Source: Kudoa neothunni (taxonomy: Eukaryota; Animalia; Cnidaria). Taken from it: a stretch of DNA of 64,000 nt. Both the position numbers and the translations under genes were made by a program. The first letter of the stretch is position 1, and every line of letters starts with the position of its first letter. The stretch spans positions 16,785,469 to 16,849,468 of the forward strand of contig OZ199838.1 in assembly GCA_964304625.1 (NCBI GenBank), given 5' to 3'. Positions 1 through 64,000 of the stretch are shown here, piece by piece. The notes beneath the pieces are model-generated. The model was not told where the DNA came from and ran no database searches. It saw only the letters and a program-made list of their open reading frames with translations.

Positions 1-250
1 AGAATTGTTTGTTGGGTAAAATTAGTCGATTTGTAATAATCTTCTCTTTTGAAAGGTAAATGAAATTTAGGTGTAGTTGGTGCCAAAAATATGAGCTCCT
101 TGTGTTAAATCGGCGGAATCACCGTGACACCGCCTTATTGATTACAAATTAAGCTAGTCAGTGTAATCATTTCCATAGTTTAAATGTTTCTAACACTAAA
201 GTCGACATACTCAATAAATTGACAATAACGATACTTTTATTAATTGACGC

Positions 251-303
251 TAATATTTGTAATATGTGTAATATGTGTAATATGCGTAATATGCGTAATG
301 TGT
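251..303. repeat. 9-bp tandem repeat (TAATATGTG/TAATATGCG) x ~6
   Basis: Directly visible; explains the spurious 'NMC/NMR' ORF 219..410. Confidence 0.85.
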
Positions 304-781
304 TGGTTTCTAGTTGCGCCAAGTCAACTTTACGATGGTTTTTCACGCGTAGCCTCCTAATTTTGGTTATATTAATTTATAACTCGATTGACGAATATTC
401 GTTGTTTTAATAAAAGGTTACGTAACCCATTTTATAAATAGACAAATTTACATTGTGTCCCATTCACGATGTATCCTTCATTTAAAAAATGTTCGAGATA
501 AAACTCTCATCCTGACATTGAATTGATGGCGATTTTATTATACAAAAATGAGATTGAAAGAAAAGATTCACACTTAGGGAGGATTTGAATTCTTTTATAG
601 TTGCTTCGATCATTTAATGAATTATTTTAATTTAACACTAGTAGAATGCATACAATAAATTGTTTACAAGTTTGTGTAAAAATAACTGCGATTGTGCGAA
701 TATGGGGAGGGTTTAAAACAGAATTCTTACCGATTTAAATTATTTAGGATACAAATTTTTGTTGTTTAATTGGATTATAAG

Positions 782-2614
782 TAGGGTTGGAAATTTTCGA
801 CGTTTATTTCTCTGTAAATCGATGGTATTTATCGACATTTATTCAAAGAAAGAAAAACTCTGAATAAAAAGAAAACAAAATAGATTCGATAATCGTGAAT
901 TAAAATAATTATAATGGACCATGGAAATTTAGCATCGCCAACATTGTAGGGCGATCATCACCTAAATTTATTCTTTCTTTTCCAAAAACGTATCGGAGTT
1001 TTGAGAAATTCCTTTCAATATTGATTGATGACACTGGCAGGGTCAATATATCTTGACAAAGTGTTCAAAGTATAAGTAAAACATTTGATCCCGTTTTCCA
1101 AATGTTGGGATCGACTGATCTTGTTAAATATCTCGCCTCTTTACATAACAAATCGAATTCATTCTTAAGTTGTTGCCTGTCTTCAATCTGTAAAAAGTAA
1201 CAAAGATCATCAACATTCAAATGTTCAATTGAAATTATATCGTTTGAATCGAGATTTTTCACAGTTGCAAAAAATGTATTTGAGGGTAAACACCCATTTA
1301 GATATTGAACATTTTAGTTCATTAATAATTTCGTCGCATAAATGTTCACATTTAAGTAGAAGATTACTTCTACATTGAAATGGAATGAGACCGATAATGT
1401 CCTTGTGATTTTTTAGCAAATAGTTCTTGTCGATTCCAAAGTCATTCTTTATCCAGTCACAAATTTTCGAGATACAATTCTCTTCGGTTTCAATTATTTT
1501 TGAAAAATCAAATAATGGAGTAGGTGCATCGATTAAAATATTTAAGGAAAAGTAAAAATTCATTAAGTTTTGCTCCAAATTTATCTCCTTTTATATCTTT
1601 TAAAAAGTGGACAACTGCTGGGTAATACTCCTTTATTTGCCTCATACAATTAAAGAAACTACACCACCGTACATCTAATACTCTCGGAATTTCTTTGAAA
1701 ATATCAAAATTATTATTTTTAAGGTGTATCAAAAAAGAGTATTTCGCTTTCCTATTTTTTAACAGTAGGGATGAAAATTTCTAACATCCTTAAAGTAAAG
1801 GTCAACAGCTTTTTGAACAGCTCCATGAATAGTATGTGAAAAACAAGAGATTCTGACGATATGAGGATACATAACTTTCAATTCGATATAATATTTTTTC
1901 ATGTAAGATGCCGAGTCAGAAATAATAGCGATACAATTTTTCCAATCCAAATCATATCGTTTTAGAATTTCAGACAAATGGCTAGAAACAATAACAGAAT
2001 TACACGGTATAAGTCTCGAAGAATCTAACATAATAGTTTTGCATGTATCTGAGGAACTATCACGGAAGCAGGCCAAAGTGTTAAAAATTGGTCGGTTTTT
2101 AGCATCTGGGGACTCGTCAATTATTAAACTAAAACGTAAATCAGACATCATTAGTTTAATAGTGGTCACGGCTTTCTTATATATCGTTGGAAGATGCTTT
2201 TCAACTAAATATTTTCCTTCAGATAGCATAGCGACCGTGACGCAGGACAATACGCAGAAATAAATTTCTTTAGATTGCTTTCTTTATTAATCGAAGAAAA
2301 TGGGGGGCCATTAAAAGCAACTATTTTAACCATATCTATTTCTATTTTATTTGAATTCGTCGCGTCTCGATAAAATATATTAGTTAGAGGGTTTATTTCC
2401 GACAAATTCGACTTGATGGAACAATGTTTTTGAGAATTAACGTGCTCCTGTATTCTATTTTGTTTCGTAGGTATCGACACTTTGCAATACCTACATATTA
2501 GTACATCACCAGCAGCTTCTAAATCACTCCATTCCATTAAATAATTGGTTTAAAACATCGCTTCATTTACATTTTTGCAAATTCGACGGTTTAAATCGAA
2601 AATTTCCAATCCTA
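782..2614 (-). mobile_element. Decayed hAT DNA transposon (Zn finger + DDE + hATC dimerisation domain)
   Basis: Inverted termini TAGGGTTGGAAATTTTCGA (782) and TCGAAAATTTCCAATCCTA (ends 2614). Frameshifted ORFs 2537 to 911 carry CRYC..HVNSQKH, LIIDES, AIISDSA, CFSH, VRW and LPVSSINIERNFS motifs. No matching 8-bp TSD seen. Confidence 0.85.
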
Positions 2615-2699
2615 TCTTTAGTATGATTGACATTGCTGGTTATAACTCAGTGGTTGTGTATTTGGAAAAATATATTGAATTTAAGTTAAAATAAAAAAA

Positions 2700-3193
2700 C
2701 CGTACAAGACAAGGCGGCGGTAATATTTACAAAATTTAGCTGATGAAATTGCTGAAGCATCCGGTAACGATAATAGTGACCCTTCGTTTATCGAACCATC
2801 AAAAATCTATAGAAAGAGTGAAAAAAGAAGATGCCGGTTGTGCTCCTATATAGCAGACACACAAACTAAGACGATCTGTTCGTTCTAAATGTGGAAAAAA
2901 CGTTTGTAAACGACATTCTTCAGTTTTCTGTAAGAATTGTCATTGATTCTTTATGTTTATTATAAAACTAAAAATTCACACTAGTATATTTGTGCAGTCG
3001 TGGTACACATTGTTTTTACAGCTTTGCGATAAATTATTACGATATTAAAAATAAACCAATAATAAATCCTTTTTCATATTTATGGCATATTTATAATCAG
3101 TTGGACAGCGTTGAGTCCAATTTTACCGACTGGGTCAATTGGACCCATTTTATGCAGTAATGCGATTTTTTGGGGCGTACATACAAGTGTTAA
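2700..3193 (+). mobile_element. piggyBac 3' fragment (C-terminal Cys-rich domain and right end)
   Basis: KRRCRLCSY...TICS/KCGKNVCKRH...CKNC at about 2823-2940; ends in CAAGTG-TTAA at 3184-3193. Confidence 0.65.
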
Positions 3194-3667
3194 AAACATT
3201 TATAGAGGGATTATTGTTGTTTAATATCTAAGAAATCATTATCGTCATTTTTAATGATGATATACTAAATCTAATCCAACGGGGAAAATATATAAACTAA
3301 AACTCGAGATTATGTATTAGAATATTTACAGTATTAGCTCTAGATACTTTAGATATGGGTTAATTTTGAAAATGAAAAGTTGACACCATTATGCGCACGC
3401 GCAAATAAGTTGAACAATGTAAGCATATTGATTATATTAAACTTTTTTCACAAATTATGCACAAGATAAATTCTGAGTGCATATCCAAGAATGCAAGAAA
3501 ATTTTATGCAGGTGTGATACATATAAGTAGGATTTTTATTTAATGTGTTCATACTAAAAACAAAAATTTGGGCACGAAGTGTAAATCAACTAGGAATTGT
3601 GCCTAATTCAAAATAAAACCACTCAGAAAAATAGCCTGATATTTAAATGGAAAATGGAGTATTTATA

Positions 3668-6600
3668 TTAGAATTTTCTAATCTGTACGTTTTTGGTACG
3701 TTGGCGGTAGACAAAAATCGACAGTACGATTATTAGAGCTGTAAGAACTGCTAAAGTTGAAGTGGTGGCGATAACTGCTGTGCTTGATACAGAAGGTAAA
3801 GTAACGATGACTTCTTTCTTACGAGGGCCCAGGAATCCTATTCTTGGATCGGTGAAGGCGTAGACAGTCTCGTCCACCTCTAAATCCCTAAATAACATGA
3901 AATCAATTAATAAAATTCAGTGTAATACGTTGACTGAAGTGTCACATATGTGGATGATTTCAGTTGAATGATATCCATAAAAATAATTTTTAACAGTGTA
4001 GATTCAAAACATCGCATGTCCTCAGTGGACTCATACTAAAAATAAATCCAATAGGAAACTAGGAATGTAATAAATGTGTAAATACAAAATCAGTTATTTG
4101 ATCAGGAAGCCGTTTGCAATTCATTCGAATAGATTTAATCAACGATTCCATAAAAGCGGAATGGGAGTGTTTTTCATTATTTTGCATAAGCGTATGCAGC
4201 TTAAAACAGTTAACATGTAATTACTTATAATTATGGATTACCACAACGTCTGCAGTTAGAGATAGAAATTTTCCTTTGAATAATGAAAAGTTGCATCCAT
4301 CATAATTTTCGCAATATTTTTTGCTGTTCAAAACATTTAACAGTAGATTGCTACACTGCACATGGTTGTACGCACCAACTTCGGTATAAACTTTGGTAGG
4401 ATCCATAACTGTGATTAGAAATCGTTGAGTAGAATCTCGAGAAACAACAGTAAGAGAATTTTCTGGTTTGCATGGATTTTTAAAAAATATTTCCTTCTCA
4501 GTGGTGGCGGGTGTTTCCTTTTTTAATAATATCCAAAATGACTTGCATAATAATTCTAAATACTTCTATCAATTCTTGAAGTAAGGTGGCTCTTATTTTA
4601 TAATAGCCTAACATTTGAAATTGGTGTGAAAAAAAATAAATGTTCTTATTGTTGAGTTTGACTTGGGTCACATATGATTTTTCCCAATTATTTATGTCTT
4701 CTACTTCGAATCCCATTAATAAATTCCAATAAAGTAAGCTAATGTGTGTTTTTCCCGAAAATTTCTATAAAACGTTCAAAATTTCAACAATTATCAAGGA
4801 ATATACTCCAGTTGTAAAATCAAAGGTTTGCTTCAAGTACCAATAAAGTGCATTTGTGTGTGGTGTCAGTACTTGCACATGTTGATAATCGACAACTTTC
4901 AAATACGATTTGATTGTTTTTTCTGCATTTTTTATGGTTGATTCTATTTCTTCTTTTGAATAGCTGGAAAATTACTTTTAAGATAATAGTCACAAAATAT
5001 ACACAAACCCCTTTACTGCCTCTTGTGTGTAAAGAACGCGTATCAAGAATCTTCTTTTTCTAACATTGAGCAAATGTTCACAAACATCAACATATATAAT
5101 GCATTCATGTATATCCCCATCTATTAAAAGGAGATTTCAAAATGTATTCAAACGACTAATTTAAAAAAAAATTTTTCTTTCACATAAATAATATATTGTT
5201 AATTAATATTATTGCGAAATTCCCAGCTTTGCACGGTTTCGAGAAAATTTTTCATCACAGAAGAATACGGTCAAAAAATGAAGAAATATGAGATTCCTCT
5301 GAATAATCCTGAGGAAAGATTAAATAAATCTTTTTTTCACATATAATACTTTTAACGGCTGTGCTGGGCATGGTAAAAAATTGAGATCATTTTAGAGAGA
5401 TAATGAATGTTGCAAAACCTGAATAACTCAACTCGACAAAAACTTACGATAATTAATTTTTATACACTCTTCTCAAAACTATTTTGTAACCTCTTAATAT
5501 AAACAAAAATATGTTAAATAATTAGGTAAAGTAAGATATCAATCTATATATTAACTCTTATCACTTAAAATTCAGTCTAACGGTGGCTATAATGAAATTT
5601 GGGGACCTGGTTTCAATAGTTTCAATATGTAAGGACTGAATCCATCTGATTACAACATAAGCTTCCAGTTCTCATTAACCTAGCAAACTTGCATATTTCT
5701 ACTATATTAAATTCCACCTATAGAACTTTTAAAGTGTACTTATCAAGCCAAATATATTAAAAGTTCCAAAAATAAGGAGTGTATTTAAACACACCTCCAA
5801 ATGGACACATCTACTTAGATGTACAAATAGATAAACGATATAAGATGTATCTTGAAATCGTGGATATATAATTTAAGATTGAACCACTAAAAACGTTCCA
5901 AATAATTTGCAGAGGTTCAGTATAGATAAATGTTGCCACGAATAAACAAATATAATCCTATTATCGAAACCACGTCATCCGCTTAACAAACTTAACATCG
6001 AGGATAACACAATTTCCTGCATTAATTTTGAACTTTAGTTAATGCAATAACAAATGAGAGAATTTTTAAATTATCTTGAACTATTAAAAGTTACCTATAT
6101 ACCTATCTATCTATCTATCTACCTACAAGAAAAATTTACGTCGCACATGCATACTTAGGTCACACGCAAACACATCGACGGCAGTCCTCCTTTATACAGT
6201 AGCGCGGGGTTATTACCTAGTATGGTTATTGCGCACTTTTAGAAATAATGCCGAAAATTCAAAATATACGAACTAACTATAGATATAAATCGTGGAATAA
6301 AAGTAAAATATATCGATAAATAACATTATAGAATTAAGAAATAATTTTTTCGTTGGGAAAAATAGGAGTGCATGCTTATTGCGCACCCGAATTCTGTTGC
6401 TTGATTACATTGGCATGGTAAGTACGCAGTAGGAAAATAGGAAAAATCATCGCTTACTTGAAGAAACCGTGTAGATTATTAAGTAATTGAAAAATTAGGA
6501 ACTAAGAGTGACTCTCAAGCGAATATCGTTAGGCGCTCCAGCCTTAAATCAGTCACCACATTGAATAAAATTGTATCAATAAAATCGAAAATATTTTCAG

Positions 6601-7814
6601 AATTTATTTCAGGTGATTTAAGATTTTATCGCAAGACTCTTAGAAAAAAAATTCAAACTACTCTATATAAGAATGGATCGAACTTTCGAGAACAAGAAAT
6701 ATAAAGCTGTCCAGAGAGTACAATATAATAGGAAAATAAATTAGCCAATGGCATAAAGGACGACTCAAAAGATAATACTCCTATAACTGTCGGTCGAGGA
6801 CAGTTCCATGAGTTTGCTTCGAGAGTTAGACAAAAAAGGAAAAAATTAAATAGAAAATTCAAAAGAAATTATTCAAGATCCATCACATAGAAACGCTAGA
6901 ACACAATACATAGTTAAATTTTTCATTTTTCAAAATAAAGTAAACTTTGTTTAAAACAAGAGAAAAAACGGATTTTTTGTGGAAAAAATAATTCTGTCTT
7001 ACACTACCTTATTTATTTTCAAAATTCTCTGTGGACAATAAAAAAATTATTACGAGAATTTTTCATATCTCTCTACTAAAGTTATTATTAGTGCAACGAG
7101 AGAATAAATAAAAAACGCAGAAAAAAAGGTCGCGCACTCGCCTAATTTTTCCCAATGTGTGCGTGCGCTTGAGCATGGATATTAAGTAGTGGGGGGTTAT
7201 TGCGCACTTGACTTTTTGTCCCAAAAAAGTGAGAAGTATCCCTACACAATTGTGTATGTAATCGATAATCTTCAGTTAGTTTAAAACACTTACACACGCA
7301 ATTAAAATGGTATTCTACACTAAATATATAATTACATCTAATTTAAATTTAAATATAAATAAATATAAATTTAAATTTAAAGAGTTAAATTTTACCCAAT
7401 TATTTGATAGTATCCTTCAAATCGTTATTATATTTATTTAGTTTAACTCCCGAATTACGGTTTTATCCAAAATCAGAAATTTTTTTATCATCTTGGATTA
7501 AGTTAATCTTTTTTCGTTTATTACTCTGTTAATTTATTTTATGTATATTATACGTGATCATACGTGAGCATCTATGGGTAATGGAATTGAACTGATGATT
7601 TTGTAGAGGAAATTCTATGCCATGCTCAATTTTATAGCATATAACACTAACGTCTAGATTATTCTTCAGCATAACTACCCCATACTACAAATTAGAGCAT
7701 TATTCCAACATAATATCAACGTTAATCCAAATTTACGTAGAACTTTTTGTCCTTTAGTGCAACCCGATGTAAAAATAAAGACTGAATAACTAAAGCTAAA
7801 ATGTTTACTATCAT
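3668..7814 (-). CDS. GDA1/CD39 (NTPDase/ecto-apyrase) family-like membrane protein, predicted catalytically inactive; 9 exons, 461 aa
   Basis: Exons 7814-7737, 7684-7564, 5120-5009, 4963-4807, 4764-4564, 4517-4242, 4199-4086, 4035-3929, 3887-3668 are all joined by GT-AG introns with compatible phases and no internal stop. Hydrophobic N-terminus and C-terminal TM. Segments YGVVM..VICYKI, QVKLNNKNIYFFSHQFQMLG, KNPCKP, NHVQC..LLNVLNSKKYC...GCNF..FKGKF and RCFEST align by eye with CD39. Confidence 0.75.
5200..5927 (+). repeat. Dispersed ~730-bp repeat, inverted copy at ~20265-21000; lies in intron 2 of the CD39-like gene
   Basis: For example TTTTAAAGTGTACTTATCAAGCCAAATATATTAAAAGTTC (5727-) is the reverse complement of the sequence at about 20427-20466; colinear across the whole interval. 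Confidence 0.85.
6197..7260 (+). mobile_element. pogo/Tigger-like remnant
   Basis: TA-CAGTAG start at 6195-6202; repeated TTATTGCGCAC motif (about 6226, 6377, 7198); broken CENP-B-HTH-like peptide (EWIELSRTRNIKLS) near 6670. Right end not clear. Confidence 0.4.
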
Positions 7815-8278
7815 TTTTAAATAAACAAAAAAATCTTCTTATATTAATAATGGCCTCAAGTGCTATATTTTGTTTATCTCGATAAATGTTACTATATGAT
7901 GTAATTATATAAACGAAATTTTTGGAATATGGTTTTAATGCCAGTTCGAGCCAAATTCCAATATTCATCATCTTCATATTTATTCGTAAAATATTATAAT
8001 CTTTGCCAACTAACAACAAAATGTTTTTAATCACGTGAATAATTTTTGACATATATCATAGTTGCATTTATAAGGTTATTTGATATACGTAGAACGATTA
8101 AGAATCTGTTGCTAACTAGTCAATAACAAATTCCAATCAGATTAACACTGGGCTTAAAATATTTACTAGGATGAATAATATAACAATTATTTTTAGTGTT
8201 ATAAGGGCACTATTGATATATGCGAGAAACACTATGATAAAATGAGTGCATACATTTAACTAGGTTATAACTTATAAC

Positions 8279-11200
8279 CAGGGGTTGGCATGAGTTAATT
8301 GATTGCAACCAAGCAATTGAATGCAATAATTACACTTTAAAAAAAGTTTTATTTAATATTTAAAAATCCTTAATCGTCGTTTCAGTCTTCTTTTTATATA
8401 AAAAAATTTAGCTGTTACAATATATTTTTTAAATTTGAACATAATGTTTCATTTTTGACGTAAACAAGAGAATTCTTCAATTTAGCCATTAAGTGACGAT
8501 AAAATTTAATATATCTATTTATTCAACAACGAGAAAAGATCGAGAACCCGCGCTATAATGTTATGTTTTTACGTTACCAACGAAAAATGTCGGAGCAGTT
8601 TTGATTTCCATCATGCTATATAATAATTTGAAATTCGTAGGTTTTCTCGTGTCGAAATAGGCTGGAAGCACGTTTAACTTAATTACGCTCGCTTGTACTT
8701 CAAATTTTATTCACTTCATGCATATTCGACATATTATTGCTTATTTATCCACCTATAATATTTTTAAGATCATATTAATGTTAATGTAGGAATTAAAACT
8801 TAAAAATTAGTCGGCAGATATAAGAATTTTACTCTTTAAAAACGTGATCTTTGTACATTATTGTTCGAAGTCTTTTCACATTTAATTTAATAATAATAAT
8901 AATAAAATATTGAGTGTAAAATTTCAGCTTAAAAAATTGATATATTCCTATTTGTTCGACATCGTGCTCACGCGTAATTTCCTTTTTGTTTACGAAAACC
9001 TGAAAATTGCCTTATTATTTGCATATTTTTGCACATCACTTCCTTAAAATGATTTTTTCATTCAGGAATTAACATATTAATTACTAATGTGCTCTGTTAA
9101 CCGAGTGTTATACCAAAATGGAGTTTTTAAATTTTAAAGACAATTACGACTTTTTTTGGTTATTAATGATAACAAATTTTTCATTGATAGTTTATTTGAA
9201 AAAATTATCTCAGAAATTATCCAATTCAACAAAAAAATTGCGAATATATTATTTCCTATATCCTAATAAAGCAAAAAATAAATTTTACTAATGTAGTCTC
9301 CCTTATATATTCGTTTAAACAGAGCTTTTATGTAAAAGACAAATTTCGGCAATAAAAACTCAAAAACTCCTGGATAAGATTTGTAGCGCTTTTATCGATA
9401 TATATATATATATATATATATATTTAGGTTCCGACAACAAATTATATTTTCACAAATTCAGATACTAATAATAAACATAAATGTTTATTTTAATTCTGAC
9501 TTATTTATATTTATTCAAATTGATTATGCAAGTAAAATGGTTTGAAATATATAAAATAGCCATTATGTATTATTTTAAATATCTTCAAAAAACACTTTAA
9601 GATTTCGATGATTATTATAATTAATGTTTTGTATCCTGACTAAATTAATAATGCATCATTTTTTTGGATGAAATAAATAATTGTAAAACTTCAAAATTGA
9701 AAATTAAACAATATTAAATTTTTCAAACTAAAATACTTATTTTAATGTCACCATCAATAGTAGTATCTACATTTCATCTATTAACTTATGAATAAATTGA
9801 TTTTTTTATTTTTAAAATTTAATGTCATTATATAGAATACTTAAACTGGACTGTTGGTTGAATAATTTCATAAAATTATTAACATAAATCGATTTAAGTG
9901 ATAGACGCTCCAAAATATGCAAAGAATAAAGAATTTATCAATTTTTTTAGTGGAGCATTCCAAATCTAACTGTTTTTTCCATTTTCAAATAACCATAAAG
10001 AGACTTCAAATAAAAGAGGGCAACGATGATGTCTTCGAAGAGTGAAATGCATTAATATTTATCTGCGTTTTCCGAAAAATCCAGAAAAAATTCGTTTCGG
10101 ATTGAGGCTAGTGAAATTTCGTTTAGTCAAATCTTCATTAATGCAGATAGTCAATTAATTACAAATAGAATTAAAAAATTATTTATATTTACGCATGACA
10201 AGGCTATAAAAATCGTTCTATAGTTAGAAATCATGTTTAGATTCATTAAAAATATTTGAAATAAAAAATTGATTATTTTTTTAAACATGAAATTTTGTAT
10301 ATACATTATAAATATGTATTTAAATATATAAAATAGGAAATTTTAAGGTGTATCATTGAAATTGTTCAGTCAATAATATTTAAGGTAAATTAGACGATTC
10401 TTAATTAGATCACGATTTTATGATTTACTATATTAGGATCATTAAATTAACCATCTGTACAAAATTTAGTAGTCATTATTGGTTTTTATTTTGTTAACAT
10501 ACAATTACTCAGGAAACGAATTAGCAGTTAAAGCTCCTAAAGGCTAGCCTCGTGTACCCTCAATCATAAAGATAGAATCTATATTACCATCTGGTCAAAA
10601 CTAATTCGCGTGTGTCAAAAACATCAAGCTAAAGTTTAATAATAATAAATGCAAAACTCAAATAATGTAATTTATTGGATTAGTGGAAAACTTTGTCTAT
10701 GAAGACAATGGTTTAATAATGGAAATCAGTATATATAAACAGTAAGATTTTTGGAACACATGTTGAACCGACTCATTTCGATTTGTGACAGTGTAAAAAT
10801 TCAAAGTTATTTTTAGGAGTTAAGTTTCTAGTTTTTTCGTTTTATCAATTTTCTTAAAATAAATAATGAAAAATCTGGGTAAATATGATGTGCGTTAGAG
10901 GGTGTTTTTACTTAGCAGCTTTGTGTGTAATTAAAAGGATTAAGATCGCATAAAATATAACTATGTATCAGTACGATTAACTTCAAAAAGAGTGTTTAAA
11001 TTTGCATTTTTTAAGGGAGTAGGTTAAGGAAATACTTAAAGGAACCCCTATATTATAGATCAAGGGGGCCACGTTTAAGATTTGTTGCTTTAAGCCTAAG
11101 AAGTGAACTATAATTATACATCAGTTTATTGATTTAAATAAAAATGAAAGAAAATATAAAGTCAATTGATAGAAATTATTTTTCACAAGTTGATTAAATT

Positions 11201-13549
11201 AACTCAAAGTGGCGTTATAAACGTGGGAAGGAAATAATTAAAAAAAACACAGGATGGAAAAATATTTTTAATCATGTTAAAAGCCAGCATAAAGACTACC
11301 TCAAATCAATTGAAACGCCTACAATATTGAATAATTTTGGAATAGTGTCAGAAGTTACAAAAAAAGGGTAGCACCATTTACGGAAGGCTAAAGTGGGTTT
11401 GTTGTAAATTGAAACCATTAAATTTTGTAGAAAATGAATTCACTCGTTTGTATAGCAACCTAGGGACAATTTCAGACAAAAAGTTTAAAAATACCTCGAA
11501 TTGGTTACAAGAGAGGCCAAAATAAAAATAAAAGATTTGTTGCCCTCCAAATTTTCCCTCATCTTAGATGGGTGGACGAAAAATTCCACCCATTACACCG
11601 GCATTTTTTGCTACTTTTAACTCACCAAATTCGAACGGCTATGAAGTATGTCTATTAACATTTTCTCCATTGTTGACAGAGACAACATTTACAGCAAGTG
11701 ATCATTATGATCTTCTAAAATCTGTTTTGAGTATATATGGGAAATCTTTTTCCAATATAATATCAATAAGTGGAGGCAATGCTGAAGTTAATAAAGCTTT
11801 AGCGAATCTATGTCAAGTCTCGTTAATTGGATATGCTTCGCATCGTTTAAATTTGGCCGTCTTGAAATTCTTAAAAACCCCACGAAAACTTAATTCAAAG
11901 AGTGCATAATTTAATGGGAAAGTTAAAGAATTTAAAAAAATTCTGGATTGTTGAGAACTTTTTACTAAACCTAAGGCCGAAATAAAAAAAAATGAGACCA
12001 GATGATCAAGTACTTTTGAAATGTTTGAAAGGTACGAAAAGTCAAAAGTTTTTTTTTCTGACCCTGAATTCATTAATGAAAAAAGCTTGATGGATCATCT
12101 GCTATCACCAAGAAAAAATATGGATATATCTGAATTATTAATTCATCTGAAAAAGTTTTAACTCGGTTTGACTGATCCTTCAAAAAGAAAGTGTTACATT
12201 GGCTGAAACACGATATTTGTTTGATGAACTTATTCTCATATACTTCTGCTTAGATGAATCGCTTAGTACTAACGCCAAAATAATTCACTCTCCCACTTTG
12301 GAATAAGCGATATATAAAATTCAAAAGGAAAGATCGGATGAGATGACTTATGAGGAATAAAGTGTCGTTTGGGATTTGAAAATAAATACACCCATTCCCA
12401 CGGAAGAAATTGAATTTTCAACTATATGTGATGATTTAGCACTTAATGAATTAAAAAAAAGAAAGATGGAGAAAAAATTTATTCCCACCTACTACATGGA
12501 TACTAGGTTCATCCTTCCAACCTCTAATATTGTTGAGTGCCCCTTCAACAGTGCTGGCTACGTCACTAACGACTTTAGACAAAGTTTATTGTCATCAAAT
12601 TTAGATATGCAAATTTTTTTGAAGGCAAACCATAAACTGTGGGACGAAAAACTTTTTTCTTCGAACTCAAGTATATAATTTTAATTTTCTTTTCGATTTG
12701 TCACTGTGATCTTTTTTAGATTCCTCTCCAAGCCCAGACATTATGCTTAGAGAGAACGACTAAAATAAAACAACCACAGGACTGATAATAAAGTTAATAG
12801 TAACATACTGTGCTTATGAATATGCTATAGGTAATTCGGATAATTTTAGAAGAACGAACAGATTACTACTCTTCTAACAGCCATAATATAAACGCTACTT
12901 TTAAATTTTTGTTATTAGTTGTTTTTGTGTTTGTCCTCTTTTATTTTTTTTCGCTATTAATAACAATAAATTAATACATCTTTTTTATTAATGCGAGTCT
13001 ATCTCAGATATTCTTTTATTACATTTAGATAGATAGGTAAATCGCAGTTATATTATTCATAATTCATATGTTGTTATAAATATATTGATAAAAGAAATAT
13101 TTTGATATTGAGATTAAAACTGTTATACCCTTTTAAAATAAGATTTTAAAACGCATACGTAATTAACTTGTTTTTTATGATAATTTTTTAAATTAATTCT
13201 CACAACTATTTATACTTTATTTGAACTTTTCATTACTGTTTAGTGGCGCTTAAAAATTTATTATTAATAGGAAAATAGGAAAAATCGTTTCCGAACGTGG
13301 AATGCAAGATGATTAGTCGTAATATAAATAATTTTTTATATAATGAAATAATTATTAAATGAAAATTCATTAAAATAATAAGGTTAAATTTGTTGACATT
13401 AAATTATTTTGTTATTAGACCACTAAAAGTTTTTTTAGATAAATTTCAATTAATTGAAATAATTGATTGTGACAAATCGAAATTAAAATTTATTGATTGC
13501 GAGACAAATAATTGATTTTTAGAAAAAGATCAATTATTTCCAGGCCCTG
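8279..13549 (+). mobile_element. Large (5.27 kb) hAT element with decayed transposase at ~11140-12678
   Basis: Termini CAGGGGTTGGCA / TTTCCAGGCCCTG; flanks CTTATAAC and GTTATAAC (7/8 TSD); subterminal AATTGATT repeats at both ends; transposase motifs LILDGWT, ASHRLNLAV, NETR*SSTFEM, PTSNIVE. Confidence 0.7.
11144..12678 (+). pseudogene. hAT transposase pseudogene (multiple frameshifts and stops)
   Basis: ORF fragments 11568..11909 and 12376..12678 plus intervening frames with BED-like TGWKNIFNHVKSQH, CxxH-like YASH, RW and hATC motifs. Confidence 0.85.
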
Positions 13550-13789
13550 GTTATAACAATAAAGATTATTATAAAATTAATCTATTTGGTATGCAAACAT
13601 CACGATTGATTAAATAATCCTTTAAAAATACATGAAAATAAAATTTCTACCAGAATGTCTGTATAAATTAAAAATGATAAAGCGCTAATTAAACTTGAAA
13701 TAGTTTCCATGTGTTTTTTTTGTGTTTGTAATTAAATCTGCCATTTATAATTAAAAAAAATATGAGTTAGCCCTATGTTTCCCTATCTT

Positions 13790-13960
13790 TGTTCTATCGC
13801 GCCCCATTTTTTTCTGAAAAAAATTCCCTGCTTCACCTTTTTCAAAGGTATTTATTTTTTAACTTAAACTGTTTATAACGTTTAATAAAACTCCCCACCA
13901 CATTAAAATTTGAAAGCAATGAATATATACCTCGTTTCTCATTAAAATGTATTCGACCAG
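13790..13960 (+). repeat. Short dispersed repeat, diverged direct copy at ~44445-44590
   Basis: Shared TATCGCGCCC...CACCTTTTTC...CTTAAACTGTTTATAA...CCACATTAAAATT...ATTAAAATG blocks in the same order. Confidence 0.6.
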
Positions 13961-16372
13961 TTATAACTTGATTTATCGATGGTCCCTAACCCTCGGAGGA
14001 CGGTGCTCGGAAAAATTCCTTAGGGGACGATGGGGGTCCAGCCAGACACCAGCAATTTTAGACTTTTTTTTTAAAACTAATGCTGTAAAATTTTATTATT
14101 ATTATTGTAAAATTACTTTAAACTTTCTTAAGAGTTATATTAAAATAAAAAAAATTCTAGATTCTGAAAAAAACGTAACTAGTTCACCGATTAAATAATG
14201 CGTAGGTTCAATCCAGCGCGCGACCTAAATAGACTAATAACAAGGAAGATATCATATCACCATGTTTAAAAGCAGTTGATAATAAAGGAGCAGATTTTAA
14301 AATGTATTTCTGCGAATATCCACATCCTACTCACGGCGCCCTTAACCAGGAGTTTCCGATGATTTTCACTAATCGTATCATCTATTATCTACTATATATA
14401 TAGGCTGAAGTGTCCGTGGCTGCCAGCGGGATTTTAGATAAAACCCAAGATAGCGAAAAACGCTAACCTAAAGTACAACAAAAAATAGAATCATATCTAT
14501 TAAAGTTTTTAATCATCTCCCGAGTCATCAAATACGTCTACAGATATTAAATTTAGATTTATCGTCGTATTATTGCCATTTATAGGCGCGAACACTCATT
14601 CAAACTTAATGTCTAGTATAGATCAATATGTTCACAACGAATTAATTAATTCATAGTTCAAGATATATTTTGAAATAACGTAAAATTTTCTAATAAGGCG
14701 CGACAATGTTAACTGAACAACTGTGCAATCGTGCCATGTTAAACAATCTATTGTGCTGTCTTTCAATATCGTAAATGTTTAAACCCTGCACGATATAATC
14801 TGAATAGGATACGCTATTAAAAATATAAATATTAATGTCGCACATAATAAAATTTGTGTTATTATTCAATGTTTACAGGTTTTCAATAAAAACCCAAGAT
14901 TTTGTAAAAAATGAACAAACTCCCCAAGAACCCAAGATCTTGGGGAAAAACTCAAGCCCTGTGTGTCAGCAAGCACGCATCTGCGTCGAAAAATTTTGCT
15001 TATAGAGAAACATTTATGAAATTGTTTAAAAATCATAATGTTTCAACAAATTTTTAAATCTTTTTCACATTACAAAATGTCCCCAGAAATGTTTAGAAAA
15101 TGGTGATTTTGTCGATTCAAAGTTTGCTTAACGGATTACTTGAGTTAAACAAGATTAACACCTGCTTATGACCTGCTGATGGTCGGTTGAAGTTAACTTT
15201 CATTCTTATATACTTTATCAAATTTAAATTAAGCGATAGCAACTGACTTTTTATATAATGTTGGCGTGTATATTTGGGGTTTTGTACATATACACGTCTT
15301 TTGTTGGGAGTTTTAACTTGTATGACTTGATAAGTATATTTAATAAGTTCTGTTAATGGTTTAAAATATGAGAAAAGTCTATGTTTGCATCATTGAGGGC
15401 GAATTAGTCGTGTATGCGATCATCAGATAGATTGAAACTTTATAATAGGAGCACCATGTCTGTAGATTTTATTGAAGTCACCCGCTAAGTTTAACTTTAT
15501 GTGATTAAACTTAATTCAGATGGTTGTACTCTTACTTCATCTAATTATATAAATTATTTATGTTGATATTGAAGCGATTTTTAGCTGTTTGTTCGGGAAA
15601 AGTGCACTAATGTTTATGCCGGTTTGAGCGATTCTAATTTTGGCAATATCAATTAATTTTCATACGTTTTCTTTTATCTCTATTACTTTTTCTATTTTTT
15701 TCTCTTAAATAGTTAGTGATGCATAGAGTTACCGATCCGGGACAGAATTCGACTTTCAAAAATCCTCTGAGCCAAAAACTAACATTTTAGATAACACTTT
15801 AATGTAATATAAATAATTCGGTAATTTAGAAAAAAATGACGCGGACCATAAATTATTTAGCGTTCGTGCCGAACCACGAAATTTTTAAATAAACGCCGGG
15901 ATTGGAATACTCCTTCAAAGAAATAATCTTAATTTAAATTTCGTCAATCCAAATCGTTGAAAGTATGTCACTTAAAATTTTTTAGTTATTTCGCATCCAT
16001 GGGTTAATTTGAAACTTCAGAATATTTTTTGAATATTATTAAGAAACGTACCTATGTGAAATCTTCCCCAAGCGACGCTGGGTAGTTCCCGTTAGTAGTA
16101 CATAGATAGATAAAAACTGTCGAAATATAGAAATAAATTTAATTTTTCGTGTTGAATGTTATCCCTTAAGGTTGCGTCAGCACAAAAAAAATTCGATGAT
16201 TGAATGATGATTCGAAATACAACATTATGGGTTTTTCTTATGGTCACCATCGATACTATACGTTCGTATTCAATGAATCGAATCGTGTATGATCTATACA
16301 TATGGTATTTATAATATTAATTCAGACATCGTAAATACACGATTTTAATAGTTTGTTGCAATACTTATTGGA

Positions 16373-17756
16373 ATGTTGACTTCCTTAATTTTCTTTTTTT
16401 TATTAGGAACAGCTTCTCTAGGTACATTTATATTGTTTTGTCTTATCTTTATTTAAATGAAAAATAGAAAGGGCATTGGATTCTTATGAAAAAGATCCCG
16501 GGGCACCTCCAACTTGGATGACTGAGATCCAACAAAAAGCAGCAGTAGTTGACAGATGGTATGTCGACATACAAACCGCTACGTGCAAAAACTTCCAATA
16601 TTTAGGTTCCCTAGGGAATTTTAACAACTTTGTGTCGAAAGCTGTTTGTCAATATCATCGTAAGTCATAAGGCTTAAAATTTTTAACTTTAGTAATAGTA
16701 AAATTCACACCTGAAGAGCAATCCAAAGCGTGTGAATTAGGTAAAGAAGAAGGCGCTTGCAAAGTACCCGAGGCGGATAAAAAAGAGAGATGGTATTTTT
16801 TAAAGACTGGGACTGGTGAAAGTGCTACCTACTCATGCGAAAAGTTTAAATACTCTGGGTGCGGAGGAAACGCCAATAATTTTATGAGTGAGGAAGAATG
16901 CAAAAATGCTTGCAACAGTAATTAAGTTTGAATAAATGTGTTTATAATATTATATCATTAAATAAATTAACTTGATTTAGATAGAGAAAGTGGAAAAGTA
17001 GGTACTCATGTTCAAGAGAGCCAACTTACTGCAATACCTAATAAGTTTGACTGCCTTTTTGCCGCTGAAGTAGATACCGATCAACCTAAAATGGGAGTTG
17101 TACTACATAAAGACAAAAAAAGATGTGTATATGCTGCTGTTGGTAAACTGTCAAATAGAGGATTTTTTCACGAACTACCAAAATGCGTAGATACATGCAT
17201 AAGTAATAAATTGCGTTTAAAGTATGTGATGATAGTAATAATTAGCGGATTTTGTTTCTGCCTGCAATGCAATCGAACCATACCAAGAACCATCTGATGC
17301 AGATATAACTAATGAGAATGATGTTCAAGAATACTTTTATTTTAACAAAAAAGACAAAGTATGTCGTCCCTTTTACTCAAAAAAAACCCCAGGAGAATTA
17401 ATTAAAGTTGACGATGGTTCACAAAATATATTTAGTTCTGCAGAGATATGTGCGAGTTTTTGCCCTGCAAGTACTTTATGTTCATTATATTTTCAGTATT
17501 TAATATTTATTCTAATTTAGCCGGTCATCTTGGTGATCTCAAAGCGGTTGAAGCGTGCAAACAGCCAAAAGTTGGTGTGTGGAAAGAGGGCGATAAATAC
17601 AAATTAACCAGATATTATTATGATAATACAAGCGACAGTCAAAAGACTTGCAAACAATTTACATTCAACGGGAAAGAGATGAATTTGAATAACTTTAAAG
17701 ACAGCGCTACCTGCACAGCTATTTGCAAGACACCTTTAGGTACTGTGCGGAGCTAA
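16373..17756 (+). CDS. Secreted five-domain Kunitz/BPTI-like protein (paralog A), 6 exons, 382 aa
   Basis: Exons 16373-16421 (signal peptide MLTSLIFFFLLGTASL), 16468-16659, 16693-16917, 16981-17202, 17246-17470, 17521-17756; all phase-1 GT-AG introns. Domain 2 has canonical FKYSGCGGNANNF...C...C. Confidence 0.9.
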
Positions 17757-18051
17757 ATGCAAAATGACACCCTCGCCCAAAATCATAAATCTGATGATAC
17801 TAAAATATATGGCATAATTAGAATTTGGATATTTATAATTTCGCATTTTATCTTCTTTTCGTTATACAGGGGGTGATGGGTAATATGCACTCAGGGCTGC
17901 CTGGGTTTGAGTTTTTCTCCGAGATCATGGGTTTTTTTATTCAAAACCAGGAAACATTGAATAACAACACAAAATTTTATATATGGGACATTAATATTTA
18001 TATTTTTAATAACATATCCTACTCAAATTATATCATGCAGGGTTTTAATAT

Positions 18052-18462
18052 GACAGTGGCTATTTCAAGGAGAAATTAATCTCTAAAACTAACCAGCCGA
18101 ATTTACTGAAAATTTATATATTAACGTAATACATAAAGATCAATTGATTTATAAATTTATAAATGTATACAAACGTTATATAGATTACCTTAAAATAAAA
18201 CTCGTAACTGAATGAACATGTTTTTTTTAACTTTCGAACCGGTTTAATTACCAAATTATTTATTCATAAATGTATTAAAATGTTTTATAAATCCATAACG
18301 ACAATTTTTCATGGTCGTACACGTCTCATACATCAATTTGTGCACTATAGCGATGAGTCACAATTTATTTAGCGTTGGCACGAAGTTTAATTCTTTTGAA
18401 GAATTCGAAAATGCTGTAAAGATTTATGAGAAAGAATCATATTTTAATCTGTACAAATGCCA
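18052..18462 (+). mobile_element. 5' fragment of a MULE (Mutator-like) element
   Basis: Terminus GACAGTGGCTAT resembles the other MULE TIRs; MSHNLFSVGTKFNSFEEFENAVKIYEKESYFNLYKCQ is homologous to the N-terminus of ORF 37012..37524; cut off by the adjacent hAT. Confidence 0.75.
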
Positions 18463-19949
<1,487 letters not shown>

Positions 19950-20264
19950 AATACGAATTGACAGTATTTTATTAATAATTAATAAGTTTTTTGTAAATAA
20001 GTAACGATTTTTTAATTATAAATTTATATAATTTTAAAAGATAGAATGAATTTAGTGGACAGTGCACTATATAAAATCTGTTATTATTAGATTATTTCAT
20101 TAACAAAATATCCCATTATATGATATTCAATTGATTAAGGTAACTTCAAACTGAATTTCAGCACTCAAGTCTTTTCTTCCAATCGTATAGTCAGACTTAA
20201 ATTCATAATTCATCATAAGGTGCTCCTGCACCCCCCCCCCCCCCCCCCCTTATATGGAACCCTA

Positions 20265-21000
20265 ATCTATGCTGAACTTCTGCAAATTGTTTTGAACGTT
20301 TTTAGTGGTTCATTCTTAATCTATATATCCATGATTTCAAGATGCATCTTATATCGTTTATCTATCTGTACATTTAAAATAGGTGTGTCCATTTGGATGT
20401 GTGCTTAAATACACTCCTTATTTTTTGAACTTTTAATATATTTGGCTTGATAAGTACACTTTAAAAGCTTTATAGATGGTTTTTAATATAGCAAAAAAAT
20501 TCAATTTTGCTCAGTTAATGAAGAATTGGAAGTGTATGTTGTAATCAAATGGATTTAATCTTTACATACTGAAATTAGGTCCCCAAATTTCATTACAGTG
20601 ACTGTTAGACTTAATTTTAAGCGATAAGAGTTAATGTATAGATTGAAATCTTACTTTATCTAATTATTTAACATATTTTTGTTCAGATTAAGAGGCTACA
20701 AAACATTTTTTGAGGAGATTGTATAAAAATGTGTCGGACAAAATTATTAATTTGAGCAATAAAAATTAGTTATCGTAAGTTATTATCGAGTTATTCGGGT
20801 TTTGCTACTTTCATTAACTCGCTAAAATGATCTCAATTGTTTACTGTTTCCATCACAGTCTTTAAAAGTATGATATATAAAAAAAGATTTATTTAGCCTC
20901 TCCTCAGGGCTAATCAAAAGAGTCATTTGTTTATTTTTTTATCGTATTCTTCTATGACGAAATTTTCTCAATCCCCTTCGAAGCCGGCAGTTCGCGCAAG
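20265..21000 (-). repeat. Inverted copy of the 5200-5927 repeat
   Basis: Reverse-complement similarity along its whole length. Confidence 0.85.
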
Positions 21001-21313
21001 TTTTTTCTATTAGTATAATTTTTAATTTTGTTCTATATTGGAAATATAATATTAGAGGGATACGTTTCAGATATTTCTGCTTCTTTAAGCCGAAAAGTTG
21101 AGAACTTTCTAGTATTTTTAATAGCATCACTAATGGAGAGGTCAGCGGCTATGTAAATTATCTACGAAATAGGTCGACGAAAAAAATGTTTGGAGACCTC
21201 TGATTTAACTTGTTTTAATCTTATTATCCAATAAACTATTGAGTTACGTTTTTTATGTGCATTTGATAATTCATCTTCGTCTCAATTCTATTATTCTGAT
21301 CGTCTGTTATAAA

Positions 21314-22779
21314 ATGAAACAATTGTTATTCAAGATATTTGTTATGCTATATTTTCAAAATATTCTTTCAGGCAAATAAACAGTTTCATCCCACTTTAAT
21401 AATCTGTTAGATACTATATTACCCTCTTATGAAAGAGATGAGGGAGATTGGCCTGTAGATGGGGATAGAAGTATGAACAATGTCATCGATCGATGGTTCA
21501 TTGACATCCAAGATGCCACATGCAAACCTCTCGAATACCGAGGCATCAAAGGGAACTATAACAATTTCGCCTCAAAAGGACTATGTGAACTGCATGGTAT
21601 TTTTCCAACTTAATGTAAATCTACAACCATTTCTTTTAGGAACGCTGACACCAAAAGAAAAAATTAAAGGATGCAAAAAACCCCATGCATCCAGGACACT
21701 GCGTAAAAAACACATCAACGGTAAAACAGTTCTATTTTGATCAAACAAAAGCCGACTGTGTAGAGTTTGACTATAATGGATGTGGTGGGAGCTTTAATCG
21801 TTACAATGATGAAAATGAATGTAAATTATATTGCTTAAGTAAAAAGATATGAACATTTCTATAGAATTTAATTATACTTGTTAGATAAAGGGAATGGCGG
21901 ACTTACAAATGCTGATGATGATAAAATGGAAAAATCTGATGCAAAATCAGTTTACAAAATACCAAATACATTGGACTGTGAGCTTAGACCTGATGTAAAA
22001 GACAAAGACCCAAGCACCGCAATTATTGCTGATATTAAGAAAAACAAGTGCGCTTATGCAGCAGTCTCATTAGACTCGAACACAAGAGGAATCTTCCGTT
22101 CATTCGGTGAATGTGTTAAAACATGTTTTCGTAAATATATTATTTATATCATTGTCTTATGTATTTTAGCACATGCAAGTGGAGATACTGGTGTAGCGCA
22201 AAACAAAAAGAAGGTACCTGCATGCGAAGGCGATCCATTTCAATACGCTATAACTAACGAAGATCAACCACAAAGTGGTGAAATTGTGTTCCGATATTAT
22301 TATCACACTAAGGAAAAAGTGTGTAAACGCATGGAAACAAAAGAATCCCAATTTGATCCAGCGAAAAATAATTTTCCAACTATGGAAATGTGTCATAGTT
22401 ATTGCGGAGCAGGTACTTTTGCCAATTCATGGTAAAAAAAATTTAAATTATAAAAATGCTTAATAGTTACATTGTGCTTATAAACTATTTTTAATTAAGA
22501 ATAAATTTAGAGGAGTACAAAAAGAAAATTGTGATTGAAGAAACATGCATTCAAAAAAAAAAAGGAGCATGGACCAACGGAGATAAATTTAAAGTCAAAA
22601 GATATTACTATAAAAAAGATCCAAATGTATGTCAACTGTTTTATTACAAGGGGTATGATGGGAACTCCAACAACTTTGAAACATGGGAAAAATGCAAGGC
22701 AATCTGTGGTGGTCATTATGACAATGGAGTAGCAGTTACTGAAGTCACTACGTTAGAAGAAGGAAGAGATGAAGTATGA
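21314..22779 (+). CDS. Secreted five-domain Kunitz/BPTI-like protein (paralog B), 6 exons; one +1 frameshift in exon 3 as assembled
   Basis: Exons 21314-21371, 21411-21596, 21640-21838, 21885-22130, 22170-22412, 22511-22779; exon-by-exon homology to paralog A (DRWFIDIQDATCK vs DRWYVDIQTATCK; GAWTNGDKFKVKRYYY vs GVWKEGDKYKLTRYYY). Intron 1 is GC-AG; extra base in the A6C4 run at 21675-21684. Confidence 0.85.
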
Positions 22780-25700
22780 ATTAAATCATATCACGTGTTC
22801 TTATTGAAATCTTTAAAACTTGAATAAATCAGGTTTTTAAATCTTGAATTTTATATATAAATTATCACAACAGTTTTTCAACATGGATAGACTTCAAACA
22901 AATCATTAAGTAGATTGGTGATGTTACAAGTGTGTGTTTTTTAATTTGAAAATACTCTTCTTAGTAATTATTTTCGCATTTCTCCTTAGTCGCCAATATA
23001 ATATCAATTTCTTGGTTTTTGAAGCATTAATTTTTTGGAAATAGAAATAAATAAAATGTTTTATGTTTATAGTAAGTTTACTTAGTTACATTATATTCCA
23101 TTGCTTAATAATTTGAAATTCCAACTTAACCAACACCATGAATAAATAAAATAATTTTAATTTTAAAAAATTCAAAATAAATATAAAAATTCAACTAAGA
23201 ATTATTCATTATTTACTTAAAACAGAAATCGAAATTTTGACAATAAACCATTAGATAACCGCGTGTTTATTGCAACATTAGTTTGAGTTGGCATTCAAAA
23301 AAATTAAACACAAGTCAGAATAAATTGAAAATAAGCCCTAACTCAATAATTAAAATATTCTAATTACTTAAGTATTTCCGTTTTCGTTAATAAATTATAA
23401 GTGTAAAATTGAAATAACACATCGGTTCAGACTAACTTTGATTTATAAATGCAAAAAAATTAAATAAGGGCGAAAGTACCATCTTTTTATGTTTAGAAAA
23501 ACTTTAATAAACTTTTATAGAGCAGGTTGAATTAAGCACTTTTAACGAAATTACTTTTAGATTAATGTTGATATTTAGGACCTTAATATATTTTTGTTTA
23601 TGGTATTTAATTTGTGGAAAAATGTATCACAAACCTATAACAACTAAACCATATGGTAAATAATTTCCTGAAAGAAAATAGTTTCACACAAAAAAAAGAA
23701 ATTGACAATAATACATACTTTAAAAGAATCTTTTATAAAATATAACTCATAAAATGCTGTATGCCGAAATATATGTACATTTTTATCAACTTAAAAGTGC
23801 AAATTGGGGAAGAATTTTCAAATGACAGTGGTTATTGCAAGAAGTTCGTTAAATCCGAATGCTGGGGTTGTCTATTGCAACGGTAGGAACTTACTCTTAA
23901 ACTAACATGACAATAAAAAGTTCAAATTTATTTTCCTAGTGAATGATTTTATCACTAAAAGGTGAAACCAAGCATAACTTTGTTGTTTGTCTGTTTTATA
24001 GTTGATATAACGTTGTATTATACTGTATGGAGAAAGATTGTCTGCGCTTGCATGTCTTAAGAGTGTCGGCACAGGAGGAGAAATTTGATACGACGATTCT
24101 ATCACTACAATAGGCAATGGATAAATTGAAATCTCAAATCAAATGTTACTATTGTGTTAGAAATGGACACATGTCTAAAAACTGTTATAGAAATAATTCT
24201 AGTCGTTCCCGCCATTTATCTTGTTCAAGCGCAGCAAAGCAGCGAATATATGTTGATATATGTTTTGGATCAAATAAATTGACTGCTATTGTTGATACTG
24301 GTTCTGGTATCACGCTAGTTAACTATTCTTTTGTAAAACAAATATATCCAAGTCTTAAAATTATCAAATCTAATTATTAGGTGACAATGGCCACTGGGTT
24401 TACACAGCGTGTTGTTGGAACTTGCGAACTCGAAACGCATGTATTTGGAAATAAATATTTCTGTAAGTTCTACGTAATGAACGATTTGATTACAGATGTG
24501 ATCCTTGGCCTTGATATAATTGAAAAACTCAACGTTATGATTGGTGTCACGTCTTGGAAAATTTCCCAAGAGTGGAAACGTGTTTAGTCGTATCATCGAT
24601 AAGCATCCAAATGTTGAATCATTACTGACTGATTTTGATGATATTATCTATACGAAGTGAAAGAAATTGCGAATGTCTGGGGTCACCAAACATGAAGTTT
24701 ACCTAAAAGCACAATGCTACCCAATTAAACGACATCAAAGGAGAAATGTATTTTGCAATTCGACCGGCCATTCGTGACCAGATAGATACAATGATTGAGG
24801 AAGACATTATAGAATGTTCAAGCAGTCCTTGGGCTTCCAATATAGTCCCTGTGCAGAAAAAAGATGGGACCGTCGGAATATGCGTTGATTATCGACAGTT
24901 AAATGATTTGACCAAACGTGATTCATTTCCACTTCCTAGAATAAATGATATTTTGGATAATCTGAATAGAGCAATGTGGTTTTCTACAATAGATCTCTCG
25001 AAGGGTTATCATCAGATTGGTTTAAGCGACAAAGCAAAGGAGATGACGGCTTTTTATACGCCTGATGGATTGTTCCAATTCAAGCGGATGCCCTTCGGCC
25101 TTTGTAACGCGCCCGCGACGTTCCAACGGATTATGAACCGTGCCTTCCAGGAAGTGTTATACAAGTTCTGTGTTATTTACTTAGATGATATCATAATCTA
25201 TAGCGAAACAAAAGAACAATACTTGAAGCATTTGAAGAAAGTCTTCGAAATTATTAGAAATGTGGGATTATCTATAAACCTTAAAAAGTCGAATTTTTGG
25301 GCCAATGAAGTGGAATACCTCTGTTATGTCATTAACAAACATGGTATACGTTCAAATGAAAAGAAAGTTTCTTGTGTGAAAAAATGGGATGTACCTAAGG
25401 ATATTCATCAGCTCCGAAAATTCCTTAGCTTCGTGTCATATTATAGAATATTTATTCCAAATTTTGCTCAGATTGCATATCCTGTGTATAATCTTACAAA
25501 GACTGGATCAAAATTTGAATTTGATGATGAATGCTTAGTTTCTTACAAAAATTTAATTGAAAAACTTATATCTGCTCCAATTCTTACACCACCTAATTGG
25601 GAAAAAAACTTTCATTCTTGATACTGACGCCAGCAGCAATGCTATTAGTGCGGTGCTATCTCGGTCAAACAACAACGTCGAAAAGTTACTGGATATTCGA

Positions 25701-26262
25701 GTAGAATTTTGAGAGATGGAGAGAAGAATTATTCTGTCAATCGTAAAGAATTATTGGCGATTGTCAATGGTTTGCGAGAATTTAAACCTTACCTTGTTGG
25801 ACGAAACTTTATTATCGGAACAGATGAGTGACTTTAATTTTGAAATTATACACAGGAAAGGTAGTCCACGGAAATGCTGATGGTTTGTCCAGGAAATTCA
25901 ACTGTTCGATGATTGATTTTACGTCTAACTCTAGTAAACTAGAGAATGATGTAATTGAGGCACAGAAAAATGATAAATCGATTCAATTAATGATCAAATA
26001 TGTACAAAACGGAAAAAGCGTCAATCCAAAACATTTGTATAGGAAAACTTACATTTTAAGACTGTGTCGATATTCGTTGAAAATTGTTATTCCCAGTGAT
26101 ATGATATAGGGTTTCCCGATCAAAGTGAGAATTATTGCAATTAATGCAAGAAAGTTTCGATTAAATTGGTCGTAATATAAAATAATTTTTATTTCGTTTA
26201 TTGTTTAACTAACGGTAGCAACATTAGCTTCCATCCTTAACCTCCTCGGTATAAATTAAAAA

Positions 26263-29200
26263 GGCAGTGGCTATTACCACAGGAATCAATTTCTCTGCAA
26301 TTGTTATCTCTATTAAATAACTAATTTCACATTACTATTATTTATATTTTTCTCTACTAAATTATGAAAAATAAAGAAATTTGAGATGGTTGTAAATTTA
26401 TGTAAAATAGACGGTCAGAAATATAAATGTTAGCGAATTTAATAGACGAAAACAATATTAACGTTGAATTAATTATAAATATTAATCATTTCTAAATTAT
26501 TGCTTTGAGCCATGCAGTGTAAACATAACTCCACGTGTTTCACGAGTTTGGTTGAACTACAATGAGTGACTCGAATTCAGACAATTTTCATGTTGGAATG
26601 AAATTTGAAACTTTTGAAAGTTTAAAATCTTATATTCAAGAGTATGAGAAAGGTCATTTTGTGAATTTAAAGATTCGAGATTCAAGAAGAATTGACTCAG
26701 TGCAAAACCGGGTTAATCGAAATATTAAAAACACGCTAGTGTATTACGAAATAACTTATGTATGCTACTTTGGAGCCCATTACCAACGTAGAGGTAAAGG
26801 CGAACGCAAGAAAAATTCCCTTAAGAGAGATTGCCCATTTAAAGTTACATTAAGAGTAAGTGTAGACGGAAATTTCCTGGAGATTAGATCTTCTAACGCT
26901 GCCCATAAACATCCAAATGATCCATGGACCTATGAAAACTTACCCAGCACAGTCAGAGGAAATTAAACCGATGTGACGGCTATTTGTCAGAGCTTCTTTC
27001 TCTCGGAGCAAACAAAAAGCTCATACAAGCCATGATGAATGACGAGGCAGGCAAATATATACCTTTGAAAGCTATCCACAACATTAAAAAATCCTCTAAA
27101 GTCGGAACTGATAACATTACTTCTGTTTTAGAAATTTTAAAGAATCAATACAAGTGCATGGTGAGGGTTTTATCGAATGATAATAAAAATTTTTGTGGAA
27201 TCTTTTTTATGGATAAACAGATACTCAACACAATTAATTTCTTCCCAGAGTTACTCATGCTTGATGCAACCTATAAACTGCTAGTCTCGCGGTTATCTTC
27301 CGAGGTTTTCTCTATTTCGTTATTTTATTAGTTTATTAGTGCGCCATTGTATCTGTCTGTTGCAGAAGACTCGGTTGGTGAAACCCACATAACTAGTGGC
27401 TGCATGTTGTACGATGAAACGGCGGAGTCAATTAAATGGTATATTTCTCAACTAATAAAAATGATGCCGAACATGACTCAAAATGTCCGAACGATCATTA
27501 CTGACAAGCACCACACTCTAAGGAAATGTTTGAAAGAATTATTTCCTAACTCCAATCTAATGATCTGCATATTTCATGTTTCTCAAAGTTTTTGACGTGA
27601 AATAACTATGTCGAAATAGAGTATCACTCGAGAGAAAAGGAACTAATTGCTTGAAACTCTTAATAAAATTATCTATTCGAAAAATAAACATGAATTCGAT
27701 AAACTATGCAATAATTATTTTCAATAAAGCAATGATAAATTTATTAACTATTTTAAATCCAATTGGGAACCAATCGCTGATGAATGGGTCATAGGATTAA
27801 GTGTAGCATATCCTTTCTATGAAAACTTGACCAATAATAGATTAGAAGCCATTAATGATCAACTAAAACAAACAATAAAGAAATTTTCAAATCTTAATGA
27901 TTTTTTCCGTTTATTTTTTGACGCTCTCAAATCTATGAGAATAGAAAGGAAATACAGTATAACCAAAATATTACTGAACCCAGTTAATTTTGATACCTCA
28001 AATGAAGTTCTAAACGCGTATTTTAATCATTTAAATCCATTTTCCTTCAATATAATCCACAAACAAATTCAAAATTTTAACGAAAACACGAATACAGATA
28101 GTGTAACTACATTCATAAGATGTAATTGTTATATTTACAGATCGTACCTCCTTCCATGTAGTCGTATTTTTAAAAAGAGAGCGTTTAACCTGCTTCCGAT
28201 GTTCGATTCAAATCTATGCCACTCTAGATGGTCACAAGATTACATGAGCCGATTCTTGGAAATGGAAACTATAAATATAACACCAAAAGAGAGTATTACA
28301 ATAAAACCGAAAGGAATTTTTAATTCTTATGGAAAACGTTTAAAAAATTCCGTGATTTACACAAATAAGCTAGCAGCTTTGTCCGCTGAATATTGTGGGG
28401 AGTTTTATGATAGTTGCCGATCACTATTCAACACAATAGAAAAAATAATCAAGAACCACGACATCAAATTAATAAAACAAATAAATCAATTAGTTATTTT
28501 AAGAAAACTTAATTTTTCTTGATTTATTTTTAGGAAATCGCACCATTGAATACTCTGAGGCTATAGCCGAAGATGAAGATATCTCTGAAGGAAGAGGTAT
28601 ATGACACTTAACTTGAATATTTTACTCGTATCTAACTTACAAAAAATAGATGTTATAGAGAATATTTTTAATTCTCAAATAATTGTTGAGGGTGTTGGTA
28701 ATAATATTATTCCGCAAGGTGAGGAGATTATCGAGAATATTATTGTTAATAATATTTTAAATGAAAATGCTCCCGAGCTCCAAACTGTTTTATCTAAAGA
28801 TCAATTAGCACCTACTTTAAATATGATCGAGCTTGATGGTACTTTCATTTCCTTTCTTTTTTTAAATTATTTTAGCCTTAAAAATTCCCTCTCAATTGAA
28901 GTCTGTTGGGAGACCAAAGGGATACGCTTTAACCACTATTGGGTACAAAAAGAAAACTAAATTTTCTTAGATCTCTCATTATTTATTTGACTGGGATAAC
29001 CATTGTTCATCGTGTTACATTTATCTAATTTCAGAAAAATGACCTAATTATGATTAATTTTTTCAAAATTCTTGTCAATATTGAAATCTAAAGAGGAAAA
29101 TTCACATCATTTCTGTGAAATATAATGAGCATATCTTATCTTGAAGTTCATAATTTATGAATAGAATACAATAAATCACATAATTTAAACATTTTAAATA

Positions 29201-29560
29201 TTGGAAATAAATTAAATAACACGAGGTTGAATGTATCATGTGGAAGCGCGCGTCGCGTTTCAAGAGTAATGTCAGACCTACAAAATCACACAAAATTCTC
29301 TAACTTTAACCTTATTATTGACAGAAAATGATATAATACAATTTTGATCATGTATTAAATTAAGATTAATAAATCTTTCATTTAATTATGGAAAGCGATC
29401 AATGAAATAAACAATATAAATATATAAAAAAAGATATTTCAATTGTTACCTAGTCCTATAATTTAGTAGAGAAAAATATAAATATTAGTAATGTGAAATT
29501 AGTTATTTAATAGAGATAACAATTGCAGAGAAATTGATTCCCGTGGTAATAGCCACTACC
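26263..29560 (+). mobile_element. MULE/Mutator-like element with SWIM-finger transposase pseudogene (ZSWIM3-like)
   Basis: ~100-bp TIRs starting GG(C/T)AGTGGCTATTACCAC; perfect 9-bp TSD AATTAAAAA (26254-62, 29561-69); motifs LDATYK, IITDK, CIFH, TNNRLEAIN, CNC..LPC. Confidence 0.95.
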
Positions 29561-29700
29561 AATTAAAAATGGGGGTTCTCGACCAAGTCAAGATTTAACG
29601 TTTTTTGATTTATAAAGTAAATAACTATATTTAAATTATAATGAGTTTATTTAAAAATATATTATTTATATTTATTTCGCCATAAACTTTTGATACTAGG

Positions 29701-30737
29701 ATGGAACTAAATTCAGAAAATATCCGAAATAAAAAAATGATGTCTGCTATCCCTGATGAAGATAGAGTTAAAATTATCAATAAGTCCCTCGAAGGAAAAT
29801 CTACGAAACAAATACCTGAAGATCTTTCCATTAATTATAAGTCCGTTTGGAGAATCATAAAAAATTATAACAAGAATGGTCGCATACGTATCCAGAACCG
29901 TGGTGGCGATCAAAAGTCAAAGTTGTCTCATGATCAAAAACGTGAAATTTTATCATGGGTTGACTCTGATTGTTTATTGAGGTTAAATGACATGAAAAGA
30001 ATGATTCAGGAAAAATTTAATATTTCTGTGAGCAAAAGCACGGTTGACAGATACTTCAAAATTTTCTTTATACAATAAAATGTACTGTACCGATTCATGA
30101 GCGGAGAAATTGTGTGTCTACAATCGAAACTAGATATACCTACGCAAAGGATTTTAGAAAATTCGAGCTGGACATGGAGGATAAAACATTTATCTTTATG
30201 GATGAAGTAGGGTTTGCTATTGTTACGCGACCAAAAAGAGGACGGGCTGCTCGAGGTGCTTCTCCATATGTTTTTGTTTCGGCCACAAGAAGCAGAAACA
30301 TTTCAGTAGTGGCAGCCATGAATAAATATGGAATGATATTTCATAAAATTCATGATAAGGCGGTGAACGGAGAGGATCTTAAAAGTTGTCTAATTGAAAT
30401 AAAGGAGGCATGTACTTTAAAAAACATTAATGATCCTATCTTTATTTTGGACGATGCGCGTATTCACCATTATAAAGGACTACAAGACATTATAGACATG
30501 CTCGGACTCAAGTTATTCTTCTTGCCACCATACTCCCCATTTCTGAATCCACTAGAAAATATATTTTCTGTTTGGAAAAATTTGGTAATAAGAGGAGAAG
30601 CAAAAAATGAAATGGAACTTAAGAGGTTAATCTCTGACAAATTTGATGAAATTACCTCTTCCCATTGTGATGGCTTCTTCAGAAAAATGCTAAGATATCT
30701 CCAAAAAGCTGAAAATAGGGAAATAATAAATCAGTAA
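29701..30737 (+). pseudogene. DD34E transposase with one frameshift (~30060) between the HTH and DDE regions
   Basis: ORFs 29701..30078 (HTH) and 30114..30737 (FMDE, LDDARIH, PPYSPFLNPLE; 34 residues between D2 and E). Confidence 0.9.
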
Positions 30738-31969
30738 TATATTTTTATCCAAATATATTTAAATATATATTGGTTGTTATTATATTATTGAACAGTTTTT
30801 ATGCGCAATTTAATCTAAGTTAATTAAAATGAGTCTCATTAATTGCAATAGTTCTCACTTTGATCGGGAAACCCTATAAATGAAGTAATGGAAGCGGCGC
30901 ACAGTCTGCTGGTCATTTAGGCGTAGATAAAGCATTGAAAAAGTTCCAACCAATTTGTTATTGGTCTTCTCAGCGGATAGACGTATTGAACTGGTGCAAA
31001 TCTTGCAACACATGTGGAAAGCAGAATCGATTGAACAGGACTTACAAAACAGTTGATGTTATCGACGAAGTCAAAGAACCGTTGGAAAGAGTTGGTATCG
31101 ATGTAGTAGGACCATTGTCAACAACAGAAAGAGGTAACCGATTCATTCTTGTGGTCATGGATTACTACACAAAATTTTGCGAAGCATATCCTATGGTGGA
31201 TCAATCAGCTAAGACGTTAACAGATATTCTCATCTCTCAATTCTTCTGTCGATATGGGATTCCCAAAAAGATACATTCAGACAGGGGTGGCTGTTTTGAA
31301 TCTGAGGTGTTCAATGAGGTCCTCACGAAATTGGGAGTCGAAAAGACGAGAACCACTGCTTATTATCCCCAGTCGAATGGAATGGTTGAACGCTTCAATA
31401 GAACCCTGATTGACTGTTTGGTAAAAGTTTGCAGCGATAGAAATAATTGGGACGATGATATATTCTACGTCTTATGGGCCTATAGATCTGCAGTGCATGA
31501 GAAGACTGGCGTCTCTCCTAATCTTATGATGTTTGGACGTGAACATAGAAATCCATTCGAAACTTAAATTTGGTGAAAATATAAATGTGCCAAATCGTAC
31601 TAGAAGGTTTGTGTATAATTTCAATAACAGTTAAAAATATGCGAATAAGAAAATAAAATCTGAAAACGAAGTTCAAGTTAAAAATAACAAGTGTAACTTG
31701 TTTGGTCCATCCTCCTACAGCATTGGAGATAGAGTTTATGTTAAGAAAGTGATTAGAAAGAATAAATTAATTATAAAATTTATTCTATCGATGTTGATGG
31801 AGACGTAGAAACAATAAATTATGACAAACTTAAACCCTATTCCAGGTTTCAACATAATGGATATTATAATAACGAATCTCAATCAAATTTAAAGAGAACT
31901 AAGAAGAAACCAGTTTAGCTTCGTGACCATTTTCTTGGTTTGACACGAAAACAATAAAGAGTGAGGGAG

Positions 31970-32280
31970 TGTGATAATTATCGGCGATGTCGTTAATCTT
32001 TTGATGGGCTATTAGGAGGTCGGCAGGAAACCCTGTTGGTTTTAGTTAGTGGCCTACTGTTGGTTATTTGTTGAAAATTTTGTTATTCTATGCAAATGAA
32101 CCAAAAATTTCTGGAAAGTTTTAACTTCCTTGTAATATTTGATTTTATAGAAAGGAGGTTTAATCTTTGAAAGAAGAATACACAAAGTATGAATTTAATA
32201 TAAAATCAGCTGATATGAATGAACGAAAAATGCTTAAAATTGAGTCCTGACAGACCCCGCATCGTCCCCGGAAGGTTACA
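31970..32280 (+). repeat. Probable 3' LTR of the Gypsy element
   Basis: Purine-rich tract AAAGAGTGAGGGAG immediately before TGTGAT; ends ...GTTACA. No 5' LTR in the window to confirm. Confidence 0.5.
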
Positions 32281-34299
32281 AATTAACATCTTTAGTTCTT
32301 CATTCCGTCAAAAACAGCGTCATGAATCTCGTGGTAATCTAGCCTTCATTAGGGAAGACTTGCGAGTATACAGTAGGTAACCGATTTTCCGTAATCCCCT
32401 TGGGACCGCCAAGAAAGTGCGGGAAATAGGTCACGATGAGGACTTTAAAAAATCGGGAGTGTAGGGATTAAGTCAACGTGTTAACAAAGGTTGTGTGGTT
32501 CGTTCATTTTGGATTTTTTTAATCAATGTTAGGAGAAATTTTCTTATAAAAAGTCAGCAGTGCATTATTTTTTGGAATCAACTATTTTATTTCTTTTAAA
32601 ATATCAGCTAAACTACAGTACTTCAAAATCTGTGTACGAACTTCGGACTGTGTTGCATACAAAATCGGAAATAAAGTCGTTTCCTACAATTCGTCCATTT
32701 AATTCATTTCTTTTTCAAAAATTTTTTCATTTTTGATCTTATCACAAAAAATTAAATTATGTAGCCAAATTCAACTCAACAAGAATTAACCTATTAACTG
32801 GAAATAAATTTTAAGTCGAGCTCATTAGGATTCACGTGGAATCTCTATGTTGTTGATAAATACATCGCAAAAATTATTATTTCTCTATAATTTTAACAAA
32901 TTCAAAGTCATTAATTGTTCACTGATTTTTTTATTTATATCTGTTAGTAATAAGTGCGTATACGTTAAATCTTGTGACTTTGTATTTGAAAAACAGAACT
33001 TTTTGATTTATTCTGTTAAAAATTAGAAAAAAGATGTTTCAATTTAACGATGGCGAAATTCAATGTGGTTTTTAGTTTATAAATTTTTCCGGGTAATTTA
33101 TTCATAATTTAAAAAATTTTTATATTAATATTTGTTCCAAAATTCAAACATGAAAATTTTTAATTTATTTTATTAAGTTATCTTTTATTTATATGCATTA
33201 AGTAACCAAAACAAAAATATTCAATAATTATTTTTGAATTAGACTTAATTTTAAAGTAGAGCAATCGTCACAAATCAAAATATACGATTTTTAATTATTT
33301 ATGTAAAATCAACTATGAATATCAACAAGTCGATAAACATTTTTTCATGATTAATCTTAACAATATAAGAATGGTGTAGAACCTAAAAATGAACGTTTGT
33401 TACTTAGTTTTTGAATATAAAGTGAAATATTACGTCATATTTTATAACACATTTCAACACATAATCACCCTCGAAATTTACCCTCAATTTTTTCAAGGCC
33501 TAGCCACGACTGATTTTTCGCATTTTTTTATGCGCGCCACAGGGAAAAATTAAGTTTGTCCCCGCAAATTTATACAACACTATTATTCTACCCTCATTTT
33601 ATTAAATTTATATTATTAAATAATATATTACATTCAGTTTACAGTATAATTAAGGGCCATTATTAACCAATCTAAATTATAGGATGTGCGACATGTACCC
33701 TAAGGAAAAAAAGAATTCTCGTATTTCTCTTAACATAGAATTCCTTCAGTAAATACACGAAATTGCATAATAAAGTAGCCAGTAGATGTTTGTAAATGGG
33801 ATTTGTATCCATGCGAAAGTCCTAATTATCGTAAAGCAATATGTACGTACATTATACAAATTTTCCATCCAACTAAAAGAAAATTATTTTTCTTGCGTGC
33901 TCACCAGTGCAAACATAGGATTAAAGGTGGAAAATGTGCGAAAAAACAGGGATAAAAACGTTTATTGTAAGATATCGAAATGTAAAAAAAATCGGTTAAC
34001 TACTGTACGAGGTTAATAAAACAAAGATACATAATATAGACAATTAATCAATATTATATTAGGTTTAATCAAAAAAGGGTATATATGATTATTAATTGTT
34101 ATAAAATTATTCATTTCCTTTTGTATCTTTACGATATTAATCCTCATGTAAAAATAAATTATATCGTAAAATCTCAGTTTGGACTTCAAAGTGCGTCATA
34201 CGCCCACTTATCTCACCATTATCCGTGTCACACCAATAACACCAATAAGCAGGATTTTCCGTGCCCACCAAAATTTTTTCACATCCACCGGTGGGAAAC

Positions 34300-35061
34300 A
34301 CTGTACTATTGTTAAATCAATTTCATCTTTAGATTTCAAATTTTTTAATATCTTCGCCAACCAAGGAATTATTGAACGCTTGCAAATAAGTCAATAATAC
34401 TGGAGTATAGTCATAAATTATACCTTTTTAAACTATCAATTCTTGGAATTTCTTTCGGATAATTCATATGATTTTTTCTAAGGTGCGAAATAAACATTGT
34501 TTTGGCAACCTTGTTTGTAACAAGAATAGAGAAGAATTGAGAAGAATTTCAAACAGAACAGCCGCACAGTCGGAATAACGCGATCAATAGTCTTTTTGAC
34601 TGAAGGGTGAATCAAATATGAGAAACATGATATTCGAATAACATCCTTATGTTTCAATGAAATATTTTTACATCCTTTATGTAAAAAAAAAGATCCTGAT
34701 ACTATTGATAAAAGATTCCTCCAACTAAGTTTAAATCTCACCTAAGCATGGATATATAGCTTGCAATAAAAACTTATTTACAATCGGCTAAAATAATGAA
34801 GTCCCAAATAAACGTTTGTCTTTTATAGTTTGATCTATGATAAAAGCAAACGAAAACACCCATCGATTATTAATGAATATCAAACATTTCTTGATTTTTA
34901 TGATCTCTAAATAACGAATCGGGCCAAAAAAGACGTCCTTTGACGATTCTATTATTGTGCAATGTTTCAATGATGCAACATGTTCTTACATGTGGCTTTG
35001 TTTTGTGAATAACTTTAATTTTCAGTATCTGTATACAAATTCATTTAAACAAATTTCTAAA
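34300..35061 (-). pseudogene. Decayed hAT transposase related to the 782-2614 element
   Basis: HVASLKHCTI vs HVNSQKHCSI; FIIDQT vs LIIDES; IRISCFSYLIH vs VRISCFSHTIH. Confidence 0.7.
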
Positions 35062-37819
35062 GGTAGTGGCTATATCTCAGGTAATCAATATCTCTAAAAC
35101 TACTCAATATTGTTTGCCCATATTCCATATACCATATAATGTTTATCTAACTGAATATTTTGTAAATTTTTGAAAAATTAAAAAAAAATATTTTTTCTTT
35201 GTGTGACCATACACAAGTCCAACAGCAGCTGGGCACGATTTTTTATTTTTTTAATATAATTTCATCAATTATCATCATTATACACAAAATATAGAAATAA
35301 TAATAATGTTTGTCTTTTTTTTAAGAAATTAATATTCTTCACGTTATATGAAATAAAACAGCTTTCATATGACACATGTAGAGGATTATTCTCAAAATCA
35401 AAATTAAATTTTTTTATATATTTAATATTAAAATTATAATTTTATTTCTTTTTCTTTATAATTCCGATTGCGGTTAAACGACTTCCTCAAGGTCGACCAA
35501 TCGATTTAACTTTAGAAGGAATCACTAGATCTAAACAAAAATTAGCATAATTTTTTTAGGTTTAATCTTTTAATCGAGGTTCTTCTACGATGGCGTTTGA
35601 TTGATCGTTACAATCAATTTGTTCTTCTAGAGGACCAAAATCATCACCGGAATTAAGTTTTGGTATTTTGGTAGGTGAGAGTTCTATTAAATTTATCGAT
35701 GACTCCTAATTTTTATTAGTTAAAGTCAAATTATAAATTTTATACGTTTTCTTGAAATTCAGTTTCATCTTTAACTATATAAAATTTAACATATCATTTA
35801 TAAACAAAAATCACATGTATCAAGGAACTGATCGATAACCATGACATCGTGACATCTAATTATTTTTTCCATCGATCATTGTATAATGTTTCACAGAATA
35901 ACGGGAGTTTTTCTGATAACCTGTAACTTAGAATATGGCGACATGGTAATGAAAATAAGCGACAAAATAAACAATGACACGTTGATCGACTTGTGGTTTC
36001 ATTTGAGTTAGAGGATAATGCAGCATTGTCCAAGAATTTATGTTCTTTTTGAAGTATGATAAATGCATACTTCGTCAGACATTCTTTATAGTGTAGAACC
36101 TGCTTGTTGTTGAGAATATCGTTTGATTCATAATACAGTTGATTAATTGAAGAAACTTCCCTTTCAATTCTAAGTGAACTTAGAATTAAAAAAAAACCTT
36201 GGATGAAGTTGGCCAACGAGCTGAATTTTTGGACAACACTTTTAATTTTGGAATTTATTACCTCAAGGCGATTATTGGTTTCGTTGTCGTAAAAATTTTT
36301 CGTGTTGCTAATACCAATAACCCATTCATTGTATATTCCTTCCCAATTTCTTTTGAAATATTTACTTAATTTGGGACTTTTAAAATCGTGAATCCGGTCA
36401 ACGTAATGTAAATATTTATTGTAATCAGTCGGGTACATCATTTTTTGTAAACAACTTAAAATCTCTTGTCTTTTAGTAGAAGATATTTCAAATTTGTAAA
36501 CGGTGATATGTCTTTGAAAAATTTGATTCACATGAAATTTACATAAAATGAATGATGATTGTGGAAAACTTAATTTGAGACATTTTCTTAGCTTTTCATC
36601 CTTTTCTGTAACAATGGTATGTAAAATTTTTGATAAGTTTGGTATAAATTCTGCCAAAGTATTACAAAACCATTGGATGGAATTTTCCATCTCTTCGTAG
36701 AGAATGCAGGCACTCGAAATGTGAGTCAAACCAAAAGAATACTCCCCAGCAGATACGAATAACGGGGCTCTAAAATTATAAAATTATTCATCCATTTTCA
36801 AAAGTTACCTTGAATTAAGGAGTTTATAAGTTGCATCAATGAACATAACATCAGGATAAAATTCCAAAAATGATTTTATTATGTCGTCAGCGAAAAAATT
36901 CCATTAACGACTTTATGATTATCATATAAAATCCTAGCGTAACATTTGAAACCTTCTTTCAACATTTTCTCTATTACACATAGGTTATCACAGAATGAGT
37001 CTTCGTTTGCTCTAATATTGTGGATGGATTTCAAACGGATGTTTTTTACCCGTTTCGTTGTAAATTTTATTTTGAATTAATTTTTTATTGGCCCTAAGGT
37101 GAATTAATTCTACGAGATTTGGGTCATTTAGGTCAACTTTTCGTTGTTTTGGGAGATTTCGATATAGCACTGCACTTAAATCATGATTATGTTCTAATAT
37201 ACTAGAACGTACTTCAAGTGCTACACCATCAACAGAGGTCCTAAGAGATAAAACCAAGGGGCAGTTTCCCTTTAATGCTGGTTTGTTTCTAATTCCATCG
37301 GATTTTGTTTTATTCTTGCCACTGAAAATACAATGATATGTAATTTCATAATACCGCAGAGATTGGTTAATTGATTTTGTAATTCTATTTCGAATATTCG
37401 AAATAGTCCTCGCTTGATATTTATAAAGATTGCAAAAGTTTGATTCTTCGTAATTTTTTATAGCATTATCGAGTTCATCGAAGTAATGAAATCGTTTTCC
37501 AATTGCAAACAAATTTGAACTCATCCTGTGCCACGCTAATTAGAAAGAGAAATTGCGCTCTCAAGTTATACATAACTCAGAAATTTATTATTATTTCTAT
37601 ATTTTGTGTATAATGATGATAATTGATGAAATTATATTAAAAAAATAAAAAATCGTGCCCAGCTGCTGTTGGACTTGTGTATGGTCACACAAAGAAAAAA
37701 TAATTTTTCAAAAATTTACAAAAAATTAAGTTAGATAAACATCAGATGGTATATAGAATATGGGCAAACAATATTGAGTAGTTTTAGAGATATTGATTAC
37801 CTGAGATATAGCCACGTTC
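35062..37819 (-). mobile_element. MULE/Mutator-like element with SWIM-finger transposase (frameshifted)
   Basis: ~240-bp TIRs (35062-~35306, ~37585-37819); perfect 9-bp TSD ATTTCTAAA (35053-61, 37820-28); ORFs 37012..37524 and 35860..36729 with CKFH, TNNRLE, CHC..LPCRH. Confidence 0.95.
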
Positions 37820-38945
37820 ATTTCTAAATTAACTCACTTCTCAATATAATTCTCAAAATCGCATCCATTATGCCAGCGATTCCCGATTCATTTTAGTTTC
37901 CGGACCCTTACCACTTACAAGGAAAATTCCGCATCTCTTCTCAAAAAAGGGAGTTAAAATGGATTTATTCTTAGGTGGGGGAAATATTTGTATTAAAATA
38001 ACATTTAAGGAAAAAAGTCCATTTTAACAAGAAAACAAATGTGAATAAAGTAAACAATACGAACAAAAAAAATTAGATGTTTTGAATTTTTTTTCTTGTT
38101 TATTTTGGACAATAATTCGGTCAAAATGGGACCATTTATCAGATAAAGTTATAAATAAATCATAATTTGTAAAGGCGCATCTTTTGCTAATATTTTTTTG
38201 AAAAATATCAGATATGAATCGTTGAGATTCGGCGAAATTTTGGATTTTGTAGTTTTTTTGTTTAATTACAAATTTCAAAATTTATTGAGTTAATTAAACA
38301 TGTGACCCAATCTCGAATGCAAATTGATTTTAATTTAAAATAATTTAACCAAAAAATCTAAATAACGTAACTTTGATACTAATTTGGATTTAATTTTTAC
38401 TTGCCATATAGTTTAATTAAAAATAATAGATAATACAATTTTTAATAATTCAGCCCACTTTAAAACCTTTTATACGTTGTTTACCTTCCCCATTATAAAG
38501 TAAATACCTCATAATTTTGTACGTTTTGCCATTTAAAATTTAAACTAATAAATTTATTTACGAATGAAAAAGGAATAAGTTATCATTTTTATTGCATATA
38601 TTAATAAATAGTAAATAGTAGGTTGAAAGCATAAATTAATTTTCAACAAAATTCATCAAATGACTATTCATTTAACAGACTTATTTCAGCTTCGATTGCG
38701 CACGAATCACTCATGATATATTGTGGAGAGAGATTCTGATTACTTGGAATCAATACATTATATACAAAGCATGCTTAGCCGTACAATTTCTTCGTTGACT
38801 CTAGACGTGGGTCTCGGCTCCCCAGTTACTGCCTCACCAATGGGGAAGCCCTGCTTCATATCCATTCTTATTAACTCGTCCTTTCCTAACCAGCTCGAAA
38901 AATAAACGTCGAACCACCCTGATAGAATCAACGGTTTATGTGCCT

Positions 38946-39018
38946 GGACGATATGGCATAGTGGTGTTAGATATGGCTTGTGCAGCATGAGGTTGCGAAT
39001 TCGAATCCTACTCCTGGC
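38946..39018 (+). repeat. tRNA-derived (SINE-head-like) sequence or tRNA pseudogene
   Basis: A-box-like TGGCATAGTGG and B-box-like AATTCGAATCC at tRNA spacing; stems poorly paired. Confidence 0.45.
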
Positions 39019-39939
39019 GTTCTATATTCTTATTCCAAAATTGAATAGAAAGACTGTAGTAGTAGCAGCAGCAGCAGCAGGGATTTACGATTTATCGCAG
39101 TCTTGCTTGCAATTGGAAGGGTAGATCTCTGACGCTCATAAACTCCAGGGTACAAGAACGAAATAAAACCCAGTAGGGGGTTTCCATAGGGCCAACACGC
39201 TCATTCAGACGACTTTCCCAGACTAATTGTGGGTTAGTCCACGGTATGGTTAGGAATGGTGGTTGCTCCAAAAACGAGGATGTTTAATGGGTAAAAATCC
39301 CACGTTATTGCATGAACGTGAATCGCCTAAATATGACGCTGCGGTGTCTCCAACGTAAATGAAGAAGGCCTAACTTCACATCCTAACAAGTCGCGCCATG
39401 GATTTAACCTTATGAACAAAAAAGGACGGTTTTAATCCTTCGAAATAAAAAATTTCATGCTCTAATCATACGTTAACTTTTTGATTGTTTACCAATTTCT
39501 CAATATTATTGAAAGTTTCATGTTGCTCAATAATTGTACATATAATTTATATATGGGTTTCAGTTTCATTCAGACCAGACTACTAACGGATTAAACCATT
39601 TTATCCATCCTCGCATTACTTTATTTAATTAGTAACTGAAAATTTATACATCTATTTGTTAGAATGTTCAACTTTAAGGTACATTATATTAAGGGATTAA
39701 TAAAATTTTACAATATTCCCTCATATTTCGGAATTATTTTAACAGAATAAATTAATCCACTAATAGCTAAACATTTTAAGACGACCAACAGAAAAAGTAG
39801 CAATCCTGCATTAGTTTTAGCTAAAACGGAAAAAAGTGATATAAGAGTCGGAGAACCAAGTAAAAACGGTTATAAATCCTACCAAAAAATAATGTGATAG
39901 GTAACGATAAACCTCAAACAACGTTAAAACATGTATCGG

Positions 39940-41460
<1,521 letters not shown>

Positions 41461-43792
41461 GTTCTGTTGCTCTCTATTCAAAAGTAAGTTGATACAATAA
41501 CAGTTTGGATACAAATGATAGAAAAGACAAAAGATATTTTATCTCCAAGCGATCACTGCGAAAATGCCGCCTTATAACAACTGCGTGCGCGTAATGCTTT
41601 TACGCAGTTATACAACAATTCCATTTTTCGTATTTGTTTCACACAATCGCACAGTATCATTTCCCATATCTAAACCTCAAGATAAAATGTTCATGCTAAA
41701 AAATTATGTAGTGTTAGTTTCACTTAAAAATGTTGGGAATTCAAGGTTCACAGGCATTTTTCATTAGAGTAAAATAAGGCTTATTTTACAGTGAGATATG
41801 GGAAGGGATTTCACGTTCTTAAAGCGCCACCATAAGTAGTAGATTTATTTTTAATCATTGCGTATGTTCCTTTTTTAATTTGATTGTTTATATGAAATTG
41901 TGTTGATTCATGTCCATTACGAATTAGAAAATACAATTTTAGTGTAATTTTATTTTGATTACGTCAGAAAAAAATGCAAACTAATGAAGCAGATCGTTTC
42001 CACGTGTCCAATTACATTGGGTATAATTCTAAACAGGAGTTAGTTGTATTTTTATGCGAGTTTTTCCTTTCTAACCGCTTTTAATATATTTCTAAATTCA
42101 ACTGGATAAATTAAATTTTAGAGGGGTAAATAATGTAGTTGATCAACAATCATAAATGTCAATATTTTTTGTAATAAAATTAGTGCATATGGAAAATAAC
42201 ATTATATTTCGTAGAATACTGGTGACGGTGATGCTCTCATCAATGAAATAAGGGACATAAAATAAAAAATAAAAAAGGGCAGGATTTTTAGTTTTTAACG
42301 ATAAAATTATTATTTTTGATTTTTACAAAGATTCTAGCATGCAATTTCCAGAAAATACCATAAGTTCTCGCCCCTAATTATTATTTAAAACTATTCGGGA
42401 ATTTTCACATAATATTCATAAATTCCTGCAAGAGTTGAAATCATTGTACTGTAGACGCCTACCGCTCGTTCGTAATCCCCACGGGGATTGGAAAAATGTA
42501 CGGGAACATGGTCCCAGGTCAATTTTCACACCCTAGCGCATGCACAATATTTTTAATAAAATAAATATCGCGACTCACGTTATTGATTAAACTTGTATTA
42601 TTTAGGTTTTATTAGTTATTAATTTTTCCCATTTTTGAAATACAGTCAAATCTCGAATAAAATAATGATTTCGTTTTTTCTAATTAGCATACCGTGCAAC
42701 GTCGAAATAATAGATAACGTAAAGTGGTGAATATTAGTAGCCATGGCACCTCTCGATGACGAATAATCAAAATATATGATTATTTAATATATTTCTCATG
42801 TATTTTTGTAATTATATGATTTTTTCGTAGCTCTTTTTTCTGTAATTGCGATTTATATGTACAATGTAGTCAAAATTACTTAAAATTAAAAACATTTTCA
42901 TTTATTTGACGCATAATATTATAGAAAAAAATATTATACATCTTTATAAAAATTAATGAAGCATAAATATGCGTTTCGTTAAAAGTACGAACAAGTCGAC
43001 AGTAAGAAAAATTGATCACCCACCGAATGTAGTTATACTAAATAAAAACTGCTCCTTAAACGAATACGCCGATTGACCAAATTTACATCCAAAATTCATC
43101 TGAAACCTATGAGAAAAAGACTGGGTACAAGATCGAATATCAGTGATCGCGCCATTTTCGAAAATGATTGTTAATCTCTAATAGACCAAGTAAGCCAAGT
43201 ACACTTGAAAAATGAGGTTTTGATTAAAAATGATAATGAGTTTAGAAATGATAGGGTAGGTAACCCCCTTGTGAACGACAAGAAAGTGAGTACTAAACGT
43301 TGCAGCCGATAGTACACAATTGAAATACGCGTGTGGTTATTTTTACTTTCTTTATTTTTCACAATGAGTAATACAACTTATATTTAGATAAGAACATCTA
43401 AAAGTACATTATTCACAATATTTGAATGAAAAATAGTTTGTAAAATTAGTAAAAATCAATATTTTTTGATAAATATTTATATTCTTTTATATTGGGATAA
43501 AATTTAATAGATAATCGATTCTATGAAATTATAAATGTTTTTTTATATTTTGACCTTAACAATTTAAAAAAGCTCACCTTACTATTTAATTTGGACACAT
43601 CGTATACTGTAAAATGTCTAATGACGATTATTTTTGCGCTTTTAGATAAATTTTGGAATAATTTTCCATTATTTCTAATATTCATACAAAAATGCAACTG
43701 CTAAAATTTAAATTCCAACCTCCTTCTCAATAAGAAAAATAAAATCTATGTGTTTTGGCCAAAAAAGTGCGTATGCGTATATGCGTATAATC

Positions 43793-44027
43793 CAGTGATT
43801 CCCAACCGAGTTTCTAAAATTGAACCAAGAATACATAAAATAGCTTAAGAAAAAAACAACTAGAAATCTCATTAGTTATATATTTATATCAGTTATTATT
43901 TGTTGTTTTATGATTGAAAAGATAGAAAATGAATATGTGGAATTTTTTCTTAGCACTTTAAAAGTATATATATACTGAATTCTTAATACAATTCTCATAT
44001 TTATTGATTGAAGTTCGATAGACCTAT

Positions 44028-44064
<37 letters not shown>

Positions 44065-44104
44065 TACAAGGGTTCGAAAACGCCCAAAAGGTTGGGAACC
44101 AGTG
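43793..44104. mobile_element. 312-bp hAT (Buster/Charlie-type) MITE containing a (GT)n microsatellite
   Basis: TIRs CAGTGATTCCCAACC / GGTTGGGAACCAGTG; perfect 8-bp TSD GTATAATC (43785-92, 44105-12); (GT)n at 44030-44063. Confidence 0.9.
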
Positions 44105-45113
44105 GTATAATCGATTAGTCACGTGATATAACAGATTGATAATTTCCTGGTTTAATTCAAAAAAAATTTACAGACTTTTATCTTTTTACAATCATAAAAA
44201 TATTCTGAAACATATCACCTAATATAAACTTTAAATGCTTCGAAATTGATGAAAGTGCCTACTATCGGTTACTTACTGTCGAAAGATTAAAAATGCTAGA
44301 AATATTAAAAATGATTTCTGAATATAAGAAAACGATTAATTAAGTAACAATTCGCGGAGCAATAATGTTTGATTCCGAAAAAATAACCGTGAATATTTTG
44401 TTAACAGAAACAGGATTAGTTAGCACAATGTTTCTCAACGTATTTTTTATCGCGCCCACCTTTTTCGAATGTATTGACTCTTCAGCTTAAACTGTTTATA
44501 ATTTTGAATCAAGCTTCGTGCCACATTAAAATTAGAAAATGACAAATATATATTTATTTTTCGTTAGAATTAAAATGCATTGGATCAGATTTGATTTGAT
44601 TTGATTTAATTTAATTTAATTAATTTATAGAAGGACTTTAAAAGTTAACATTTTTACTGCTTTATTTAGCCAACAACCGCGTTAAGTTAAACTTATGGTA
44701 ATGCAACTCTCATCAGGCAAAACTTTTCTGTATTCGGGGCTTATAAATCCAAATTAAATATTAATATTGAAAATTAATCGATATTGTTTTTGGATGGGTC
44801 AAAAAAAGAGGGGATCACGGTTATAAATGTGATCACATTGGAATTATAACCATTCCGATTCTATTGAGCAAAAACCATGTTAAACGTTTTTATATAATCT
44901 AATCAGTGCTTTTGTATTCTTTTAGGATATTCACATTCGCTTAAAAATAAACAAGATCAAAAATCGAAGTATTGATTCCAATGTGTGTCACACTGCCCAA
45001 TTATCTCATCATTATCCATGCCCCCAAATCAATAAACACTGAGTTAGCAGATAGAAATCGTAAGTCTCAAAAAGAATCCACGAACAAATGTACAACACTA
45101 CTAAAAACAAATT

Positions 45114-45701
45114 CTACAAGTTAAGATCGTAATCATCTTGAACGTCATGGTAGGAAAGAACGTGTTGTCGGATTTTGGAGGAATCGGTCCATGTAATAAA
45201 ATCCTCTTGATCTCGAGTAACAATAAGTGCCGGGTCGGTGACCACATTGGTTCCAATACGTACATGTGAGTGTTCGATGAGGTTGCAAGCGTCTTTCACA
45301 CGTTGTGCCATTCCCAATTTAACCAACACCACACACAACCTTCTTCGACATATTGAGGACACTGAGAGATATTGGCATTCGGAGAATTTTCGATTCTGTA
45401 TCAACCCACAATTATAGAGTTTATCTAAGAGAGCCGTTTGGGTTTCTTTTCGAAAGTGATCATTCACATCCAATTGTTTGATTTTATTGATCAACGTCAT
45501 CACTTCTGCCACCAATCTCTTATATCTAAAAGTGAGTGATTATTTGGGTTGTTAAGATAAATTCCACTTTGAATAATCTTCTCGATTGGTGAGATTGTAT
45601 TTTTGAATAACTTTGGCTTCGTTTTTATCTCCAAGATTCCAGTTACTAACGTCTAATTTTTTGAGTAGTTTCTGTTCGTGAAATTTCAGTTTTCTAACCA
45701 T
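45114..45701 (-). CDS. IMP3: U3 snoRNP protein IMP3, 2 exons
   Basis: MVRKLKFHEQKLLKK N-terminus; S4-like CRRRL..V...IEHSHVRIG..VVTDPA.IVTR..EDFITW..SSKI; one short intron at about 45526-45567. Confidence 0.95.
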
Positions 45702-45920
45702 TTTGAAGAAAAAGGTTGATCAGTGAGTGTGATCCCACAGTTTGGAGTCTCGTTGACAATCATCGCGCGCAGTCATTACAATTTTTCTAAAAATTAACAT
45801 CTACAGAGATGGTATGCAAATGATCGATTAGATATCTTACGCAGAAGTTAAATTTTTCGCAGAAATAATTTTAGTTGACTATTCGAAAATATCTACACCG
45901 ATTAATATTCATTTGCAGAG

Positions 45921-45932
45921 CGCGCATGCGCA
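45921..45932. promoter_or_regulatory. NRF1-like palindromic site CGCGCATGCGCA in the short divergent IMP3/STX8 intergenic region
   Basis: Exact match to YGCGCAYGCGCR in an otherwise AT-rich background. Confidence 0.45.
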
Positions 45933-45959
45933 GACACACAGTTGGTGATAAAAGTAGCC

Positions 45960-47201
45960 ATGGATCGGTATAACGTGCATAGTCAACTTGAACACTGTAA
46001 TTTGTTCCCACCGGTTGCCATATCTCACACTTGTATGTAGTACAATCGAAGTATCTTGGAACTGGCCACAGCGATATCACAAAACAGTAGTCATGGTGAT
46101 TTGCCAATTTTCTGACGACCGTTGTGTTTAGTGAATGGTTAGTCAACCAACACAGAGACAGCATAGCATCTTACATAGGTCATTTTAATATGATCGATTA
46201 TTTTGCGGTGGCTGAGAATGAATCCAAGGAAAGAATAAGATTCAACTTATTGAAAGTATTACCTTGGGTGATTTTCGGTTGGAATTAATAAAAATTATTA
46301 ATCACAGAAAATGGTACAACCGTGTGGTGTAGCTCCTCCAAGAATAGAAAATGATTAGGCGCTCAGATTAAACACGATTTAAACTTGAATTTGTTTTATG
46401 TTTTGTATCATGGTTTTACGTTTATTGCGCACAATAAAATATAATTTCCGACATTGTGATTGAAAAAAAGAAATACATCCATTTTGCAGAAGAAAACGTT
46501 TTTAAGCAGATCACGGAAGACTACGAAGGTGGTCGATCAAATTAGATTGGGGGATTAGAATCGAAAATGAACAACAATTCTGAGAGGTTGATCAACTAAT
46601 TTTTCCATAGCTTCTGCAAAAAATCAATATTCACTAATATACAACTAAATTAGGAATTTGTTGTTTGGTAATACTCCAATAAGATCCACCAGTACCAATC
46701 CATTTGAAGATGAATCATACATCTACAGAGATGACCACAATGACAATCTAACAAATCTACGAAGTCAACAAAGAAGTGCGTTACAAGGTTTGACCTTTTT
46801 TCGGAATAAATATCAGAGGCTGACTCCTTAAATTACCATAGAACAAGACAAGGGATTGAATACATTGTTAGGTGCGGTTAAGAAACAAAAACAAATGGCC
46901 ACAGATATTGGAAACGAGCTAGATGAGCAAGATCGTACACTCTTTGTTTAGCTTGACTTATTTTTTATGCCAAAAATTGAATTATTTTAGAAATGATAGA
47001 TCGGATAGGCATATCCATGCATAATGTTACCGAATCGGTTGCTCTCCAAAATCGACTGACCGAAAAGACATACAGAAAAAGTGGCACATGCTGTAAGTTT
47101 CACTTTGAAAAATATAAATTATCAATTTTTTAGGTATGCACATGATTATTGTATTTTTGCTGGTGGTAATTATTACCGTTTCACTTATTCCTAAAAAATA
47201 A
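45960..47201 (+). CDS. STX8: Syntaxin-8-like Qc-SNARE (5' exons uncertain)
   Basis: Spliced C-terminus EQDKGLNTLLGAVKKQKQMATDIGNELDEQD..IDRI...RKSGTCCMHMIIVFLLVVIITVSLIPKK*; start codon is tentative. Confidence 0.8.
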
Positions 47202-48063
47202 ACTATTCCAATAAAAATAAAATTGATTTTTATATGTTAAGAGGGATTTTTCAGAGTTATATTTCTCTTTTTTTCTCTGCCTAATTCATAATTCGTAGTT
47301 CGCGCTTAATATATAAACAATGATTAGCTCCCACCTCGCAACCTTTTACACATTTAAACTTCATTTTATTGGGGGAAATTTACCCCCTGCCGAAGTGGGG
47401 TCACTCACTGACCTCCCAAAAAACGACGTTGATGAAATTTTACTCCGCTTACACTTTGATCAATCACGTTTAATATTGTGTTAAATTAATAAAAGTCAAA
47501 AAGAAACTGAAGTTTTGTTTCCTTCAATACAAAAAATGACATTTTTTGTCAGTCCCGTCATTTTGTAAATTATTTTGTAAGCATGGTTCATTATCCATGT
47601 AGAAAGATTTAAAACAACCAAAGTTAACGTGATATAGTCGTCAGCCGATTTTTTGCAGAAATTTTATGAAATTATTTATTATAATTGTATACGTTCTTAA
47701 TGTTTATATACACAAATATATTAAACTTAACGGTAGTTTTAGTTTAAATGATTGATTGTAAATGTACAAAATATTAATAAATAACCGCGTGATTGATCGA
47801 TTTTACACACTTTTACCGGGCTTTCTTTTGATCCTTGCATCACAATTCATAGGAAAAATTGAAAACATAAGAACGCTCGAAGAAAAATATTTAACTATAG
47901 ATATTTTGAAAATCTTCCGTAAAAAACTCCAAGATACTTACTGTGAAACAATTTAATCTATAGAATGCAACAACTTTAATAAAGTTTTATTTAAGAAAAT
48001 GTCAAATTTTGTAACTTTTTTAAAAATTTTTGAATAGTTTTCGAATATTATTAAAATTAAAAA

Positions 48064-48105
<42 letters not shown>

Positions 48106-48267
48106 TAAGTGGGGAAAAACAACACAATTCAAAATAACTGATAGTTTTCAAAAATAGACATTAAGAGTAAACTGTTTTTCATCTGTTATAGAACTTTTTT
48201 ACATTTGTATTTTGTTGGTAAAAAGAACCCCAATTTTTTCTTGTACCTCCCTAAAAAGGGATATTAA

Positions 48268-50563
48268 CCCTTTCGTGCCCAAAGGTCATTCTAGGGAACA
48301 ATTGATTATTATGTACATGGCATCTTAATTATAGAGTTTACAACGGTTTATTGTGTTTTCTAAAATTTTGAGGTAGAAGAAATCTCAAAATAAGATAAAA
48401 CATAATTTGTTGAAAAAGCAGTATATTTATATTACAACTTACTTTTCAAAATTATTGATTGGCAAAGTTGTATTATTTGTTGACTTGTCACACTATCATT
48501 ATTAGAGATATCGAAACATTAAAAAAACCAAATTTATATAACAGCGTAAATATTTATTTTTCAATCCTTATATTAAACTTTCAAAACGCATCGAATAAAT
48601 ATATAAAACAAATACGTGTTCCCCATGATGACCTTTGGGCATTCGTGCTTATTTTTTTCAACCAAAATGGATCACGACTTCAACGTCACCAAGTTGAATG
48701 ATGGCTACACTCTAATCGAAGTGATCGTTCTTCCAGATGCTAATTTATCAAATCCTGACACGGTTCCTAGTGATGCGGTTAGGTGTTCAACAAAATTAAA
48801 TGATGTTGATTTATGTGTTTCATCATCAGACGATTTTGAGTGTGACGGTGATAACGCGAACATTAAATGGACACGTGAAGGACCCTGGTCCTCAGTTCCG
48901 CGCGATGTCATTACAGTAGATGAATTGTCCTACCCAATCGATTATTTCAAATTTTTTTAGCGAAGCATTGATCGAAATGATTACAAACGAAACTAATGTT
49001 TATGCAGTCCAATGCGATATAAATTTTCTAACAGATATGAATGAAATCCAAAAGTTTCTTGGCGTAACTATCTTGATGGGAATTGTAAGAATGCCGCGTT
49101 ACCGCTGCTATTGGACTATTGGAGCAGATCATTTGATTATCCACATGTTTGGAACGTCTTTTCAAGAAATAGTTTTGATAAAATCTCGAGATTGATTCAT
49201 TTTAACAATAATGAGAGGATAACAAATGATCAAGTGTCACCCAATTATGATCGTTTCGCTAAAATCCGACCCTTCCTGGAATATCTATGGTCTGCGTTTT
49301 TAAAAGTTAAACCCGAAGTTTATCATTCAGTTGATGGGGAAATGTAAAGCTAAACAATATCTTTCTAAGAAACCAACTAAATTGGGGTTTAAATTATTTG
49401 CAAGATGCAGAACTAATGGTATGGTGAATGATTTCCTCTTGTACGATGTATGATGGAAACGCCCCAGAAATTAATAATTCATGTGATAAATTGTGCGAGA
49501 CTTCCAAGCCATAAAACATTCTTCGTGCACTTCGATAATTTTTTCACCTCTATTCCCTTTCAAAATATTTATATTTTAAAAGAACGTAATATCTACTCTG
49601 TCGGAACCATAAGAAGAAATCGAATTAAAAATTGTATATTAACACCTCCAAATCAATTTGGCAAATAAGGTCGTGGGTCACACGAAAGTTTCTAGGATAA
49701 AAACAAACGGAATAGTGGTAATCCAATGGTGTGATGGCTCTGTAGTTACACTTTCTTCCACACATTCTTCTCCAGAGCCGGTTGGAACAGTGTAGAGATT
49801 TGATAGGCGTACAAAAAGAATGATCACCATTGAATGCCCTAATGTTGTATCGGAGTATAACACAAATATGGGCGAGGTAGACCTATCAGATATGTTGATG
49901 GCGTTATATAAACTAAACCACGAGTGCCGTAAATTTTATACGAAAATATTCTTTTGAGGGTTGAATACAGCCATAACTAATGTTTGGTTGTTATATCGCA
50001 GCCGCGATTCCAAAATCAGGAAAATTCCCTATAAAAAATTAATGGATCTGTCGTATTTTACACAGTCAATCGGAGAACATTTAATTCACTATAAAAAATC
50101 AAATGTAGCAACGAAGCATGTACGTCCTTCCCATGACACATGAACGAACATTGAGTTTGTTAGTTATTCTACACAGAATAGAATTAACAACTTATTTGAA
50201 TCGATCATATCTGATAATGTTGGTCATTACCCCGAAATGGTAGACAAAGAAAGCAGATGTCGATTATGCAAAAGAACGACACAATTCGTTTGTTTTAAAC
50301 GCGATACTCCATGTTGCATAGTAAAAGAATGGAATTGTTTCTATTCTTCTTATAATAAATAAAACTATATAACTACGTAACAATCTATTTTGAGTCACGA
50401 TCATCATTGAAATTTTTTTTTCGCAGGTGCCCATGATGGAAAATGTAAAAAAGTTCCGTTTAAACATTTTATTTAAATTTAAAATTTTTACAGGTACGAT
50501 AAAAAAAGAGTCTTATTAAATGTAATTTTTTAAGCGCGAAATAAAAATTTGGGCACGAAGGGG
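48268..50563 (+). mobile_element. Full-length but decayed piggyBac element
   Basis: TTAA on both sides (48264-67, 50564-67); 16-bp TIR CCC(T/C)TTCGTGCCCAAA; motifs DRFAKIRP, SVD, FDNFFTS, GTIRRNR, YNTNMGEVDLSD and a C-terminal Cys-rich region. Confidence 0.95.
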
Positions 50564-51112
50564 TTAATCATTGGTTGCCTACCGTTTGCCACCAGCGACC
50601 AATCCAACCTCTCATAAACTGACAACTTTCGGTTGTTGTCGGTATACGCAGATTTTATATGTGTGTTGTTTGCTGACTTCTTTTGTAATGAGTTGGTGTA
50701 TTTTGATCGAACTTTGTTGCATTTTGAATTTGAAATCTGTACAATCAGTCTGATACCGGTGCAAAATTACCACCATGTTGTGGGATTAACTTTCGGAACT
50801 TTCTAACCAACTTTACCACGGTAAAGATTTAAAATTTATAATAATAATAATTTACTTGCACAATTAGCTTTAAAAACTAAAAAATAATTATAAAAAGAAT
50901 AAGATGAAATCAGACAGCGATATTAGGACGTTGACACAAATTCTTGTTATGGCGCCATTTTGTAAGGTAAAAATTTACATCTTAATAACATATATCGAAA
51001 ACTCTATTTTTTTAAAATGGAGCCTTAAAGCAATATTCCGAAAAATTTGCAGAAAATAAATTAGTTTTCTATGAGTTATGAACAAAATAACTCTTTTGGG
51101 GTCAGCTAGTTA

Positions 51113-52225
51113 TAGAGCTTAAGATAGGTCCGGTTTTTGTGACAAAACCGAAATACTAAAACGATTTTAAAAATCTATTTCTTAATTAGTATAAATTAGA
51201 TTCTATTATTAATTTATACAGTATTTTAACTAAATAAATAAACGAGGTTTAAAACAATAAATGGAGAAAAAACTTTTTAAAGAGTGACACGTGTTTTAAC
51301 AGTGAACAAATTTTTTATTCAGTATTTGCTATTTGGAGCTATTTTGTTGAGCTTGCTAATGAAAAAGTAAAATGTAACAAGTGTGACTCTATACTTTCCA
51401 ATAAAATTGAGGATCTCTCGCGTATTGACGGAAACATTTCAGAAAATTTAAAAGTGAAATTTATCTAAAGCAGATTCGAACAACATCTCAGTCTCAGTCT
51501 CGTCCGATACATTTATATTTTTAAACTTTGATTAAAAAATTTGTGAAAAGAGTTTTTTATACAAAAGATCTTAAAATTTAAATCTAGAAGAAGCAATCAA
51601 TTCCATTGACCGAATAATCAAATCCAGAACTAAGAACCTTCCGAATCCGAGATGAATTTAGACGATTTGATAAATTACTTATCCGGGCCAAAAAGACACA
51701 AATATTGTCCGGATTGTAACGGAATCCCCAATTCTATTAATCACGATGTGATGTCAGATCGTTTAGAAAGGTTTCTTAAAACTCCTTCTAACTAACGTTA
51801 GACCTACGAGTGTTGTTGACTCAGAAAGATGTTTCTCCTTAATGCAACCGTGTTATTTTCACATTGAGAACAAAGTTGAGCGACTCGAAACTTGAATCCA
51901 TTGTGTGTATTTATGAAAATAGAAATAATTAAAATGGAATTTTTATAATGCATTTGAATAATTATATCATACAATATTTATAATCGTTTTTAAATGTAGT
52001 AACAAATAATTATAAATAAGAAAATGAAATAAACAATAAAAGCTAATATAAAATTTAATTCAACTGGAAAATAATTCGAAATTTTATTTTTAAGAGTGTA
52101 TTGAAACAAAGAACGACTAAAATATGATTTTAATCTATCGGATTTCTACATCTTTTTTTCGTGCAAAAAATTGATAGTGATAATTGAAGAATTATATACA
52201 AAACTGAAAACCGTCTTAACACCTA
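51113..52225 (+). mobile_element. Internally deleted hAT element (BED finger and hATC remnants)
   Basis: AIWSYFVELANEKVKCNKCD near 51330; VRPTSV.DSERCFS near 51800; imperfect termini TAGAGCTTAAGA / TCTTAACACCTA; no TSD seen. Confidence 0.6.
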
Positions 52226-53668
52226 GCCAATACCCCATTTCGGGCAGGTAAGGTTACTGCACGTTATGACCTCATTCATTTAAATTTTCAAACAATTGAC
52301 CACAACTTATAACTTAACTTATAATTGGAAGAGCAATTAAAATTTCGTTTAAATATTAGCATCTATACAAAATTAAATATTAATTAAATTAAATAAAAAT
52401 TATAAACGTATGCGCGATTATTTTTCTATTTGTTTTAAATTTTATCAAACACAAAAATATAATCAAATATTAATCTAACAAACGCTTGAGTTAAATTATT
52501 TGTTTACACAATTTATCTTTTGTTACCAAGTGGTATATTTTGCAATAGTTTGTATTTTTTTCACTCACGTGTGATGGCAAATAATCATAGAAACACGATC
52601 AAAATTTCTTTTAAAATAATGGCAGATTTAATATCAAAATATTTTTATCGTGATTTTTGTCAAAAAACCTCAATTAATGAGTCTCTACATTTATTGAACA
52701 TATTAAATGATAATTTGTGTTTAATGAGCGACGTTTAAAGTAGAATAACTTGATTGTTTACGAACATTATGAATTTTTCACACACTCTATAACAATGATC
52801 ATACTATTTATGAACCCTAAATCGAAATTAATAAAAGACAGCAAAGAAAACAATGAAAGATCGTCACCTGTGTTAATGTTGATTAAATGATTCATTTTCA
52901 ACTAAACGAAATGCGAAACTGAATAAGCGTCTTATCTAGTCAGAACGAGGAAGGGTTAGACTGATTCGAAGCAACAGTGACCAAGGTTCTTAACTCAGGA
53001 TACTCACGAGGTGTTACAGCAATTGTAAATTGTCGACCTAGCCAACCAAAGCTTTATCTTATTAAATTAATAAGTTTTATAAACTAATTAAAATGAATAA
53101 ATGGGGAAATCAACGAGAAACACAAAGTCATAGAGAAATCCACAGCTGTGATAAGATATGTTTAAACGATTATGGGCTCGCGCATCTAATATATTTTGAA
53201 ATTTGGAAAGCGTAGAAGGATAGAAATGCAGTAAGTTTTCACTCTGAATCATTTTCTTGATAAAGGATTGCGAGGCGAATTATTCAAGGGGACTAATATT
53301 TAACACCCTCTGTTTAAACCGGTAAAAGATAATTTCGGTTGAAATAGTTGTTTATTGACTATGCTGATTATTCTATCTATGGACTGTTAATCTGTTTTAT
53401 TGATTTTAGCCTTAGAAAAATTGGGGAATTATATCAGATGCACGCAATATTGAATAGTTTTGTAAAATCGTAGGATTGAACAACCACTATTTTTAATCAC
53501 AAGTCGTGCTAATATTCACGTTATCACACCTAACTTTATCGTTTCCAACAATATGTTATTTGCATTTGGATTTTAGCATCAATTGAAAATTAAGTGGTGG
53601 TAACTAATGGCATACAAATCGAGGCATAATAAACTCTAGTTTACTAACTAGGATTAGAGGGGTTCCAG

Positions 53669-55985
<2,317 letters not shown>

Positions 55986-58900
55986 AAAATGAAAATTTAT
56001 TTTTCTTTTAAATCGTAATGATGGGTTTCAAGTATATTTTATTACATTTTAATACACAATAGAAATCTTTTTTGATCGTGACGTGTTTTCTCTTTTATTT
56101 TGCCGTTGTTTTGATATTTTTTTCACAAAAAATAACTAACTAAATGATGTAAATAATGTCAATCATATCTTGAATTAAATTATAATTATTTTAAAAATGG
56201 CAAAATAATAATTTATTATTAATTTAATTATAATTCAAAACGAAATAAAATTGTATGAAGTCGCCATTTGTAAATGATGTGGCAACTTTTAAAGTTTTAC
56301 GAATAAATAAAAAATTATATTAAATTTGTAAAACAGTTAAAAGTTCCAGAAATTTTTTCTATCAAGAATAAGTTTTATCCACATGGGTATTTGGAGTCAC
56401 ACAACAGCTCGACCCAACTTTATATGAAAACTATTTCATATAGAGATGCAAGATTCGATCACAATATGAAATAATTTTTGAGAAATTTTGAGTCAGTTAC
56501 CCCTTCTCGTATGAATAGGAAATGTGCATTTCGCTTTGTCTTCCAAAGGGGGTGTGAACCTACTTTTAGGTCGTAAGCGCTGCCATGCAGACAGACAAAA
56601 TTTAGATGAGGTGTAAACTGTCTTTTTTCGAATGAGATCTTGACTCCTAATCCAAATAAGAAATTCAGTAACAATATTTTTTACTCGTTTAGAAAAATAT
56701 TCGGATTTAAAACAAGACGTAGGAATCATTTACTCATTTAATGTTTTAGATGTTTTTTTATTTCTTTATTTCATTAAAGAAAAATGCAAAAAACTTAACT
56801 ATGACCATTTAAAAAGTATTAAGTATATTAAACTAGAATTAAATTTTCGAGAGTTTGCTTTTACATGAAATCTTGCCATGGCGTAAAGTTGCGTAGTTGC
56901 GTAGTTGTGTATTGGTTCGTGGCCTTTTATTTGTTGACATTATGGATGATCAAGGCATAATTTTTTAAATGGTAGTATTAAAACTTTATTAAAATGAAAA
57001 ATATAACTCCTTTCTCAATTCAGTTATTTTATAAATTTGCTCATAAAATCATTATACATCTACCATAATTCATCTACGTAAACATCTTTGATATCTCTGT
57101 TTGTAATTTGAAAATTAGAACAAAAGTATATTATTTTAATTTTTGATTGATGATTAATGATTAATGATTAAAATAATGTGGTCCTTATTTTTAATAGGGT
57201 GCATCTATTTATAAATAAATATTTTATATTAAATTAGGCTTATCATCATTTAAAAAATGATTATGTAAAAAGGGAATATTAAAACTTAATAATAGATGAA
57301 TTTTAGATTTATTAAGTAATATTAATTGAATTCAGATCCAAAGAACATACCGTTTTTGCTCAAAACTAAATTAATATATGAAAATTTACTGTCAATATTA
57401 ACTAAGAACACCAAACTATTTTCATTTTCTCAGGGATTTTACAAAATCGGGCTGTGGCCTTTAATGCAAAAAATTATGAGCTAGAAATATGCATATTTGC
57501 CATTTTTTATCTTAACAAGTACTTTTAGGCAATATACGTAGTTACATTTCTTGATCCAGCTACATTTAATTATATTTAGACCATAGCTTCATCCAAAGGG
57601 ACTATTATAATCAAGTATGGTAAAAACTCTTTAGTTTTGAATATTATGGTTTAAAAAATAACAATTTTCATGACATTCTTTAAAAAATTCAATACATTTA
57701 GCGATTTATCATATATATATATATATAATTTTCATCACATATAACATCGTGGTATATCCTTATGCTAAAAAATATATAAATAATCTCTTTTATTAAAATA
57801 TTATAGAAAATTTATATTCTATCACATATTGATTACATTACATATTCCGAGAAATACGGTTAGTTCCCAGTAAGACTTCAACTATACTAACAAGAGAAGT
57901 GGCAAAATAAAATAAAAAAATTGCCTTTTTTTATATTAATATTTCATTGACAAATTTGAAATTTTTGTTATTATAACCGCAAATTTAACTTTAATTCAGC
58001 ACTTGATTAGAAAATCATATTTTTCCTATATATTGACAAAATCATATAATTTTGAACTACAACGAAAGTCAAAAAGTTAAGTAAAATTAACAATTAATTC
58101 GCATAAAATAAAACGAATCCGACACCATGATAAGAAATTTTGAACAGACAATACTATAAATGAATACTAAAAACACTACAGAATATGTTTAAGAAGGTTT
58201 CATTATTAAACTCAGAAGTGTCGAACTATTTTTTCCTAAATATTGTATATAATGAGCAAAAATCTGCCTTGAAATAAGTTAGGTCTAATTTAAAAATTAT
58301 TATTAATCAACAACTGCTACAATAAATCTTCATTAGGTTTTGTGGAGACATCAACTGTTAATTACTATTTTTTCATGCTTACAAAAAGGCTGCTTAAATT
58401 CTTATTTCTATCGTAATAAATCATTGACCAACTTATGTCTAAAAAATTTTGATTGTTTAAAAATTATGTTAGTTATATTTCAGTTTATTCATAAAATTCA
58501 GAATTTTTAAAACTCATTTTGTATATTTGTTTTTTTCATAAATAATGGGGTATATATTCACCATTTCCTTGATTTATTAATTATACAAAAGTAAAAAAAT
58601 CCAATATATATTGAGCATTAGAATTTATGAATTTTTAAAACTTAATTTTTTCAAAAAAAAAACTCAACATGTAATATAAAGAAAGGAAACACTTCATTCC
58701 CAATATTTTTGCTCAAAATAATATATCAGTACAATATTACACACAGAATAGAAGCTTCCTCACAACGCCATATGTCAAAATGCGCAAAGTTCTGATCATG
58801 GAGCATTTGAGTAAACATTTCAAACATTCGGAGGCCGATTAAAAAGCAATAACTATTTTCCTGACTTAGATCATTTAATTTTTATAATACACTAAGTATA

Positions 58901-59205
58901 AAAATCATAAAAATTTCATATCGACTTTACACAATAAAAAACAAGGCAGAGTTAACCCTAAGACAAATTTCGCGACAAAATCCGAAGATTTTCCATCATC
59001 ATAGGACGCAGGCGCAAAACCGGGAGACAATATCATGATTTAGTGCACCTTCAACGATAAATGGACATTTGAATTATATTAAATTATGTTCTATAAATAT
59101 ATGTAAGCCGAAGGTTGGATTAACTATTAATTAAAATGATGATATTATAAGCGCAACGAGGATTGACGACACTTGCCACTTCACGTGCGAAACTATTCCG
59201 ACAAA

Positions 59206-59789
59206 ATGGTACACTTGATTGTTGACGATTTCTCTTTCTTATGTGTTCCTTAGGCTGACCAACAACAACAAGAAGTGAAACAGAGAAAAAGAGTGTTCAA
59301 ACAATACTACTATCGAGGAATAATTCTCGATAAATTGCTCGATATGGATCATAAACAATTCTCCAAAATTGCTCATTCAAGAGCTAGACGCAAGATTATG
59401 AGGGGTAGCATTGTTGAGTGAATTTATTTGTTACACTCTCATAGATATGGATGACAAATTCAAGCACCTTTTGGTGAAGCTTAGAAAGGCCAAAAAGGCT
59501 GCCCCACCTGGTGAGAAACCAGCCATTGTTAAAACTCATCTGAGAAGTATGCTTATCTTCCCTGAGATGGTTGGAAACATCATTGGTATTTACAATGGAA
59601 AAGAATTTGTTCAAGTTGAAATCAAGGTAATCGTTGTTTCATATGCGGACAGTGTTTTTACCGGTTGTTGCTTAGCCTGAGATGATTGGATTCTACTTGG
59701 GTGAGTTCGGTTTGTGTATTCGTCCTGTACAACACGGTAAACCTGGTCTCGGTGCTACCCATTCCTCAAGATTTATTCCTCTCAAATAA
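59206..59789 (+). CDS. RPS15: 40S ribosomal protein S15 (uS19), 4 exons
   Basis: ATG-only first exon; [71 protein letters not shown]. Confidence 0.97.
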
Positions 59790-61957
59790 ACTGTTATCTG
59801 TTTAGTTTGTTGGTACGAGTTAGTCATTGTTTGCTTTTTCTCTGGGTTTTAAGTGGTTTTAATTGAATATTGTTTTCGTATGAAGCTTTGAGCATGGTAT
59901 AAGTTACCTAAGGTTGTGCATACGATATGCGTTTGAACTTTTTTTAAATGCTACACACTTCTGACACCTGTGAGAGAGGCGTTCACTTACACTTAAACTT
60001 AGTAGGTTTCTTGCGTTCAATTGTCGTCGTGTTTTTGAGCGGTAGACATTTAACATCAAATCTCGATAATTTTTGGTGTAAACCTGTGTTGATGCATGTC
60101 ATCCGATTATTACAGTGATGGGCGCAACTTTAGAGGTGCGGGCCACATTGGCGCATCACAGAAATTGGGAGAGCCGCATTATTGACTGTGCGTTTTCCTG
60201 AGAACTAAAATACCTGTTGGTGACTTTGCTAACATTTTTGGTGCAGTAAAAAGGTTTGTATGTAAATTAATTTAAAAACGTTTCGAATTAGATTAAGTTA
60301 ATAAGGAATTATAGATTTTTTTAATATAGAAATGTTGCGACGGGCATTTTATTGTAAATTACGATTGAAATAATATAATAGGCGTTATACTTAATAATCT
60401 TTAATTATAACTGAAGTTATGAAAAGTTAATATTACTCATTAGGTACACATGAAATATTAAAACAATAACTGATGGAATTATTTCATAGTTATTTTAAAC
60501 ATGATATTCAATACAACATATTATTCTTTAAAAAGAGGCCTACGTCATGAATATGAATATAATCAAGATAGTCAAAATTTATTGCATTATGATATTTCAG
60601 ACTACACTAAATTTTTTTTGACTTGAATATCACCAACGATAGAAGTAATGCTCTTAAAATTTATTGCAAAATATGATTTAAACAACATTAAATTATAAAA
60701 ATTGTGATTTTTGTAGGTATCAATGTAGTATTCATACTTTTCAAAGTTTTGCAAAATGTTTCTTTTGAGTAAAAATCCCCCCAAAAAATTATAAAAAATT
60801 CTTATTTGTTAAATGAAATTATTTCTTTTATTTTCACTTAATTATATCAATGGATATAAAATATTTATCTTAAATATTCAACTTTTAATGGATTGGAGTT
60901 GTTTTTTATAATTTTCAAGGTATTTTAAGATCGTTGTTTCTTTAATGTTATCGCTGATTTTATCACTGAATTTCCCATGTTTCGTTTGATGATACCGCCT
61001 TCATGTTATATTCCTTAATACAGTAACTGATTCGAGACAGCGCAAACACACCACTTTTTTCATTGAATGAATGAAGAAATATTGTTGAGTCCGATCATCA
61101 CTAAAATTACGGTTTTCTTCCGAGACGGCATTTATGTTTGGTTGTGTAAAAATGTGTTGTCAAAAAACGACGATTAATAAGGGAAGTTTGAGCACATTAC
61201 CACTCGATAAAATTAAGAAGATAAATAAAAAACTGTTTATACATTAAGTTGATAAATGTTGATACACCTCTATTATAAACATTTATGTATAAAAATATAA
61301 GAATATCTCAACAATTGTACAAATTATATCGATTTTATAGCTTTTTAAATATAGTAATAAGTAATTTTTTCGTTAATAAATCGTTTGTAATGCTTGGTAT
61401 GGGAATGATTCTTATGGTGTTAGATTTCTAATTTAGATATGAGTATTTCAGGCTCATGGTTCTTACTGTTTAGTTTTATTTTTAGATTTTTTTTGTTGAA
61501 ATTAAATCTCATGTACAAATTTTTCCCGAAATTGATAACCTGTTATTTGAATCACATTTGATTTAGACCCCCCTAATCTTTCGGCTTTTAGGGTATAAGA
61601 AGTCAGCTTAGACATGATGACCTCTGTAATATTACCGTATTGTGGGAATAAACATAACAAAGTGCAGTATTTAATGATTTTCCAAATGTTAATTGTTAAC
61701 TCTATAAAAATGATCGCACCGAGGTAGTCATTTGATAACATATTTTGCAACGAATATAGCTCTATCATTTATCTTATCGAGAACGATGTCTTCAATTCTC
61801 CTTCTGACTGTATCACGGGTGGAGGACCACGATTTTCGATTCATAGAAAAAATTGGCGATGTTTCTCAAAGGCTTGCACAAGAGAAATTTCGGCTAAATT
61901 ACCGAATCTATGAAAACTTCATTTTCGATCGGAAATTCAGTTTTAATTTTAGCACAA

Positions 61958-62832
61958 ATGGTGTGTCACAAGAGATTATTCACATTTGAGACCATTAATA
62001 AAATAACCATTTTTGGTTATGGTTATTTTCGTGATGATATCGATTACAAAATTAAAAATTTACAAAATATCGGACCATTACTTATCCTTTGCAAATGTAC
62101 ATGCGGAGATAATGTGGGTGTGATTCCGCGTAAAGATACGGGTGATGGTTACCAGTCTAGATGAAACAAATGCCATAAAAGGTGCTTATTGAGGTTTGGG
62201 ACCATTTTCGAAATGTCAAAGTTCCCCTTGTGGAAATCGTTTATCAAGCATCCAACTACGACATTTGATTAGGTTCGACAACACCTTGATATCACGTCAA
62301 ATTCAACCATAATGGATTGGAAGACTATTATAAGAGATTTCATGACTTCCAAATTGAATGATAAATTCACAAAAATTGGAAGTGATGGAATAATTGTTCA
62401 AATTGACTTGACCACGATCTCGAAGAAGAAATATAATATTGGCCGTGTTATGAAAAATCAGCAACATTGGACGGTGGGTGGAATTGACGAAGAAGAGAAC
62501 TGCTTCCTAACGATTTCTCAATACAGAAACCGAGACGTTATTGAGAGAATAATAATCGATAACGTGGGAGACGGTTCAACAACAATATGGACGGATACAA
62601 AAATTTGGAAAATTTAGGTTTTTTTCATGGAACCGTTGTCCACAAAAGGAGGTTTGTTTCGAGTGATGGAGTTCACACAAACAAAATAGAGGCGACTTGG
62701 GGTACTTTTAAAAGGAATTATATAAACGCCACAAACAAGAATCCAGAGAGTTTACCTGGGTATATAACAGATTTTTGTTTAGAAAAAAATGTGTCGAAAC
62801 AGAAATTAGTGCTCTCTTTGTATATATTTTGA
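61958..62832 (+). mobile_element. Merlin (IS1595/IS1016-like) transposase pseudogene; element ends not identified
   Basis: IVQID..ISKKKYNIGR...WTVGGID, IWTD, GYKNL, TVVHKRRFVSSDGVHTNKIEATW. Confidence 0.88.
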
Positions 62833-63336
62833 CGTTTAATTCACTTTAAAAACTATATGCTAAGTTTACCGATGTTTGGTTTTTTCCGACGAAGTTTTTA
62901 CAGATTCTGTAATATAGCCAAAAATTGAATTGAATTTTATTTTTTTAGATAATCAATAATTTTGCACTCGATTATATCAACTGATCCAAACTGTGTTAAT
63001 TGATTTTTGAAGATAAATTATGAAAAATTATATTTGTATATATTTTTGGCAATTATTCCGACAAATATTAAATTAGTTATGTTATAAAAATTCTTAATTA
63101 TGCTTTCTGGCAAAATAATAATTTATTCAATTCCTATAAGATTAAACATGTTTTGCTGAGGCTTTGAAATATGAATTGTATTATTTTCTTAATATAGCAT
63201 TATTTATATTTAATTTTAACTAAAAATCAATTTAACTTTATTGAAAGGCATGAATACCGTATAATACGCGAGAATTATTCTTTGTAGACAATATCAGATT
63301 AACCATCGGTAAGATATTTCCTTGAAGAATCAAAAA

Positions 63337-63975
63337 ATGATTTTATTTTATTCATTGATTATTTACTCTTGTAAGAAGAATATACGTATTAACCTAGTTA
63401 TTTGTATTTAGTCATACATAGCTGTATCAATACTGAAGTGTCGACTACAGCGCGTGAAGTTTATTATCAAATAGATCGTTCGGATGCTGACGCCTGGAAA
63501 ATGCATGTTGAACTAAAAGGTTTGGAATATACTACCGAAAAAAAATGTCGCATAATGAGAGAGAATACTGCTGGGAACAATTTTGAAGATTTTACGGGGT
63601 GCGTAAGTACAGAGGCTAATATATCTGATAAATGCATAAGAGCTTGTGCGGGCAGTGATAACCAACTAGACTATTCTAAGATGTCTCCGAGGTCAAAATA
63701 TATTTATGTAAAAGATGGAGCAGATGCAGATAATCTTAAAACTGAGGCAAATAAAAAAGGTGGAAAGGTTTATGGTTTTGAAATACGTACGATTAAATTT
63801 TTATTATGGTTTTTATGTTTATTTAGCACTATTGGTTGATCCTGATATAAAGGCTTCAACAGATACTTCACAATTATTGATGCTGAAAGCGATCACTTGC
63901 AAACCAGTGGCATGTCCAATTTACTATAAAAATGTTTTATACAAGAATGTTCCTGCGGGAGAGAAAGCTGTATAG
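63337..63975 (+). CDS. Unknown putatively secreted Cys-containing protein, 3 exons (~186 aa)
   Basis: Exons 63337-63370, 63412-63786, ~63827-63975 with ~40-nt phase-1 GT-AG introns; signal-like MILFYSLIIYSFIHSC. Confidence 0.6.
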
Positions 63976-64000
63976 CACAAGCTAGTGAAGCTGGCGTCAG

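Follow-up and report, generated by a model that had tools for sequence, protein, structure and literature searches.

A nine-exon gene of NTPDase descent in Kudoa neothunni that lacks the ACR1 and ACR4 loops

What kind of protein is specified by a gene that resembles a cell-surface NTPDase (CD39/ENTPD1-3,8 type) and lacks the loops with which such enzymes hold phosphate? The question is raised by a locus on the minus strand of the window (the whole 64 kb stretch of DNA analysed here) from Kudoa neothunni, a parasite of fish muscle. The reading that we favour, and consider rather probable, is that this is an intact gene for a two-lobed membrane protein of the NTPDase fold that most likely can neither bind nor hydrolyse nucleotides in the canonical manner, and that would work without catalysis, as a binding or coat protein. 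The chain of ~463 residues would be built on the two-lobed fold of the enzymes. It would have a signal or anchor at the N-terminus and a membrane helix near the C-terminus, besides ten cysteines and one conserved sequon, and most of it should therefore lie outside the cell or in a lumen. With the phosphate-holding Gly/Ser-rich loops of ACR1 and ACR4 replaced by LKNNLDV and SLLYWNL, and the glutamate of ACR3 apparently gone, canonical nucleotide binding and hydrolysis would most likely be impossible, and the protein would serve in binding or as a coat.

Structure of the gene

The locus 7814-3668 is an intact gene of nine exons, with an open frame of 463 codons and a stop (1392 nt). A preliminary description of the sequence had reported the same uninterrupted nine-exon frame, with a length of 461 amino acids that falls two codons short. 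All eight introns are GT..AG, giving 16 intact splice dinucleotides, and their phases are consistent; apart from intron 2 they measure 39-52 nt. At the chance stop rate (0.077 per codon) exons 6, 9 and 5 would be open with P = 6e-4, 3e-3 and 5e-3, respectively. The GC content is 34.5% in the exons and 22.8% in the short introns, in agreement with the contrast published for K. neothunni. Introns, GC content and assembly statistics all fit Kudoa, and bacterial or host contamination was rejected. A tandem array of the family was rejected, as the 64 kb contain no further family exon. The neighbourhood of the gene is rich in transposons.

The predicted protein has ten cysteines and one conserved N-glycosylation sequon. 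The hydrophobic N-terminus and C-terminal membrane segment noted previously are both present in the spliced frame. The former (IVNILALVIQSLFL, 14 residues) resembles a signal more than a complete helix, and probably serves as a signal peptide or a short anchor; the latter consists of 24 uncharged residues followed by a basic tail. As read from the sequence, the protein would therefore have the membrane anchoring at both termini that is a trait of the ENTPD1/2/3/8 clade. Every motif string quoted in the preliminary description was found in the nine exons, including the YGxV exon start (YGVVMLKNNLD in exon 2) and the cysteine strings of exons 6 (NPC, VQC and KYC..GC), 7 (MNC) and 8 (RCF). Exon 3 fits the family pattern C..C.W...hhY, and the family alignment supports a strand at RVLYTQEAVK.

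Table 1. Features of the NTPDase-like gene, in positions of the window
Feature	Positions	Strand	Content
Start codon	7814-7812	minus	ATG
Exon 1	7737-7814	minus	26 codons; hydrophobic N-terminus
Exon 2	7564-7684	minus	Opens with YGVV at the ACR1 strand position; LKNNLDV in place of DAGSSHT (7684-7652)
Intron 2	5121-7563	minus	2443 nt, GT..AG; enlarged by two interspersed repeats
Repeats in intron 2	about 5195-6202 and 6191-7261		
Exon 3	5003-5120	minus	Two cysteines, then strand RVLYTQEAVK (YTQEAVK at 5031-5011); ACR2 position by eye
Exon 4	4807-4963	minus	VLTPHTNALYW (4872-4840); ACR3 position by eye, without Glu
Exon 5	4564-4764	minus	Predicted first lobe II hairpin (ACR4 position; THISLLYW at 4749-4726), second hairpin, helix
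Exon 6	4242-4517	minus	Cys-rich membrane-distal module: NPC, VQC, KYC, GC; conserved sequon NFS
Exon 7	4086-4199	minus	Helix carrying the MNC cysteine; kept in paralog L005
Exon 8	3929-4035	minus	RCF cysteine, then helix
Exon 9	3668-3887	minus	DETVY (3874-3860), FTDPRIGFLG (3856-3827), Ser/Thr stretch, membrane helix (3778-3707), basic tail
Stop codon	3670-3668	minus	TAA

The Kudoa family and the state of the gene

The gene belongs to a family. A count of paralogs, suggested in the preliminary description, gave about 40 loci in the K. neothunni genome (46 profile matches), and the genome also holds three NTPDases with intact motifs (L001, L053 and L054), one such paralog lying at C3:5.318 Mb. 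Exons 4 and 5 of the window gene join the main family at E ~1e-18 (3e-18 for exon 4), exon 6 likewise joins its family profile, and the family shares with it the exon structure and the motifs of exons 3, 8 and 9. In the family tree the gene and one paralog form a long branch of their own (99/99 support), with at most 29% identity to other family loci in exon 6. The paralog (L005) lies on the same chromosome and keeps exons 1 to 9, its first exon matching exon 1 in the common motif LVIQ.L....V. Both lack the F.C cysteine of exon 5 and the second cysteine of exon 6. These are the third and fifth conserved cysteines, which are kept together, with one or two exceptions, in the other family loci that could be scored, and which we take to be a disulfide pair in NTPDase3. 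The window gene is one of the two members of a divergent and structurally distinct second branch of this family of about 40 loci. Databases contain no full-length family protein, a representative search giving only exon-sized open reading frames, and close homologs of exon 6 were absent from 5.8e9 protein clusters. A family-like exon (P0001) is found on a 901-nt ENA metagenome scaffold.

Is the gene maintained? It might be a young pseudogene, a family copy that has lost its expression and has not yet acquired stop codons, and this is the alternative that we take most seriously, though we think it unlikely. Two repeat insertions have extended intron 2 to fifty times the typical length; the genome contains at least 6 copies of the one repeat and at least 30 of the other, with 77-86% identity (306 candidates at first look), the word depth in the intron rises to 180 compared with 5 in the exons, and its counterpart in the paralog is about 390 nt. 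In the nearest and only close paralog, at C1:3.857 Mb, exon 6 is frameshifted by 1 nt, and the surroundings are those of a transposon-rich region. Public protein sets hold no matching protein. Transcript support is also missing, as the three metatranscriptomes labelled with the host have no reads of Kudoa at all and are hence uninformative on expression; the published genome paper met with the same shortage of RNA reads from the organism. Against a pseudogene, the frame is open over all 463 codons at a chance stop rate of 0.077 per codon, no splice dinucleotide has been lost, family motifs and all ten cysteines are retained, the contrast in GC content between exons and introns persists, and the repeats are entirely intronic. 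Moreover dN/dS is 0.43 relative to the paralog, with dS near saturation; the preliminary description had envisaged this comparison with orthologs. Its proposal that the gene is maintained agrees with the intact frame, the conserved motifs and this ratio, but the support is indirect. Under the favoured reading the gene would be expressed. Nevertheless the branch formed by the gene and its paralog may be decaying, given the ~2 kb of repeats within intron 2 and the frameshift in the single close paralog.

Descent from the NTPDases and the apyrase-conserved regions

Homology and structure were analysed exon by exon, on exon fragments. Exon 6 is of NTPDase descent. In the comparison of single exons with Pfam PF01150 (GDA1_CD39) it was the only one to match (17.6 bits, E 0.0016, profile positions 233-294), at a score below the gathering score of 24.9 bits that was reached by no exon. 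The exon 6 family profile aligns with vertebrate ENTPD8 at 96.6% in hhalign (E 5e-10, columns 267-349), and its best match in the PDB is NTPDase1 (E 0.044). Searched against 1.84e9 proteins it retrieved a fragment of turtle ENTPD8 and, recognised by their motifs, five further NTPDase-like exon fragments from vertebrates, with E from 1.6e-4 to 9e-4. The Cys-rich membrane-distal insertion of ENTPD1/2/3/8, with the pattern P-C ... C ... G.G/Y..C ... C....C, is present in this exon, minus the second cysteine of the module.

For exon 5 the predicted structure supports the same descent. The exon as it stands in the window gave an AF2 model with a pLDDT of 88.4; in a Foldseek comparison with the PDB the 48 best matches of this model were NTPDases without exception (E 3.7e-3 to 0.19), and they cover the ACR4 hairpin. 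By VIA, residues 3-67 of the model align to residues 206-270 of rat NTPDase1 and 195-258 of NTPDase2, and hhalign places the exon at columns 204-262 of ENTPD8 (P 0.03; 221-258 among the collinear top matches). The fused open frame of exons 4 and 5 of a paralog gave the same Foldseek result. The remaining matches are weak: exon 2 to the ACR1 region of ENTPD8 (columns 39-60, P 0.16; also 42-65), exon 8 to columns 401-423 (YCANANYILTLLL; P 0.047), and residues 17-61 of exon 9 to 446-493 (P 0.19). The top hhalign matches of exons 2, 5, 6, 8 and 9 are collinear with ENTPD8; exons 3 and 4 were placed off target. Against the PDB, an HMM search with the exon 5 profile had no matches, and one with the exon 4 profile only chance matches to tubulin acetyltransferase. 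An HMM of ENTPD8 alone, too narrow a profile, gave no signal in any six-frame piece of the window. The CD39/NTPDase descent originally proposed is thus borne out by the profile match of exon 6, the structural match of exon 5 and the weak collinear matches of exons 2, 8 and 9.

What remains of the apyrase-conserved regions? ACR1 and ACR4 are clearly destroyed, and their loops are replaced by bulky residues other than glycine. At ACR1 the loop D-x-G-S-[ST]-G-T is absent; exon 2 reads YGVVM-LKNNLDV in a weak hhalign placement against the canonical YGLVF-DAGSSHT. The ACR4 loop D-L-G-G-[AG]-S-T is likewise absent, and the hairpin THISLLYWNLL, placed by the structural and hhalign alignments of exon 5, has no Asp and no Gly-Gly. 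The sequences at ACR2 (A-T-A-G-[ML]-R) and ACR3 (G-x-E-E-G) appear to be lost as well, reading RVLYTQEAVK and LTPHTNALYW in a by-eye collinear alignment, on which the loss depends because no tool placed either region; the catalytic glutamate of ACR3 would be missing. At the ACR3 position the main Kudoa family reads SSGL and keeps an NY. For ACR5 ([DE]-[IV]-[GS]-W-x-L-G) there are two candidate sites, neither with the Trp. The preliminary description had chosen DETVY, which is probably a misplacement; the likely remnant is FTDPRIGFLG, which keeps IG..LG and lies at the motif hYhF.DP.hG conserved across the family. The earlier statement that all five regions are destroyed can thus be upheld for ACR1 and ACR4, is by eye for ACR2 and ACR3, and is probably too strong for ACR5.

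Might the protein still bind nucleotides or hydrolyse them weakly through relocated residues? Migrated catalytic residues are described for some pseudoenzymes in a review (PMC10211241), and the conserved Asp of FTDPRIG lies with the IG..LG remnant near ACR5. Yet neither phosphate-binding loop retains any Gly, Ser, Thr or Asp of its motif, D.GG occurs in none of the exon 5 rows of the family and DAGS in none of its nine exon 2 rows, and the three intact-motif NTPDases of the genome can carry out the chemistry. We therefore consider residual activity very improbable. Still less credible is the idea that the likeness is confined to a shuffled Cys-rich module in a protein of other origin: by sequence, exon 6 is the one exon with a significant match, exons 3 and 4 were off target, and neither the ESM Atlas feature search with paralog exons 4 and 5 (no usable match) nor the wide VIA search (no matches) lent help, but the exon 5 model matches NTPDases alone and at the right residues, the best matches of exons 2, 8 and 9 are collinear with the enzyme, and both the YG.V start of exon 2 and the membrane topology agree with an NTPDase.

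Comparison with known systems

The favoured reading of a non-catalytic NTPDase-fold protein allows a tentative extension, which we put forward as possible rather than probable: a CD39-type ecto-enzyme of Kudoa may have given rise to ~40 fast-diverging dead ectodomains that form the principal variable coat of the parasite at its surface or at the contact with the host, sub-branches such as that of the window gene having re-wired their disulfides. The preliminary description had proposed that such a scaffold may serve as an adhesin, receptor, decoy or variable surface protein. Myxozoans are economically important fish parasites whose surface molecules are hardly known, and the published K. neothunni annotation, which relied on hints from proteins, disfavours genes that evolve fast. 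Should the family proteins be expressed at the surface of the parasite, they would be of interest as candidates in host interaction and immune evasion and for diagnostics and vaccines, and the NTPDases would join the enzyme folds that have been recycled into non-catalytic surface proteins. No paper on a naturally expanded, motif-less GDA1/CD39 branch in any organism was found in the literature.

Like the cell-surface NTPDases (ENTPD1/CD39, ENTPD2, 3 and 8), the window protein has the Cys-rich module of lobe II, a predicted hairpin-hairpin-helix unit in the same lobe, a collinear exon order, YG.V at the ACR1 strand, hydrophobic segments at both ends and ten cysteines. It differs from them in its bulky ACR1 and ACR4 loops, an unrecognisable ACR2, an ACR3 that by eye has no glutamate, the missing Trp of ACR5, the lack of any exon at the Pfam threshold, the loss of the third and fifth conserved cysteines, and two extra cysteines in lobe I. 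Within Kudoa, the other family members share its exon structure, but the absence of that cysteine pair sets the gene and its paralog apart. Parasite E-NTPDases have surface-exposed ectodomains for which an adhesive role towards host cells has been proposed (PMC8630654); these are active enzymes with the five ACRs all retained, in contrast to the window protein, whose ACR motifs appear lost.

A parallel is offered by an unrelated fold. The inactive trans-sialidase-like family of Trypanosoma cruzi comprises many catalytically dead surface proteins and a few active ones, with expression and surface location proven; the Kudoa family is known here from its genes. In both, an enzyme fold of a parasite would have been expanded into many catalytically dead surface proteins beside a few active members. 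If the reading of a coat of ~40 ectodomains is true, the Kudoa family would be to Cnidaria what the inactive trans-sialidase or variant-surface families are to parasitic protozoa.

Gene structure and composition

The window is AT-rich eukaryotic DNA (GC 30.6%), and the source organism is very likely Kudoa neothunni. The published assembly of this species, made from yellowfin tuna sequencing data, has 40.2 Mb (N50 12.0 Mb) in three chromosomes and a circular mitochondrial genome, with a genomic GC of 30.4% and a median intron of 49 bp; parasite RNA reads were too scarce for transcript-based annotation (PMC12239612). The assembly that we searched comprises 40,260,978 bases, in contigs of ~17.2, 12 and 11.0 Mb and one small one. 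Reading frames and splice sites give one gene model on the minus strand (7814-3668). All eight introns are GT..AG with consistent phases, and seven are 39-52 nt long. The coding length is 1392 bases, i.e. 463 codons and TAA. Thus the nine-exon open frame of the preliminary description was rebuilt, although with 463 codons rather than 461; all the motif strings quoted there were located in the gene, and it was otherwise accurate. The exons are 34.5% GC, compared with 22.8% in the seven short introns. At the chance stop rate of 0.077 per codon, accidental open frames of the length of the larger exons are very improbable. Homology and structure searches were run exon by exon, and the joined exon DNA was used for base composition alone.

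Coordinates of features in the window, and of the NTPDase genes with intact apyrase motifs in the same genome. Exons are defined by reading frame and splice sites; for these the last two columns give the best hhalign match of each exon-family profile against ENTPD8.
Feature	Position	Strand	Match or content	Score and order
Exon 1	7814-7737	-		
Exon 2	7684-7564	-	39-60, exactly ACR1	P 0.16, collinear
Exon 3	5120-5003	-	305-324	P 0.038, non-collinear
Exon 4	4963-4807	-	410-427	P 0.16, non-collinear
Exon 5	4764-4564	-	221-258 (looser settings 204-262)	P 0.086 (looser settings 0.03), collinear
Exon 6	4517-4242	-	267-349	E 5e-10, collinear
Exon 7	4199-4086	-		
Exon 8	4035-3929	-	401-423	P 0.047, collinear
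Exon 9	3887-3668	-	446-493	P 0.19, collinear
Intron 2 repeats	5195-6202, 6191-7261		two different interspersed repeats, side by side	
Transposon elements	1762-2283, 24707-25618, 26556-28519, 30048-31564, 35863-37539		DUF659 ORF, reverse transcriptase, integrase, DDE_3 transposase, two MULE/ZSWIM3-type transposase remnants	
L001	C2:7.279 Mb		DAGSTGSR, ATAGMR, LEGVYQW, ELGGAS	
L053	C1:0.885 Mb		FDAGSTGTR, Cys-rich module	
L054	C3:5.318 Mb		FDVGSTGTR, GTGGLR, DQEAELGY, LDIGGSS, Cys-rich module	

Evidence for descent from the NTPDases

When the exons were scanned singly against Pfam, exon 6 matched GDA1_CD39 with E 0.0016 and 17.6 bits (cut-off 24.9), and no other exon matched that family. Exon 6 has many relatives within the same genome, 13 of which were used to build a profile, A1. 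In the PDB, rat NTPDase1 (E 0.044) and NTPDase2 (E about 1) rank highest with A1. HMMER searching of 1.84 billion proteins gave 16 matches in all, comprising exon-sized family-like ORFs, pieces of vertebrate NTPDases, and four apparent chance matches to long proteins rich in repeats; a turtle ENTPD8 fragment carrying ACR4 and ACR5 was matched with E 6.6e-4 over the whole library. Profile to profile, A1 aligns with ENTPD8 at 96.6% probability, and therefore the Cys-rich lobe II module of exon 6 is homologous to that of the cell-surface NTPDases.

Outside exon 6 the NTPDase sequence signal is almost gone. Window exons 4 and 5 were recruited into the main-family profiles at about 1e-18, and NTPDases were absent from the matches when these profiles were searched against the PDB. 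Exon 5 (67 residues, alignment A2) is predicted to fold as hairpin, hairpin, helix with a mean pLDDT of 88.4. The best 48 Foldseek matches of this model among 350,542 PDB chains are all NTPDases (E 3.7e-3 to 0.19, TM about 0.5), from Legionella, clover, cowpea, rat (NTPDase1 and 2) and human (ENTPD4). A paralog with exons 4 and 5 fused in one open frame likewise gave exclusively NTPDases in Foldseek; a rigid-body structure search with the fused fragment gave no match. As a predicted structure, exon 5 provides a second firm anchor for NTPDase descent. In hhalign five of the seven exons tested fall in enzyme order, for which the probability by chance is, as a rough estimate, well under 1/100. 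The NTPDase descent originally proposed is thus upheld for exon 6 by profile and for exon 5 by structure, but the hhalign matches of exons 3 and 4 are non-collinear.

Two cysteines, the F.C of exon 5 and the second in exon 6, are missing from both the window gene and its closest paralog, L005; with one or two exceptions, the remaining scorable loci (L023-L052) have both. These are the third and fifth conserved cysteines, which form one disulfide according to the disulfide map of NTPDase3 and the structure of NTPDase2. Their joint absence fits the loss of one whole disulfide, in agreement with conservation of the fold. In lobe I both genes carry two additional cysteines, which keeps the total at ten.

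Catalytic motifs and the motif-less family

At ACR1 the window gene reads YGVVM-LKNNLDV, compared with the canonical YGLVF-DAGSSHT, and at ACR4 the first hairpin of exon 5 reads THISLLYWNLL, compared with ALDLGGASTQI in the enzymes. All the motif Asp, Gly, Ser and Thr of these two loops are gone. Across the family D.GG is kept in none of the exon 5 rows, and DAGS in 0/9 recoverable exon 2 rows. Gap-free alignment by eye gives RVLYTQEAVK at ACR2 and LTPHTNALYW, without the Glu, at ACR3; hhalign placed exons 3 and 4 elsewhere. ACR5 had been assigned to DETVY, probably a few residues upstream of its true position. Instead, the best-conserved C-terminal motif of the family, hYhF.DP.hG (VYAFTDPRIGFLG in the window gene), and the hhalign alignment of exon 9, which begins at the Gly of this motif, point to a site that holds an IG..LG remnant lacking the Trp. 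Of the claim that all five ACRs are destroyed, replacement of the ACR1 and ACR4 loops stands, but ACR5 probably keeps a remnant, and ACR2 and ACR3 are aligned by eye.

The paralog count suggested in the preliminary description comes to ~40 motif-less loci over all three chromosomes, several of them clustered, and A1 matches 46 genomic places. Two pairs, L035/L036 (C2:11.539 and 11.578 Mb) and L045/L046 (C2:7.504 and 7.528 Mb), are identical over the compared exon 6 stretch and in score, which suggests either recent segmental duplication or haplotypes left uncollapsed. The exon 6 tree joins the window gene to L005 (C1:3.857 Mb) with 99/99 support, and their long branch lies outside the 20-member main clade. 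The two correspond in all nine exons (38-57% identity) and share the degenerate motifs VLYTQ.A and VQVLTPHT. The window gene is a divergent family member. Among the three NTPDase genes with intact motifs, L053 and L054 share the Cys-rich module with the motif-less family and may be its catalytic ancestors or partners.

Elsewhere in the family, L024 (C3:9.654 Mb) has about eleven tandem 8-residue units TIDELFTP (677-1039) between ectodomain and membrane helix, which look like a Thr/Pro-rich stalk. A 901-nt metagenome scaffold (ENA ERZ28624939 scaffold_21136) carries a family-like exon 6 (P0001, 84.8 bits), and therefore relatives are present in at least one other public sample.

Maintenance and possible function

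Is the gene alive? The frame and splice sites are intact, family motifs are retained, and exons and introns contrast in composition. Comparison with the paralog over 413 codons gives pN 0.32, pS 0.54 and dN/dS 0.43, with dS near saturation. Against this, intron 2 is 2443 nt long, compared with about 390 nt for the paralog interval, because two interspersed repeats sit inside it. Elsewhere the genome holds at least 6 copies of one and at least 30 of the other, 77-86% identical (first-look candidates numbered 306); neither repeat has a long ORF, so that both look like non-autonomous elements. Exon 6 of the paralog is frameshifted by 1 nt between KKYCEK and SYKGCNFS (L005:1500-1530); the paralog could be a real pseudogene, or the shift a homopolymer error of the low-coverage HiFi assembly. 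The only RNA runs labelled with the host yielded no parasite reads over the window gene, an outcome that carries no weight either way. The surroundings are rich in transposons (MULE, LTR-retroelement, Tc1/mariner-type DDE_3, DUF659), with the DDE_3 transposase between the reverse transcriptase and integrase ORFs. The view of a maintained scaffold thus has dN/dS and the intact frame in its favor, and the near-saturated dS and frameshifted nearest paralog against it. Also in the window, a 187-residue open frame (21872-22432, plus strand) ends in a weak Kunitz/BPTI match (E 2.5e-4, just over the Pfam cut-off).

Besides a signal or anchor, the window protein has a stretch of Ser/Thr, a single membrane helix and a basic tail of 12 residues, and a conserved sequon follows the last cysteine of the Cys-rich module. 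The protein predicted from these features is a glycoprotein of type I, or one doubly anchored like CD39, whose NTPDase-shaped ectodomain would face outward. Canonical nucleotide binding appears unlikely because both phosphate loops are filled by bulky side chains. Instead, the surface of the scaffold may serve for adhesion, as a coat or for ligand binding.

Our literature search found nothing on NTPDase-like families in Myxozoa, and no naturally expanded motif-less GDA1/CD39 branch; the one 'inactive member' that it turned up is an oncogenic ENTPD5 in truncated form. Active parasite NTPDases have been linked to host-cell adhesion (PMC8630654). Those are working enzymes, whereas for the window protein an adhesive role is one that we infer.
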